A stretch of DNA of 64,000 nt, from positions 2,112,001-2,176,000 of the forward strand of contig CAXXKT010000001.1 in the NCBI GenBank assembly GCA_963662405.2, given 5' to 3'. The notes beneath the pieces were generated by a model. That model ran no database searches and had not been told where the DNA came from. It worked only from the letters and a program-made list of their open reading frames with translations. Positions 1 to 64,000 of the stretch are shown one piece after another. This DNA comes from Syntrophales bacterium (lineage in GTDB: Bacteria > Desulfobacterota > Syntrophia > Syntrophales > UBA2210). Within the stretch, counting starts at the first letter, position 1; every line of letters starts with the position of its first letter. The translations under genes and the position numbers were made by a program.

Positions 1-892
1 GCGGAGACGTCCCTGATCTGTTCCAGGGTCTCAGCGATCTCGTGGTCATCGATATGAGCCGGGCGCAGGAAGAATTTGATCATCTGGAAGTGGGCGTCGT
101 CGAGGACCGCCTGGAGGGGGCAGAAGACGGAATTGCAGTCGAGGAGCCCATAGGCACAGTGGAGATACTGGGGGCCACTCAACGTCACCAGGATGTTCGA
201 GAAAAGCCGTTCGATGGATGATTGCTGGCCGGGGACCTTCGGGTCGCAGACCCCCGAAGTGGAGTAGTTGGGAATTTTGTAGAAACGGGCAAGCTGGACG
301 CAGTCGATGTTGAACTGACTCGTTTCCACCGCTCCGTATGAATCCGCCAGGGAGTCCATCCGGGTCATGACGGGGACGCTCCCGTACATGATCGGTGTTC
401 CCCGCCTGACGAGCTGGCCGAGGGTGATCCCCGCGAGTACCTCCGCGTTGATCTGCGCGATGATCCCCGCTTCTTTAACGGGGGCCGTGGTCCCCGCCTG
501 CGGTGACGAGGAGACGACGACCGGCAGACCCTTCCGGCAGATCTCGATGAATGACTGCGTCGTGTCAGCGACGAACTGAAGGGGGCTTTTGACCAGACAG
601 GTGATAAAGGAGAGGAGGGGATTTTTCCTCAGTCGGCCGGGACCGCCCGCTATAATCGTTGCCATTCGGAGGACATTTTCGAGCTGACCGATGTTGGTCA
701 GTCCGATCATGACGTGCTTCGTCGTGTTGTCGAGGGAGGCGAAGACCTTGTTGACATCTTTGTTCTCCTCCGTGATGTCCGGGTCCTGTATATTGACGTT
801 TCTGATAAAGGCGTCGAGTGTCTCAAGGTGCTCGCAGAGGTGCGCCGCCCGGCAGAGATCCTCAATAGTCCCCCGGCGCGGCGTAAAGGAGG
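1..892 (-). pseudogene. MttB (trimethylamine methyltransferase) family protein, 3' part; interrupted by IS and truncated by window edge
   Basis: Manual minus-strand translation is open throughout: SFTPRRGTIEDLCRAAHLCEHLETLD...SPQAGTTAPVKEAG...YGAVETSQFN...ARFYKIPNYSTSGVCDPK; similar to the MttB at 3538-4983; not in ORF track. Confidence 0.88.
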
Positions 893-914
893 AATGATAA
901 AAAGTCTTCATGAG

Positions 915-1095
915 CTGTGAATTGGGATACACTGTTTGAAACTTTATAGTTTTGGGCAGCAAGGCTACTGTTCGACATGTTTACTGGTCTTCGAGACCGC
1001 AAAGGAGAATGAAGAGCTGTAGCCGCAACATTCAATGATCTTCGAGATCGAATAGGAGATTGGGACCAATTCACCTGACAGGCGCTGTCCAAGAT
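915..1095 (+). ncRNA. Predicted bridge/seek RNA in the IS upstream non-coding region
   Basis: Stems 952-960/1084-1092 and 963-968/1019-1024; two repeated modules GGTCT-TCG-AGACC-GCAAAGGAG (986-1007) and GATCT-TCG-AGATC-GAATAGGAG (1037-1058) matching target and donor; RNA ends approximate. Confidence 0.75.
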
Positions 1096-1110
1096 GTGAG
1101 GAGGCGTTCT

Positions 1111-2223
1111 ATGAAGATGAGTATCGGGGTTGACCTTCACAAGACGCAGTTTACCGTTTGTTGTTTGAGTGAAGATCGGAGTGTTCAGGAGTCGGGCATC
1201 TACCCGACGACTGATCGAGGTTACCGGGCATTTATCATGAAGGTGTCCAACTGGAATGAGGGCGGTTACGAGGTCACGGCAGCGGTGGAATCAACAGGGA
1301 ACACCCGACACTTTCGCAACCGGTTTTTGAAGGCGGGGATTGAGGTCAAGATAGTGAACACCTTGAAATTCAAGGTTGTAAATGAGTCAGTAAAAAAGAC
1401 TGACAAGCATGATTCCCGCACATTGGCTGAGTTTCTTGAGAAAGATATGCTTCCCGAGTCCATTCTTTGTTCGCAGGAAAGCGAGGACATTCGAAGGCTT
1501 CTCAAGTCACGTTCTGTTCTGGTGAAAGCTTTGGTATCCTTGAAAAACCAGATACACGGTTTATTGCTTGGATATGGGATAGAGAGTCGGCGGGGACAGC
1601 TGCAGAGCAAAAAAGAAAGGCAGCGAATCCTTGACGGTCTCGCGGACCATAGGAGTTACGGAAACGCTGCCCGAGCGGTAAAACCGCTTCTTGGTACAAT
1701 AGACCAAATTGCATCCGAGGTCAAAGGACTTGAGCGCGTATTATCTGATCTTGTTTCTGAAGACGAGGATGTTGCTCTGTTGCAAACGATTCCTGGCGTT
1801 GGAATAATAACAGCAGCGACGATTCGGGCTTATACCGATGACATCAACCGATATGAGAGCGCCAAGCAGTATGCTGCTCATGCCGGTTTGGTACCATGGG
1901 TTCAAAACTCCAACAAGACCATTCGCCATGGTCATATTACCAAGCGAGGCCCCGTGGAACTGAGGACGGCTTTTGTGCAAATGGTAATGGGGATGCTACG
2001 GCTTCGGAATAAAACCGATGGATATTGGCTTATGTACAAATACAAAGCCATGAAAGAGAACAAGGGAACCGGGAAGAGCGTAATAGCGACGGCGCGAAAG
2101 ATGAGCACTATTGTATATGCCATCTTGAAGAAGGGGGAGCCGTTTGATCCATCGAAAATGCTGCCAGACCCGAAATATGTAGAGATGAGTAAGGTTGCGA
2201 GGTGTTATGCTTTGGCCGTTTAA
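1111..2223 (+). CDS. IS110-family DEDD recombinase/transposase
   Basis: GVDLHK, AVESTG, KKTDKHD (DEDD residues); IPGVG; PWVQNS; GHITKRG; RBS AGGAGG at 1099-1104 favours ATG 1111. Confidence 0.96.
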   Translation: MKMSIGVDLHKTQFTVCCLSEDRSVQESGIYPTTDRGYRAFIMKVSNWNEGGYEVTAAVESTGNTRHFRNRFLKAGIEVKIVNTLKFKVVNESVKKTDKHDSRTLAEFLEKDMLPESILCSQESEDIRRLLKSRSVLVKALVSLKNQIHGLLLGYGIESRRGQLQSKKERQRILDGLADHRSYGNAARAVKPLLGTIDQIASEVKGLERVLSDLVSEDEDVALLQTIPGVGIITAATIRAYTDDINRYESAKQYAAHAGLVPWVQNSNKTIRHGHITKRGPVELRTAFVQMVMGMLRLRNKTDGYWLMYKYKAMKENKGTGKSVIATARKMSTIVYAILKKGEPFDPSKMLPDPKYVEMSKVARCYALAV

Positions 2224-2273
2224 ATTTTAACCATGGGCCTGTTTGACAGGCTCTCCATGAATTGACTTTTTAT

Positions 2274-2691
2274 AGGAGGGAACTATGATCTCCGTTGCGG
2301 GGTCCGATTTCTTCGTATAGGTCTCAACGTCGACATCAAGCCAGGTATTGGTCTCGGAACCGGAGACGAAGTAGACCCGCGGCTCGTCGCCGTGCATGAC
2401 GAGGGTATTCGCGGGGTCCCGGGCGCCGAGGGTAATCGAAGAAGGGGTACTGTCCAGGGCGTCGAGGACGACCCGTTCCGGGATCCTGACGATCCGATGG
2501 GGGGGCGCGGCGGCATCGGTGGCCGAGGAAACATAGGCGCCGCCGTCGGCGAATATGGCCGCGGCCTCCTCGTTGAAACAGATGAGCCCCGGGTTTTTGA
2601 GCATTTCCAGCGATGCCCGGTGGATCTTCCCGATCTGATCTTCTGTCAGGCGTTCAAGGGGATTATCTATGAGCAGGCCTTCTCTGTGCAT
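2274..2691 (-). pseudogene. MttB family protein, 5' part (interrupted by IS)
   Basis: LERLTEDQIGKIHRASLEML...VRIPERVVLDALDSTPSSITLGARDP is an MttB N-terminus; ORF runs into the IS right end. Confidence 0.88.
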
Positions 2692-2718
2692 GAATGTCTT
2701 TTCTCCTCTTCATGATGA

Positions 2719-3528
2719 TTATTCTTCCAACAGACCCTTACGGTAGGCCCGTGTGTATTTCCGGCAGAGGGAATCTCTGCCGGTCAGCATATCGGCCGCC
2801 CGCACCAGCCCCATCATCCGGGTGTCGAGGGGATTGAGGATGGCCGCATCGAGCCCGGCCGCGGCCGCCATGAGCATGAAGGAGCGGTTGACGATTCCCC
2901 GCCCCGGCAGACCGTAGGAGATGTTGCTGAGTCCCATAACGGTCTTGGCCTCGGGATAACGCTCCTTGAGGGCTTCGATCGTCTTCAGTGTGATGAGCCC
3001 CCGGGTGGTGTCGACGGAGATAGGGAGGACGAGGGGATCGAAATAGACCCGCTGTGGGGGGACTCCCGCCCCGCCGAGATGGTCCATGATGATGTCGGCC
3101 GCCTCGATCCGCTCCTCGACGTTCCGGGGAACCCCGGCACCCTTCATCACCAGGGCGATAATGCGAGCGCCTGCTTCGGCCACGATCTTCCCGATCGGGC
3201 CGAGGCGGTCCGCCTCGGCGGTGACCGAGTTGATCATCGCCTCTTCGCCGCGGTACGCGGTAAGGGCCGCCTCCAGGACGGCCGGATCGTCACTATCGAT
3301 ACAGAGGGGCTTGTCCGTTGCCTCCTGCACGACCTCCATGAGCCACCGCATGATCTCGACAGGGGTGCTCCCCGCGCCCCGGCCATCACCGGCGTTCACA
3401 TCGATATAATCAGCTCCGGCCGCCGCCTGATCGCAGGCAAGGGATACCAGTGATTCCCGGTCCTGTGCGGCAATGGCCTTTCCCGTCGACGGGATGGACG
3501 CGTTGATCTTCTCTCCGATTATCAGCAT
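2719..3528 (-). CDS. Pterin-binding methyltetrahydrofolate:corrinoid methyltransferase (AcsE/MtgA-like)
   Basis: MLIIGEKIN, YIDVNAG, PLCIDS, INSVT, YFDPLVLP, GLSNISYGLP, GLDAAILNP motifs. Confidence 0.92.
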   Translation of the reverse strand: MLIIGEKINASIPSTGKAIAAQDRESLVSLACDQAAAGADYIDVNAGDGRGAGSTPVEIMRWLMEVVQEATDKPLCIDSDDPAVLEAALTAYRGEEAMINSVTAEADRLGPIGKIVAEAGARIIALVMKGAGVPRNVEERIEAADIIMDHLGGAGVPPQRVYFDPLVLPISVDTTRGLITLKTIEALKERYPEAKTVMGLSNISYGLPGRGIVNRSFMLMAAAAGLDAAILNPLDTRMMGLVRAADMLTGRDSLCRKYTRAYRKGLLEE

Positions 3529-3537
3529 AGGGATCTC

Positions 3538-4983
3538 CTATATCTCCCGCAACCCCGGTATGGACGAAAGCATCCGCCGGTACACCTCATCGGGGATGAA
3601 GTTTTGGGGAGGCGCCCCCAGCACCTCCCGGACTTGCCCGGCCGCCCGGTCCCTGATTTCCCGGGAGCCGGCCTTTTCCCACGAAACGCGATCGTCCCGG
3701 TCACTCAAGCCGGGAACGAATTGTTGCGTGCGCATGTACTTGCGGGTATGGGCCTGGGCCAGGTAATGGCCGCCGGGGCCGACCTTCCTGATGGTGTCGA
3801 AGCCAAGGGTCTCGTCGCTGACCTCGATCCCCTCGACGGCGCGCATCACCATCCCGATGATCTCGTTGTCGATGACCAGCTTGTCATAGGAGGCGGTCAT
3901 GCAGAACTCGATGAATCCCGCCGCGTCGTGGATAAAATTCCCCCCCGCCAGGGCGACCATCAGATTGGTCAGGGCCGATTCGTACCCCGCCTGCGCATCG
4001 GGTATCTTCGCATCGGTCATCCCGGCTGTCGCGTAGTAGGGGAGTCTGTAGTATTGAGCCATCTGGGCCGCCGCCGCGTTGAGGAGGCCCATCTCGACGG
4101 CACCGCAGATGTATTTCATGCTGTGGAGATCGGCGATGGAGGCGACGCTGCCGTACAGGGTAGGGGTGCCCGGGTTGGCCATCTGGGCGAGCATGACCCC
4201 GGCCAGCGTGTCCACGTTCTGGATCACCAGTGTCCCGGCGAGGGTGACCGGCGCGGTTGTCCCCGACAGCGGCTCCGCGGGGACGACGACGGGAATTCCC
4301 TGCCGGGCGACCTCGATGGTCAGACCGGAATAGTGTTCGTCCAGCCTCAGGGGGCTGACGACGCAGGTGACCATGGAGATGATGGGGCGTTCCCGCAGTC
4401 GCTCCGGACCACCGGAAATCATCTCGGCTATCTGGATGACGTTGCGGATACCGTCGACCGTGTAGACGCCCCCCATGATGTGCTTGCGCGTATACCTCAA
4501 CGCGGCCCCGAACCGGTTGACATCCACCTCGCCGGCATCAAGTTCGTTGGGATAGACATTCAGCATATAGAAGTGGATATTTTCAAGCGATTCGACGAGA
4601 CGTGCCATCTGCACTATATCCGCCAGCGTAGCTCGCCGTGAATCGGTGGACCCGCTCTCCTGGACGTTCAGGGCCGTTCCCCCGGTCCCCATGTACACCC
4701 GCCGCCCCCCGATCTCGCAGTCGAGTTCGCCTTTATCCCCCCGTCCGCAGAGGGTCACTACCGGCGGCGCCTGGGCGATCAGTTCCTCAACCCGTTTCGC
4801 GGGGATCCGGACGATACCGTGTTCATCATCGATTGCGGCACCGGCCCGGCGGAAGAGCCCGCGCGCCTCGGGGAGGCGGGCCTCGATCCCCACCTCTTCA
4901 AATACCCGGAGAGTGGTCTCGTGGATTTTTTCGATATCTGGTTCCCCGAGAGGCCGGTAGGCCCCTCCTTCCGGTCCTTTCAT
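3538..4983 (-). CDS. Non-pyrrolysine MttB-family methyltransferase
   Basis: IHETTLRVFEEVG, GTTAPVTLAG, GAVEMGLLNAAAAQMAQYYRLP, DAQAGYE, VGPGGHYL; ATG 4983 overlaps the metF stop (ATGA). Confidence 0.92.
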   Translation of the reverse strand: MKGPEGGAYRPLGEPDIEKIHETTLRVFEEVGIEARLPEARGLFRRAGAAIDDEHGIVRIPAKRVEELIAQAPPVVTLCGRGDKGELDCEIGGRRVYMGTGGTALNVQESGSTDSRRATLADIVQMARLVESLENIHFYMLNVYPNELDAGEVDVNRFGAALRYTRKHIMGGVYTVDGIRNVIQIAEMISGGPERLRERPIISMVTCVVSPLRLDEHYSGLTIEVARQGIPVVVPAEPLSGTTAPVTLAGTLVIQNVDTLAGVMLAQMANPGTPTLYGSVASIADLHSMKYICGAVEMGLLNAAAAQMAQYYRLPYYATAGMTDAKIPDAQAGYESALTNLMVALAGGNFIHDAAGFIEFCMTASYDKLVIDNEIIGMVMRAVEGIEVSDETLGFDTIRKVGPGGHYLAQAHTRKYMRTQQFVPGLSDRDDRVSWEKAGSREIRDRAAGQVREVLGAPPQNFIPDEVYRRMLSSIPGLREI

Positions 4984-5861
4984 GCGTCGTATCCTCGTTC
5001 CAAAGGAAGGGCGCGGACGATCCGTTCCACATGACGGCACCGGTTCATACTGTAAAAGTGGATTCCCGGGACGCCGTTTCTGAGGAGATCCTCGCTCTGC
5101 GCGGTCGCGTATTCGATGCCGTACTGTTCAACGAGATCGTCTCTGTCCTCTGCGTCACGGATCTTCCGTTCCAGTGATACGGGGAGACGAGCCCCGCAGA
5201 GTGACGCGATCTTCTGTATCTGCCGGTAACTGAAGAAAGGGAATATTCCCGGAATAATCGGAATGTCGATCCCGGCCTTTGTCGCGTAATCCCGGAACCG
5301 GTAAAAATCCGCGTTGTTATAAAAAAGCTGTGTAATGACAAAATCAGCCCCGGCATCGATCTTTTTCTTGAGATGGTCGATGTCCGCCGCCAGAGAAGGT
5401 GCCTCGATGTGACCCTCGGGATACCCGGCTACCCCGATGCAGAAGTGGTTGTCCCGCTGGATAAAGGTGACCAACTCATGGGCGAAACCGAATCCACCTT
5501 CAGACTTGACATAGGAATCCTGCCCCGCCGGCGGATCTCCCCTGAGGGCCAGAATATTCTTGATGTTCGATCTTTTTAATTCATCGAGAACCGACGCGAT
5601 ATCATCCTTCGATGCCTCCACGCAGGTCAGGTGTGCCAGGACCTCAGCCGTGCCGGTTCCTTTCAGGGCCGAGGCTATCTCGACGGACATGTCATGGGTG
5701 CTGCCGCCGGCGCCGTACGTGACGGAAATAAAGTCGGGATTGAGCCGTGCCAGTCTGTCGATGACGGGGAAAAGGCGATCCGCCGTACCGTCCCTGACAG
5801 GTGGGAAGACCTCGAAGGAGAGAGAAAAGTCGTTGTTTTGTAGGATATCTTTAATCTTCAT
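4980..5861 (-). CDS. metF: 5,10-methylenetetrahydrofolate reductase
   Basis: SFEVFPP, SVTYGAGGS, AHLTC, ALRGDPP, AGYPEGH, GADFVITQLF. Confidence 0.95.
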   Translation of the reverse strand: MKIKDILQNNDFSLSFEVFPPVRDGTADRLFPVIDRLARLNPDFISVTYGAGGSTHDMSVEIASALKGTGTAEVLAHLTCVEASKDDIASVLDELKRSNIKNILALRGDPPAGQDSYVKSEGGFGFAHELVTFIQRDNHFCIGVAGYPEGHIEAPSLAADIDHLKKKIDAGADFVITQLFYNNADFYRFRDYATKAGIDIPIIPGIFPFFSYRQIQKIASLCGARLPVSLERKIRDAEDRDDLVEQYGIEYATAQSEDLLRNGVPGIHFYSMNRCRHVERIVRALPLERGYDA

Positions 5862-5917
5862 AAGCCTCTGCCAGGAATAAAACACTTCTCGGACGTCGAA
5901 CCGTATGAAGAAACAAC

Positions 5918-5941
5918 ACGTCAGTCCCTACGTCAGTCCCT
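5918..5941. repeat. 12-bp perfect tandem duplication ACGTCAGTCCCT x2
   Basis: Read directly; spans the stop codon of the 5933-6616 gene. Confidence 0.85.
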
Positions 5942-6616
5942 TCTCGCCGGGCAATCAGGCCGGCGACAATGGGAGCAGGGGTTATAGGAAGAATTGTGGG
6001 CGTCGGCGCCGACGCCGAATACGCCTGAGATCGATTTTCGGGGTGTCATGAGAAGGGACGATGTCAGGGTAACGCCGATCCTGCCGGCGTCTATGAGGGG
6101 AAAGAGTTTTCTCTGCTCGGTGATCGGCCAGTCACAGTAGCCGGGGCTGAAACGAAGGGTCACCCCTTTCCCCGTCATATGAGCCTTTTCCCTCATCATG
6201 TCCTGGAACGTCTCGACCACCTCTTCGATCATGATTGAGCCGATCGTATCGAGGGTGTATCCATCGGTAAGGCGGTACTGCTGTGGAAGCCTCTGTACGG
6301 CGTTCTCGATTCCGGGGCCGATCGTAGCAATAAAGCAGAGGAGACGGGAACATCCGCGGACGGTCCTTGTCAGCCGTGGGCTCTCGAGGATCGTCCCATC
6401 GGAAAGCATGACCCGTCCGCCCTCTGTGGATGCAATTTCCTTGACCGTGTAACTCAGACGCGGGTTGATCCACCTCCGGAGCATCTGTCCGAGGTTTCCG
6501 CCTTCTTTTTCGAGGGACCGCCGGAGACGGCGTCCATGTCGTTGATGCAAGATGCTCGCCAATACCCCCTCGTCAGGGGAAGGGATATATGCGCCTATCC
6601 CGGAGATAGACCCCAT
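5933..6616 (-). CDS. Stand-alone methionine synthase (MetH) reactivation-domain protein
   Basis: FIATIG, RFSPGYCDWP, LMTPRKSISGVFG, C-terminal CSHCRRPDC. Confidence 0.85.
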   Translation of the reverse strand: MGSISGIGAYIPSPDEGVLASILHQRHGRRLRRSLEKEGGNLGQMLRRWINPRLSYTVKEIASTEGGRVMLSDGTILESPRLTRTVRGCSRLLCFIATIGPGIENAVQRLPQQYRLTDGYTLDTIGSIMIEEVVETFQDMMREKAHMTGKGVTLRFSPGYCDWPITEQRKLFPLIDAGRIGVTLTSSLLMTPRKSISGVFGVGADAHNSSYNPCSHCRRPDCPARRD

Positions 6617-6693
6617 AAAACACCCCCGCTCGACCGGTGGGTCGTGAAATACAAGATTGGATATTTATAGTTGAAATGATTCCTACAGGAACG

Positions 6694-6722
6694 AACCTAC
6701 CGTAAAATATGTCGGCTGTCAA
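6694..6722 (-). promoter_or_regulatory. Putative sigma70 promoter of the methyl-transfer operon
   Basis: TTGACA-17bp-TAGGTT on minus strand, followed by palindrome TTCCTgtAGGAA (possible MarR operator). Confidence 0.45.
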
Positions 6723-6832
6723 CCCATTTTCCGCTTCAGGTATCCCCCTGCGAGAGGATCGCGTGAAAGGGGATAAATGATATTTCCAGTATTCTGATAC
6801 GAAAGGTTTGTGTTTTTAAAAGAGGCGCATGC

Positions 6833-7339
6833 TCAGAGGGGAGCGGGGGAGTCCCCGTTCGAAAGATCAATCTCCAGTTCTTCTGCGTCGAGCATTTCGA
6901 TGAGGAGGCTCAGATTGCGGCGGATCTGTTCTCTCTGTTCCGTGGACCGTCTTCCGAGACCGTCCACGATCTTCTGCTGAATCGGGGGCGGGGCGTTCCG
7001 GGTGAGGCTCTCGCCCGCCTCGGTCAATTCGATCGTGATCACCCGACGGTCGCGGGAATTGCGGACCCTCCGCGCCAGTCCCTTCTGCTCCAGTCTGTCG
7101 ATGACACCCGTCACCGTACTGGATTTAACCATGATGTGCTTGGCTATCTGTGATGGGGGAAGGGGGCCGTTTTCCGAGAGGGCGATCAGGCAGTTGAGCT
7201 GCGGCGCGCTGACATTGTACTTTTTGTTGAGTTCCTTGGTGTAGAGATACCCCGCCTGCATCAGGCGCCTGATCAGATAAATGATATCCCTGATGCTGTC
7301 ATGAGGGGGTGTTATCCCGGTTGTTGACTGCTTATCCAT
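6833..7339 (-). CDS. MarR-family regulator (EctR/CosR-like)
   Basis: IRRLMQA...SAPQLNCL...SSTVTGVIDRLEQKGL...RDRRV...LTEAG. Confidence 0.9.
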   Translation of the reverse strand: MDKQSTTGITPPHDSIRDIIYLIRRLMQAGYLYTKELNKKYNVSAPQLNCLIALSENGPLPPSQIAKHIMVKSSTVTGVIDRLEQKGLARRVRNSRDRRVITIELTEAGESLTRNAPPPIQQKIVDGLGRRSTEQREQIRRNLSLLIEMLDAEELEIDLSNGDSPAPL

Positions 7340-7430
7340 TATTTCCGTCCATCCTGCAGAAAGCAGCAAGTCATTTTAGGAAACCGCTTTTATCACGGCC
7401 TTTTTGAAAGGGCAACCGCTTTTTGTTTCT

Positions 7431-8504
7431 TTATCCTTTCTGTCGGCAGGAAACGCCTCTGTGTCTCAGGAGGTGGTCCGCCAGGGTGATTGCGACCATG
7501 GCCTCGCAGACGGGGATGATGCGGGGGATCACGCAGAGGTCATGTCGTCCCCTTACCCTTATGGTTACGGGTCTACCCTGTACATCGATAGTCTGCTGCC
7601 CTTGCTCGACGGTAGGGATCGGTTTGCAGGCCACCCGGATGACGATCCGGTCGCCGTTGGTAATGCCCCCCAGGATTCCTCCGGCATTGTTCGTCGTGAA
7701 CCCCTCCGGCCTGATGGGATCGTTGCACAGGGAACCGGTCATCCGCGCTGCCTCAAACCCGGCGCCGATCTCCACCCCCTTCACCGTCCCGATACCCATC
7801 AAGGCCTTCGCCAGGTCGGCGTCGATCTTGTCGAATACCGGTTCTCCCAGACCCGCGGGGCACCCCCTGACGAGGATCTCCACGATCCCGCCGAGGGAAT
7901 CGCCCGTCGCCCGCGCCTCTTCGATTCGGGTCTCCATCCGCCGGGCCGCTTCGTCATCGGGGCAGAGAAGTGGGCTTTGAACAATGCGGTCTGTTGGTGT
8001 GCCCTGAGCCTGGATGCCCCCCAATTCTCTGGTAAAGGCGACGATGGCGATTCCCTCCCGGTCCAGGATTTTCCGGGCAATGGCCCCCGCTGCAACGCGC
8101 GCCGCCGTCTCGCGGCCGGAGGCGCGGCCGCCCCCCCGGTAATCACGAATGCCGTATTTCTTCTGGTAGGTGATATCGGCGTGTCCCGGCCTGAAGAGGT
8201 CACGGATCTCGTCGTAGTCACTGCTGGCGGAGTCTTTATTCTTTATAACCAATGAGATGGGTGTCCCCGTCGTTTGTCCCTTGAAGGTCCCGGAGAGGAC
8301 CTCCACCCGGTCTGTTTCGCGACGTGGCGATTGTCCCCCTCCGCCACCCGGTCTCCTCCGGTCCAGTTCCACCTGTATGTCCTCTTTGGTGATAGGGATG
8401 TGTGGTGGACAGCCGTCAACGACCGCGCCGATAGCGGTGCCGTGGGATTCTCCCCAGGTCGTTACCCTGAAGACCGTTCCAATGGTATTTCCCGACATAT
8501 TCAC
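7431..8504 (-). CDS. aroC: Chorismate synthase
   Basis: TTWGESHG, RPGHAD, GGGRASGRET, NNAGGILGG, GRHD; start may be ATG 8498. Confidence 0.97.
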   Translation of the reverse strand: MNMSGNTIGTVFRVTTWGESHGTAIGAVVDGCPPHIPITKEDIQVELDRRRPGGGGGQSPRRETDRVEVLSGTFKGQTTGTPISLVIKNKDSASSDYDEIRDLFRPGHADITYQKKYGIRDYRGGGRASGRETAARVAAGAIARKILDREGIAIVAFTRELGGIQAQGTPTDRIVQSPLLCPDDEAARRMETRIEEARATGDSLGGIVEILVRGCPAGLGEPVFDKIDADLAKALMGIGTVKGVEIGAGFEAARMTGSLCNDPIRPEGFTTNNAGGILGGITNGDRIVIRVACKPIPTVEQGQQTIDVQGRPVTIRVRGRHDLCVIPRIIPVCEAMVAITLADHLLRHRGVSCRQKG

Positions 8505-9022
8505 TCCTTGCTCAAAAAAAGACAGATTTCATCGGTAATTTCGTTAATCCCCTTGTTCGAGGTATCGATGGTCAGGGCGGCCAGTTCGCGGTAGACGGGC
8601 TCTCTTTCCTGTGTCATCTCAATCACTTCCGCTTTGATGTCGTTTCCTGACAGGGAGGGGCGCTGGTCGGTGTTCTTCAGATCGGAACGCATTCGCTCCA
8701 CGATTGTCTCAACGTCGGCGGTGAGCCGGATGAAAAGGCCGTTTTTCCGCAGTGCCGCTCGGTTCCGAGGATCTTCGAGTGCCCCCCCGCCCGGCGCGAT
8801 GATGGTTCTCTCCGTAGATACGAGCCCCTCGATCACCTCACGTTCCTTCCGCCGGAAGAGTGGCCACCCCCCCTCCCGGACGATTTCGTCGATCGACATG
8901 CCCGCATCCAGTATGACCAGTCCGTCGGTGTCGATGAAGGGGAGACCGAACCGCTCCGCCAGTTTCGTGCCGACGGTCGTCTTCCCCGTGCAGCGGTAGC
9001 CGATCAGTATGATATTCTTCAT
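8501..9022 (-). CDS. aroK: Shikimate kinase
   Basis: GYRCTGKTT P-loop, DTD, FRRKE, GGG, RPSL. Confidence 0.94.
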   Translation of the reverse strand: MKNIILIGYRCTGKTTVGTKLAERFGLPFIDTDGLVILDAGMSIDEIVREGGWPLFRRKEREVIEGLVSTERTIIAPGGGALEDPRNRAALRKNGLFIRLTADVETIVERMRSDLKNTDQRPSLSGNDIKAEVIEMTQEREPVYRELAALTIDTSNKGINEITDEICLFLSKE

Positions 9023-10284
9023 GGGTAGAGCCGCTCCATCTCATCCCAGAATTCCGGGAACGATTTGCCGACGCACGCCTCGTTTTCGATTGCCATCCCC
9101 TCCGCTGCGAGTCCTGCCACGGCGAAACTCATGGCGATCCGGTGATCGTTATACGTCTCAATCCGGGCGCCGTGCGGATTACCCCCTTCGATGACAAGGC
9201 CGTCTTCGCGCTCCCTGGCGTCGATCCCGATCCGATTCAATTCAGTGACGAGGGCGGCGATTCGGTCGCTCTCCTTGAGGCGCAGGTGCGAGGCGCCCGT
9301 GATCACGGTTCGTCCGGGTCTGAATGCCGACAGGACGGCGAGCGTCGGTACCAGGTCGGGCATTTTACCCATATCGAACTGGAAGTCGCCCGCATGGAGG
9401 GAATCCCCCCTGACCTCCACCCAGTCCTTCCCCTTTTTGACAACACAGCCGAGGCGTTTCACGATCTCCAGGAGACCGATATCTCCCTGCATCGTGTCGG
9501 GGTTGATATTGAGGATTCGAACCTTTCCCCGGCACAGGGCCGCCGCCAGGAAGAAATACGAGGCGCTCGATACATCCCCTTCGATTGCGTACTCGCGCCC
9601 GGCGTATCGCTGTCCCGCCCGCACGAGGTACGCCCCGCCCGTCCCCGTCGTAACCTCCACACCGAAGTCACGCATAGCCGCCGCGGTCATGTCGATGTAG
9701 GGGAGGGAAACGGTTTCTCCCCGCAGTTCAACGACCACGTCCTCCTGCGCATAGGGGGCGCCGATCAGGAGGGAAGAGATATACTGGCTGCTCCGGGTGT
9801 CGGTAAAGACCGCCCTTCCTCCCCGGAACTCACCGCCTTCGATCACGACGGGGGGACAGCCGTTGCCGTTCGTGCTGTGGCAGGAGACCCCCAGCCCCCG
9901 GAGGGCGTCGATGAGTGGTTCCAGCGGTCGCTCCCTGAGGCGGTCGCTGCCGTCCAGCGTGACCCCGCCCTCGGAGAGAGACACCAGCGTCGTGAGAAAC
10001 CGCAGGGCGGTGCCGTTGTTCCCCAGGAACAGTGTCTTCCCGGGATTTTGAACGGCTCCACCCGTGCCGATGACCCTGATATCGCTGTCGCAGGCGAGAA
10101 TGCCGGCGCCAAGGGATCGGAGGGCCTCCATCAGATAGGCGGTGTCCTCGGAGATCAGGGCATGGCGCAGGAGGGATCTTCCCTCTGCCAGCGAGGCGAT
10201 GATAAGGGCCCGCTGGGTATAACTCTTCGAGCCGGGAACGCTCACCGTCGCGTCCAGTTTGTTCACTGTCCTAATCCGTCTCAT
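9019..10284 (-). CDS. aroA: EPSP synthase
   Basis: PGSKS, LGNNGTALRF, SSQYIS, LRLKESDRI, DHRIAMSF, KSFPEFW. Confidence 0.97.
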   Translation of the reverse strand: MRRIRTVNKLDATVSVPGSKSYTQRALIIASLAEGRSLLRHALISEDTAYLMEALRSLGAGILACDSDIRVIGTGGAVQNPGKTLFLGNNGTALRFLTTLVSLSEGGVTLDGSDRLRERPLEPLIDALRGLGVSCHSTNGNGCPPVVIEGGEFRGGRAVFTDTRSSQYISSLLIGAPYAQEDVVVELRGETVSLPYIDMTAAAMRDFGVEVTTGTGGAYLVRAGQRYAGREYAIEGDVSSASYFFLAAALCRGKVRILNINPDTMQGDIGLLEIVKRLGCVVKKGKDWVEVRGDSLHAGDFQFDMGKMPDLVPTLAVLSAFRPGRTVITGASHLRLKESDRIAALVTELNRIGIDAREREDGLVIEGGNPHGARIETYNDHRIAMSFAVAGLAAEGMAIENEACVGKSFPEFWDEMERLYP

Positions 10285-11089
10285 TTCTCAGCTTCTCCCG
10301 GACCACCTGTTCCATGAGTTCCGTGGGAGGCTCCGCTCCCATCCACGTGCGTATCTGCTCGGTCCCCTGATGGACGAACATGGCGACCCCCGATATGGTC
10401 CGGCACCCCGCCTCGGTTGCTTCTCGCAGGAGACGCGTTTCCAAGGGATTGTAGATCATATCCATGACGCAGCTGAAATGCGGCAGGATCTCTCCGGCCA
10501 CGGGGGAAACGTCCGTATAGGGGAACATCCCCACCGGCGTCGTATTGATGAGACCGTCGGCAATGAACGTTCCCACCTGATCGATGGGATAAAAATCGCA
10601 CCCGAATTCTTGTGCGATCTCTTTCCCCCTCTCCGGTGTCCGGTTCATGACAACGGGGATACCCCTTTCGTGCTGGATGCCGTAGACGGCCGCCCGAGCG
10701 GCCCCTCCCGCTCCCAGGATGACGATCCGTTTCCCCGCGATGTCGATCTTTTCTTTCAGGGCATGGATCAGGCCGGTCCAGTCGGTGTTGTCTCCCCGGA
10801 GCCTGTCGTTCTCCCGCGTGACGGTGTTTATCGCCCCGATTCGCTCTGCGCTGGCGCTGATTGTATCGAGGTACGGCATGACGGCGGTCTTGTGGGGGAT
10901 CGTGATGCTTGCCCCCGTGATGTCCCGTTTTTTCATCTCCTCCGGTATCTCTCGGGCGTTTTCCACCCGGATTGCCCGATAGGAGGCGTCGAGACCCATT
11001 TCCCGGAACGCCGCGCCGTGCATCAGAGGTGAAAGACTATGCCCCACCGGATTGCCGAAGAGGGCGAATCTGAGTGAATTATGCACCAT
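10271..11089 (-). CDS. aroE: Shikimate dehydrogenase
   Basis: GNPVGHSLSP, TIPHK, GAINT, NTD, GAGGAARA, DMIYNP. Confidence 0.96.
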   Translation of the reverse strand: MVHNSLRFALFGNPVGHSLSPLMHGAAFREMGLDASYRAIRVENAREIPEEMKKRDITGASITIPHKTAVMPYLDTISASAERIGAINTVTRENDRLRGDNTDWTGLIHALKEKIDIAGKRIVILGAGGAARAAVYGIQHERGIPVVMNRTPERGKEIAQEFGCDFYPIDQVGTFIADGLINTTPVGMFPYTDVSPVAGEILPHFSCVMDMIYNPLETRLLREATEAGCRTISGVAMFVHQGTEQIRTWMGAEPPTELMEQVVREKLRNETD

Positions 11090-11765
11090 TTCCCAGTATC
11101 CTCAATATCTCCTGCATCTCGGGGGCGGTCAGTTGCCCCGGTGCGGACTCTTCCCCTTCTCCGAGGGCAGCAAAGGTCAGGTACGACCCGATAAGGGGCG
11201 CCATGACCCGGCTTATCGCTCCCCTTTCCCTCATGCAGAGGGCAATGATGTCATGGCCGTTTTCCCGCGCCCAGGCGATCAGTCGCAGGATTATCAGGTT
11301 GTCTTCCATCGAATCGGCACTGGTGACGATCTTGACGATGTCTGCACCCCGTGCGGCGCACCGGGTGCAGAGGTCCTGCAACGTCCGAAACGGAGGTGTC
11401 CCGGTGAAATCGTGTGAGGAAACGATCAGTTTCGTGCGGTTCCCCTCCCGGAGTATCTCTTCCACGAGCATTGCCGTAAGGGCCTCATCGGTGCCGAGTT
11501 CCACATCGACCAGGTCCGCCCCCATCCGGACGGCCTGGCGCAGGAGGGCAATCCGCTCCGTCTCGCTCCCTCTGAAGTGCCCCCCCTCCGCCTTGCTGCG
11601 CGCGGTGACGAGGAACCGTCCCTTCTTGACGGAGAGGAGCTTCTCCAAGTCGACTTCCTCGATGAAGTCAATCCTGAGTTCCACGAGATCGGCCTGCGGA
11701 AGGGCGACGGCCATCCGTTCCAGGGCACGTTCATTCGTTGTCGCAACGATCGGTATGCAGATCAT
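11079..11765 (-). CDS. aroD: Type I 3-dehydroquinate dehydratase
   Basis: ELRID, EGG, SSHDF, ADIVKI, SAPGQ. Confidence 0.95.
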   Translation of the reverse strand: MICIPIVATTNERALERMAVALPQADLVELRIDFIEEVDLEKLLSVKKGRFLVTARSKAEGGHFRGSETERIALLRQAVRMGADLVDVELGTDEALTAMLVEEILREGNRTKLIVSSHDFTGTPPFRTLQDLCTRCAARGADIVKIVTSADSMEDNLIILRLIAWARENGHDIIALCMRERGAISRVMAPLIGSYLTFAALGEGEESAPGQLTAPEMQEILRILGNGA

Positions 11766-12844
11766 GGCTGTGGATCTCCGATCGGGTATGAACCCAGTAT
11801 CTTGATAAAGGTGGCATGCCGTTCGAGATCCTCAAGACATTCCCGGATCTTTGTTTCCCGGACATGGCCTTTGAAGTCGACGAAGAAGAGATATTCCCAC
11901 ATCCGTCCCTTGATGGGGTATGACTCGATCTTCATCAGGTTGATCTCCTTTTCGGCAAAGGGTTGCAGCGAATTATGCAACGCGCCCGGCATATGCCGGG
12001 TTCCCATCAAAATGGATGTCTTGTCCTTCCCCGTCGGCTCGTTTGTTCCCCTCCCGATGATGAGAAACCGGGTGGCGTTCGAAGGGTTGTCTTCAATCCC
12101 TTCGGCGATGACGGTCAGCCCATACAACTCCGCGGCGCCGCTGCTGCCGATAGCGGCGGCCTCATCATCTTCCATCACCTTCCGGGCCGCATTGGCCGTA
12201 CTGTCCGTTTCGTGGAGGGAACAGCGGGGAAGATGCTTCCTGATCCATTCCTGACACTGGGCGAGGGCCTGGGGGTGGGAATAGATCCGTTTGAGCCCGT
12301 CCGCTTCGGATCGCTTTGCCAGGAGCGCATGGCTGACCCGAAGATATACCTCCCCCATGATATGGAGTGGGGTTTCAAGGAGTCTGTCCAGTGTCAGCTT
12401 GACGGTTCCTTCCAGCGAATTCTCGACGGGGACAACCCCGCAGTTAGCCTTTCCCCGTTCCACCTGATCGAAGACCTCACGAATCGTCGGTTGAGGAGAA
12501 AGCCCCGTGCTTTTCCCGAAATGTGATTCGGCCGCCGCATGGGTGAATGATCCCTCAGGCCCCAGATATGCCGCCGTCAGGGGAGCCTGAAGGGCGCGTG
12601 AAGCGGACAGTATCTCGGTGAAAATCCCCCGCAGTGCTCTTTCCGTCAGGGGGCCTCCATTGATCTCCCCCAGTCGGGCATAGATACGGCTCTCCTGTGA
12701 CGGGTCGTATACCGACCGTCCCTCTCTCTGTTTTGTCTCCCCGATCGCAAGCGATATGCGGGCCCGTTCGTTCAGGAGCCCGACGATCTCTTCATCTTTG
12801 ACCTTCAGGTGATCCCTCAGGCTGTCGAGCGATTCGGATGTCAT
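11762..12844 (-). CDS. pheA: Chorismate mutase/prephenate dehydratase
   Basis: CM domain + LGPEGSFT, PVENSLEG, SHPQALAQC, TRF, IESYP, LGSYP. Confidence 0.96.
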   Translation of the reverse strand: MTSESLDSLRDHLKVKDEEIVGLLNERARISLAIGETKQREGRSVYDPSQESRIYARLGEINGGPLTERALRGIFTEILSASRALQAPLTAAYLGPEGSFTHAAAESHFGKSTGLSPQPTIREVFDQVERGKANCGVVPVENSLEGTVKLTLDRLLETPLHIMGEVYLRVSHALLAKRSEADGLKRIYSHPQALAQCQEWIRKHLPRCSLHETDSTANAARKVMEDDEAAAIGSSGAAELYGLTVIAEGIEDNPSNATRFLIIGRGTNEPTGKDKTSILMGTRHMPGALHNSLQPFAEKEINLMKIESYPIKGRMWEYLFFVDFKGHVRETKIRECLEDLERHATFIKILGSYPIGDPQP

Positions 12845-13935
12845 TGTTTCAGTTCCTCGATGGTTTCGCGGATAAGCGTGTCATCTACCGAGCCGTTGAT
12901 AAAGGGCGTCCCGATCTTTTTTAATAGAACGAAGTGGACGGTCTCTCCCTCCTTTTTCTTGTCCGTCCCGATCTTCGCGAGGATCCCCTCGGTGTCGATC
13001 GACTCGGGGATGTGATCGGCAAGACCGACGGATCGGACAAGGCCCCGTATCCGCTCCGCCTCCCGGGCCGGGAGATATTTCATCCGCTGAGATATACGGG
13101 CCACGGCGATCATTCCCGTCGCGACGGCATTCCCGTGGGAGATTGTATATCCCGACACCGCCTCGACGGCGTGTCCGATGGTGTGGCCGAAGTTGAGGAT
13201 ACGGCGTACTCCGATATCCTTTTCGTCGATCTCGACGATCCCTTTTTTGATCTTGCATGACCGCTCGATGATCATCTGGAGCAGGTCGGGATCCCGGGTT
13301 TTGATGGCGTCATATTTTTCTTCCAGGAGGGTGAAGAGTTCGGCGTCATCGATGATCCCGTACTTGATGATCTCCGCCAGCCCATTGGTGAACTCTTCCT
13401 CCGGAAGGGTCTCCAGGAACCGGAGGTCTATGAAGATCGCCTGCGGCTGAAAGAAGCTCCCCAGGAGATTTTTACCCTCCGGGAGATCGACACCCGTCTT
13501 GCCGCCGATGCCGCTGTCCACCTGAGCCATGAGGGTGGTCGGCACCTGTATGAAGGGTATCCCCCGCATGTATATGGAGGCGATGAATCCGGTCATGTCG
13601 CCGGTGACGCCCCCCCCGAGTGCGATCAATCCCGAGCTCCTGTCGACACCCCGGGTGATCAGTTCCCTGATGATGGTGAAGGCCGTTTCCATATTCTTGG
13701 ACGCCTCCCCGGCCGGGAACTCGATCAGGTCGGCCTTGACCCCTACCTCTTTCAACAGGCCGAGGAATTCTTCCCCGTACAGCGCTGATACGGTGGAATC
13801 GGTGATGACGGTATACCGATCGGCTATCTTTCCCTTCGCGATGACGAGTCCGATGCGATCGAGGATCCCGTGACCGATACGGATCTCGTGAGATGAGAGC
13901 ATCTGCTTGTCGAGATTGACCTTGATCTTTTTCAT
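12841..13935 (-). CDS. aroB: 3-dehydroquinate synthase
   Basis: GGGVTGD, PTTLMAQVDSGIGGKTG, LNFGHTIGHA, HGNAV. Confidence 0.97.
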   Translation of the reverse strand: MKKIKVNLDKQMLSSHEIRIGHGILDRIGLVIAKGKIADRYTVITDSTVSALYGEEFLGLLKEVGVKADLIEFPAGEASKNMETAFTIIRELITRGVDRSSGLIALGGGVTGDMTGFIASIYMRGIPFIQVPTTLMAQVDSGIGGKTGVDLPEGKNLLGSFFQPQAIFIDLRFLETLPEEEFTNGLAEIIKYGIIDDAELFTLLEEKYDAIKTRDPDLLQMIIERSCKIKKGIVEIDEKDIGVRRILNFGHTIGHAVEAVSGYTISHGNAVATGMIAVARISQRMKYLPAREAERIRGLVRSVGLADHIPESIDTEGILAKIGTDKKKEGETVHFVLLKKIGTPFINGSVDDTLIRETIEELKQ

Positions 13936-14960
13936 GCCGACGCCGGTGCCCCTTTCCGTATGAGTTGTTCGAGTGCCCGTATATCTTCCATCAACTGGTA
14001 GAACTTTTCCGGTTTCAGTGACTGATTTCCATCGGAGACGGCCTTCCCCGGGTCGGGATGTACCTCGATCATGACGCCGTCCGCCCCCACCGCGAGGGCT
14101 CCTCTCGTCAGGGGGAGTATATATTTCCAGTTCCCCGCCGCATGGCTGGGGTCGACGATCACCGGGAGGTGCGAAAGCTCCTTCAGGACCGGGACGGCGC
14201 TGATGTCGAGGGTATTCCTCGTTGCCGTCTCAAAGGTCCGGATCCCCCGCTCGCACAGGATGACGTCGTCATTCCCCGATGAGAGGATGTATTCCGCCGA
14301 CATGAGGAACTCTTCGATGGTTGTCATCATCCCCCGCTTGAGGAGAACCGGTTTCTTCGCTTTTCCCACCTTCTTCAGGAGGGCGAAGTTCTGGACGTTT
14401 CGCGCCCCGATCTGGAGGATATCGACGTACTCTTCGACGAGATCCACATCGGTGGTATTGATCACCTCGGTGATGACGGGGATCCCCGTCTTATCCCCCG
14501 CCTTTCTCAGGAGCTTCAGACCCTCTTCCTCCATTCCCTGGAAACTGTATGGTGACGTCCGCGGCTTGAAGGCCCCGCCCCTGATGATGTTCGCGCCTCC
14601 CTTTTGGGCGATGAAGGCGCTCTCCATCATCTGCTCCGGGCTCTCGATCGAGCAGGGGCCCGCCATGACGACAAACTCCGGACCACCGATTTCCAGGGGA
14701 CCGACACGGATAACGGTTCTCCCCTCGCGCGACTCGCGGCTGGCCAGCTTGTAAGGTTTCAAGATGGGGATCGTTTTGTCAACTCCCGAGAGGGATTCGA
14801 CAAAACGCAGATTTTCCTTGCCCCGGTTGTCTCCCACGGCCCCGATAATGGTCCGTTCAATCCCGTGGGAGGGGTGGGTCGTGTAGCCGACCGATTCAAC
14901 CCAGTCGATCGTATTCTTGATCTGTTCCTCTGTTGCGTTTTTCTTCATCACGATAATCAC
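13932..14960 (-). CDS. aroF: DAHP synthase (type I-beta with N-terminal regulatory domain)
   Basis: AGPCSIE, GGAFKPRTSPYSFQG, QIGARN, LCERGIRTF, DPSHA. Confidence 0.96.
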   Translation of the reverse strand: MIIVMKKNATEEQIKNTIDWVESVGYTTHPSHGIERTIIGAVGDNRGKENLRFVESLSGVDKTIPILKPYKLASRESREGRTVIRVGPLEIGGPEFVVMAGPCSIESPEQMMESAFIAQKGGANIIRGGAFKPRTSPYSFQGMEEEGLKLLRKAGDKTGIPVITEVINTTDVDLVEEYVDILQIGARNVQNFALLKKVGKAKKPVLLKRGMMTTIEEFLMSAEYILSSGNDDVILCERGIRTFETATRNTLDISAVPVLKELSHLPVIVDPSHAAGNWKYILPLTRGALAVGADGVMIEVHPDPGKAVSDGNQSLKPEKFYQLMEDIRALEQLIRKGAPASA

Positions 14961-14978
14961 TCTTCGTATCCTCCTGTG

Positions 14979-15021
14979 AAAAATAAAAGGGCCATGGTGA
15001 AGCCGATTTCACCATGGCCCT
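14979..15021 (-). terminator. Second intrinsic terminator in the aro leader
   Basis: 14-bp perfect stem AGGGCCATGGTGAA/TTCACCATGGCCCT followed by TTTATTTTT on minus strand. Confidence 0.8.
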
Positions 15022-15023
15022 GG

Positions 15024-15068
15024 AAACAAAAAAGCCACGGTGCAGACCTTCGGTCTGCCCATGGCTTT
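15024..15068 (-). terminator. Attenuator terminator in the aro leader
   Basis: AAAGCCATGGGCAGACC-GAA-GGTCTGCACCGTGGCTTT + TTTGTTT on minus strand. Confidence 0.85.
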
Positions 15069-15089
15069 CGCTTTTGTATGTTCTGAAGG

Positions 15090-15176
15090 TTAGCTACTCA
15101 TAAGCGATGGGCACACCGATCCGCCGAAATAAAAATAGCTAAACCAATAAGTAAGATTCATTGTACCGCCCATCAT
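15090..15176 (-). CDS. Aromatic amino-acid leader peptide MMGGTMNLTYWFSYFYFGGSVCPSLMSS
   Basis: Manual translation; 7 of 8 consecutive codons aromatic (YWFSYFYF); upstream of terminators and aroF; alternative start ATG 15161. Confidence 0.88.
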   Translation of the reverse strand: MMGGTMNLTYWFSYFYFGGSVCPSLMSS

Positions 15177-15239
15177 GAAACAACCTTTCAAGATTCGTCA
15201 CAGCTATATTTCATACTTTCAAATGATTGTCAAGAGAAA

Positions 15240-15630
15240 AATCATGATTATCGGGAACACCGAAACCGTCCGGGTTTGGAGCACGTAATCTGTGTTTTGA
15301 TAGGCAGTGCCCTGGATGCGGCTGAAGCAGGGATTCACGCGATTTGTTGATATGCAGGATGTGAAGTGATGGTGTTAAGCGTACCACGTGATCATATACA
15401 TATCGGCGTGATGATCCCCTCAAAGGTGTCGATGTGGAGTTTGACAGGGCCGGTTAAGGGACAGATATCGATGAAATTTTCGATAATTGAGAAAACCCTC
15501 TTGGGCGTGCCATTTTTTGGTGAAGGGATATTGTGTTGATACGGTTGGTTGACATGCCGAGATGATTCGGCAAGATGCCCGGTATCAGGAGAAGAAAGAG
15601 AGGGAAGGGGAGCAACTGAGCTTAAATAAC
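15240..15630 (+). pseudogene. tnpA: Degenerate IS200/IS605 TnpA (Y1 HUH transposase) relic
   Basis: Fragments DHIHIGVMIPSKVS...VKGQIS and KGYCVDTVG*HAEMIRQDARYQEKKE with stops/frameshift; ends approximate. Confidence 0.82.
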
Positions 15631-15951
15631 TATAAGTCGCACGATGCGGTACGACTCGTTGGTCCCGTTTCCCGGGGACCGGGGCATATTGTCCCCAGTC
15701 TGATAAACACAATAGATTGTCGATGCTTTTTTGCCCAACCGGTTGGCCAGCTCTCTTTGTCCCGAACAATGACGGGCTCTTTCGGATCCCGTGGCATGTA
15801 CCATTGCTTTTTCCGTAAAGAGTACTGTACCTCTGAACGAGTTCATAATCGATAGTCAGGAGATAATATGTGCTTCTGACGGTTTATATAATTTTGTTGA
15901 CACCGACGAATGTGCTAAGGGGAAGGGATATATATGAGAAAGGAGAAAGGT

Positions 15952-17256
15952 ATGAGCCATAGCACTGAATACCGGAAAAAACTGACCACGGCACAGGATG
16001 CCGTTGCTCCTATCAAAAACGGCGACACCATCGTTCATGGACTGACTATTGCGGAGCCGCCCGCGCTCCTTGCGGCCGTTGCCGACCGGGCACGGGCCGG
16101 TGACCTCACGGGAATCAAGGTCTATTCGCTGCTTCCCCTCGCGCATGCCGCGAAGACGGTGCTGGCGCCGGATCTCAGCGATTGCATTGATGCCTATACC
16201 TGGTTTGTCAGTGCCCAGGACCGGGGAATGGTGCGAGTGGGACTTGACAATTTTGTTCCCAATTACTTTCATCAGGTCCCCCGGCTCTGCCGCGAGTTCA
16301 TGGAGATCGACTGGATGGTGACGACGGTTTCTCCCATGGACAAGGCGGGGTTTTTCAGCTTCGGGACGGCAAACGATTTTACCTCGACGGCGGCCCGACA
16401 CTGCAGACACCTTGTCGTGGAGGTCAATGAACTGATGCCCCGTGTCTTTGGTGATTCTCTCCTCCATATCTCCGAGGTCGATGCCATCGTCGAAAACACG
16501 CATCCCCTTCTGGAAATGGGCCTCGGTGAACCGAAGCCCGAGGCGGAGACGATCGGACGCATCATCACCGAGATGGTTCCGGACGGGGCAACACTTCAGC
16601 TCGGCTTCGGGGCGATTCCCAATGCCGTCGCGGCGTATCTTTCAGATCACAAGGATCTGGGTATTCACACGGAACTCTTTGTCCCGGGCATGGTGAACCT
16701 GATCGAGGCGGGAGTGGTAACGGGGCGGAAAAAGACCCTCCATCCGCTGAAGCATGTCTTTACCGTGGCTCAGGGGGACACCCGTATGTACGAGTTCATG
16801 GACGACAACCCCAGTATGGAGAGCTATCCGGTTTCCTATACCAACGATCCGGCCGTGATCGCACGAAACGACCGTATGATTTCCATTAATTCCATATTGG
16901 AAGTGGATCTGCTGGGACAGGCCAACGCGGAATTCCTGGAAGGGGCACAGTACAGCGGCACGGGAGGGCAGCTTGATTTCGTTCGGGGAGCGTTTAATTC
17001 CAGGAATGGAAAATCGATTCTCGCTTTCTATTCGACGGCGGAGAATGGGGCTATTTCACGCATTGTTCCGCGGTTCGCGTCCGGAACGGTGGTCACCACG
17101 CCGCGGATGGATGTCCATTACCTGGTGACCGAATACGGGGCCGTCAACCTGAAGGGAAAATCCATCCGGGAGCGTGCCCTTGCCATTATCGGTATCGCCC
17201 ACCCCGATTTCCGGGATGATCTCCTGCGCCAGGCGGAGGACCTCTATCTCGTCTAG
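15952..17256 (+). CDS. Acetyl-CoA hydrolase/transferase family (4-hydroxybutyrate CoA-transferase-like)
   Basis: SPMDKAGFFSFG, LQLGFGAIP, LGIHTE, SGTGGQLDF, VTEYG, IAHPDFR. Confidence 0.92.
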   Translation: MSHSTEYRKKLTTAQDAVAPIKNGDTIVHGLTIAEPPALLAAVADRARAGDLTGIKVYSLLPLAHAAKTVLAPDLSDCIDAYTWFVSAQDRGMVRVGLDNFVPNYFHQVPRLCREFMEIDWMVTTVSPMDKAGFFSFGTANDFTSTAARHCRHLVVEVNELMPRVFGDSLLHISEVDAIVENTHPLLEMGLGEPKPEAETIGRIITEMVPDGATLQLGFGAIPNAVAAYLSDHKDLGIHTELFVPGMVNLIEAGVVTGRKKTLHPLKHVFTVAQGDTRMYEFMDDNPSMESYPVSYTNDPAVIARNDRMISINSILEVDLLGQANAEFLEGAQYSGTGGQLDFVRGAFNSRNGKSILAFYSTAENGAISRIVPRFASGTVVTTPRMDVHYLVTEYGAVNLKGKSIRERALAIIGIAHPDFRDDLLRQAEDLYLV

Positions 17257-17529
17257 GCGTCCGCAGAGCTCGCAATTCTTGTGGTGCCTTTTGAAGAGGT
17301 GACAGTGATCCTCCCTGGAGACAGCGCAGGGAGGTGATTCTGTTTCAACCAATGGAGGAATCGCCGGGTCCGATATTTTTGTGTCCAATATTTTCTTGAC
17401 ATGCGAGGGAGGAGCCGCTTACACTGCCTCTGTTTGTTTTGTCGGGGGACGATCATCAACAGGGAAAAACCGATACATAATCAAAAGCGAGTCCGGCTTA
17501 GTCAATCGAACTGAAAGGGAGGCACAGTT

Positions 17530-19017
17530 ATGAGCCAACTGGAAACCGAGGTACTAATTATCGGAGGCGGGATAGGTGGTGCTGCCATAGCCAGGGAGCT
17601 GTCCAGGTACAATGTTGACGCGATCCTGGTTGAAAAGGGGGTGGATGTTGGCCAGGGGATTACCAAGTACAGTTCCACCATCATGTGTCAGGGGGCGAAT
17701 GTCCTCGAATTCAGATCGGAGTATCATAACAGCCGGCTGGTCTGGGCCGGTATGCCTATGATGGAGCCGCTCTGCCGGGAGCTCGGTGTTCCGTTTAAAC
17801 GGATCGGGTCGCTGGAAATGGTGGAAAACCAGGCGGGGATGCGTCATCCCGAGAAGATGATGCGACGGTTCAACAAATGGCACGGCACGCATCTGCCGGC
17901 CGACATAGCGCCACTCCAGTTTATCGACAGGGATACCCTTCGAAGCTGGGAGCCCAACGTGAATAAGAAGTACATCGGAGCCGTTTATGATCCGAATATA
18001 GCGATCAACGACCCTGTTCGACTGACCATTGCACTGGTTGATAATGCCAAAAAAAATGGGATCAACGTCCTCATGGAGACCGAGGTACTGGACATATCGG
18101 TGGGAACCGATGACTTTGAGGTGCAGACAAATAACGGCACCATCAAGTGCCGGTATCTCATCAATGCGGCGGGGGAATATGTAAACGACGTTGCGAAAAT
18201 GGCCAACGCCGATGACTTCGCCATGTACCCGGTCAAGAGCTACCAGGCCGTCCTGGATAAGAAGGTGGGCGGATTGGTCAATAGCATGGTCCTGACAACG
18301 GGAAACGGTATGGTCTCCCCGACGATCCACGGCAACCTGTTCTTCGGTATATCACCCGGGACACAGCGGCTGGGGAAGGCGCATGATCACTCCACCGACA
18401 AAAAGCTTGCCGATGCCGCGCTGAGGCACGCCCAGACACTGGTGCCGACCATATCAGAGAAGGACATCATCAATTCCTTTGTCGGGTTCATTGTCTTCCG
18501 CAACTTTGAGGTCGGCTGGCACGAGTGTACGGTCGGCGTATCCCGGTGGGTGCCCCGTTTTATCAATGCCAGCATCGGATTCCCCGGGATCTGTGCCTCA
18601 CCGGCGGTCGCCAAGGAGATGATAGAGATACTCGCCAGCGAGGGATTGACACTGAAAGAGAATTCCCAGTTCGATCCCTATCAGAAAGCGATGCCCGACT
18701 TCAGTGAACTTTCCGATGAGGAAAAGAGTCGGCTCATTGCCGAGGACCCCCGGTACGGGCATGTGGTCTGCCGCTGCGAGACGGTGACCGAAGGTGAGAT
18801 CGTCGAGGCCATCAGGCGGGGGGCCAGGACCTTGGATGGGGTAAAGTTCAGGTGCAGGCCGGGCATGGGACGTTGTCAGGGCGGGTTTTGCGGCCCTCGC
18901 GTGACCAAGATCCTGGCACGGGAACTGGGGATCCCTGAGGAAGAGGTAACAAAAAAGGGCGGAGAATCCCGGAATCTCAAGTACAAAAGCAAGGAACTAC
19001 TGGAGGCGCAAGCATGA
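17530..19017 (+). CDS. FAD-dependent oxidoreductase (GlpA/LhgO-like) with C-terminal BFD-like [2Fe-2S] domain
   Basis: IIGGGIGG, INAAG, VCRCETVTEGEI, GMGRCQGGFC. Confidence 0.88.
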   Translation: MSQLETEVLIIGGGIGGAAIARELSRYNVDAILVEKGVDVGQGITKYSSTIMCQGANVLEFRSEYHNSRLVWAGMPMMEPLCRELGVPFKRIGSLEMVENQAGMRHPEKMMRRFNKWHGTHLPADIAPLQFIDRDTLRSWEPNVNKKYIGAVYDPNIAINDPVRLTIALVDNAKKNGINVLMETEVLDISVGTDDFEVQTNNGTIKCRYLINAAGEYVNDVAKMANADDFAMYPVKSYQAVLDKKVGGLVNSMVLTTGNGMVSPTIHGNLFFGISPGTQRLGKAHDHSTDKKLADAALRHAQTLVPTISEKDIINSFVGFIVFRNFEVGWHECTVGVSRWVPRFINASIGFPGICASPAVAKEMIEILASEGLTLKENSQFDPYQKAMPDFSELSDEEKSRLIAEDPRYGHVVCRCETVTEGEIVEAIRRGARTLDGVKFRCRPGMGRCQGGFCGPRVTKILARELGIPEEEVTKKGGESRNLKYKSKELLEAQA

Positions 19018-20273
19018 AGCTGCAAGATATCGATGTAGCCGTGATAGGGGCCGGACCGGCGGGAATGGCCGCCGCGATCAGGGCCAGGGAAGCGGGGGCG
19101 GAGCGTGTTGTTCTGATGGAACGAGCGGAAGAGTTGGGGGGGCTCTTGCATCAGTGTGTGCACAACGGATTTGGCCTGCTCTATTTCAACGAGGATCTCA
19201 CCGGACCGGAATACGGGCATCGCTTTATCGAAAAGGTGATGGACACCGGCGTCACACCGCTCCTGGAAACGATGGTTGTCAGGCTTGGTGAGGACCGGCA
19301 GATCGGCGCGGTCAATACCCGAGAGGGATTTGTCAGCTTCAGGCCCAAGTCGGTCGTGCTGGCCATGGGGTGTCGGGAGCGGAGCCGAGGGGCGCTGAAT
19401 ATCCCCGGATCGAGGCCGGGCGGCGTGCTGACCGCCGGAACCGCCCAGCGGTTTGTTAACGTGGAAGGTTTTATCCCGGGAAAGAAGGTGGTGATTCTGG
19501 GTTCGGGTGATATCGGGATGATCATGGCCCGCCGCATGACCCTGGAGGGGGCTCGGGTGGAAGCAGTGGTCGAGATACTCCCCTACATCGGCGGTTTGAT
19601 CAGAAATGAGGTGCAGTGTATCCATGATTTTGACATACCTTTGTTTCTGAATCACACCGTTACACAGATCCATGGGGAAGAACGGGTCGAGGCCGTGACC
19701 GTGGCTCAGGTGAACGGTAACCGAGAGCCGATTGACGGAACCCGAAGAACCATAGAATGCGACACGCTTCTCCTGTCGGTCGGTCTTATTCCGGAAAACG
19801 AGCTGTCGATCATGGCGGGCGTACAATTAGATCCGGTAACCGGCGGGGCCCGTGTCGATGAGACGAGACAGACGACTATCCCCGGCGTCTTTGCCGGAGG
19901 GAATGTCCTGCATGTCCACGACCTTGTTGATAACGTTTCCTGGGAGAGTGAACTGGCGGGGGAGAGCGCCGCCCGGTTCGCCGTTGAAAAAAAACAGGAG
20001 ACGAGAGGTGGTGTCAGGGTTACGGCGGGGAGAAACATTAGATACGTTGTCCCCCAGACCATTACCGGACAGAAGGATGCTACCCTCTATATGAGGGTTT
20101 CAGAGCCGGAAGAGACGGTCAGGATCCGGATAGGCGACATTATGACCAAAGCGGTGAGAGCGGTTAAGCCCAGCGAGATGCTGAAGATTGAGCTTTCCGC
20201 CGAGAAGCTGAAGACGCTGGGTGAGGGAACACAGGAACTGGTCGTAGACTGTGAAAAGAGGGGAGGGAAATAA
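19014..20273 (+). CDS. FAD/NAD(P)-binding oxidoreductase partner subunit
   Basis: GAGPAG, LGGLLHQCVHNGFG, AMGCRER, GSGDIGMIMARR, GNVLHVHDLVD. Confidence 0.9.
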   Translation: MKLQDIDVAVIGAGPAGMAAAIRAREAGAERVVLMERAEELGGLLHQCVHNGFGLLYFNEDLTGPEYGHRFIEKVMDTGVTPLLETMVVRLGEDRQIGAVNTREGFVSFRPKSVVLAMGCRERSRGALNIPGSRPGGVLTAGTAQRFVNVEGFIPGKKVVILGSGDIGMIMARRMTLEGARVEAVVEILPYIGGLIRNEVQCIHDFDIPLFLNHTVTQIHGEERVEAVTVAQVNGNREPIDGTRRTIECDTLLLSVGLIPENELSIMAGVQLDPVTGGARVDETRQTTIPGVFAGGNVLHVHDLVDNVSWESELAGESAARFAVEKKQETRGGVRVTAGRNIRYVVPQTITGQKDATLYMRVSEPEETVRIRIGDIMTKAVRAVKPSEMLKIELSAEKLKTLGEGTQELVVDCEKRGGK

Positions 20274-20274
20274 G

Positions 20275-20643
20275 ATGGCACAGGAGAAGACATTCATCTG
20301 CATCGGTTGTCCCTTGGGGTGTGCGGTCACACTGACCATTGACGATGCCGGTGAAGTGCAGGAATTCGCCGGCAATAAGTGTAAGGAAGGGAAGAAGTAT
20401 GTCCTGGAAGAATATAAAAATCCGGTTCGTGCCCTGACGGCCACTGTTCTGACCGAAGGCAGTACCCAGCCTCTCTTGGCGGTCAGGACCAACAGGCCGA
20501 TCTTGAAGACGAAGCAGCTGCCCGGCATGCAGGTGATAGCCGGAGTGAGGGCGAAGCCTCCCCTGAAGATGGGTGATGTCGTCGTTTCCAATCTGCTCGG
20601 TACGGGTGTCGATGTTGTGGCGAGTGCCGATCTTTTGTCATAG
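20275..20643 (+). CDS. DUF1667 small CxxC/Fe-S subunit
   Basis: CIGCPLGC...GNKCKEG...NPVR; usual third gene of this trio. Confidence 0.85.
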   Translation: MAQEKTFICIGCPLGCAVTLTIDDAGEVQEFAGNKCKEGKKYVLEEYKNPVRALTATVLTEGSTQPLLAVRTNRPILKTKQLPGMQVIAGVRAKPPLKMGDVVVSNLLGTGVDVVASADLLS

Positions 20644-20779
20644 GTGCGCGGAGAGAATCCGGACCTGCGAAGGATATGCTGATAACAGAGAGGATGTCGG
20701 CACCGGGACCGATGTCCTGAACTGGTAATGATACGGAACACATGTGACAATCCCGATACGATGAGGGGGTAATGATCTC

Positions 20780-21232
20780 ATGGAAGAAGTAACTCTGGAA
20801 ATGGCTGAGAAGATGCTCGAGGCTGCCGAGCGGTGGGCGGCCCTCTCCGGTTTTCCGAGCAGTATCGCGGTCGTTGATAATGCGGGGGCGGTGATTGCCG
20901 TCCATCGGATGGATGGTGCCGGACCGATGACCACCGATATTTCGATCAATAAGGCCTTTTCAGCCGTGTATTCGACTGCGCCTACCCTGATGCTGGCTCG
21001 GATGATCGACCCACGTATGGCAGGTGAAATACCCGGCAGCGGGGGGCTGGGGCTCCTGACTCAGGCGAAGCTTCGCCTAATGTTCATACCCGGCGGCAAT
21101 CCGATCAGGGATGAGGAGATGGGAGTAATCGGTGGCATCGGTTGTAGCGGTGTCCCTGACGGCGTTGGTGAGATAAGCGATACCACCGTTGTGCAGGCCG
21201 GATACGCTGCCATTTACGAAGAACACGATTAG
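20780..21232 (+). CDS. GlcG/HbpS-family heme-binding protein
   Basis: IAVVDNAG, RMDGA, NKAFSA, PGGNPI, IGGIGCSG. Confidence 0.88.
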   Translation: MEEVTLEMAEKMLEAAERWAALSGFPSSIAVVDNAGAVIAVHRMDGAGPMTTDISINKAFSAVYSTAPTLMLARMIDPRMAGEIPGSGGLGLLTQAKLRLMFIPGGNPIRDEEMGVIGGIGCSGVPDGVGEISDTTVVQAGYAAIYEEHD

Positions 21233-21268
21233 CCAAGTGAAAAGCGAGATACCGAGGGGGCCAGTACT

Positions 21269-21682
21269 ATGGTGATGAATATAGCGTTAGCCAAAAAGAT
21301 AATTAAGACCGCGATACGGCAAGCCCGGGAGATGGACAAGCTGTGCAGCGTTGCCGTTGTTGATGACAGGGGATTTCTCGTTGCCCTCCACCGAATGGAT
21401 CATGCCCCGATACCGACCGTTGATATCGCCCGGGATAAGGCATGGACGGCATCCACTTTCAGGATGCCGAGTTCTGATATCGGGCAGTTCGGTGACCCGA
21501 AGGCACCGGGGTTCGGATTCAATACCCAGAACTGGAATGATCGAATCACAACCATCCCCGGCGGGCTGCCGATCACGGATGGCGATCAGGTGATCGGGGG
21601 GGTCGGAGTCAGCGGGGGAACACCCGAAGAGGATGTGGCCGTGTGCCGGGCGGCCCTCGCTACGGCCTTCGCATCGGAGTGA
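21269..21682 (+). CDS. GlcG/HbpS-family heme-binding protein
   Basis: VAVVDDRG, RMDHA, KAWTA, GGLPI, GGVGVSGG...ED. Confidence 0.9.
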   Translation: MVMNIALAKKIIKTAIRQAREMDKLCSVAVVDDRGFLVALHRMDHAPIPTVDIARDKAWTASTFRMPSSDIGQFGDPKAPGFGFNTQNWNDRITTIPGGLPITDGDQVIGGVGVSGGTPEEDVAVCRAALATAFASE

Positions 21683-21842
21683 TCAGGGAAACCGATCCCC
21701 CTGATGCCCCTCTTCAATATGAGCATGAATAATGGAGGAGAAAAGGCTTTTCCTTCTCCTTGTGTACCATCTCGCTGCAGAGGGAACGGGATTCATGCGA
21801 TTGGAGGATTTCCGATGGGGGTGGGATTTTTCCTGTCGTACA

Positions 21843-22085
21843 CTAGAGGGGCTCTTTTGAGCCCCTTTTTCCGAATAGATACCGTATCAGTCGTCCGACG
21901 ATGACAAGACCGAAAAAGATCCCGACGCCGATGGCTATCGGTATCGCTATCACGATGCTTACATGGAACAAAAAAATCGTCAGGGGAATAACGATAAGGA
22001 TTAACAAAACGGTCACGAACCCGATTAAAAAATCAATCAACATGAGTTGCCTCCTGAACAAAAGGGTGCCAGGGATTTTTGTCAT
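21843..22085 (-). CDS. Small two-helix membrane protein, hypothetical
   Basis: Two long hydrophobic stretches and basic tail; start uncertain. Confidence 0.5.
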   Translation of the reverse strand: MTKIPGTLLFRRQLMLIDFLIGFVTVLLILIVIPLTIFLFHVSIVIAIPIAIGVGIFFGLVIVGRLIRYLFGKRGSKEPL

Positions 22086-22136
22086 TGTTGCCAAGGCGCC
22101 CCCCCCCATACTCCTGTAAAAGGGGGGCAGATGGAA

Positions 22137-22532
22137 TCATCGTACCTCGCGTTTTTTCAGCCAACGGTCCAGTTTCTTGAAGGCCTCTTCGACCGCTTCG
22201 AGCATCAGATCAAGTTTGATCGGTTTTGTAAAGAAGTCGTCAAATCCCGCTTCTCTGCACTCCTCGATCTCGAAAAGACCCGCCCAACCTGTTATTGCGT
22301 AAATAATCGCAATAGGGTTCTTGCTGCGTATCTGACGGCACAGTTGTATCCCGTCCATGCCGAAGAGCTTGAGGTCGAAGAACATGACCATGATGTTCTC
22401 ATCATCCAGGATGCTGAGCGCCTCTTCCGCATTTGTCGCCAGTGATACCGTGTAGCCGGCATCAGAAAAAAAATCGCGGAACAGAGTCCGGATGGATGAT
22501 TCATCATCCACAATCAGTATCTGTTTCTTCAT
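22137..22532 (-). CDS. Stand-alone response regulator receiver
   Basis: ILIVDDE, FDLKL, DG, AITG, GFDDFFTKP. Confidence 0.92.
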   Translation of the reverse strand: MKKQILIVDDESSIRTLFRDFFSDAGYTVSLATNAEEALSILDDENIMVMFFDLKLFGMDGIQLCRQIRSKNPIAIIYAITGWAGLFEIEECREAGFDDFFTKPIKLDLMLEAVEEAFKKLDRWLKKREVR

Positions 22533-22776
22533 CTTCGAACCTTTCGACCATTGTGGATCATAGACAGCATGTTTTATGCAATAGTTATCTTCAAAAAGCG
22601 CCGCACCATATTTCAAGAGTAAGTCCGACAGCGTGGTTGAGAAGACAACCCCCGGTGAAACTCCTTATGGGGAACGGCATACCTCCCTTCGCTGACGGTA
22701 TCTCATAGCAGGACATGGAAGGGCACCGATGGCGAATGATCTCACGCTGTAATTTCAGCTAGATGCAATACGATTG

Positions 22777-24777
22777 TTATCCATAGGTCTCTCCCGTGGA
22801 AGGATTTGCCTCCTTTCCCATAATCGTTTTAATCTTTTCCGACAGATCCTGCAGGGCATAGGGTTTTTGGATAAAACCGTCCGCTCCCCGATCCAGAATC
22901 TCGTTTGCCTGGGTATCGATATCATACCCGCTCGAGAGAAGAACCTTGACATTCGGATTGAGTTTTTTAAGCCGGTCATACGTCTCTCTTCCGCTCATGC
23001 CCGGCATCACGATATCGAGAAAAACCATATCGATCGAGCCGGTGTCCCTTTTGAAAAGGTCGATCGCATCCACGCCGTTCCGTGCCTTGATTGTGGTATA
23101 CCCCAGTGAACCGAGCAGCTGCGCGCCGACATCCAACACCATCTCTTCGTCATCGATGAGGAGAATCGTTCCGGTACCTCGTTCAGCGGTGCTTTCGCTT
23201 CGTTCAACAATCTCTTCACCCGTACCTTCCGCTGCAGGAAGGTAGAGAAAAAAGGTGGTTCCCTTTCCTTTTTGGGACTCTACGTCGATGTATCCGTCGT
23301 GGTTTTTGATAATACCGTATGCCGAGGACAGCCCAAGCCCCGCGCTTTTGCCGAGCCCTTTGGTCGAAAAGAAGGGATCAAAAATGCAAGACATGGTTTT
23401 CCTGTCCATCCCGGCTCCCGTATCTCGTATTGAGAAGAGAACGTACCGGCCGGGGCGCACGGTAAAGGGCTTAACGCCGATATCACGGTGGCTGATGTTG
23501 GCTGTATGTATGAACAATTCGCCGCCTTCCGGCATGGCCTCGGCGGCATTGATATGGAGATTGAGCAGCACCTGTTCTATCTGGTTCCGATCAGCCCTGG
23601 TCTCCGCGAGATCCCTCGTGAGGTCCTGATGGACAATGATATCTTTGTGTGTCATACTGAAGACCTCGCAGGTTTCCTCTGTCAGTCTGTTCAGGTTGAG
23701 GGCTTTGACCTCATATTTTCCCCCCCGTGCATACCCGAGAAGCTGACCGGTCAGCTTTGCCCCGTTTTGGGCTGCCTGCTTAATGTTTCTGAGATATTTG
23801 GAGCCGGCATGATCAGGGGTGGTCTCCAGGGACATGAGAGAGACGTTTCCCGTGATCGCCATCAGCAGATTATTAAAGTTATGGGCAATACCACCGGCGA
23901 GAGTCCCGATCGCCTCCATCTTCTTCGCCTGCTGGAGTTGGGATTCGAGTTTCTTCTTCTCCGTCGTATCGGTAATGCTGAAGCGGAGCCCGATAAGCTG
24001 CTCATCTCTGTAAATGGGGGCCCCGTCTGTGAGACCGATGATCTCGGAGCCGTCTTTCTTCAGGAGACGGTATTCCTCGGGACCATGCCTTCCCCCTGAT
24101 GAAATCTGTGTGATGCGCCTCAAGGCGATCGCAAGGTCATCGGGGTGGATCAGATCTGTTATGAGCAGTCCGGCATCGAGATCCACCTTAGAATAACCGA
24201 ATGTCTCAAATCCCACCCGGTTGGCGTATGTAATTCGGTTATCCGGATCTACTTCACACACGATGGTCGGCAGGAGGTCAGCCATTTCTCTGAACCGACG
24301 TTCGCTCTGTTTCAATTCCTCTTCTGCCTGTTTCCGTTCGGTGATATCGTACGCAGTGATCTGAACCCCTTTTACGTTTCCTCCTTCATCCTTGACCGGG
24401 TAAACAGTTGATGAGACCCACGTTCTGCCGATGGGAAGGTCAAAAAGATCTTCGAAGGTGGCACCCCGTCCACGATCCATCACCTGGTTGATTCTTTTTA
24501 TGTGAAGATCAAAGGTCCCGGGCAATACCTCGTGCCAGGATTTTCCCGTAAGGTCTCTCTTCGTCCCCCCGAAGATTCTTGCCCCCCGTCTGTTGAGGAG
24601 AAGAAGCTTTCCCTCGGTATCGTAGTAGAATACGGCGGCACCGCTATTTTCAAAGAGCAACCGGTAGCGTTTCTCGCTTTCGCCCAGTGCCTCCTCTGCC
24701 TGCCGACGCTTGGCCGATTCTTTCTCTAATTGATTGACAAGGGTTTCCAGTTCTTCGTAGGTCGGTTTTAGGGTCAT
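22777..24777 (-). CDS. PAS-PAS hybrid histidine kinase/response regulator
   Basis: Two PAS domains, LAGGIAHNFNN H-box, DTGAG, FFSTK, GLGLS, C-terminal receiver. Confidence 0.94.
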   Translation of the reverse strand: MTLKPTYEELETLVNQLEKESAKRRQAEEALGESEKRYRLLFENSGAAVFYYDTEGKLLLLNRRGARIFGGTKRDLTGKSWHEVLPGTFDLHIKRINQVMDRGRGATFEDLFDLPIGRTWVSSTVYPVKDEGGNVKGVQITAYDITERKQAEEELKQSERRFREMADLLPTIVCEVDPDNRITYANRVGFETFGYSKVDLDAGLLITDLIHPDDLAIALRRITQISSGGRHGPEEYRLLKKDGSEIIGLTDGAPIYRDEQLIGLRFSITDTTEKKKLESQLQQAKKMEAIGTLAGGIAHNFNNLLMAITGNVSLMSLETTPDHAGSKYLRNIKQAAQNGAKLTGQLLGYARGGKYEVKALNLNRLTEETCEVFSMTHKDIIVHQDLTRDLAETRADRNQIEQVLLNLHINAAEAMPEGGELFIHTANISHRDIGVKPFTVRPGRYVLFSIRDTGAGMDRKTMSCIFDPFFSTKGLGKSAGLGLSSAYGIIKNHDGYIDVESQKGKGTTFFLYLPAAEGTGEEIVERSESTAERGTGTILLIDDEEMVLDVGAQLLGSLGYTTIKARNGVDAIDLFKRDTGSIDMVFLDIVMPGMSGRETYDRLKKLNPNVKVLLSSGYDIDTQANEILDRGADGFIQKPYALQDLSEKIKTIMGKEANPSTGETYG

Positions 24778-25036
24778 GACGCAGAAATCCCTCCGGCACT
24801 GTAGGCCTTTTCTTGAATCATGTTTTCTTGATCAGTATCGAGCATTGTCTCATCCTCTGCAAAACGGACCGGGTATACCTCACTCAACGCACCGTGCTAT
24901 AACAATTGCCGAGGACAAAATCTGTTTTTCTCCGGATTCTACATAATGCTCTGGATCTCTGGATGATTGAGGTGCGATCAGGCAGCCTCGGCGTATGCCT
25001 GCGGGGCCATGCGAATCCCCGATAAATGGATGATTT

Positions 25037-25052
25037 AGCAACGGCCACGCCA
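25037..25052 (-). promoter_or_regulatory. Putative sigma54 (-24/-12) promoter upstream of the kinase
   Basis: TGGCGT-N5-TTGCT on minus strand. Confidence 0.55.
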
Positions 25053-25281
25053 AACCGCCATGTCACCGAACACCTGGCCCGCGAGAGTGTTCGGGTAATG
25101 TCTCCATACTTGCAAGCATTCCTCATTGCAAGGGAAAGTAATACAGTCGCAACGGGATTACCCTTAATTCGATTACCGATTATACTGAAGGTTACGCTTC
25201 GTATAAGAAGAAAAAAATGAAAAATCAAGGAAAATATCAGGAGCTCTAGCCTTCTTCGCGAGTGCTAACGCCCATTTCACT

Positions 25282-25634
25282 CATGGTAATTCACGAGGGG
25301 GGGTGTCGTGTGGCCTGTGTCCGGATAGCTCATCTGCTTCCCGGAGTCTGAGTCCGGATTGGTTCCGAGTACGGAACCGTATGGTTCTCCTTGGCGTTGG
25401 CGATCAGATCAGACGGACCGGAGAGGACCCCTTCGCCTTATCGGAACTGGCGATGTCTTCATCCTGAAAACGAGGGGGGAACGGTTTCCCGATACCATTG
25501 CATCGGTATTCCGTGCCACCTGTCGTGGGGAGTTAGCCTTGTGCACCCAGGGGCTCTCTCGAACTCGTTGCGGGCTCAGGTGCCGCCCTTTGTTACCGTA
25601 TGGCAGGCAGCACCCCTCCTCGCCGGTTACAATG
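25282..25634. ncRNA. Candidate ~350-nt structured non-coding RNA
   Basis: Ends pair in a long closing helix; several internal hairpins; no credible ORF. Confidence 0.35.
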
Positions 25635-25654
25635 GACACATTTGCAAAGAGCCA

Positions 25655-25687
25655 TAAAAACAAACCGCTTCCCGCGGAAAAACGGCT
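25655..25687 (-). terminator. Terminator-like expression platform after the riboswitch
   Basis: AGCCGTTTTT-CCGCG-GGAAGCGGTT followed by TGTTTTT on minus strand. Confidence 0.65.
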
Positions 25688-25696
25688 GATGGCACG

Positions 25697-25787
25697 GTAC
25701 CTTGCAACCCCGCTGTCGTATCTGCTCATGCAGACGTAAACCGGTGGTTTTGCGTCCCAACCTTTCGGAAGGTTTGCCCTTCGGTAA
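25697..25787 (-). promoter_or_regulatory. c-di-GMP-I (GEMM) riboswitch
   Basis: AGGGCAAACC-TTCC-GAAA-GGTT-GGGACGCAAAACCACCGG-TTTACG...GACAGCGGGGTTGC closely follows the Vc2-type consensus; G20/A47/C92 equivalents kept. Confidence 0.9.
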
Positions 25788-25811
25788 CAAAAATCTCTTT
25801 CTTGATATTTT

Positions 25812-25838
25812 CTATCGGTAGTGAGATCTCAAACTTTA
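25812..25838 (-). promoter_or_regulatory. sigma28 (FliA)-type promoter upstream of the riboswitch
   Basis: TAAAGTTT-N11-ACCGATAG vs consensus TAAAGTTT-N11-GCCGATAA. Confidence 0.75.
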
Positions 25839-25980
25839 AGAAAAAATCCGATAGAATGACGATGCATTGTTCCCCCGGATCGTTGGGAAAGCGAACCCGA
25901 ACGTGAGATACGGTAAGGTCAGCTAGGTAAGATCGAGGGTCTCCCGGATTCCATGAATTCTGGAGATCCCATATCGGGGA

Positions 25981-26018
25981 GTTGACGGGATGTCCATGGC
26001 GAATGACATCCCGTCAAC
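25981..26018. terminator. 14-bp perfect hairpin downstream of MCP gene
   Basis: GTTGACGGGATGTC/GACATCCCGTCAAC; no clear U-tract. Confidence 0.45.
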
Positions 26019-26087
26019 GATATGTCCGACAGGAACCGAGAATATGAGCACCGAACACCTCACAACGTTCCTGCGTGATAGATACAC

Positions 26088-27566
26088 CTACGAGGCCGTG
26101 TGTTCGGGAATCATATTCCAATCGTTGGATTGCTCAGCTATTCGACTGTTCGCCGGATTTTTACCAAGACGAACGCCACGCTTTTCCTTCTCTCTTATGG
26201 TGCCGCTGAAGTCATGCTGATTCCCACCGATAGTGACACCCTTCCCATGGGTGCCGCCGACGAGGGCGATCAGTTCGACCACCATTTTTTTCATACTGGT
26301 TGCCTGCGCTTTCATTTCATTGGAGGTGCCGGCCGACTCCTCCGCATTCGCGGCATTCTGCTGTACTCCCTTCTCCATCTCCGCCATGCCTTTGTTGATT
26401 TCTTCGATCCCTTGGGCTTGTTCATTCGATGCCTGAGAAATTTCACTGATCAGGCAGCCCACTTTCTCCGAAGAATCGGCGACGGCCTTGAATCCGGCCT
26501 TGCTTCTGTCCACCAGTTCCGTTCCTTCCTTGATCCGCTTTATCGTGTCTTCCACGAGGTCTTGAGTGCTCTTTGCCGCTCCCGCGGCCCTCATGGCAAG
26601 GTTGCGTACCTCGTCGGCAACCACGGCAAATCCGGCTCCGGCCTCTCCCGCACGGGCCGCTTCAACGGCGGCGTTCAGGGCCAGGAGGTTTGTCTGGAAG
26701 GCGATCTCATCGATGGACTTGACAATTTTACTGATCTCCTGACCGGCATCGGAAATCTTTGACATGGCCTTCTCCATCTTGTCCATGTCTTCCCCGGCGG
26801 TATCCACGGATTGGTTTCCCTCCTTCATCAGGGCATCGGCTTGCTCCGCATTATCGGCGGTGGCCTTGGTCATGGAGGACATCTCCTCCAGGGAAGAGGC
26901 TATTTCCTCGAGATTGGCAGCCTGTTCGGATGACGCTTCGGCCAGGAGCTGGCCTGTCGCCGACATCTCGTTTGATGCAGAGGCGACCTGATCTGCTGAC
27001 GCGTCCAACCGATTGCTGAGAAGGTCGATCGGTTTGATTGCCAGTTGTTTGATCAGGAGGATCAAGGCAATTACGATAATAAGGTTGAGAGCCACGGCAC
27101 CCAGGATCAGCTTGATAATGAAAGTCGTCAGGGCCGCCTCCATATACTTCTTTGTCATAAAGACCTCGACCGAACCGAGCGGTGTTTCTTCTCGGGCAAG
27201 ATCAACCTTTTTCGTCACAAGGCCACTGGATGGGATCCCGTCCAGCTCGACGATTTTCCCGGAACCGTCGCGTTGCCTGCCGTGAGTCACTTTTCCCCCG
27301 TCGGCGTCGTTGATCACGATGGCAAAGATGCGTTTGTCTTCCATCTCCGATGCGAGCATCTCATAAATGAGTGCGTCGTTCATATTCCACAGCGGCTCGA
27401 TCAGGTTGATCGACAGACGGCTGATGGCCATCTTTGCCGAGCCTTCGAGCTCACCGAGCAGTGACGATTTGGTCTGCAGGTACCCGTACAGGCCAAAGAG
27501 GATCACAACGAGTGTGGTCACCGCAATTACGCCCATACTGACCCGTTTTGTCAGATTTCCGTGCAT
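26088..27566 (-). CDS. Methyl-accepting chemotaxis protein
   Basis: Two TM helices; [37 protein letters not shown]. Confidence 0.95.
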
Positions 27567-27667
27567 ATCACCGTACCTCCCCCATCGATTCTTTAAACAT
27601 TATTGAAAACTTTTTGTGGCCGCGCCCCATGAGAGTTGCCGGGCGCGGCCTGTTGTTTCTTTTCTGT

Positions 27668-28411
27668 TTATTTGTCCGGTTTGGGAGCTGGAACGCCGAC
27701 CACCTTCTCGTAGGTTCCGTCATCCATCCTTGCCTTCATCGTGGCGGCTATCTTGTCCGCCAATGCCGCATGCTTCTTGTTTAGCCACGTGTAGAGGTTC
27801 ACCAGGAGCAGGGGCTTTTTTACCATGGTGATCTTGTCCTCGATCCCCAGATTCTTCATGTGATAGAAGGCACGTGATTTGTCGGATACGACAACGTCAG
27901 CACGTCCGGCGGCCAGCATCTTGAATGCCTGCTCATAGGATGCTACCATCGTAATTTTATCCTTCGGTATTAAGGGCATAATAACCTTTTCCATAATGGT
28001 TTCCCCCCTGAGAAGGATGACCTGGTGTGACGAGAGACTCTTCAATCCGTCGATCTGAATGGTCGGATTGTTGGAAAATGCGTACAGGGGATAGTACGAT
28101 GTCGGACAATCTACCCTAACCAGATTCGGATATTTAGCTTGGTCTATCTCGCTCTGTCGAAGGAAATCTCCGTCTGTTTGCCCCGTGTTGGCAGCCTCAA
28201 GCGAGCGAAGCGCAGGCATTGTCTTGACAGTGAGATCATAACCGTGTGTCTTGAAGACTTCTTCCAGAAAGGCGACGCGAACCTTCACCAGGGGAGTATC
28301 GGTGTTTGCAATGGTTCCCAGAACGAACTCCTTGGCGATGACGGGTGAACTGAACAGAACGAGACACGAAACAACAAACAGGATTGCCACTACAGTAATA
28401 CGTTTTTTCAT
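27668..28411 (-). CDS. Periplasmic substrate-binding protein (family 3-like)
   Basis: Signal peptide; PALRSL...GQTDGD, MLAAGRADVVV, DGTYEK. Confidence 0.85.
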   Translation of the reverse strand: MKKRITVVAILFVVSCLVLFSSPVIAKEFVLGTIANTDTPLVKVRVAFLEEVFKTHGYDLTVKTMPALRSLEAANTGQTDGDFLRQSEIDQAKYPNLVRVDCPTSYYPLYAFSNNPTIQIDGLKSLSSHQVILLRGETIMEKVIMPLIPKDKITMVASYEQAFKMLAAGRADVVVSDKSRAFYHMKNLGIEDKITMVKKPLLLVNLYTWLNKKHAALADKIAATMKARMDDGTYEKVVGVPAPKPDK

Positions 28412-28442
28412 CGAAACCCTCCTAAGCTGATTTTGACCCTCA

Positions 28443-28476
28443 TTTCGGACGTTGCATTGGTTTTCTTTAGTGCATA
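28443..28476 (-). repeat. 34-bp promoter repeat copy 1 (sigma28-like)
   Basis: TTTCGGACGTTGCATTGGTTTTCTTTAGTGCATA identical to 31441-31474; minus strand TAAAGAAA-N12-TCCGAAA. Confidence 0.8.
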
Positions 28477-28858
28477 ATTTTGAGTGTGATATGTTTTATG
28501 AAGATATTTAATTATACAACTGAATGCTCAATTTCAGTTGCGTCATACGGATGTCGCCACCGGGACGTAGAATCCTCCGCTCGGTTCCTTCCTATCGAAC
28601 CGGACAGAGAGGGGGCGGTGTTTCCCTGGTGTGTACCCGATCTGTGTGGCCGGACCATCAACAATCAGGTAGACAAGGCCGATCAGTGGTATGGAGGCGA
28701 TCAACTACGGTCAGATCACGTCTGTTTCTCGGACCCCCGCGGAAAAAGGAAAAGTATTCTGTGGAGTACGGATACGGACTCGAGATAAAACAAAGGTACG
28801 GTCGAGGCATACGAGAAGCGGTGCCTCCGCTCCCCGCATGCCTCTTTTCGTTAATCTG

Positions 28859-29359
28859 TCACACGGTTTCTTCCAGGAGTGTCACCTCGTCCCGGCTCAG
28901 GATACGGTCGATGTCGAGGAGGATCTTGACCGACCCCTCGATCTTCGCCATCCCCAGGATAAAGTCGCTGTCGAAGCGCGTCCCGAAGGTCGGCGTCTCT
29001 TCGATATCGCCCGCCTTGATGTTCAGGACCTCCGAAACACCATCCACGATGATCCCGATCTGGATCCGGCCCCGCCGGTTCGTTACCTCAACCACGATGA
29101 TGCAGGTCCGCTCCGTGTAGGCCAACTCCTCCATCCCGAACTTCAACCTGAGGTCCACCACGGGGATCACCTTCCCCCGAAGATTGATCACACCCTTGAT
29201 AAAGGACGGGGTCTGCGGTACCGAGGTCACCGTCATCATCCCGATAATCTCCTTCACCTTCAGGATACCGATCCCATATTCCTCGCCGGACAAGGAGAAG
29301 GTGAGGTATTTCCCTTCCTGTGCCATCTCTTTCCGGGTCGTTTCCGTCTGTTCGCTCAT
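28859..29359 (-). CDS. cheW: Chemotaxis coupling protein
   Basis: YLTFSL, YGIGILKVKEII, GVINLRGKVIPVVDLR, GIIVDGVSEV. Confidence 0.96.
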   Translation of the reverse strand: MSEQTETTRKEMAQEGKYLTFSLSGEEYGIGILKVKEIIGMMTVTSVPQTPSFIKGVINLRGKVIPVVDLRLKFGMEELAYTERTCIIVVEVTNRRGRIQIGIIVDGVSEVLNIKAGDIEETPTFGTRFDSDFILGMAKIEGSVKILLDIDRILSRDEVTLLEETV

Positions 29360-29374
29360 CAGGTCACCTCCTCT

Positions 29375-31318
29375 CTAAAAGTCACGGAACTCGCCGTCAT
29401 CCAGGGGAATGACCTGATTCGGGCTCACCTCTCGCTTCCGCGCGGAGAGGGCAACATCCCGCACCGAGGTGGGGAGGGGCTTCGCCGCGGATCGCGAGGA
29501 TCGCTGCACCCGCCGCATCTCGACGCCACCGTCGCCGTTGTGGCCGCCCGCACCGTCGCCACCGATGGCCGCCAGGAGCTGAGCGGCAATATCCTTCAGC
29601 TGGGCCGCCTGGGCATTCATCTCTTCCGAGGCGGAGGCGCTCTCTTCCGCGTTCGCGGCATTCTGCTGGGTCACCTTGTCCATCTCGCCGATCGCCTTGT
29701 TCACCTGGTCGATCCCCTGCGCCTGCTCAGACGACGCCGCGGCAATCTCTCCCACCAGTTGCCCCACCTTGGCGCTGCTCTTCGTCACCTCTTCGAAGGC
29801 CGTATTGGTCTTCTCCACCAGCTCCGAGCCTTCCTTGATCTTCTTCACCGACCCTTCGATCAGGTCCGCCGTGTTCTTCGCCGCCTCGGCCGCCCGCATC
29901 GCCAGGTTCCGTACCTCGTCGGCCACCACCGCGAATCCCGCGCCCGCCTCGCCCGCCCGGGCCGCCTCAACCGCCGCGTTCAGGGCCAGAAGGTTCGTCT
30001 GGAAGGCAATCTCGTCGATCGTCTTGATGATCTTCGAGGTCTCCTCGCTCGCGTGGGAGATCTCTCCCATAGAGCCGGTCAGTTCCGTCATCGACTGGTC
30101 GGCCCGGATCACCACCTGGTTGGCCTCCTTCATCAGACCGTCCGCCTGACCGGCGTTGTCCGCGTTCTGACGCGTCATGGACGATATCTCCTCCAGGGAT
30201 GACGAGGTCTCTTCGATCGCCGAGGCGGACTCCGCCGACCCCTCCGCCAGGGACTGACTCGCCGACGAGACCTGGGTCGAGGCCGCGGCCACCTGGTCAG
30301 CCGCGCTGTTCAGCATCGCCACCGCCTCCGTGATCGGACGGGTGAGGCTCCGGGAAAAGTAGAACACGGCGAGGATGGTCAACGCCAGAAAGATCCCGCC
30401 GATAAGCAGGATGAAGTCCCGCATGGAACGCGCCGCGGCGAGAAACTCCGCCTCGTCCTGCGTGGCGCAGACGGACCAGCCCGTCAGTTTCACCGGGGCA
30501 AAGGCAGATATCTTATCGACCCCCTTGAAGGTATACGATTCGGTACCGGTCTGCTGCGCCAGCGCCCGTTCCGCAATTATTTCCATCCCTTTCATGTCCT
30601 TCATGTTTGTTTTCAAAACGAGATCTTTATTGGGATGAGCAATAACCCAACCTTCCTTGTTGACCAGGAACGGGTATCCGGTCTCACCAAGCTTGATGTT
30701 CGTGATATTCTCGGACAAGAAATTGATACTCATGGTCGCTCCAGTGGCACCGATTATCTTCCCGTCTTGAGAATACACAGGAGCACAGATGGGAACCACG
30801 GGATTACCAGTTGACTTTGAAATGATCACATTACCGATATTTATCTTTCCCGCCAGCGCCGTCTGGACATAACCCCGGCTCGCCAGTGAGAGGCCGATAA
30901 GGCTCTTTTCGCTCGATCCGGCAAGGACGACACCACTCGTGTCGACGAGGTAAAGATTTTCGTAATCACTTCCCAGTTTCTTTATCGTAGTTCGCAGGGT
31001 ATTCCCCGCTCTTACCATTTCATCAAACTCAGCCGCATCGGTGGCGGTGACACCCCGATCGGCAATCGTGGTCGCTGCTTCAACCAATACCTCATTAAGG
31101 GACAGTTGCGAGATGACCTTGATTTCCTCCGCCATGACCAGCTCAGCCATGGCGGCGGTATCCGTGGCGACATTCACCGCCCGTTCCTTCGAAATAGTTT
31201 CGAGGGCGCCCGATGACTTCATAATCGAAAACAACCCGACAACCAGGAGGGGAATCAGCACAACGACGATTCCTCCCGTAACAAGCTTGAAACCCAGTGA
31301 TTTTCTCTTCATACCCAT
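29375..31318 (-). CDS. Methyl-accepting chemotaxis protein with dCache sensor
   Basis: TM-dCache (RGYVQ, GETGYPF, IAHP, TGWSV)-TM-signalling domain; C-terminal [11 protein letters not shown]. Confidence 0.95.
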
Positions 31319-31440
31319 GTGTCTCTGTTCCCCTATTCTACTCTATATTCTCCACCCATATGACAGATCGTGCTCCGGAGCCAACCGATATGGAATGCAG
31401 TTTCAATGGAGATCTGGTCTGATGACATTCCCATTCCTCT

Positions 31441-31474
31441 TTTCGGACGTTGCATTGGTTTTCTTTAGTGCATA
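31441..31474 (-). repeat. 34-bp promoter repeat copy 2 (sigma28-like)
   Basis: Identical to 28443-28476. Confidence 0.8.
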
Positions 31475-31635
31475 GCGCTGAGCGCGACATGTCTTTGAAT
31501 AACTAGCCGATTAGAAAGGTAAATAACGGGTGTGAGCCGTGTCATTCCGATGTCGTTGCCGGGGATGGGTGTGTTGTCTCCATGGAGTATAGAAGCAGAT
31601 CTATGTGGTCGAATCCAGGAGGCGATGAAATCAGG

Positions 31636-32298
31636 TCACACGATGGAGGGAATCACCGAATAGAAGATTGAGAAAAAGTGAAAGATGCTACCGGTAAGGA
31701 CGAAACCATGCCAGATCGCATGGTGATAGGGGAGTCTCTTCCATGCGTAAAAGACGATGCCGAGGGTGTAGGCGAGACCGCCCAGGATCAGATAGACGAG
31801 ACCGATTGGTGGGATGGTCGAAATCAGGGGCTTGATAACGGGAACAATCAGCCATCCCATCGCGATGTAGAGGAGGACCGTCAGTGTGTGATGATTACGG
31901 GTCAGCAGAAAGAGCTGGAGAATGGGCCCGATGAGTGTCAGCCCCCAGATCATCACAAAAAAAGACCACCCCAGCGGGCCACGCATGCTGATTATCAGAA
32001 AGGGCGTATACGTCCCCGCGATGAGGAAGAAGATCGCCGCGTGGTCGAGGACCCGCAGCATTTTCTTTGCCGGCCGATATTGCACACTGTGATACAGCGT
32101 CGATGAGGCATAGAGGAGTATCAGTGTGGTGCCGTAGATGCTGCAACCTACAATGTGACGGGAGGTCCCGAAGGCACTCGCATAGGAGGTCAGGATCGCC
32201 AGCGCTGCTATTGCGAGGATGGTGCCGATGCCGTGGAGGATAGACTGGGCGATTTCTTCGCGGACCCCGTATTGGGGGAGGCTTAATTTTTCAAGCAT
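31636..32298 (-). CDS. Hemolysin III/PAQR (YqfA-like) membrane protein
   Basis: EEIA...HG, SSTLYH, DHAAIFFLIAGTYTPF, HAIWHGFV...HF. Confidence 0.93.
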   Translation of the reverse strand: MLEKLSLPQYGVREEIAQSILHGIGTILAIAALAILTSYASAFGTSRHIVGCSIYGTTLILLYASSTLYHSVQYRPAKKMLRVLDHAAIFFLIAGTYTPFLIISMRGPLGWSFFVMIWGLTLIGPILQLFLLTRNHHTLTVLLYIAMGWLIVPVIKPLISTIPPIGLVYLILGGLAYTLGIVFYAWKRLPYHHAIWHGFVLTGSIFHFFSIFYSVIPSIV

Positions 32299-32567
32299 AC
32301 ATAACACTCTCTTGTATCGGCACGGATAGTATCTCTTGTTGAAGACGCCTTATGGGAAAGGGGGATTAGATGCAGGAGAAAACAGAGGTCGAAAGGTTCA
32401 TCATCAATGCGGGTGCCTTATATATGGCTCGCCGTCGGAAGTCAAATGAAATTATCCCCCGTGGATACGCCATCCGGCATTTCACGGATGTGGTTGACAA
32501 ACCAATCGCTTTTATCTTAAGGAAAGACGATAGAGCGGCTTGTAATAGGTCATATAAGAGGAGTACC

Positions 32568-33149
32568 ATGGACATCGTTTGTGAGAGTTCATCCATTGTT
32601 ACATGGGTTATCATTCCCCTGCTGATCGCGTTGGCGCGAGTTGTCGACGTAACGTTGGGGACGATCCGCATTATTTATATCTCCCGTGGGATGAAGTTTC
32701 TGGCTCCTATCTTCGGTTTTTTCGAGATCCTCATCTGGCTGATCGCGATCGGCCAGATCATGCAAAACCTCAGCAATCCCGTTTATTATCTCGCTTACGC
32801 CATCGGCTTCGCCACGGGGAACCTGGTGGGGATCTTTGTAGAGGAGCGCCTGGCTGTCGGCAGGGTTATCCTCCGTATTATCACCCAAAGAGACGCCAAT
32901 CAGCTTGTCGGCTACCTCAGATCGTCGGGATACGGAGTGACCACGGTCGATGCGGAAGGGGCGCAGGGCGCGGTCAAACTCATATTCACCGTAATCGACC
33001 GGGAAAAAATCGAAACGGTGGTGAACAGTGTACATGTCTACAACCCTCGGGCCTTTTATTCCATCGAAGATGTCCGGTTGGTGAGGGAAGGGATCTTCCC
33101 ACCATCACGGAGGTTCAGTGATCTCCTCCGGATGAGGAAAAAGGAATAG
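32568..33149 (+). CDS. DUF5698/DUF2179 (YebE-like) membrane protein
   Basis: ARVVDVTLGTIRII, GFFEILIW, GFATGN, GYGVT, NPRAFYSIED. Confidence 0.88.
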   Translation: MDIVCESSSIVTWVIIPLLIALARVVDVTLGTIRIIYISRGMKFLAPIFGFFEILIWLIAIGQIMQNLSNPVYYLAYAIGFATGNLVGIFVEERLAVGRVILRIITQRDANQLVGYLRSSGYGVTTVDAEGAQGAVKLIFTVIDREKIETVVNSVHVYNPRAFYSIEDVRLVREGIFPPSRRFSDLLRMRKKE

Positions 33150-33244
33150 GCCTTCCGTTCCCCGCAAACAAGATATATCGCTCCTCCAGGAAAGTATGAT
33201 ATCATTCGGGGCAAAACCCCCATTGAATACAGGAGGCATCCCGG

Positions 33245-35050
33245 GTGTTTCGCATCAGGCGCATCTATGATGACACCCTCCCTCGCGACCGCGAGGCCGT
33301 CGTCCAGGTTCAGGCCATCCTGCGGACGCAGTTTACCGCACTCGACGAACAGGATATTGCCAAGCTCCCCCTCCAGCTTCGCAATCCGGTGAAGTACCGT
33401 TTCAGGTCCGTCCTCTTTGTTGCAGATGGCCTGCGAGGGGACGTGAAGGGTTTTGCTCTCCTCCAGCACGCCCCCGACGTGGAGTTCTGCTACCTTGATT
33501 ACATCTCCATCGAGGCGAACCGTCCCGGGCGCGGGGTCGGAGGGGCACTTTACGACCGGGTCCGTGAAGAGGCCGCGGCACTCACCCAGGTTGGCCTCTT
33601 CTTCGAATGCATCTCCGATGATCCGAAACTGTGCAGGAACGAAGCGGAACGGGCCCAGAGCCGGAAACGACTCCGTTTCTACGAGCGATACGGGGCCTAT
33701 CCGATCATCAACACCGCCTATGAGACCCCCTTCAAGCCGGGAGACGATTGTCCCCCCTACCTGGTTTTTGATCCTTTGGGAAAAGAGACCGCCCTCCCTG
33801 CGGTGTCCCTCCGAAAGATCGTACGGGCCATTCTCACGCGGAAGTATGGAACCTCCTGCCCCCCGGGTTATATCGACAGGGTGGTCTCCTCGATTACCGA
33901 TGGCCCGGTCGAGCTCCGCCCGCCGAAATACATCCGGACTCATCCGGATGCCCCCATCCATGCCACACGGTCGATCGAAAAGAGGATCGCCCTGGTGGTC
34001 AACGACAAGCACGAGATCCACCATATCCATGAGCGGGGATACGTCGAGGCCCCCGTGCGGATCGATCGGATCCTCGAGGGGATTAAGAACCTTGATCTCT
34101 TCGAGCGGATGCGCCCCCGCCACTTTCCCGAGCGGCACATCAAGGCCGTCCACGAGACCCGCTATGTGGAATATTTCAAGAGGATGTGTTCCCTCATCAA
34201 ACCGGAAAAATCGGTCTACCCGTATGTCTTCCCGATCCGGAACAACGCGCGTCCCCCCCGGGAGATGCCCGTCCGAGCTGGATATTACTGCATTGATACC
34301 TTTACCCCCCTGAACAAGAACGCCTACCTGGCTGCGAAACGGGCCGTTGACTGCGCGCTGACGGCGGCAGAGGCGATCCTGGAGGGGTACCGTCTCGCCT
34401 ATGCCCTGGTGCGCCCGCCGGGACACCACGCCGAGCGGGGCGCCTTCGGCGGCTTCTGCTACTTCAACTCCGCCGCCGTGGCGGCTCATTTTCTCAGTAC
34501 CTACGGAAGACTGGCGATTCTCGACATCGACTACCATCACGGGAACGGGACCCAGGAAATTTTTTACGAACGCCCCGACGTCCTCACCATATCGATCCAT
34601 GGTCACCCCCGTTTTGCTTACCCCTACTTCAACGGTTTCCCCACGGAACGGGGGGAGGGGAGCGGGAGGGGATACAACGTCAATTACGCCCTCCCCGAAA
34701 CAGTGACCCCGGAGACCTACCAAAAGACACTGGGGAAGGCCATCAAACGGATCACCCGGTTCCGGCCGCGTTTCCTCATTATCGCCTTCGGCCTGGACAC
34801 CGCCCGCGGTGATCCCACGGGGACATGGAGCCTTTCGACGAGTGATTTCTACACCAACGGCCGAAGTATCGGCTCCCTCCATCTCCCCACGATCATTGTC
34901 CAGGAGGGGGGGTACCGGACCCGGTCGCTGGGCGCCAACGCCGCTCAGTTCCTTCTGGGGCTCTGGGAGGGGTGCAACGGGATTTTTCCGCGAAGGGGGA
35001 ACAGACATCTCTCAAAAACACGTCAGAAACCAAACTGCAGCGTGCGGTGA
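33245..35050 (+). CDS. GNAT acetyltransferase fused to histone-deacetylase/acetylpolyamine amidohydrolase domain
   Basis: N-term PGRGVGGALY acetyl-CoA motif; C-term RPPGHHA, GFCYFN, DIDYHHGNGTQ, SIHG, QEGGY. Confidence 0.9.
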   Translation: MFRIRRIYDDTLPRDREAVVQVQAILRTQFTALDEQDIAKLPLQLRNPVKYRFRSVLFVADGLRGDVKGFALLQHAPDVEFCYLDYISIEANRPGRGVGGALYDRVREEAAALTQVGLFFECISDDPKLCRNEAERAQSRKRLRFYERYGAYPIINTAYETPFKPGDDCPPYLVFDPLGKETALPAVSLRKIVRAILTRKYGTSCPPGYIDRVVSSITDGPVELRPPKYIRTHPDAPIHATRSIEKRIALVVNDKHEIHHIHERGYVEAPVRIDRILEGIKNLDLFERMRPRHFPERHIKAVHETRYVEYFKRMCSLIKPEKSVYPYVFPIRNNARPPREMPVRAGYYCIDTFTPLNKNAYLAAKRAVDCALTAAEAILEGYRLAYALVRPPGHHAERGAFGGFCYFNSAAVAAHFLSTYGRLAILDIDYHHGNGTQEIFYERPDVLTISIHGHPRFAYPYFNGFPTERGEGSGRGYNVNYALPETVTPETYQKTLGKAIKRITRFRPRFLIIAFGLDTARGDPTGTWSLSTSDFYTNGRSIGSLHLPTIIVQEGGYRTRSLGANAAQFLLGLWEGCNGIFPRRGNRHLSKTRQKPNCSVR

Positions 35051-35114
35051 TACTTGACCTGACGTCTGCAATCCATTATTCTTACCTTTATTACTTCCGA
35101 AAGGAGTCCTCAGC

Positions 35115-35978
35115 ATGGGACTGAAAGAGAGCAAAACCGAAGAAAACCTCCGTAAGGCATTCAACCAGGAACTCAATGCCTATTTCGAATACCTCTACGC
35201 CGCGAGGGGAGCGAGCAACGAGGGATTCGAACTGATCGCCGATGTCTTCCACCAGACGGCCCAGAACGAGGCCGAACACGCCGAACACGAATTTCACTTC
35301 CTGGGATGGGAAGGTGACGTCAGGGAAAACCTCCAGGCCGCCATAAGGCACGAAGAGGAGGCGACGGCCTTCTACCGGGAAATTGCCGCCACGGCAAGAG
35401 AGGAGAAATTCGATGAGATCGCCGCCTTCTTCGATCGGATCGGGAAGGTTGAGGAGACACACCGGACAAAGTATGAGGAAATCCTGAAGGATTTTGATGA
35501 CGATACAAAGCCAAAGGGGCGGACGGTCCGACACTCGGCCCACACCATGGCCCAGTTGATGCTTCCCGCCCAGGCCAACCCGGCGGGCTTTGTCCACGGC
35601 GGTGAACTGATGAAGCTGATGGACAACGCCGCGGGGGTCACCGCCGCCCGCCACAGCGACACCAATGTCGTCACCGCCCTGGTGAGCGAGATCAACTTTC
35701 TGCGCCCCGTCATGGTCGGATCGCTCGTGACCGTGAATACCCGGATCACCTACGTGAGCCGTTCCTCCATGGAGGTCCAGGTGGAACTCCAAACGGAGAA
35801 TCTCCTGGAATCGGAGCAGCGCATCAAGGCCCTCACCGCCTACTACACGATGGTCTCCGTCAACAACCTGGGGCAGCCCCAGCCGGTCCCCCCCCTGATC
35901 ATCTACACCGAGGAGGAACAACGCCTCTTCGACGACGGAAAGGCGCGCTCCGAGGTCCAGAAGGCGAAGCGGGGTTAA
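35115..35978 (+). CDS. Rubrerythrin-like domain fused to hot-dog acyl-CoA thioesterase
   Basis: SKTEENLRKAF, NEAEHA, ENLQAAI, VEETH; then ANPAGFVHGGELMKLMD (YciA-type). Confidence 0.88.
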   Translation: MGLKESKTEENLRKAFNQELNAYFEYLYAARGASNEGFELIADVFHQTAQNEAEHAEHEFHFLGWEGDVRENLQAAIRHEEEATAFYREIAATAREEKFDEIAAFFDRIGKVEETHRTKYEEILKDFDDDTKPKGRTVRHSAHTMAQLMLPAQANPAGFVHGGELMKLMDNAAGVTAARHSDTNVVTALVSEINFLRPVMVGSLVTVNTRITYVSRSSMEVQVELQTENLLESEQRIKALTAYYTMVSVNNLGQPQPVPPLIIYTEEEQRLFDDGKARSEVQKAKRG

Positions 35979-36230
35979 GAAGCCGGATCGGGAAAAGGCG
36001 GAGTATCATACCGGTGAACCCCGTGGTTCGGGGGGGTGGATGCTTTTCGGCTCCCGCCGGTATCCAGTTATCTGTATGAAATGTAAGTCACCTTTTTTAC
36101 TTGACACAGATTACACTTTTCAGTTACGGGAAAAAATGGGTTGTTCTGCGTCAACCCCTGTTCTTGCAATAAAAATCATCCGTAATCCTCACCATTGCTT
36201 GTTTGACCACGTAACGCAAAGGAGGAAGCC

Positions 36231-36335
36231 ATGGAAAAGATCTGTCTTACTGCTTTGTTTGTTGTCTTTTTGACCACACCCGTTTGCTGGGCGTCACCGT
36301 GGGTATCGTGGCGATCCGTCGAAGACGTTTTTTGA
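36231..36335 (+). pseudogene. Truncated secreted-protein 5' end (34 aa)
   Basis: Strong RBS AAAGGAGG; signal-peptide-like MEKICLTALFVVFLTTPVCWA, then early stop. Confidence 0.45.
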
Positions 36336-36355
36336 TCTGATGATGCCGCGGGCGA

Positions 36356-36463
36356 TTCGTCGCCCGGCTCCCCAGGCATGTCTGCGTCAACGAGATGCTG
36401 ATCAGCCCGACCTGGAACCGCGGGTACGTATACGATCTCGGCCGCCCGCCGGTGGAAGAATAA
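36356..36463 (+). pseudogene. 3' remnant of an SDR oxidoreductase
   Basis: FVARLPRHVCVNEMLISPTWNRGY...* resembles an SDR C-terminus; no start. Confidence 0.55.
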
Positions 36464-36477
36464 TATCCCGTCCGAAA

Positions 36478-36509
36478 GAAAAAAGGCGGACCTGCGGTCC
36501 GCCTTTTTC
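36478..36509. terminator. Bidirectional intrinsic terminator
   Basis: AAAAGGCGGACC-TGC-GGTCCGCCTTTTT. Confidence 0.85.
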
Positions 36510-36527
36510 GTCTCTTCTCTGATTCGA

Positions 36528-38747
36528 TCAGTCTGTTCTCGAAAACAGCTTTCGTCCCTGCACCGCGAGAAGCGCCGTCCCCGCCAGAAAGAGAGCAAAC
36601 AGGATGGTCCCCCACTCCGAGAGGCTCGGGATGGCGGATCCGTGTATCTGGAGGGTATAATCACGACTTACCGTACAGCCGAGTCCTCCCTCATCAAGAG
36701 CGGTGATCGCGAAGTTCCACGTTCCCGCCGCAGTCGGCGTACCGGAGAGGACAAGGCTTCCCGGGGTCAGCGACAGGCCGTCCGGGATCGTCCCCCCCGT
36801 CAGTTGGTAAGAATAGGGGCCGTCCCCCCCGCTGGCGCTGAAGGTCTGGGTGTAGGGAACACCGACCGTGCCGCCGGGGAGGGCCTGTGTGGCGGGTCCC
36901 AGCGTGATCCCCGGACAGACGAGGAATGTGTAGAAGCGGAACCCCGTGCAGCCGCCACTTGCCCCGGTGGAGTCGGTGATGGTGATCTCGATGGGGAATT
37001 CCCCCGCTGCCGTGGGTGTTCCGGACAGGACCCCCGTTGTGGGATGGAGGGTCATCCCCGGGGGGAGTGTCCCATCCGTTACCGCAAAGGTGTATGGTTC
37101 AACCCCCCCGTACCCGGTCATGGCCTGACTGTAGAATACGTTGATTACCGCACTGGGGAGGTTGGCCGGATTGGGTTTCATGGCCGGGCAGACGGGATCA
37201 TCATCGTGCTGCCATTCCTTGATGGCGTCGTTGTCGATGGTGTCACCGAAGTCCGTGCAGACCTGTGCCCCGGCGGCGTTGGTAAAACATGCACGGATGG
37301 CGTCCGTCCCGACGCCCCCGTCCCCCGTATAGGTAAAGGTTGCCTCCCCGTTTGCGTCCGTCGTGTCGGTGCCGGAGTTCCCAAGGTTCGGCCCACTCCT
37401 GACCTCGAAGCTCACAAAGATGCCGGGCAGCGGGGCCTCCTTGAGGTCGGTGACCGTGGCGGTCACCGTGTGATCGGTATCGAGCGGATTGCTGTCACGG
37501 CGCGGGTCCAGGGCGATCATTTCCTTCGTCCATTCCTTTTCGACAACGTTCGAGCAGATCTGAGTTTCACCCGAAGAGAAGCATGCCTGGATACGGTCTG
37601 TCCCGACGCTCCCGTCTCCGGTGTACGTGAAAGTGGCCTCGCCGTCGTTGTTGGTGGTGCCTGATCCGCTCTCTCCCTGGTTGGGACCGGCAATGACCGT
37701 GAAGGTGACCGATGTTCCCAGGGCCGGTGTCGGCGTGATGGTGGCGGTAACCGTATGGTCTTCCCCCACCAGATTGAGGGCGGAAGGAGGATCGAGCACG
37801 ACCGCGGGCGTACCGGTTTGATTCCATACCTTCGTTACGGTCTGCGAACAGACCGTGTTCCCTTCATATGAGAAGCATGCCTGGATTTCGTCTGTCCCGA
37901 CACCGCCGTCCCCCGTATACGAAAAGGCGGCCTCGCCGTTGACGTTGGTGGTATCTGTCCCGGTTTCACCCTGGTTGGGACCGGCGATGACCGTGAAGGT
38001 GACCAGGATGCCGGATGCGGGATTGCCGCCTCCGTCCTCGATGGTCGCGGTCACCTCATGGGTGTCACCCACGTCATTCGTGTCGGTCGGTGGGTCGAGC
38101 GTAATCAAAAGGATGCTGTTGGGGGTCGGTATCCAATTGGTAAAATCGGTGGTCGATCCATCGGGGTCTGTTCCTATACCGGTGTTCCACGCCGTGGAAA
38201 CAGGATTTCCCCCTCACTTCAGATAAAAGTCACCCCACACGGGGGGCTCGACGCTCGTGAAGGTATAGACGCCATTGACGGAAGATCCGGAGGTATCGAA
38301 CTTGATGCCCACCATATCGGACCCCAGATTGGGATTTCCCTTGTTCGTGCCTGCCTGGGTCGTATCGGGGAAATTCGGGTCTTTCTCCCAGTATCCCCCT
38401 CCGGGTGTGGCCACGGTGGCATTGGCGTCAAAGATGTAGTCTCCGATAGTGCCAAAGGGGATATCGGGGCTGATTTCTATGATCCAGTGACTCAGATCGG
38501 GGGCGATGGGTACGCCGGCCTTGTCCGTGATGGTGTATGAATAGTGCCAGAAGGCCCCATCGAAAGAGATTTCCTAGGCAATCTGCACCCCGCCATTGGC
38601 TTCCGTGTAACCACCGGTGGCGTCCATCCCCGAAACCCCGGGTGTCGTGCGGGACCCGGTGTAGTTGGCAGGCGGTACCGGTATGGCGGCAAAGGCAGTG
38701 TGTACAAAAAAGACAAAGACCCCTAAAAAAAGAAGTAATCTTTTCAT
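36528..38747 (-). CDS. IPTL-CTERM-type surface protein with Ig-like repeats; frame contains TAG (38574-38576) and TGA (38214-38216): pseudogene or recoded
   Basis: Single 740-codon frame from ATG 38747 (RBS GAGGT, signal peptide); three Big-like repeats (HTVTAT...GPN...GEATFTYTGDG), two He_PIG-like repeats, C-term IPSLSEWG+TM+basic. Confidence 0.8.
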
Positions 38748-38806
38748 ACGTTACCTCGCTCAAAGGAATGATGGTAGAATTTTCCCTGAAGCGGAGCCAT
38801 ATCCCC

Positions 38807-38847
38807 AAAAACAAAACCCTCTCTCTTCTTGTCAGAAACAGGGCTTT
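38807..38847 (-). terminator. Leader terminator upstream of the surface-protein gene
   Basis: AAAGCCCT...AGGGTTTT + GTTTTT on minus strand. Confidence 0.65.
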
Positions 38848-38920
38848 CGGTAACCTGGCTATCAACCCTCCCGTCATTGCAGGTGGTTTCCAGTGCGCAT
38901 AGGCATCTCAACGTGTAAGG

Positions 38921-38949
38921 ATGCTAACTCGATTACAATATTGTGTCAA
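38921..38949 (-). promoter_or_regulatory. Putative sigma70 promoter
   Basis: TTGACA-17bp-TAGCAT; 10-bp tandem repeat GGCATATAAG x2 (38950-38969) directly upstream. Confidence 0.6.
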
Positions 38950-39249
38950 GGCATATAAGGGCATATAAGGGGGTGAAGCTTTACCGCCTCACATCATTTT
39001 TTTGGCGGAATTTTGGATGGTAGAGGGCACACAGAGCCCCCGCGCATTGGTGCGGGTCAGTTTTGATGGAAGGTGCAATGGTGGAAACGACAATCCTGCT
39101 CGGAAACCGCGCGGAAAATGTCCCCGAATCCGCCTCAATCTGATTATCAAAAATTCCTCTTTTGAGACCCAGTCAATATGGCTTTCCTTTTCTTTCTTGA
39201 CACGGTTCATTGATTAGAGGATGGTAGCCGGGATCATTGGTTTTTCATT

Positions 39250-40614
39250 TTGGCACCGCAATGCAAATTCATGTTATCGGGGGGATATGAACACGTTTTG
39301 ATCAAGCAAAATCGCCTGTTTTACGGATGGATTATCGTTGCTCTCTCTTTTGTCAACCTCGGAATCATATTCGGAATCTGGTATTCGTTTTCTGTTTTCT
39401 TTGTCGCTATTCTCGATGAATTCGGGTGGAGCCGGGCGGCGACGGCCGGTGTCTTTTCGTGCTTCATGCTTGTTCATTCCGGCTCGGCGATCGTTATAGG
39501 CTCCTTTCTCGATCGTTTCGGGGCACGGGTGGTGATCCCCGTGGGGGCATGTATCGTAGCCCTCGGCCTCTTCGCTTCGAGCCGGATCGACGCGCTCTGG
39601 CAACTCTATCTGTGGTACGGGGTATTGACCCCGATAGGTGTCTGCGCCGTCGGTTTCATCGCTCACGGTATTATTCTGCCGAAATGGTTCGACCGCAAGC
39701 GCGGTCTGGCGATCGGGATAGCCATGGCGGGGATCGGTCTCGGGATGCAAGTACTCGTTCCGGCCGCGCAATTCGTCATTGCCGACTTTGGCTGGAGGAC
39801 CGCTTACTGCCTCCTGGCGGGTTTCATCCTTATCACGGTGCTGCCCCTGAATATCATTCTCCAGCGGAAGGACCCCCGAGTGGTCGGTCAGTATCCCGAT
39901 GGGGCGCATGCCGGGGAGGCGGCGAGAAATGAGTCGAAGGGAATCGGACCGTCCGAGCCTTGTCGCACCTGTTCACCCGTCATATGGACGGTGCACGCAT
40001 GCCTCCGCTCGAAACAGTTCTGGTTTCTGTGCGCCGCATTCTTCTTTACGCCCCTGGCAGTCCAGGGGACCCTCATTCATCAGGTCGCCAGTGTTGTCGA
40101 CCGGGGATTTTCAGCCGTCCAGGGGGCATTTTTCTTCGGCCTCGCCGGGATCATGGGGTCGGTGGGGAAGATCCTGTTCGGATGGCTTTCGGATCGGATC
40201 GGGCGCGAAAAGGCCTTCGGAATCGGGCTCGGGTGCGCCTTTCTAGGGGTTCTCAGTCTGATGCTGTTGAGGGCCGACTGGCCGTATCTCCTTTACGGAT
40301 ATGCTATTCTGTTCGGGCTCGGGTACGGATCGATTGCCCCGATCATCCCGGCTCGCACCGCCGATCTCTTCCTGGGACCGCATTTTGGGAAGATCCTGGG
40401 GGTCCTCTCAATCGGGGGTGGTACCGGTGGGGCCCTCGGTGTCTGGCTGAGTGGGAAGATTTACGATATCACATCGAATTATAACGCCTCGTTTATCATC
40501 TCACTGCTGTCGCTGATTGTTGCCGTTTTTCTCTTTCGATGTGCAGGAACACCGGTTGTCTCCGCAAAAAATCCCTTTATCCGCGGTAGCCGACTACTCC
40601 CGCCAATTCCTTGA
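39250..40614 (+). CDS. MFS transporter (OFA/MCT-like)
   Basis: FYGWII, FGWSRA, DRFGAR, WFDRKRGLAIG, SDRIGR; start uncertain. Confidence 0.92.
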   Translation: MAPQCKFMLSGGYEHVLIKQNRLFYGWIIVALSFVNLGIIFGIWYSFSVFFVAILDEFGWSRAATAGVFSCFMLVHSGSAIVIGSFLDRFGARVVIPVGACIVALGLFASSRIDALWQLYLWYGVLTPIGVCAVGFIAHGIILPKWFDRKRGLAIGIAMAGIGLGMQVLVPAAQFVIADFGWRTAYCLLAGFILITVLPLNIILQRKDPRVVGQYPDGAHAGEAARNESKGIGPSEPCRTCSPVIWTVHACLRSKQFWFLCAAFFFTPLAVQGTLIHQVASVVDRGFSAVQGAFFFGLAGIMGSVGKILFGWLSDRIGREKAFGIGLGCAFLGVLSLMLLRADWPYLLYGYAILFGLGYGSIAPIIPARTADLFLGPHFGKILGVLSIGGGTGGALGVWLSGKIYDITSNYNASFIISLLSLIVAVFLFRCAGTPVVSAKNPFIRGSRLLPPIP

Positions 40615-42022
40615 CGATTTGTCTTACCGACGATGCCTGGGCGGTTGTTTCCTCGCACACGGATGCCGCCTCCCGGGCGCTGTCGGCATTTGCCTGGGCC
40701 GATCGATTGATCTGTCCTACAGATGCATTGATCTGTTCGAGCCCCTGGATTTGCCTTCGGGCTACATCCGATGCCGCCTCAAGGAAACTGCTCAGCGGCG
40801 CACTCGCCGTTCCGTAATCGACAAACCTCTTGAGACTCGTTCCCACAAACCGGTTACCGCCGTTGACGACCTTGATCGTCTTGTCGATCAGTTCGATCGT
40901 TTGTTTCACCGCATCGGTTGAGCGTGTCCCCAGATTTCGCACATCCTCGGAAACGACGGAGAAACCGACCCCGGCTTCGCCTGCCGAGGCAGCTTCAACG
41001 GAGGCACTCAGCGCCAGGAGATTTGTCTGGAAGGCGATCTTTTCTATCGCCTTGACGATCCCTCCACTCTCTTCATTCGATGTCTGGATCTTTCTCATGG
41101 CCTTTTTCGCCTGTTTCAGCATTTCGAATACCTCCATGCCGAGACCGAGGGATTTCTTTGACATGTCACTCAGCGCCTCAATATCGTCGGTACCCTGGCC
41201 GATGATCGGCTTGAGCTCCTTCTCGATCACATGGGATGTGCTTTTCACCTCTTGGGCCTGTATCGATGTTCCATCGGCGAGATGGTTGCTGGAGAGGGAG
41301 ATCTGATGGGCGGCTTCGGCGAACTGATCCGAGGTCTCCGTAAGATTTTCGATGACATGGTTAACCGGGACCGTTATGGCTCGAGCAAAAAAGATCCCGA
41401 ATGAAAGGGCTATGATGAGTCCTATTACGGTAGAGGCGATGGCTATTGTCTGAAGTCGAGAGGAGCGGGCAAGGCCGTCCTTTCGCGCCTCTTCGGACAG
41501 GCGCATAGAGAGGTCCAACAGCCCGCGCAGGCGCGTTTCCGATGTGGCGAAGGAATTGCCGAGCGGTCCGGCAAGGAGGGCTGTTGCCTCCCCCTGTTTT
41601 CCGTCCCTGACCAGTTCCATGAATGTGGCATGCTGCTGCCGCCAGGTTTCCCACACCCCGGTCAGACTGTTCCATCTTGATGCCATGTCCCCTTCTTTGG
41701 GCAGGGTGTCATAGCGTTTCCGCGCCTCTTCGGCACGGGCGCAGGCTTCTTCAATCTGGGTTATAAGCCGGGTTCCACCATGATTATCCGTACCCGAAGA
41801 ATCGAGCCCCGCAAGTGAGTGATCGATCGTGCTGATCATCTGCTGACTTTTGCCGATGGTTGCGAGATACCGGATGCCCGGGAGGCGGTACTCCGAAAAT
41901 GATCTCAGGTCATCGCCAACCTGTGAAATCCCGAGTGATCCGACGAAACCGCCTATCAGGAGCAACAACCCCATTACCATGAACCCGCCGATCAGTTTTG
42001 CGCTCAGTCTCAGCCTCAACAT
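40577..42022 (-). CDS. Methyl-accepting chemotaxis protein (four-helix-bundle sensor) with divergent tip
   Basis: [37 protein letters not shown]. Confidence 0.88.
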
Positions 42023-43554
42023 GGTTGCACCTCCTCCCCACCGTGGTTGGGTATCTGCAGCACCGGTTGTCTCTCCTTGATTGTGAAAAAGGGGCGGGTA
42101 CGGGTGCCCCCTCCATTCGGAGGGTTGTTGCTTCCGTCTGTACCGATGACCGTTGCCAGCTTCTTGATATACTCTTTCATCGCCTCTGACTGAGAGGTCA
42201 TCTCCTCGGTCGCCGCCGCGCTTTCTTCGGCGTGAGCGGCATTTTCGTGCACGATCCTGTTGATCTCCTCAATGGCCCGCTCGATCTGTTTGAATGTGAT
42301 AATCTGCTTGGTGGACAGTTCCTCCGCCCGATCGATAATGGAAACAAACTGACCCGCAAAGTCTGAATATTCTCCGAATTTTGCCGCGCTGGTCTCCATA
42401 AACTCTCCGCCTTTTGAGATAGCCGTATCGGCCTCTTCAATGAGGACGTTTGTGTTTTTGGTTGCTTCCGTAGCCTGCAGCGCGAGGTTCCGGACCTCAT
42501 CGGCGACGACGGCGAATCCGGCGCCCACTTCTCCCGCACGGGCTGCCTCGACGGAGGCGTTCAGCGCCAGGAGATTCGTCTGGAAGGATATCTTTTCGAT
42601 CATGACCAGGGCTTCCGAGGTCTTTTCGCTTGATTCCTTGATTCCTCCCATCGCCTCTGCCGCGCTGATGATGTTATTGAAGGCCTCCTCACGGATGATG
42701 TCTATGTCGTGCGTTGTTTTTCGGATTGTCCGGACCTGTTCGTCGTGGGCTTGATTGACGGATGCCAGGTCTCTCATTACCTCTGACATCTTTTCCACTT
42801 CTTCCGCCTGTATCGCTGTCCCCTCGGCGAGGTGGTTGCTGGACCGGGCGATCTGATCGGCGTCTTCGGCAAACCGGGCCGCGCTATCGGTGAGTTTCGC
42901 GATGACGCGGTTGATCGGTATCGTGATGGACCGTGCGAAAAAGATCCCGGCGGCGAGGGCGATCATGATCCCTATCACGGTCCCGCCGATGGCGATTGCA
43001 TTGAGCCAGAATGCCTGTTTGAGCCCACCCCGCCCGGCTGTTTCGGAAAGCTGAACCGTAAGATCTGATAGCTCGCTCAGAAGCTTTTCAACAGTGGCGA
43101 ATGACCCTCCGGGTTGTGCGGCGATAAGGGCCGCCCCCTCTTTTTGTTTTTCTCCTTTGAGGAGTTGCATGAATTGATTCTGTTCCCGACGCCAGGTTTC
43201 CCACGCCGGCTTCAGGCGGTTCCATGTCGCTGCCACGGCCCCTTCTTTTGGGAGGGCATCATACCGCTTTCGGCTTTCTTCCGCGCGTCTCCACGCCTCC
43301 TCAAGTTTTGTAAGCGCACTGCCGCCGTTGTTCGCCGTTAACAGCCCTTTCTCCGCGTTCCGGATGATTATCTGTGATTCGGTCATAACACCGATGCTGT
43401 AAATGCCGGGGAGATGTATCTCGGAGATGTTTCTGAGTCTGTCATCAACCTTGGAAATTCCGAACGATCCGACCAAGCCGCCGATGAGGAGCAGCACCCC
43501 CATGGCCATAAACCCACCAATCAGCTTGGCGCTCAGTGTCCAATGTCGCGTCAT
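42016..43554 (-). CDS. Methyl-accepting chemotaxis protein (four-helix-bundle sensor)
   Basis: [37 protein letters not shown]. Confidence 0.92.
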
Positions 43555-43625
43555 TTCCCTTCCCCCTTTCGACTCGATAAGGACTTCCGTATACAGAGAT
43601 AATTCAAATACGATTTTAGTCTATG

Positions 43626-43652
43626 CTATCGGTGAATTCTGGGGATTCTTTA
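43626..43652 (-). promoter_or_regulatory. sigma28-type promoter of the tandem MCP genes
   Basis: TAAAGAAT-N11-ACCGATAG. Confidence 0.7.
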
Positions 43653-43869
43653 GGAGAAATTACCAAATATGGCCGGTTCCGTGGGTAAAACGGAGCCAGC
43701 GGAGAGGAATGAGTCTGTATTCCCCCACCCCGGTGTACCTTAGGATTTGCTTTTGGGATTACCTTCTTATATTGTCACGTATCATGGGGATAGGTGAATC
43801 TCCGAATTTTACGCCGGATGAAACGGCAAGAACTGATTCTGATATAACTGAACGTTTCGAGGGTACAGG

Positions 43870-44664
43870 ATGATTGCCTCTATTGACACCTTGAAGGATT
43901 CTTTCGTAGGTCCGCTTTCCGGCGTTTTTTTCGATATTGACGATACCCTGACGACGCGGGGGAGGGTTTCCGCACCGGCATTCGCGGCGCTCTGGAAGAT
44001 GAAAGAGAGGGGACTTCGCGTTGTCGCCATTACCGGCCGCCCCGCGGGATGGTGTGATCACATCGCGCGGATGTGGCCGATCGACGGGGTGGTGGGCGAA
44101 AACGGGGCCTTGTATTTCTGGTACGATACCGGGACGAAGAGACTTCGGAAACGATTTCTCGATACCGATGACGAACGAGCGGCAAAACGACGGCGTCTGA
44201 TATCCGTCAGGGATGAGATCCTGGCCGCCGTGTCGGGGGCCGCCGTGGCAAGCGATCAGGCCTACCGCGAATCCGACCTGGCCATCGATTATTGTGAGGA
44301 TGTCTCCCCCCTCGGGAAGGAAGCGGTCGAAGAGATCTGCGCGATATTCAAAAAACACGGGGGAATGTGCAAGGTATCGTCCATCCATGTCAATGGGTGG
44401 TTTGGGGAATACGACAAGCTGGGAATGACGAAGACCTTTGCGAAGGAGCGGTGGGGAATCGATCTGGACGAGGAAAAGGATCGATACGTTTACTGCGGCG
44501 ACTCCCCGAATGACGAACCCATGTTCCGGTACTTCCCGAACTCAGTGGGAGTCCACAACGTCCTGACCTTTGCCGACCGCATGCACTATCTCCCCGCCTT
44601 CGTGACATACGGGGAAGGAGGAGAAGGGTTTGCCGAGATGGTGGAGATTATCACCCGCCGTTGA
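43870..44664 (+). CDS. HAD-IIB family hydrolase
   Basis: DIDDTLT, ITGRP, ENG, GDSPNDEPMF. Confidence 0.92.
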   Translation: MIASIDTLKDSFVGPLSGVFFDIDDTLTTRGRVSAPAFAALWKMKERGLRVVAITGRPAGWCDHIARMWPIDGVVGENGALYFWYDTGTKRLRKRFLDTDDERAAKRRRLISVRDEILAAVSGAAVASDQAYRESDLAIDYCEDVSPLGKEAVEEICAIFKKHGGMCKVSSIHVNGWFGEYDKLGMTKTFAKERWGIDLDEEKDRYVYCGDSPNDEPMFRYFPNSVGVHNVLTFADRMHYLPAFVTYGEGGEGFAEMVEIITRR

Positions 44665-44684
44665 AGACGGTATGACCTGAACCG

Positions 44685-45782
44685 TCAGTAGACCGATTGT
44701 GTCGTATCGGCGCTGAACAGGTGCAGGTGGTTGAGGTTGATGGCGAGTGTCAGCTTTTCGCCGACTCGTATGACTCGTCTTCCCTCGCTCGTGGCGGTCA
44801 GCCGCACCCCGTTGAAATTCATGTGCATATTTGTTTCGCCGCCGAGAGGTTCAACAACTTCGACGAGTCCTTCGATCTTCCAGTCGTCGGGGAAACCGTT
44901 TTCCCCGTTGTCTATCTTGAAATCTTCCGTTCTGATCCCCATGGTCACCGCCATTCCGTCTCTGAGCCGGGCCCCTTCTTTCTCCGGGACGGGTAGTTGC
45001 AGTCTCCCGTCGAAATCGATGGTAAGGCCGGTCTCTCCACGGATGATCCGTGCGGGAACCAGGTTCATCGGAGGGCTCCCGATAAAACCCGCCACGAAGG
45101 TATTTGTCGGCTTCTGAAACACCTCGATCGGTTCCCCGACCTGTTCGATATAGCCGTCCCGCATGACGACGATCCTATCGGCGAGTGTCATTGCCTCCAC
45201 CTGGTCGTGGGTGACGTATATGATGGTCGCGTGTACCTTTTGGTGGAGCAGCTTGATCTCCGTCCTCATCTGTGTCCGGAGCTTGGCGTCAAGATTCGAG
45301 AGGGGTTCGTCAAAAAGGAAGATCGAGGGGTTCCTGACCATGGCCCTCCCCATGGCGACCCTCTGTCGCTGGCCGCCGGAGAGCTCATGAGGCTTTCGTG
45401 CAAGATACTCGGATAGCTCAAGTATATCGGCAACTTCTCCGACACGTCTTGCAATCTCCTCTTTGGGCGTCTTGTTGAGCTTCAGGCCGAAAGACATATT
45501 AGAGAAGACATTCATGTGCGGGTAGAGGGCGTAGTTCTGGAAGACCATGGCGATACCCCTGTCCTTGGGGGCGACGTCATTGATAAAGCGGCCGCCGATG
45601 TAAATCTCGCCGGCGGTGATCTTTTCCAGCCCGGCGATCATGCGCAGTATTGTTGATTTTCCGCATCCGGAGGGGCCGACGAGGACGATAAACTCGTTGT
45701 CCTCGATGTCCAGATTAACACCGTGGACGACCTCGACCTTTCCGAATTTTTTGACGACATCCCGTAACGCTACATTCGCCAT
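44685..45782 (-). CDS. ugpC: ABC transporter ATP-binding subunit (UgpC/MalK family)
   Basis: GPSGCGKST, FQNYALYPH, LSGGQRQR, DEPLSNLD. Confidence 0.9.
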   Translation of the reverse strand: MANVALRDVVKKFGKVEVVHGVNLDIEDNEFIVLVGPSGCGKSTILRMIAGLEKITAGEIYIGGRFINDVAPKDRGIAMVFQNYALYPHMNVFSNMSFGLKLNKTPKEEIARRVGEVADILELSEYLARKPHELSGGQRQRVAMGRAMVRNPSIFLFDEPLSNLDAKLRTQMRTEIKLLHQKVHATIIYVTHDQVEAMTLADRIVVMRDGYIEQVGEPIEVFQKPTNTFVAGFIGSPPMNLVPARIIRGETGLTIDFDGRLQLPVPEKEGARLRDGMAVTMGIRTEDFKIDNGENGFPDDWKIEGLVEVVEPLGGETNMHMNFNGVRLTATSEGRRVIRVGEKLTLAINLNHLHLFSADTTQSVY

Positions 45783-46140
45783 TGCAAACCCCTGGTGAGT
45801 TCTTCGGTCTGAACATCCTCGACCGTTGGCGGGCACGAAACCTCCCGCAAAGGCGCGCCCAATCTACTACGATTGTTTCAAAAATGCAATGAAGGGATAG
45901 ACGGTACCTGAGAGTGAAAAACCGGGGAGCTATATCTCTGATCGGGGATCCGGGAATCGGCGGCAGAGAGATTGTGAACGCGGAATGCGCGAGAAACTTT
46001 CCCGGGGGAGTTATTAGTGGAGTTATTCCTTGACTCGGCATAGAGAAGGAATTAAACTTTTTCAGATTTGAGGAGGTGAAATGGGCCCCGAGAACAGGCC
46101 TTGCGCCTGCTTCTTAACCAGATCTCTAGCAAGGGAGGAT

Positions 46141-47475
46141 ATGATTATGAAGATACGCAGGACGATTGTTGTTGCAGCAATTATAGCTTTTACGCTCTTT
46201 TTTGCCGGCCAGGCAATGGCAGAACCCATTACCATCAACTGGTGGCATGCCATGAAGGGCGCCCGCGGCAAGGTTGTCGATACCATGATAAAGGCCTTCA
46301 ATGACTCCCAGTCCGATTATGTGGTTGTGGGATCATATAAGGGAAATTATGATGAGACCGTGAATGCGGGAGTTGCGGCATACCGGGCCGGGAAACAGCC
46401 CCATATCCTCCAATCCTTCGAGGTCGGGACCCAGACCATGATGCTTTCAGGCGCCATTTACCCCGTGTACAAACTGATGCAGGATGAGGGGTTGAACATT
46501 GACTGGAAGGGGTACCTCCAGCCCGTCCTTTCCTACTACATGAACGCGAATGGGGATCTCATGTCGCTGCCCTTCAATTCATCGACCCCCGTCATGTATT
46601 ATAACGTGGACCTCTTCAAAAAGGCCGGTATCCCGATGCTTGACAAGACAACGCCGATCACATGGGATGAACTGGGTGAGATTGCGGCAAAACTGGTAAG
46701 ATCCGGCGTGGCCGGCGGTCTGACCTGCGGCTGGCAGTCCTGGACCCAAGTGGAAAACTACAGCGCGATACACAACATCGCCTTTGCCTCGAAGGCGAAC
46801 GGCTACGAAGGCCTTGATTGCGAACTCCTGATCAACAATCCCACGGTGGTGGCCCACATAGCCATGTTGAAGGAGTGGATGAAGGACGGACGCTTCTTCT
46901 ACGGCGGGCAGAAGTTCCAGGGACCGAAGGCCGAATTTCTCGCCCAGAACGCCGCCCTCTATATCGATTCCATCAGCGCAATTGCAAAGCTTCAGAAGGC
47001 CGTCAAAGACTTTGCATGGGACGTTGCCCCCATGCCGGTGGAATCCTGGATGAAAAATCCCCAGAACAGCATCATCGGCGGGGCTTCTCTCTGGGTGTTC
47101 ACGGGTCACGACAAGGAGGATTACAAAGGAGTGGCGGCATTTTTGAAACACCTCGGCAGGCAGGATATGCAGATATACTGGCACAAGGAGACCGGGTATT
47201 TCCCGATTACACTCGCCGCTTATGAGCAGCTCAAGAAAGAGGGATATTACGAAGAATTCCCCTATCAGGAGGTGGGAATAAAACAGCTGACGCGTCGGGA
47301 GCCGACGAAGGTCTCACGCGGTCTCCGCCTCGGCTATTTTATCCAGATCCGGAATATCATCAATGAAGAGCTGGAACTGGTCTGGAATGACACCAAGACG
47401 CCGCAAGAGGCCCTGGATAACGCCGTCAAGAGGAGCAACCAGCAGCTGCGGGAATTTGAAAAGATCTATAAATAG
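46141..47475 (+). CDS. ugpB: sn-glycerol-3-phosphate-type ABC substrate-binding protein
   Basis: WWHAM, YKGNY, FEVGT, PFNSSTP, WQSW, PQNSIIGGASLW, TGYFP. Confidence 0.9.
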   Translation: MIMKIRRTIVVAAIIAFTLFFAGQAMAEPITINWWHAMKGARGKVVDTMIKAFNDSQSDYVVVGSYKGNYDETVNAGVAAYRAGKQPHILQSFEVGTQTMMLSGAIYPVYKLMQDEGLNIDWKGYLQPVLSYYMNANGDLMSLPFNSSTPVMYYNVDLFKKAGIPMLDKTTPITWDELGEIAAKLVRSGVAGGLTCGWQSWTQVENYSAIHNIAFASKANGYEGLDCELLINNPTVVAHIAMLKEWMKDGRFFYGGQKFQGPKAEFLAQNAALYIDSISAIAKLQKAVKDFAWDVAPMPVESWMKNPQNSIIGGASLWVFTGHDKEDYKGVAAFLKHLGRQDMQIYWHKETGYFPITLAAYEQLKKEGYYEEFPYQEVGIKQLTRREPTKVSRGLRLGYFIQIRNIINEELELVWNDTKTPQEALDNAVKRSNQQLREFEKIYK

Positions 47476-47554
47476 GAAGCAGTCTTAAAGATCCGGCATG
47501 GACAACGCTTCCCCTGGTTGCGAGGGGAAGCGTTGTTTTGCGAGCGGCGAAATC

Positions 47555-48445
47555 ATGATAAAAAGATCCGTTTTTTCCTCGAGGACGCTCCCCTACCTGT
47601 TGATACTTCCACAGCTGGTGGTGACGCTTGCCTTCTTTTACTGGCCCGCTGTTCAGGGCCTGATCCAGTCGGTCATGCGGAGTGACCCGTTCGGTCAGCA
47701 CAGTACCTTCATCTGGTTCGCGAACTTTCGGGCACTCTTTACGGATCCGCTTTATCTCAAATCCATAGGAGTTACCCTTTTTTTCAGTGCCTCCGTCGCA
47801 GCCGTATCCATAGCCACGGGTCTCTTTATAGCCACGATGGCAAACCGGGCGCTGAAGGCGAAGGCCGTTGTGAGGACGCTTCTCATCTGGCCCTATGCCG
47901 TGGCGCCGGCCATATCGGGCATCCTGTGGCTTTTCCTCCTCCACCCTTCCTACGGGGTGGTCGCCTACGCGATCAAGAATTGGTTCGGTATCGACTGGAA
48001 CCCGGTCTTGAGGGGGACCGACGCGATGTTTATGATCATTATGGCAAGCGCGTGGAAGCAGATCAGCTATAACTTCGTCTTTTTTATCGCTGGAATGCAG
48101 GCGATCCCCAAGTCTCTCATCGAAGCGGCGGCGATAGATGGGGCGAGTCCCTTCCGGCGGTTCTGGACCATAACGGTTCCGCTCCTGTCACCGACGCTGT
48201 TTTTCGTAACGGTCATGAACATCATCTATTCGTTCTTCGAGACCTTCGGCGTGGTGCATATGATGACGCAGGGTGGCCCCGGCGGCGCGACGAATATACT
48301 GGTGTACAAGGTCTATCAGGACGGGTTCATCGGCCTGAATATGGGAGGGTCGGCCGCACAGTCTGTCGTGTTGATGACGCTGATCATTGTCGTTACCGTC
48401 TTGCAGTTCAAATACGTGGAGAAAAAGGTTCAATATACGGGATGA
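47555..48445 (+). CDS. ugpA: ABC permease
   Basis: FFYWPA, WPYAVAPA, WKQISYNF, EAAAIDGA. Confidence 0.9.
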   Translation: MIKRSVFSSRTLPYLLILPQLVVTLAFFYWPAVQGLIQSVMRSDPFGQHSTFIWFANFRALFTDPLYLKSIGVTLFFSASVAAVSIATGLFIATMANRALKAKAVVRTLLIWPYAVAPAISGILWLFLLHPSYGVVAYAIKNWFGIDWNPVLRGTDAMFMIIMASAWKQISYNFVFFIAGMQAIPKSLIEAAAIDGASPFRRFWTITVPLLSPTLFFVTVMNIIYSFFETFGVVHMMTQGGPGGATNILVYKVYQDGFIGLNMGGSAAQSVVLMTLIIVVTVLQFKYVEKKVQYTG

Positions 48446-48451
48446 TGACTC

Positions 48452-49372
48452 ATGGTTGAAAAGACACCGATTCTGGATACACTCACCTATATTCTCTTGA
48501 TTGCGGGGATTATCATCGTCGGTTTTCCGATTATCTACGCCGTGATCGCTGCGACGCTTCCCATTGAAGAGGTCTCCCGGGTTCCCATGCCGCTGATCCC
48601 CGGTGACCAGTTCTGGGTAAACATCAAGAGGGCCTGGGTCGAAGGCGACCTGGGAAGGCACCTGCTCAACTCCTTCATCATGGCATCCGGAATCACCCTG
48701 GGTAAGATAACGGTTTCCCTCCTGGGGGCCTTTTCCATCGTCTATTTCAGCTATCGGTTCAGAACCGTGGTCTTCGTCTCCGTCTTCTGTACCCTGATGC
48801 TTCCCGTGGAGGTCAGGATCCTGCCTACCTATGAGATGGCCGCCAATCTCCTCGGTCCCTTTCAGGAACTGTGGCGGATTTTTCATCTTGACGGTGTCGT
48901 GTCCTGGATTGTGGGCCACGATATCGAGGTGAGCCTGGAGTGGAGTATCCTGGACAGCTACACGGGGCTTATCCTGCCTCTGGTCGCTTCGGCGACCTGC
49001 ACCTTTCTCTTTCGGCAGTTTTTCCTCACCATACCCGAGGAACTCTGTGAAGCGGCCAAGATGGACGGGGCCTCGGCAATGACCTTCTTCAGAAAGATAC
49101 TGATCCCCCTCTCCAAGACAAACATCGCCGCACTCGTGGTGATCGAATTCGTCTACGGGTGGAACCAGTACCTCTGGCCTCTCCTGATTACCACGAAACC
49201 GAAGATGCTGACGGCCGTCATCGGTCTCCAGAACCTGATTCCCGCGGCGGATGACCTCCCGTTCTGGAACGTCGCCCTTGCCGGTTCCCTGCTGGTTATG
49301 CTTCCCCCGGTCCTGGTAGTTCTCTTCATGCAGCGATGGTTCGTCAAGGGACTCGTGGAAAAGGAAAAATAA
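48452..49372 (+). CDS. ugpE: ABC permease
   Basis: LMLPVEVRI, ASATCTFLFRQFF, EAAKMDGA, GWNQYLWP, MQRWFVKGL. Confidence 0.9.
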   Translation: MVEKTPILDTLTYILLIAGIIIVGFPIIYAVIAATLPIEEVSRVPMPLIPGDQFWVNIKRAWVEGDLGRHLLNSFIMASGITLGKITVSLLGAFSIVYFSYRFRTVVFVSVFCTLMLPVEVRILPTYEMAANLLGPFQELWRIFHLDGVVSWIVGHDIEVSLEWSILDSYTGLILPLVASATCTFLFRQFFLTIPEELCEAAKMDGASAMTFFRKILIPLSKTNIAALVVIEFVYGWNQYLWPLLITTKPKMLTAVIGLQNLIPAADDLPFWNVALAGSLLVMLPPVLVVLFMQRWFVKGLVEKEK

Positions 49373-49543
49373 GCTGCCCATGGTTTGTCTTGTCCCGATG
49401 CCCCACAGACCATCTCCGATATAATTTGCTTTTGTCCTGCTCTTCTTATATCGTGCGCGGTCACTGAAAGGATATAAGGGGCGGTGGGCCGGTATCTTCG
49501 TACGAAGGTACGACAAACGGTACCCCCCCGATGGTGTAAACAG

Positions 49544-50167
49544 ATGGGACTCATCAATCTTCTCGTAAAAGACCCGCTGACCTTCGTCCTCGTAGCGGTG
49601 CCGCTCCTGTATTCGATTATCCTACATGAGCTGGCGCATGGGTGGGTCGCCTGGCGGATGGGGGATCCCACGGCAAAGATGATGGGCAGGCTCAGTCTCA
49701 ATCCACTGAGGCACCTCGATCCGGTGGGGACCGTGATGCTCTTTTTCGTCGGGTTCGGTTGGGCCCGTCCCGTCCCCGTTAACTTCGCGAATCTGCGGGG
49801 GAGCCGCAGGGAGCTGATCCTGGTATCGGCCGCGGGGATCATCGTCAACACGATTCTCGCCTTCCTTTCGATTCTTCTCCTTCGGCTGTGCGCGCCTTCG
49901 GAGCAGGGTGTTCTCGGGACGGGCCTCTTCTACATGGCCCAGATCAATATCATCCTGGCTGCCTTCAATCTGATCCCGATTCCGCCCCTCGACGGCTCGA
50001 AGATCCTCATGGGGTTTCTTCCCGACCGCCTGCAGTACTCCCTCGCGCGCCTGGAGCCGTACGGGTTTTTCATCATCATCGGCCTGCTCTTCTTCGGCAT
50101 CCTCGATCCCCTCATCGATTTCTTTCGTTGGATCATCCTTATGATTATCAGTGCACTGCTGTTTTGA
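49544..50167 (+). CDS. Site-2 protease (M50)
   Basis: HELAH, GDPTA, GWARPVP, FNLIPIPPLDG. Confidence 0.94.
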   Translation: MGLINLLVKDPLTFVLVAVPLLYSIILHELAHGWVAWRMGDPTAKMMGRLSLNPLRHLDPVGTVMLFFVGFGWARPVPVNFANLRGSRRELILVSAAGIIVNTILAFLSILLLRLCAPSEQGVLGTGLFYMAQINIILAAFNLIPIPPLDGSKILMGFLPDRLQYSLARLEPYGFFIIIGLLFFGILDPLIDFFRWIILMIISALLF

Positions 50168-50464
50168 TACAGCCCCCCCCGCTGATTCCGACCGCCGGGT
50201 GCGGGTCCGTCCGTGATCCGGCTGTTTCCCCTCGCAGCACCGCATCTCTTGTAAACCGTGGCAGGACACCGACCCCTGCGGCGGATCACGCCCGTTAAGG
50301 GTAAGGCCAAACCCGTATGCCGTATAAATTGTTGCACAAAAATCCTCTCCACGGTCTTTGCAAAGATCGTGATTAATGATATGAAGAGCGTCGTAATGTG
50401 GAGCCGGTTTGCGGCGTATTTTGAAATAATCACCCTGAAAGCCATAAAAAATAGACAGGTACCT

Positions 50465-52993
50465 ATGGAATTTGACACTCTCTTCACAGCATACCGTACT
50501 GTTTGCAAAACGTATTCCGATCGCATCCTTTTTGAAAACCGCAAGATGACATTTGCCGAAACCTGGCGGAGCGTGGAAGCCCGGGGACTGTTTCTCAAGG
50601 AGAGCGGTTACGGCAAGGGAGATGTCATCGCCATTCTCTCCGAGACATCCCCTGAATGGTGCATAACCTACATGGCCGTTACGGCGATCGGTGCCATTGC
50701 CCTTCCGCTCGATACCAATCTGACTGCGGACCAATACCGGGAGATGTTACGAAGCGTGGAGGCGCGGGCGATATTCGTTTCCGCCGGATTGCAGGATCGT
50801 ATCACCCACCCTGCCGTATACGGGATAGAGGCCGAGTATCAGACACCCGGCACCGGTCGCCTGGAAGACCCGGGATTGGCGAAGGATGATATAGCCTCCC
50901 TCCTTTTTACGTCCGGAACGACCGGTATCCCCAAGATTGTTTCCCTGACCCAGGGCAATATCCTTCATGTCGCCCTGGTATGCACACGGCTGGAGGAATA
51001 TACCGAAGATGACCTGACGCTGGCGATGCTGCCGCTGTACCATGTATATGCCTTCGAATCCACGTTCATGGCCCCGCTTTTGACGGGAAGCTCCATTGTG
51101 TTCCAGTCTTCCCTGAAGGGGCCCGATATCATCCGCACGCTGGGAGAAAATCGGATTACCATATTCCCGGCCGCGCCCCAGATGTGGGAGCTGTTCTTCG
51201 ACGCACTGCTGACCAAGATCAAGGCCCAATCGATCCTGAAATACCGCGTCTTCATGTTTTTCCTGCAGGCGGCGCCCTTCCTCAAGGCCTGCGGTCTGAA
51301 CGTCCTCCTGCAGAAAATATTCAGCCCTGTGCACGACGTATTCGGCCGCCACATCCGTTTTTTCATCAGTGGCGGTGCGCCGCTCAAAAAAGAATATTTC
51401 AACTATTATCGCCGCATGGGTTTTTATCTCATGGAAGGTTACGGTCTGACCGAGACAACCGGCCCCATTGCCATTCCCTACTACAAGGAGGCACAGGCCG
51501 GGGCCGTCGGTCCGCCGATACCCGGCAATGAAGTGACGATTAAAAATATAAACGCCGATGGGATCGGCGAGATCTGGCTGAAGGGTGAGGCCGTCATGCA
51601 GGGCTATTATAAAAATGAGGAGGCCAATCGTCAGGCATTCGACGATGCCGGGTTTTTCAACACGCAGGATCTGGGCTTCGTGGACGGCAAAGGTCATATT
51701 CATATCACCGGGCGCGAAAAGAATGTCATTGTGCTGACATCGGGGAAAAACGTGTATCCGGAGGAGCTTGAACTGTATTTCAGCTCCTCGCCGGCCATCG
51801 CCGAGATCGCCGTCTTCGGACGGAAGATCGATGATCGGGAAACCACCTATGCGGTGATTGTCCCCACCGTCAAAGGGGCGGGAAGCTATGACGCCGTCCG
51901 GGAAGCGATAAGCGCGCTGAATGCACATCTTCCCTCCTATAAAACACTGACTCATCTTGCGCTTTCCGCCGATCCGCTTCCCCGTAATTCCACACGGAAG
52001 GTATTGATCGACGAGGTGATCCGCCTGCTGGATCAGGGGGTCTACCAGACCGATGCCTCGGGGACGGCAATCCCCCGCATTGTCCTTCAACCGACGGATA
52101 TCCGCGAGGAAGAGATTATCGGTGCGCTGGAAAAGAAGTTACGCGTCAAGACGCTCCATGCCAATGAAACACTGGCTGATTACCGGATCGATTCCCTGGG
52201 ACTCATCGAGCTCATCGTGTATCTTGAGGACTCCTTGGGCATTGCCGTCGACACGGAACAGGTCGATTCTTTGATGACGCTGGAAGAATTCGTTTGTTAT
52301 CTGACCTCTTGCCCCCGAGAATCAGGAGCGAATCTTGATGAAACGATTCTGAGGAGCCCGATTACGACAAAGACAGGGGTCTTCCCCAATCCCGTGAGCG
52401 AACTGGTGTTGTTTCTTGTCCGCAGTATCTCCCGTCTGTCCTGGGGGCTGCGAATCGTCAATCCGGAAGGCCTCGTTCCGAAAAACAGTATTATTGTCGC
52501 CAATCATCAATCGTTTCTTGACCTGCCCTGGCTTGTCGGATCTCTTCCCTATTCCCGGAGAAAGAGGCTCTTCATCACCGGGAAAATGGAGCTTTCCTTT
52601 CTTAAATATGTGTTCGCCGGCTCACCGATCCTCTTTGTCGACCGGCAGGGAAACGTCGTGCCGTCACTCAAGGCGGCTTCGGATATCCTGCGGAGCGGTG
52701 ACTCGCTGATTATCTTCCCGGAAGGGACCCGTACCGCCGACGGTACCGTGGGGGATTTCAAATCGGGAGCGGCGTACCTGGCATACAACCTCGGTAAAAA
52801 GATCATTCCCGTAACCATCAGGGGAGCCTTTGACGTGATGCCGCGCAATACCCTTGTCCCCCGCTTTTTTTCGGGAGTCCGGGGGGAGATGATTGTCGGA
52901 GAGACCATTGATCCTCAGAAATTCCCATCGGTTGAAGCGTTAAACAACCACCTGCACACCGTCATCTCGCAAGAGGTGCAGCGCCGGGCATAA
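50465..52993 (+). CDS. Long-chain acyl-AMP/CoA ligase-ACP-PlsC acyltransferase fusion
   Basis: FTSGTTGIPK, EGYGLTET, IDSL carrier serine, NHQSFLD, FPEGTR. Confidence 0.92.
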   Translation: MEFDTLFTAYRTVCKTYSDRILFENRKMTFAETWRSVEARGLFLKESGYGKGDVIAILSETSPEWCITYMAVTAIGAIALPLDTNLTADQYREMLRSVEARAIFVSAGLQDRITHPAVYGIEAEYQTPGTGRLEDPGLAKDDIASLLFTSGTTGIPKIVSLTQGNILHVALVCTRLEEYTEDDLTLAMLPLYHVYAFESTFMAPLLTGSSIVFQSSLKGPDIIRTLGENRITIFPAAPQMWELFFDALLTKIKAQSILKYRVFMFFLQAAPFLKACGLNVLLQKIFSPVHDVFGRHIRFFISGGAPLKKEYFNYYRRMGFYLMEGYGLTETTGPIAIPYYKEAQAGAVGPPIPGNEVTIKNINADGIGEIWLKGEAVMQGYYKNEEANRQAFDDAGFFNTQDLGFVDGKGHIHITGREKNVIVLTSGKNVYPEELELYFSSSPAIAEIAVFGRKIDDRETTYAVIVPTVKGAGSYDAVREAISALNAHLPSYKTLTHLALSADPLPRNSTRKVLIDEVIRLLDQGVYQTDASGTAIPRIVLQPTDIREEEIIGALEKKLRVKTLHANETLADYRIDSLGLIELIVYLEDSLGIAVDTEQVDSLMTLEEFVCYLTSCPRESGANLDETILRSPITTKTGVFPNPVSELVLFLVRSISRLSWGLRIVNPEGLVPKNSIIVANHQSFLDLPWLVGSLPYSRRKRLFITGKMELSFLKYVFAGSPILFVDRQGNVVPSLKAASDILRSGDSLIIFPEGTRTADGTVGDFKSGAAYLAYNLGKKIIPVTIRGAFDVMPRNTLVPRFFSGVRGEMIVGETIDPQKFPSVEALNNHLHTVISQEVQRRA

Positions 52994-53137
52994 ACCCGTG
53001 CTCCGCGGATACGCCGGAGAGTTGGCGCTGAGATGCGGCCTATCCTTTTTCCCCTCCGCCGCACACCGCCTTGCGGGAGTCTCCTGTTTAGGATATATTC
53101 GGACAATAACATCCCGGTTTTCACAAGGAGGAATGTC

Positions 53138-53992
53138 ATGGATAAAAAGGCGTTGATCGATATGTTGAACAGAGACCTGACCGATGAACACGCCGCGGTG
53201 GTGCGGTACCTCATCCACAGCTACCAGGAAGGGGAGGATACGCCGGTCGGTGCCAGTCTTCTCTCCCGGTGCCGGGAGGAAATGTGGCACATGCACTGGC
53301 TCGGGATGATCATCGGCGAGCTGGGGGGAGAGCCGGACTTCTCGATCGGACCGTATCCATTCGATCCCGCCAGCAGGGAGACGATGCTGCAATCCTATAT
53401 CCAGTATGAGGGGAATCTGATACCGCATTACAACGGCGAGGCGGAGAAGGTCGATGATCCCCATATCAAGCGTGTCCTGCGGCGTGAGGCCTGGGAATCG
53501 GCCATCCATGCCCTGCGCTTCCGGCGGTTGATCGAGAAACTTTCCCCCGCGGAGAGAGACGGTCTTCCCGAGGGTGACCACGAACTCCCTGCCTCCTTTG
53601 CAGACAGGCTCCAGGATGAACTCCTGAGAAAGTACAACGAGATGCTGCAGCACATTCGCATCTCGTGGGTCTTTCAGAACGAGCAACAGACGGGGTGGCG
53701 GATTATGGACCAGGCGATGGAGAAGATGAAGCACCTTGCCATCTTTGCCGAGTCCCTCGCCGAAGACGGTGTCGCACTCCCCTTCAAGGCGGGCTCGATC
53801 GACATGAGCCGTGCCGTCGGTGACTCCCTCCGGAAGGCCGTTGATGACCTCCAGGCGGGGGGAGAACGGTATCGGGCCCTGCAGAAGGATGAAGAACTTC
53901 TGAAACACTCCGGCATCGTCATGAAGATGGATCTGGCGGTTCAGCAGATCGACTATCAGGCCGAAGAGATCACGGGCTGGCTGAAGAAGTAA
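53138..53992 (+). CDS. Tandem ferritin-like (bacterioferritin-type) domain protein
   Basis: LIDMLNRDLTDEH, EEMWH, ESAIH; second degenerate copy (EKMKH). Confidence 0.78.
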   Translation: MDKKALIDMLNRDLTDEHAAVVRYLIHSYQEGEDTPVGASLLSRCREEMWHMHWLGMIIGELGGEPDFSIGPYPFDPASRETMLQSYIQYEGNLIPHYNGEAEKVDDPHIKRVLRREAWESAIHALRFRRLIEKLSPAERDGLPEGDHELPASFADRLQDELLRKYNEMLQHIRISWVFQNEQQTGWRIMDQAMEKMKHLAIFAESLAEDGVALPFKAGSIDMSRAVGDSLRKAVDDLQAGGERYRALQKDEELLKHSGIVMKMDLAVQQIDYQAEEITGWLKK

Positions 53993-54019
53993 GGGCCCTT
54001 TCGTCGCCGCCCCGTTTCG

Positions 54020-55315
54020 TCAGCATACCTTGCGGAACGTGGGGAATAAGAAGAAGAACGCCACGGCGAAGACACAGAGCAGGATGCCGGCGATTCCCAG
54101 GGAATCGGGGGTCCCGATCCCTTCGGCAAGGGCTCCGAAGGGGACCGCGCTGAGGGGCATGATCCCGAAGGTCATCATGGCCATGCTGACGATCCGGCCG
54201 CGCATGGCACGTGACGAGTATGACTGCATCATGGTCATGTTGAGAGACATGAAGACGGAACCTGCCAGCCCGATAACCAGCAGGACGGGAAGGGCTGTCG
54301 CGTAGGACGAGCATCGGGAAAAGAGTATCAGTGAACCGCCCCATACAAAGGCATTGATCACCAGGAAGATCCCGCGCCTCCTCAGGTGATCGAGGGAGGC
54401 AAGCCCCATCGCCCCGATGAGGGACCCGATGCCGACACATGCCATCAGGATACCAAGACCGTCCGACTCGATGTTCAGGACCTCCCTGCCCCATGCCGGC
54501 AGGAGCGCCAGATAGGGAAATCCGAAAAGGGCAGGGACGAGACTCAGGATGACCAGCCCGAAGAGGGGCGGGTTACCGGCGGCGTATTGAAATCCCTCCC
54601 GGATATCGGCGCCAATCCCCGTGTCGGGGCGGCCGCTCGATTGCGCCCGCCCCGTCTTGATCAAGGCGGTGCTGAGGGCGGAGAGGGCATGAATGAGGGT
54701 GATCAGGTAAAAGGTCCCCGCTGTGTCCAGATAGATAATAAGGACACCGGCCAGGGCCGGCCCGATGATCCGTGTTATGTTCATCCCCGCGCTGTTCAGG
54801 GAGATGGCGTTCATGAGGGCCTTGCCGGGAACGATATCCGAGATGATCGATTGACGACTGGGCATGTTGAAGGCCGCCAGTGTCCCGTTGCACACCCCCA
54901 GCACCAGGAGATGCGAGAACCGGATGATCCCGGTCATGTCCAGTATCGCCAACAGAAGCGTGAGGATGGCGTTACCGGTTTGACTCAGAAATATAATCTG
55001 CCTTCGGGGAATACGATCCGCCATGACGCCGCCCAGTATCGAGACGAAGGTGAGGGGCAGGGCGAAGGACATCATGACCAGTGCGAGGGCAAAGGGAGAG
55101 TCCTCGGTCAGGCGAAGGACGAGCCATCCGCGGGTGATCTGTTGCATCCCCACCGCCATGAAGGAAAGAACGGTACCGAGCCACAGCCACCGGTAATCGC
55201 GGTACTGAAATGACAAGAAGGCGCTTCCCCTCCTGCGGCCAGGGCCGGGCCGGGGTTCTGCTCCCTCTTCCCGGGGAGGCGGTTGTTTCTGCTGCTCTGC
55301 CTTGGGATCCGTCAT
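54020..55315 (-). CDS. MFS transporter (MFS_3/DHA3-like)
   Basis: YRDYRWLW, GGVMADR, NAISLNS, GPALAG, MRGR. Confidence 0.92.
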   Translation of the reverse strand: MTDPKAEQQKQPPPREEGAEPRPGPGRRRGSAFLSFQYRDYRWLWLGTVLSFMAVGMQQITRGWLVLRLTEDSPFALALVMMSFALPLTFVSILGGVMADRIPRRQIIFLSQTGNAILTLLLAILDMTGIIRFSHLLVLGVCNGTLAAFNMPSRQSIISDIVPGKALMNAISLNSAGMNITRIIGPALAGVLIIYLDTAGTFYLITLIHALSALSTALIKTGRAQSSGRPDTGIGADIREGFQYAAGNPPLFGLVILSLVPALFGFPYLALLPAWGREVLNIESDGLGILMACVGIGSLIGAMGLASLDHLRRRGIFLVINAFVWGGSLILFSRCSSYATALPVLLVIGLAGSVFMSLNMTMMQSYSSRAMRGRIVSMAMMTFGIMPLSAVPFGALAEGIGTPDSLGIAGILLCVFAVAFFFLFPTFRKVC

Positions 55316-55451
55316 AATTGCTGATGCCGAAAACCGTTCGGGCAGGTGAGGGCACCCCTTCTGAAAATCATATCGTACCGTTTCGTATCGGCCGGGGTGC
55401 CTTCCCCGGATCGGGTGAGACTGCCCTTTCTCGTGCCATGGTTTGTTTCCC

Positions 55452-55970
55452 TCAGCCGTTGTCTTCCTTGAGGAGGATCTTTGCCTGGATGAATATTCCG
55501 AGCAGGGCCAGGACGATGGCGATGGCCGTTTCCATCATCGGTTCCAGGATGAAGGATTCGGTAATGATCGATCCCCCGGCGACCGACGAGAGGATGATCA
55601 GGGCCCAGTCGAAGAGGAGGAAGAGGAGGATCGCACCGATGATCCCGCCACCGATGTAAGAGATCCAGAACATCTCCTGCGAGATGATCCCGAATGAGGT
55701 GACGATCATATAGGCTATGTAGGATCCCGCGAGGAACCCGGATACGAATATGGCGAATCCCTGGAGAAACAAGGCGATGACCACACCGATGGCCCCTATG
55801 ATGATTCCGACGGAGAGGGACGTGATAAGGGATTCGATCCCCAGGATATGGTCGGCCAGGGTAAAGCCGGCGATGAACCCGACGGCACCCACGAAGAACC
55901 AGAAGAACTTTCGCCCTGCCACCAGCAGGAGTATGCCGATCACGGCGTACATCAGCGGTGTTGCATTCAT
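55452..55970 (-). CDS. DUF4203-like membrane protein
   Basis: GRKFFWFFVG, WALIILSS, GIFIQ; RBS AAGGAGG before ATG 55970. Confidence 0.8.
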   Translation of the reverse strand: MNATPLMYAVIGILLLVAGRKFFWFFVGAVGFIAGFTLADHILGIESLITSLSVGIIIGAIGVVIALFLQGFAIFVSGFLAGSYIAYMIVTSFGIISQEMFWISYIGGGIIGAILLFLLFDWALIILSSVAGGSIITESFILEPMMETAIAIVLALLGIFIQAKILLKEDNG

Positions 55971-56055
55971 ATCAACCTCCTTTTCGGGACCGCTGTTCGA
56001 AAACGGGGGGGGGCCGCTTCGTGCGGATGGTTGTTCCGCCACTCCTGGCGAGGTC

Positions 56056-56991
56056 TCAATCCTTTTTCCCTTCACGGGCCTTGAGGGCTGCGTAGACCTT
56101 TTCATGGGCGGGGGCCGGCAGCCCGAGCCTCCTGGCATCATCGACGATGAATCCGGCGAAGGTATCGATCTCCGTGGAATTCCCCTGTTCAAAATCGCGC
56201 TGGTACGAGGTCTTGGCCTCGTAGGGGAAGCCCCGGACCTTTTCGATGGTCGCCTCCTTGATATTGTCGGGAAATCGTACCGTGTGGGCAGCGGCGAGGG
56301 CCAGCAGCTCATCGAGGAGCGTTTCCATCAGTCTCATCCCCTCGTCATCTTCCAGGATTGCCCCCATGGACCTGTCACGGAAGGTCGTCGCGTTTCCGAC
56401 GGGTGAGACAAAGACGTACTTTTCCCATGCAATATTCTTGATGTCACTCCGCAACTCGGCGTCTATGTCCGCCTTCCGGAACAGATCTTCCACCCGTTTC
56501 CCGTCCGGTTCCTCCTTCGTTTCGTTTCCGAAGAACATCTTGCAGGAACCGCCGACCTGCCGGCAGGACCCCGGCCCGGTCAGGAGAGAAGAGATATAGA
56601 CGCACCCGTTCCATATCCTCCCCTTCGTCAGGACGGACCGGAGCCTTTCGACGTTGTCCACCCCGTTCAGGAGAGGGATTACGATGGTATCATCCCCGAT
56701 AGCGGGGGTGAGCAGCTGTGCGCTCTCGGTAAGGCTGTATCCCTTGACGCACAGGAGGACGATGTCGAACGTCCCGCACCCCGACGGGTCATCGGTCGCT
56801 AGGTCGGGGTGGGCCGTAAAGTCCCCCTGGGCCACGCTTTTCACCTCCAGGCCATGTGCCTGTATTGCCTTCAGGTGTTCTCCCCGTGCGATAAAGACGA
56901 CTTCGACATCCGTATCGCCGCCGTACCGCCGTGCCAGCAGGCCGCCGTAATAGCCGCCCACGCCTCCTATCCCCATGACTGCTATCCTCAT
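56056..56991 (-). CDS. panE: 2-dehydropantoate 2-reductase
   Basis: GIGGVGG, RGEH, CVKGY, LLNG, WEKY, SYQRD, EID. Confidence 0.92.
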   Translation of the reverse strand: MRIAVMGIGGVGGYYGGLLARRYGGDTDVEVVFIARGEHLKAIQAHGLEVKSVAQGDFTAHPDLATDDPSGCGTFDIVLLCVKGYSLTESAQLLTPAIGDDTIVIPLLNGVDNVERLRSVLTKGRIWNGCVYISSLLTGPGSCRQVGGSCKMFFGNETKEEPDGKRVEDLFRKADIDAELRSDIKNIAWEKYVFVSPVGNATTFRDRSMGAILEDDEGMRLMETLLDELLALAAAHTVRFPDNIKEATIEKVRGFPYEAKTSYQRDFEQGNSTEIDTFAGFIVDDARRLGLPAPAHEKVYAALKAREGKKD

Positions 56992-57157
56992 TATAATACT
57001 CCTCTCACGATGCATGCCGGACATTTCGTGCTTCTCGAATGGATTCGACCCGACGAATATCTTCAAACAGGTTACATTCGTTACGAAAAAAGGTCAAGGG
57101 AAAGGTGAATCACGATCCGGACGCCGGAGGCGCCATGCTGTTGGCGCCGGGATCGGG

Positions 57158-58129
57158 TCAGGCGTCAAAGGGGAAGTCATCGTCCCGGTAGTTTCTTTTT
57201 CTGATCAGCACCCGGATGAATCCCAGGATGGTGAGAAGTGCCCCCAGAAAGAAGAGGATCTCATAGAGGTACATGCTCAGGTATGTGAACCACGTTGATC
57301 TCTTCCTGAGGTTCCTCAGCCACTTCGCTTCAAGCTCGTCGAGGGGGATGAAGAGACTGCGGTGGATCGCCTGATCCGGTGGGGTGCCCTCCCTCAGGTG
57401 ATTCAATATGTCCAGGATGCTATTGGCACCGAATTCCCTGACGATATACTCGATCAGGTCTCTGCTCTGTTCATATGCCGTCAGGAGCCCCCTTTCATCT
57501 GCGGGAAAATGTGTCGCCAGGTCCCTGATCCTGAAATAGTGCCCCGAGAGAACGGCCCGGGTCAGTACGAAACGCTCCCGGTCCATGATGATCTCCGCCA
57601 TCCCGCCGCTGACCCACTGGGCGACCCCCTCATCGAGCCATTTGGGCAGATTGGGTGTTCGTATGTGACGGTGGAGGAGGAGATGACACAGCTCGTGCTT
57701 CAACGTTGTCTCGAGGAGGGAAGGGGCTGCGGCCATCCGTGAATAATCGATGACGATGGCCCCGTTCCCGGGGAGGGCAAAGGCCGTAATGAAGGGACTG
57801 CCGGCCCTCTCCTGAAACGTTGTTCTGTCTTTGATAAGGAGAACCGTTGGTCTGTAGTCGAGATCCCACCCCAGGGTCTTGTGGAGCTGGGCTATCAGCC
57901 CCGGATAGATGGCCGCCAGCTCTTGTGCCGCCGGTCTCAACGGTTCGTCATAGAGGACGATGACATCATCTGTTTTGAGGGAGGCGTATGAAGCTCCCCA
58001 GAGGGATGCCGGGAAGAGAAAGAAGAGCCATCCCACCAGGAGGACAAGGAGGATGTGGCTGCGATAGACCATTCGAGACCTCGTGCGATGTGCGATGGCG
58101 TGGGTAAGCGGGGGGAGGTTGATCTCCAT
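57158..58129 (-). CDS. Membrane-anchored peptidase MA-like metallohydrolase
   Basis: HELCH, PKWLDEGVA, AYEQS; N- and C-terminal hydrophobic segments; start uncertain (58129 or 58072). Confidence 0.82.
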   Translation of the reverse strand: MEINLPPLTHAIAHRTRSRMVYRSHILLVLLVGWLFFLFPASLWGASYASLKTDDVIVLYDEPLRPAAQELAAIYPGLIAQLHKTLGWDLDYRPTVLLIKDRTTFQERAGSPFITAFALPGNGAIVIDYSRMAAAPSLLETTLKHELCHLLLHRHIRTPNLPKWLDEGVAQWVSGGMAEIIMDRERFVLTRAVLSGHYFRIRDLATHFPADERGLLTAYEQSRDLIEYIVREFGANSILDILNHLREGTPPDQAIHRSLFIPLDELEAKWLRNLRKRSTWFTYLSMYLYEILFFLGALLTILGFIRVLIRKRNYRDDDFPFDA

Positions 58130-58155
58130 CTCCTCTCGGCCTGCAGCCGATCCCC

Positions 58156-58356
58156 TTACCGGCGGAATAACCACAGAATCAAGGAAATAACGATGCTGAC
58201 CACGACCATGGTCGTTATCGGGACATATACCCTGACGTGGGGCTTGTTGACAACGATGTCGCCCGGGAGGCGGCCCAGGGGGAGCGACCCCAGCCACGGC
58301 CAGAGGACCCCCGCAATGAGTATAACAAGACCGGTGATGATCAGAATTCGTTGCAT
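58156..58356 (-). CDS. DUF2905 small membrane protein
   Basis: LGRLPGDI...YVPITT. Confidence 0.9.
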   Translation of the reverse strand: MQRILIITGLVILIAGVLWPWLGSLPLGRLPGDIVVNKPHVRVYVPITTMVVVSIVISLILWLFRR

Positions 58357-58419
58357 CGGTGTCTTGAGTGTGACCATCCTTCCCTTTCCACCGCCTTATA
58401 CCGTCCCTGATGACCTTTG

Positions 58420-59265
58420 TCAAAAGGTCATCGTCTCGAATGGGCGGATCATGCGGATCGCGCAATCGGGGGCGCTTGCGGAGATACACTTGAGGAAGCC
58501 TCTCATGTCCTGAAAGGGGAGGGGGCGTGTCGTGCTGGTTCCCCGCAGGGGCGAGGAAAAATCGTCGTAGTGAACCGGAACAATCACGCGCGGCCGGACG
58601 AGCCGGGGGAGGCGGGTGCAGTATCCCGGTGTCTTCTTCCACCCCGGGACGGCCATGAAAAGGACGTCACACCGGTGTCCCTCGATCTCCCGTTCCACGA
58701 AGCCGGCGCTCCCGCTGTGCATGAAGGTTACCCCCCCGATAGTCACCTTCGGGATGAAGACCTCGCCGAACCGATAATCGGAGATCCTCATCGGAAGACG
58801 GGATGCAGGGCTGATATCTCCCGGATACGGCCTTGTTCCGAAGAGAACCACCCCGTGCCGCGACCGGATCATCGTCACCGTCTCCCCTCCGGGGAGCGTG
58901 ATCTGTTCTCCCCCCTCGCATACGGTGACGATCCCCGGCCTTCCGTTCAGCCCCATCAGTGTCCCGAGACTGCGGCTTCCGATGACCTTGCATCCGAGGC
59001 GGTGTTCGAGAGAAGGGATATCGAGGACATGGTCGTAATGGGTGTGGGTCGCGATGATCGCCGTGACCGTTCCCCGGAGGCCGGTAACGTACCGGTCTAT
59101 CACATCCTCCCGGGGGGCCGGGTGGCCGAAGAGGAGGTCCCGTTTTCCCGGTCTCGAGTGGAAGGGGTCTATCAAGAGAGTCGTTTTCTCGTCCCTGATC
59201 TCAAGCCCGGCGGCGCCGGTCCAGCGAACGGTTACCATCGTTTTCCCTCTTTCTGTTCCCTTCAT
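58420..59265 (-). CDS. MBL-fold metallo-hydrolase
   Basis: LIDPF, THTHYDH, PVHYDDF. Confidence 0.9.
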   Translation of the reverse strand: MKGTERGKTMVTVRWTGAAGLEIRDEKTTLLIDPFHSRPGKRDLLFGHPAPREDVIDRYVTGLRGTVTAIIATHTHYDHVLDIPSLEHRLGCKVIGSRSLGTLMGLNGRPGIVTVCEGGEQITLPGGETVTMIRSRHGVVLFGTRPYPGDISPASRLPMRISDYRFGEVFIPKVTIGGVTFMHSGSAGFVEREIEGHRCDVLFMAVPGWKKTPGYCTRLPRLVRPRVIVPVHYDDFSSPLRGTSTTRPLPFQDMRGFLKCISASAPDCAIRMIRPFETMTF

Positions 59266-60796
59266 CCTTCTCCCCCGTCAGGAAGAACGGGGCGTGGTTT
59301 GAGGTGAAGACGGGTGGGTCTCTGAGGACGATGGATCTGATCGAGGGGTCCCTTTTGAAATCATCCTCCAGAAACCGCCTGACCCGCCCCCGGTACCACC
59401 CTCCGGGGTGCCTGAACTGGCGGTAGAGGGTCAGGTCGCCGTCATAGAAGTTCTCTGTTTCCAGTCCCGCCGTGTCCGGACCGTAGGCGGGGAGGTTGAA
59501 GACGGCGAGGTTCAGAAAATTGATATATGCATGGTGCCGCCTCACATAGTCGAGGGTGTCCCGCGCCTCTTCCGGCCCTTCGGCCGGTGTCCCGAAGAGG
59601 AGATACACATAGGTCCCGATTCCGGCCTCTTTCAGGGCCTTGAGGGCTTGTGATGCCTCCGCCAAGTCGATCCCCTTGTCGAGGGCTTCGATGACCCCCT
59701 GATTTCCCGACTCGAGACCGAGCTTCAGCAGGACACACCCCGAACGCTTCAGCTGACGACAGAATGCCGGATCGGTGAGGTGCCGGGTGATGCGGGCGAA
59801 TCCGTACCAGGGGATCCCGAGGGGATTGTCCCCAATCGCCGCCAGGAGCGCCGGACTCATGGCATTGTCGAGGAAATGGACGAGAGAGGGCTTCTCGCTC
59901 CCGATCAGTCGCTCGATATCGGAAAGGGTATCGTGGATCGAAGGGTGTGTGTAGCGATTGCCTTCCGCCTTTTCCGGGCAGAAGGTACATCGGCCCCACC
60001 AGCACCCGCTCGATGCGCTGTAGGGAAGGACGAATCCCGGCGAAAGATAGGGGAGGTCACGGAAGGGTGCGTAGTCCGGTACTGCATGCCTCCTTGAAGG
60101 GGCAATCCCGCACATCTCCAAGAGGGGTTCTTCCCCCGGCCCGGCCACCATCTCGTCCACGAGGCCGCCGAAGGGATTTTCCCATCCCGGTCGGCTGATC
60201 CACGAGGTCACCAGTCCCCCGCCCAGGACGATCTTTGCCCCCGGGAGGAACCCGCGTATGAAACCGATCAGGGAAAAGGTGGTGATCGCCTGGCTCAGGT
60301 AGGTGAGCGAGAGGCCGATGATCGCTGGCTCGTCGTTGTCACAGATCTCCACCAGTCGTCGGGAGAGGTAGGGGAAGAAAGGATTTTCCTCCGGTCGTTC
60401 GGCTGCTCCGATGAGGTCCGCACTGCGAAGGGGGGAGCGGGTGGTATCCTGGTAATTCGCCAGACCGATCTGTGCGTGGAAGGGACGGCCCGCCACGTCG
60501 AGGAGGCGGTTTAATTCCCGTACCGCCTGGCGATAGCGATCGATTTTTCGGTACCGATTCTCAGATCGGAGCACCGAAAGGTTGGCGGCTCGATGCCGGA
60601 GCGCCCGTTTCGACCACGTATCATCCGCCGAGACAGGCCCTTGCAGGAGGGCCATGAGTCCTTCGATGTTGGCGTCGAGCACCCGGCACCGGATGCCGTG
60701 CCCTTCCAGTGCGCCCACGAGCCGAGCAATCCCCGCCGGGGGCTCGCAGGGTCGGACGACGGGGGGATTTATCAAGAGTATTGTCGCTGGTTTCAC
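59201..60796 (-). CDS. B12-binding-domain-type radical SAM protein
   Basis: LLINPP, VLGGG, SSGCWWGRCTFC (CX3CX2C), GLESG, LFGTPAE. Confidence 0.88.
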   Translation of the reverse strand: MKPATILLINPPVVRPCEPPAGIARLVGALEGHGIRCRVLDANIEGLMALLQGPVSADDTWSKRALRHRAANLSVLRSENRYRKIDRYRQAVRELNRLLDVAGRPFHAQIGLANYQDTTRSPLRSADLIGAAERPEENPFFPYLSRRLVEICDNDEPAIIGLSLTYLSQAITTFSLIGFIRGFLPGAKIVLGGGLVTSWISRPGWENPFGGLVDEMVAGPGEEPLLEMCGIAPSRRHAVPDYAPFRDLPYLSPGFVLPYSASSGCWWGRCTFCPEKAEGNRYTHPSIHDTLSDIERLIGSEKPSLVHFLDNAMSPALLAAIGDNPLGIPWYGFARITRHLTDPAFCRQLKRSGCVLLKLGLESGNQGVIEALDKGIDLAEASQALKALKEAGIGTYVYLLFGTPAEGPEEARDTLDYVRRHHAYINFLNLAVFNLPAYGPDTAGLETENFYDGDLTLYRQFRHPGGWYRGRVRRFLEDDFKRDPSIRSIVLRDPPVFTSNHAPFFLTGEKDEGNRKRENDGNRSLDRRRRA

Positions 60797-60851
60797 TGCT
60801 TCTCCGCTTCCCGTCAGTGTGGTCTCCCCGCCGGGGTATCCCGTGGGCCGT

Positions 60852-61577
60852 CTATGCGTCCTCGTCTTCCCGTGCCTTTCTCAGGTTCTGCCAGAAGGGC
60901 TTCGCGAGGAAACTCTCCTCCCCCAGGCTGCAGAGTTGTTCGTACATCGGCCGGGTGGTCGTAAAGGCGAGCAGATTCGGGTCCAGATATCGGCGCATCG
61001 CGATATCCGTCGCGCCGATGGCCGCCTGCGGGATGTTCAGGTCATCGAAGGAAACGATCAACTGCGAGCACCCCGAGCCGAAGGGGGCGATGACCGGAGG
61101 GGGATCACCGGGGAGGCTGAAGTACTGGGCCCCGATCATGAGCAGGGCAAGCTGGTCGGGGGTGACGAAGAAGGTTACACTCTTCAGATGCGCGTACTGA
61201 TCCTCGCGGAGGTGACCGATGAGGAGATGGGGGTGTTCCTGTCGGTATCCCTGATGGTGGTCCAGCCACCCGTTCATCAGCGTGTGCGATGCCTTCAGCC
61301 CTTCGTCATCCACGAGAAACGCGACGAGTTCCTGGCGGGATCGTGTCTCCACGCCGCACAACCAGTAACCGGCGCCGGGGCAGCCGAAGGTTTCCTGCGT
61401 CAGGTGGAGTGTCTTACCGCGGAGCCACTGGCGGTAGAAGGCGAAGGTGCACACGCGTGTGCCCGGTTTCGGTTCCACCAGCGGTTCGAAGGGGCGCGTA
61501 TCGGGGGCGTCGTAGAAGCCGATCGGGGGTATCTCCAGTCCCATCGTTTTTATCAGGTATGTCTCGTCAGGTTGCAT
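60852..61577 (-). CDS. DUF169 family protein
   Basis: FGCPGA, TPDQL, VIAPFGSGC, IGATD, SFLAKPFW. Confidence 0.82.
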   Translation of the reverse strand: MQPDETYLIKTMGLEIPPIGFYDAPDTRPFEPLVEPKPGTRVCTFAFYRQWLRGKTLHLTQETFGCPGAGYWLCGVETRSRQELVAFLVDDEGLKASHTLMNGWLDHHQGYRQEHPHLLIGHLREDQYAHLKSVTFFVTPDQLALLMIGAQYFSLPGDPPPVIAPFGSGCSQLIVSFDDLNIPQAAIGATDIAMRRYLDPNLLAFTTTRPMYEQLCSLGEESFLAKPFWQNLRKAREDEDA

Positions 61578-61613
61578 GTCTCCTATGCCCCTCTCTCATG
61601 GACTGATCAGAAA

Positions 61614-62873
61614 TCAATCATTGCCTTCACCGGCGGGGAGTTCAAGGAGTGTGACCGGCTGGACGGCGTTCCCCGCGATTCCTCTGATCGAGCTGTACAT
61701 GTGGGTGGTGTTGAGGAGGACCTTCTCAATCTGCTTCTCCCGCTTCTTCCAGATCCCCTGCATGGCCCGCTTTTCTGACTCCAGGTCCGCATGCATCTGC
61801 GTGAATCCCTCCACGATCGCCTCCACCTGGAGGCGGAATTCGTTCCCCGTCAGGTAGTCGTAGATCATCCCCATCTTGTCGCCCTTGTTTTCCTGGGTTG
61901 CCACGGCAGTGCTGAGCCTGATGACCGATTCCCGCAGGACGACGCACAGTCCCTTGAATTCCTCGAAGGAGCAAACCCATATGCCGTCCCGGGGTCCCAT
62001 TCGGTCCATATCGGTCGGCATCGACTCGGTGACCAGGACGCCGATATCGGCTCCTCTCTCGCGGATGTCGGTCTTGAACTTCTCGATCCAGCCGTCCTGG
62101 AACCCCTTGGTCCGCTTGCTCTCATAATAGATCGTCCCGCAGTTCTGACGCGTTCGCGTATTGACGATCTGGACGCAGTCGGCCCCCCGCGCTCCCTTCT
62201 TGATCTCTTCGATGGTATCGAGGGGGAAGGCGGCGGTCAGGTATTCCTCGATCGCCAGTTCCTGCACCTCCCCCTGGAGCTGCATGGATCCCTGCTCGGC
62301 CTTTCGCTGGGCCTCTTTCAACTGCTGATTGAGCTGGTCGATCACTTTTTCCCGTTCGGACAGTTTCATCCGGGACTTCTCCTCTTCGCTCTTCCGGATC
62401 TTCTCCCGCTCCGCGCCGAGGGTTTCACTCAATTTTTTCTCCGACTCGGCCTCAATCGACTCCTTCAGTTCATTTTTTTCCCGTTTGAGACGCTCGATCT
62501 CCGATTTAGCCCGATGAAACTCCTTGAGTTGTTCCGATTTTCGGTTCAGTTCCTCCTGGAGTGCCTTGAGATTTGCCGCCTGCTCTTCCTCCATCCGGGC
62601 ACGGACCTCGGTCCGGAGACGCGTTTTCTCTTCTTCCAGACGGGATCGAATCGTCTCGGCGACGGTCTCCTCCTGCCGTCGCTTATCCTCCTCGAACCGT
62701 TCCCGCTCTTTGCCGAGGGTGTTCAGCTTGTCCTGATAGCGATTCCTCTCGACCGCCAGTTCATCCCGATACTTTCTCTTCAGCTCTTCCTCGACCTGGT
62801 GATACAGGATATCCTGTACGTCGATCACCTGCCCGCAGTTGGGGCATGTGATCGTATTCGGCTGCTGGTCCAT
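61614..62873 (-). CDS. DUF2130 coiled-coil protein
   Basis: CPNC, long coiled coil, GSMQLQGEVQE, GADC, YESKRTK. Confidence 0.88.
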   Translation of the reverse strand: MDQQPNTITCPNCGQVIDVQDILYHQVEEELKRKYRDELAVERNRYQDKLNTLGKERERFEEDKRRQEETVAETIRSRLEEEKTRLRTEVRARMEEEQAANLKALQEELNRKSEQLKEFHRAKSEIERLKREKNELKESIEAESEKKLSETLGAEREKIRKSEEEKSRMKLSEREKVIDQLNQQLKEAQRKAEQGSMQLQGEVQELAIEEYLTAAFPLDTIEEIKKGARGADCVQIVNTRTRQNCGTIYYESKRTKGFQDGWIEKFKTDIRERGADIGVLVTESMPTDMDRMGPRDGIWVCSFEEFKGLCVVLRESVIRLSTAVATQENKGDKMGMIYDYLTGNEFRLQVEAIVEGFTQMHADLESEKRAMQGIWKKREKQIEKVLLNTTHMYSSIRGIAGNAVQPVTLLELPAGEGND

Positions 62874-63086
62874 TGTTTTTCCCCGATTCTGTGTCTCTGT
62901 AGTTGCTCCGCGCACGGGGCACCCCGGTGCCATCCGTACCGAGAGAATACGAAAAATTCTCTGAATTATCAATGCTGATTATTCCGCTCCATGATCGGAC
63001 GGGAATAGAAAACTTGCAAAATTGGTGGAAAGGGAATACCAATCTCTGATAAAAGTGGATGTTTGATCACATGGGGTGCTTCGAGA

Positions 63087-64000
63087 ATGGCGGATAATGA
63101 AACGACTGATCTGGCCCTTTTTGTCAGGACGTCGGGGGAAGATATCATCGGCTGGGATCGGCGGAAGATCGTCGATGCACTGATCCGTGAGGCGGGCGTG
63201 GATCTTGCCACCGCGGAGGAGATCAGCCGGGAGGTGGCCGAGCGGATTGCCTCGTCGGGGATCGATATCCTGACCTCCGCGCTAATCCGGGAGCTGGTGG
63301 ACGCGCGGTTGATCGAGCGGGGGATGAAAAAGGCAACGAAACTGCACGCCCGTCTGGGGTTTCCCCTCTATGACGTGGGGCAGATGATCCTGTACCGGAA
63401 CAAGGAAAACGCCAATATCCCCCACAGCCCGGAGGGGACGAACCTGACACTGGCCCAGGGGATCAAGAAGGAGTTTGCCATCCTCAATGTCTTTTCCGAG
63501 GATGTCGGATACGCCCACATGGGGGGAGATATCCATATCCACAACCTGGGGTATGTGGACCGGCCTTACTGCTCCTGCCAGTCCCTCGAGTACATCAAAA
63601 AATTCGGATTAAATCTCCCCAATGCCCTCGCCGTCGCTGTGCCGGCGCGGCACGCGGAGGTTCTCCTGTCGCACATGGTGCGGTTTGCCGCAGCCCTCCA
63701 GGGGACCGTTGCCGGGGCTATCGGATGGGACGCCGTCAATCTCTTCTTTGCCCCCTATCTGGAGTTGCTGTCGGACCGGGAACTCAAGCAACTCGCCCAG
63801 CGGCTGATCTATGAATTCGCCCAACAGGCCGTTGGAAGGGGAGGACAGACAATCTTCACCGATATACACCTCTACTGGGATGTCCCCCGTCATTTTCGGG
63901 ATGTCCCCGCCGTGGGGCCGGGAGGAGTGTATACGGGGAAGACATATGAAGCGTATGAAAAGGATGCGCAACGCTTTGCCCGTGCCCTCTTCGAGGCATA
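63087..64000 (+). CDS. nrdD: Anaerobic ribonucleoside-triphosphate reductase, 5' part (runs off window)
   Basis: Manual translation: MADNETTD, ATP cone (WDRRKIVDALIREAG), NKENANIPHSPE, GDIHIHNLG, RPYC, GRGGQTIFTD. Confidence 0.93.
   Translation, partial: MADNETTDLALFVRTSGEDIIGWDRRKIVDALIREAGVDLATAEEISREVAERIASSGIDILTSALIRELVDARLIERGMKKATKLHARLGFPLYDVGQMILYRNKENANIPHSPEGTNLTLAQGIKKEFAILNVFSEDVGYAHMGGDIHIHNLGYVDRPYCSCQSLEYIKKFGLNLPNALAVAVPARHAEVLLSHMVRFAAALQGTVAGAIGWDAVNLFFAPYLELLSDRELKQLAQRLIYEFAQQAVGRGGQTIFTDIHLYWDVPRHFRDVPAVGPGGVYTGKTYEAYEKDAQRFARALFEA

Follow-up and report, generated by a model that had tools for sequence, protein, structure and literature searches.

An IS110-family element whose predicted bridge RNA appears programmed for translation-start signals

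Some insertion sequences have been described to insert between a Shine-Dalgarno (SD) sequence and a start codon, for which Doran 1997 (IS900) and Inglis 2003 (IS901) are cited in the available portion of PMC2942039. Both IS900 and IS901 of Mycobacterium avium belong to the IS110 family, and the element described here lies likewise between SD and start codon. In PMC8141618, the motif of IS900 is given as CATGNNNNNNTCTCCTT, which is the reverse complement of AAGGAGA-N6-CATG, and only 3 genes are disrupted among 58 copies. An earlier note on this DNA knew of no description of SD targeting, but it was already published for IS900 and IS901 (PMC2942039, PMC8141618). Insertion at gene starts is already known from mycobacterial IS900, and what the present sequence appears to offer is a readable guide code behind that habit. 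By contrast to the element here, which possesses 10-bp subterminal repeats, IS900 is described as being without inverted repeats. Furthermore, IS900 uses the host ribosome-binding site (RBS) for its antisense hed ORF (PMC8141618, available text), which would imply the opposite orientation, whereas the transposase of the present element is co-oriented with the target gene. Within the accessible portions of the literature, we found no guide-level account of IS900 or IS901 and no bridge RNA linked to SD/ATG targeting, although the supplementary target tables of PMC11208160 and PMC11187229 may list such a target; the accessible portions of two preprints (10.64898/2026.10.21.760802 and 10.1101/2025.10.25.684509) likewise gave no guide-level account of SD/ATG targeting.

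The window (the whole 64,000-nucleotide stretch of DNA that was analysed) contains an IS110-family element of 1,387 bp at 890-2276, delimited by copy boundaries and sequence, with the following features.

890-906, + strand: left end, a 7-nt extension AGGAATG and the subterminal inverted repeat ATAAAAAGTC (897-906), from copy boundaries and sequence
963-1024, + strand: target-binding loop of the predicted bridge RNA, with outer stem 963-973/1014-1024 and inner hairpin 985-999, from fold and stem covariation
976-982, + strand: putative right target guide CATGTTT, pairing with top strand AAACATG, its CAT reading the start codon
1001-1007, + strand: putative left target guide AAAGGAG, pairing with the bottom strand
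1029-1033, + strand: putative right donor guide CATTC, complementary to left-end GAATG
1036-1050, + strand: donor-loop inner hairpin, a covarying stem
1052-1058, + strand: putative left donor guide ATAGGAG, equal to the right-end sequence
1111-2223, + strand: IS110-family DEDD recombinase of 370 aa, PF01548 and PF02371, residues D8, E60, D98, D101 and S267
2264-2276, + strand: right end, the inverted repeat GACTTTTTAT and AGG, with a −35-like TTGACT at 2262-2267

The recombinase scored 228.9 bits against NF033542 (cut-off 140) and possesses both a DEDD RuvC-like domain and a Transposase_20 domain with the catalytic serine, while its best named plasmid match was the ISLin1 family at about 30% identity. 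Nine copies were found by genome search, and because eight of them are identical (the ninth has one substitution), the element has probably moved recently. All nine share one orientation and an (A/T)AAGGAG target. The subterminal repeats (897-906 and 2264-2273) are perfect over 10 bp, and setting the ends at 890 and 2276 leaves extensions of 7 nt on the left and 3 nt on the right. We take AG as the 2-nt core because the retargeted homologue L144 has AG alone common to both junctions, and a single homologue, L014, suggests a crossover 5' of this AG. A target-site duplication of AGGAG(G) was considered and rejected, since the junctions of L144 have only AG in common and a related empty allele is shorter by exactly 1,387 bp. 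The right end also contains a hairpin, and a circle junction built in silico reads TTGACT-17-TAAAAA, which is promoter-like; no such joint was present among four contig sets, which cannot show absence. Among 40 other genomes of close relatives of the host, one alone gave matches to the element, and these were partial. The same genome holds other, distant IS110-family transposases (25-34% identity) at C1:158583-159515, 164067-164999, 305388-306320 and 1415815-1416747, with further ones at C1 129771 and 880626 and at C2:343311-344243 and 328452. In sequencing run X5, a loose end at window 2279 marks a further site occupied by a near-identical element; there, ATG comes 8 nt past the core.

Two groups of described elements are closest in architecture. 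With IS621 and ISCro4 of the IS110 group (PMC11208160, available text; PDB 8wt6, 9t56), the element shares an enzyme with DEDD and Tnp20 domains, an upstream RNA whose target loop precedes the donor loop, a 2-nt core and natural reprogramming. The recombinase can be aligned to both, with weak similarity (E 1e-18, mainly C-terminal). The long non-coding region that IS621-like elements carry upstream of the transposase is also present (221 nt on the 5' side versus 53 nt on the 3' side). By contrast, subterminal repeats are reported as absent or 2-3 bp in that group whereas a 10-bp perfect repeat is found here, and IS621 is described to target REP elements whereas this element targets an RBS. Guide order is also reversed relative to that reported for IS621: the top-strand (right) guide comes first here, 976-982 being 5' of 1001-1007, and the donor loop has the same order. 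In addition, unlike the IS621 guide as described, the right guide appears to exclude the core and to begin past a gap. With the IS1111 group (ISEc11, ISPa11, ISKpn4), as far as the accessible text of PMC11187229 describes it, the element shares extensions of 7 nt on the left and 3 nt on the right beyond the subterminal repeats, a top-strand match 5' of the bottom-strand match and the GL-P----S motif; its promoter-like in-silico junction may correspond to the junction promoter of that group. The 10-bp repeat falls within the reported IS1111 range of 7-17 but below the usual 11-13. Differences from this group are SN in place of its SG, an RBS as the target, and a non-coding region upstream instead of downstream of the transposase, for which the same source reports a few IS1111 exceptions such as ISMtsp17. 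The element thus seems to join ends and a guide order of IS1111 type to an upstream RNA of IS110 type, and because at least one defining feature differs for the IS621-like group and for the IS1111 group, we assign it to the broad IS110 family alone.

The upstream RNA is predicted to consist of two like-shaped modules, each with a 5' guide, 2 nt, a hairpin closed by U-G, 1 nt and a 3' guide. Although the stability of the single-strand fold is moderate (z −1.95), three helices covary in 16 homologues, which are kin and not independent, with 97.5% of cells paired, 27 double-sided changes and none of 500 shuffles equal. No Rfam match to 860-1140 was obtained at E up to 1. In the donor loop, 64 of 71 distinct guide/end records, covering five sequence variants, show an exact match of the right guide to the left end, and the left guide equalled the right end in all 73 records (AGGAG/AGGAG in 71, AGAAG/AGAAG in 2).

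The earlier note had quoted the left target CGTAAAGGAG at 882-891, guide strands CGCAAAGGAG at 998-1007 and CATGTTTAC at 976-984, and an RBS CGCAAAGGAGGAAGCCATG at 36215-36233, all of which are found at these positions. The 3' strand that it drew as left guide is right for 1001-1007, which match the target, but too long at 10 nt: the guide measures 7 nt, since 998-999 form part of the hairpin stem and no covariation is seen at 1000. With 59 SD-type guides (L035 and L151 dropped), the left guide covaried with the target at position −6 (0.95 versus 0.80) and at −7 (0.77 versus 0.33); a 10-nt guide with a CGC extension was rejected with −8 giving no covariation (0.20 versus 0.24). Of its 5' strand, 976-982 pair with the right target whereas 983-984 are unpaired with it; contiguous pairing of 983-984 with the two post-core bases was rejected at 0.24 and 0.28 against a null of 0.29 and 0.31 (31 guides). 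The four inner bases of the right guide covaried once the comparison was anchored on ATG (53 guides, p=0.0003; L050, L151 and L155 dropped), peaking two bases before ATG with the first position being not significant, and their matches were modest (0.41-0.59). Sequence comparison thus gives a pairing geometry of 7+7 nt around the AG core with an unpaired gap of 1-3 nt, usually 2, in which CAT is the most strictly read part of the guide and the four U-rich inner bases match loosely. As a separate observation, in the upstream region of L067 and at a loose end at window 1001 in run X4, host DNA joins straight at the stretch encoding the left target guide, which suggests that guide-coding DNA may itself act as a recombination site.

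Since the guide spells a ribosome-binding site plus a start codon, copies would be expected to land directly 5' of host genes. In this genome the left flank is AAAGGAG in 8/9 copies and TAAGGAG in 1/9. ATG occurs 5-9 nt past AGGAG in 8/9 copies with a broad range of spacers (5, 5, 6, 6, 7, 7, 8 and 9), and the remaining copy, on C2, has ACG at 6. Seven copies precede host ORFs, their ATGs opening 71-239 codons with Pfam matches in 5/7. The genome-wide background was ATG at 221/916 AAAGGAG sites (24%; binomial p=8e-5 for the copies), and at least 6/7 guide matches occurred in 4/8 of the element's own sites versus 25/916. An alternative is that only the SD guide is read. ATG would then follow since most AAGGAG sites serve as RBSs and insertions that break genes are lost to selection, and CAT would be structural or left over from duplication of the donor loop. 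Outside long ORFs, 174/403 (43%) of (A/T)AAGGAG sites already have ATG, a background that 7/8 non-window copies exceed at p=0.014 only, leaving room for selection in a single genome, and the donor loop likewise has CAT at the equivalent position.

Homologues provided a larger sample, composed of 77 loci from genomes and the best 80 of 260 metagenome loci, with record titles naming Spirochaetota, Desulfobacterota, Chloroflexota and Lentisphaeria bins; the relatedness of these loci means that pooled p-values overstate. Among 107 unique right flanks with a parsed target loop, own copies included, ATG was found at 5-9 nt in 86 of 93 CAT-guide sites versus 2 of 14 with other guides, and of these two, L155 has a CAT guide that is one base longer. 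The seven CAT-guide misses comprise ATG at 4 (one), a duplicated right end (one), GAG runs before ATG (two), ATG at 10 and 12 (two) and the C2 copy. The 94 CAT-type sites comprise 65 that open ORFs of at least 60 codons, 17 that leave the contig, 9 that are short and 3 without ATG. None of the 93 sites relies on GTG or TTG alone, such starts making up 5-17% of a crude RBS-like background. The spacer was 6 nt at 48 of 89 sites, and this peak, sharper than that of host RBSs, speaks against reading of the SD alone. In genome G041, with 800 kb of its 5.15 Mb sampled as background, ATG was present at 15/15 copies versus 28/114 TAGGAG sites, and the 6-nt spacer at 12/15 copies versus 34/128 RBS-like AGGAG sites (Fisher 8e-5) or 7/19 TAGGAG sites (0.017). 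The spacer of the element is narrower than that of host RBSs in G041. With own copies, G041 and CAT-guide sites in agreement, the targeting of translation-initiation regions supposed in the earlier note is supported. A distant Lentisphaeria group (G042) also has SD-ATG at 10/10 copies with spacers of 5-9, and a fixed CAT was not evident in its differently folded RNA, so that SD reading plus selection may suffice there. The elements of this group (L069-L086, L184-L193) show 31-37% identity, a longer RNA and an 8-nt left extension.

Irregular right junctions were also seen. One to four extra GAG triplets follow the right-end AGGAG in L035, L103, L129, L161 (a non-SD target) and the C1:387739 copy of the present genome, possibly from out-of-register recombination at AG-G-AG. 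In L151 a second left end comes 8 nt after the element, representing either tandem copies or a circularised contig, and in L050 a tandem duplication covers the final 29 nt of the right end, with an ATG following at 6 nt.

A group of relatives has both target guides replaced, with CAT and ATG lost together. L168, for example, carries guides CGTTCCC / AGGGGAG at the site AGGGGAG-TA-GGGAAAG, and L154 carries GCTTGTG / CACAAAG at CACAAAG-AT-CACAAAG. Nine retargeted guides fitted their own 12 flanks at 4.75/7 with a gap of 1-3 nt (which equals an ATG spacer of 5-7) versus 2.8 for SD flanks (p=1e-4), and exceeded within-group shuffles (p=0.008); this mean excludes the poor fit of L061 (2/7, or 4/7 after a GAG). 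When 99 transposases were placed in a FastTree with the Lentisphaeria group as root, the retargeted elements fell within the SD-type clade, apparently as one group of ten plus L161 and L061, and they amount to about two to three lineages of evidence. Given that retargeted guides match new flanks, CAT is a guide position open to reprogramming and is not required for structure. Guide-target covariation, one of the checks proposed in the earlier note, was found: the 5' strand covaries with the right flank, and retargeted guides fit their own flanks. Together with the covarying inner bases of the right guide, the replacement of CAT makes reading of the SD alone unlikely for the SD-type elements. 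That target choice is driven by protein or host, for example by open DNA at gene starts, with incidental loop matches, we consider very improbable: short A/G-rich matches are common, but each of four guide segments covaries with its DNA segment on the strand expected, and IS110-family targeting is described as RNA-guided in the available text of PMC11208160 and PMC11187229. Separately, an L144-L168 subset inserts into CAC(A/G)-rich, partly palindromic repeats.

The copy in the window landed at a site with the following features.

3-889, − strand: 3' part of mttB (trimethylamine methyltransferase family), PF06253 model 133-417, continuing beyond the window
885-891, + strand: left target AAAGGAG (SD-like), identical to the guide at 1001-1007, with the AG core at 890-891
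2277-2691, − strand: 5' part of mttB, PF06253 model 29-122
2279-2287, + strand: right target GGAACTATG, with ATG 6 nt past the core and 5/7 guide matches at gap 2
36218-36233, + strand: unoccupied guide-like RBS AAAGGAG-GA-AGCC-ATG, with no element copy there

The insertion splits the minus-strand mttB frame, both halves of which match PF06253, and the ATG at 6 opens a frame of 11 codons only. This copy therefore appears to have landed on an antisense mimic of an RBS and to have broken mttB, in agreement with the earlier note. As the sole clearly intragenic antisense insertion, it has ATG at 6 where 17% (131/788; n=1) would be expected, which also argues against the SD being the only part read. 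A run X4 contig carries the corresponding empty site in an mttB allele about 90% identical, from a relative of a different strain: the allele is in frame with exactly 1,387 bp missing, joins 890 to 2286 through 8 other letters and contains neither the AGGAG nor the ATG of the mimic. Directly upstream of the disrupted mttB (2719-5040, minus strand), the window encodes a pterin-binding methyltransferase and a second, still intact mttB paralogue, which may buffer the loss. The RBS at 36215-36233 fits the joined guide at 16/19 by hand count, as the earlier note had said.

Combining guide covariation with retargeting, we consider it highly probable that the element is an active IS110-family bridge recombinase with an RNA programmed for translation-start signals. 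As sequence comparison shows, the target loop reads the 7-nt left site AAAGGAG, an SD ending in the AG core, then, past a gap, a 7-nt right site ending in ATG, and the donor loop reads the joined ends ATAGGAG|GAATG. On the IS621/ISEc11 model, the element would be excised to a circle whose junction promoter (TTGACT-17-TAAAAA) may drive RNA and transposase, and the DEDD/serine recombinase would perform RNA-DNA pairing. Recombination at AG would then seat the element between SD and start codon, co-oriented with the gene and without duplication. The left junction would retain the host SD, and because the right end brings TAGG ahead of the core AG (2277-2278), the gene would receive TAGGAG at the original distance. 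The SD-ATG site would be abundant and mostly non-coding, and its use, which would leave the gene translatable, would keep the programme conserved. The rebuilt SD foreseen in the earlier note is indeed read as TAGGAG at the right junction; the translation-preserving landing it proposed stands at the sequence level, while the 1.4-kb insert may be polar on transcription.

It is a serious, though minority, possibility that the targeting is real and not benign, genes being cut off from their promoters and silenced or re-tuned, with the rebuilt SD as a by-product of donor/target similarity. Such an outcome is compatible with RNA-programmed targeting of translation starts because it concerns the consequence. 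Promoter and gene come to lie 1.4 kb apart, the right end contains a hairpin, and for 4/7 gene-start copies the upstream ORF on the same strand is over 200 nt away. The right-end −35 gives no hybrid promoter ahead of ATG either: the scan match at 2262-2289 was rejected since its −10 would overlap the start codon and be useless to the downstream gene. Against this, a terminator scan gave no call for the right end, and the complete SD is retained by all SD-type donor guides (67/67) and missing from retargeted ones only (2/10), though AG alone need be shared. Despite the small numbers, this hints that the rebuilt RBS is under selection. Right-end remnants, moreover, persist as apparent RBSs of orthologous genes in several genomes.

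In these remnants, the last 20-30 nt of the right end alone form the apparent RBS of host genes (L259 and L294; L264, L295 and L296; L244, L258, L288 and L291), some being common to several genomes at orthologous genes. A 17-nt right-end pattern was found in 36 of 401 genomes of the phylum of G041 (4 hits for the reversed control), and 64 new unique flanks of this pattern had ATG at 5-9 nt in 49 cases, most without a transposase within reach. Many of these loci are repeats of 130-170 bp, often tandem, and 23 of 27 parsed begin past AGGAG or GGGAG. Seven of eight such loci tested matched Rfam TD-1, two of them above the gathering score. Repeats matching TD-1 or TD-2 (RF03155, RF03162; PMC1950547) between SD and ATG were seen at L250:1389-1516, L265:1492-1616, L277, L284, L292, L300 and L273 (genomes G208, G292, G356, G312, G407, G371 and G242). 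The TD-1-matching repeats share the terminal TTGACTTTTTATAGGAG with the element and, like it, begin past an SD-like (A/G)GGAG, usually 5' of ATG; unlike it, they are only about 130-170 bp long, without transposase or guide. In the available text of PMC1950547, TD-1 lies 5' of diverse genes as a possible cis-regulatory RNA of unclear function, and no paper linking TD-1 to MITEs was found in our literature search. An autonomous partner was absent from the five genomes searched, three of which had other IS110 domains (best 28.5% identity), and six relatives of one TD-1 locus had a partial, a different or no repeat without a clean empty site. From shared ends and position, the TD-1 repeats of spirochaetes may be MITEs, possibly non-autonomous derivatives of this kind of element.

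A wider reading, which we offer tentatively as a little short of an even prospect, is that the element belongs to a cross-phylum lineage between the IS110 and IS1111 groups, in which a split right guide with an elastic gap of 1-3 nt reads the start codon, the right end serves as a portable RBS kept by hosts after decay, and TD-1/TD-2 of spirochaetes are non-autonomous derivatives, not riboregulators. If TD-1 indeed came from the lineage of this element, a catalogued RNA motif would be reassigned and a mobile-DNA route for rewriting ribosome-binding sites revealed, while the loss of the donor SD in retargeted relatives suggests selection on the rebuilt RBS. A guide that tolerates a gap would represent a way of pairing new among bridge recombinases and offer a natural tool to insert DNA at gene starts, and the RNA described here would provide a readable code for the old IS900-type observation of insertion at translation starts.
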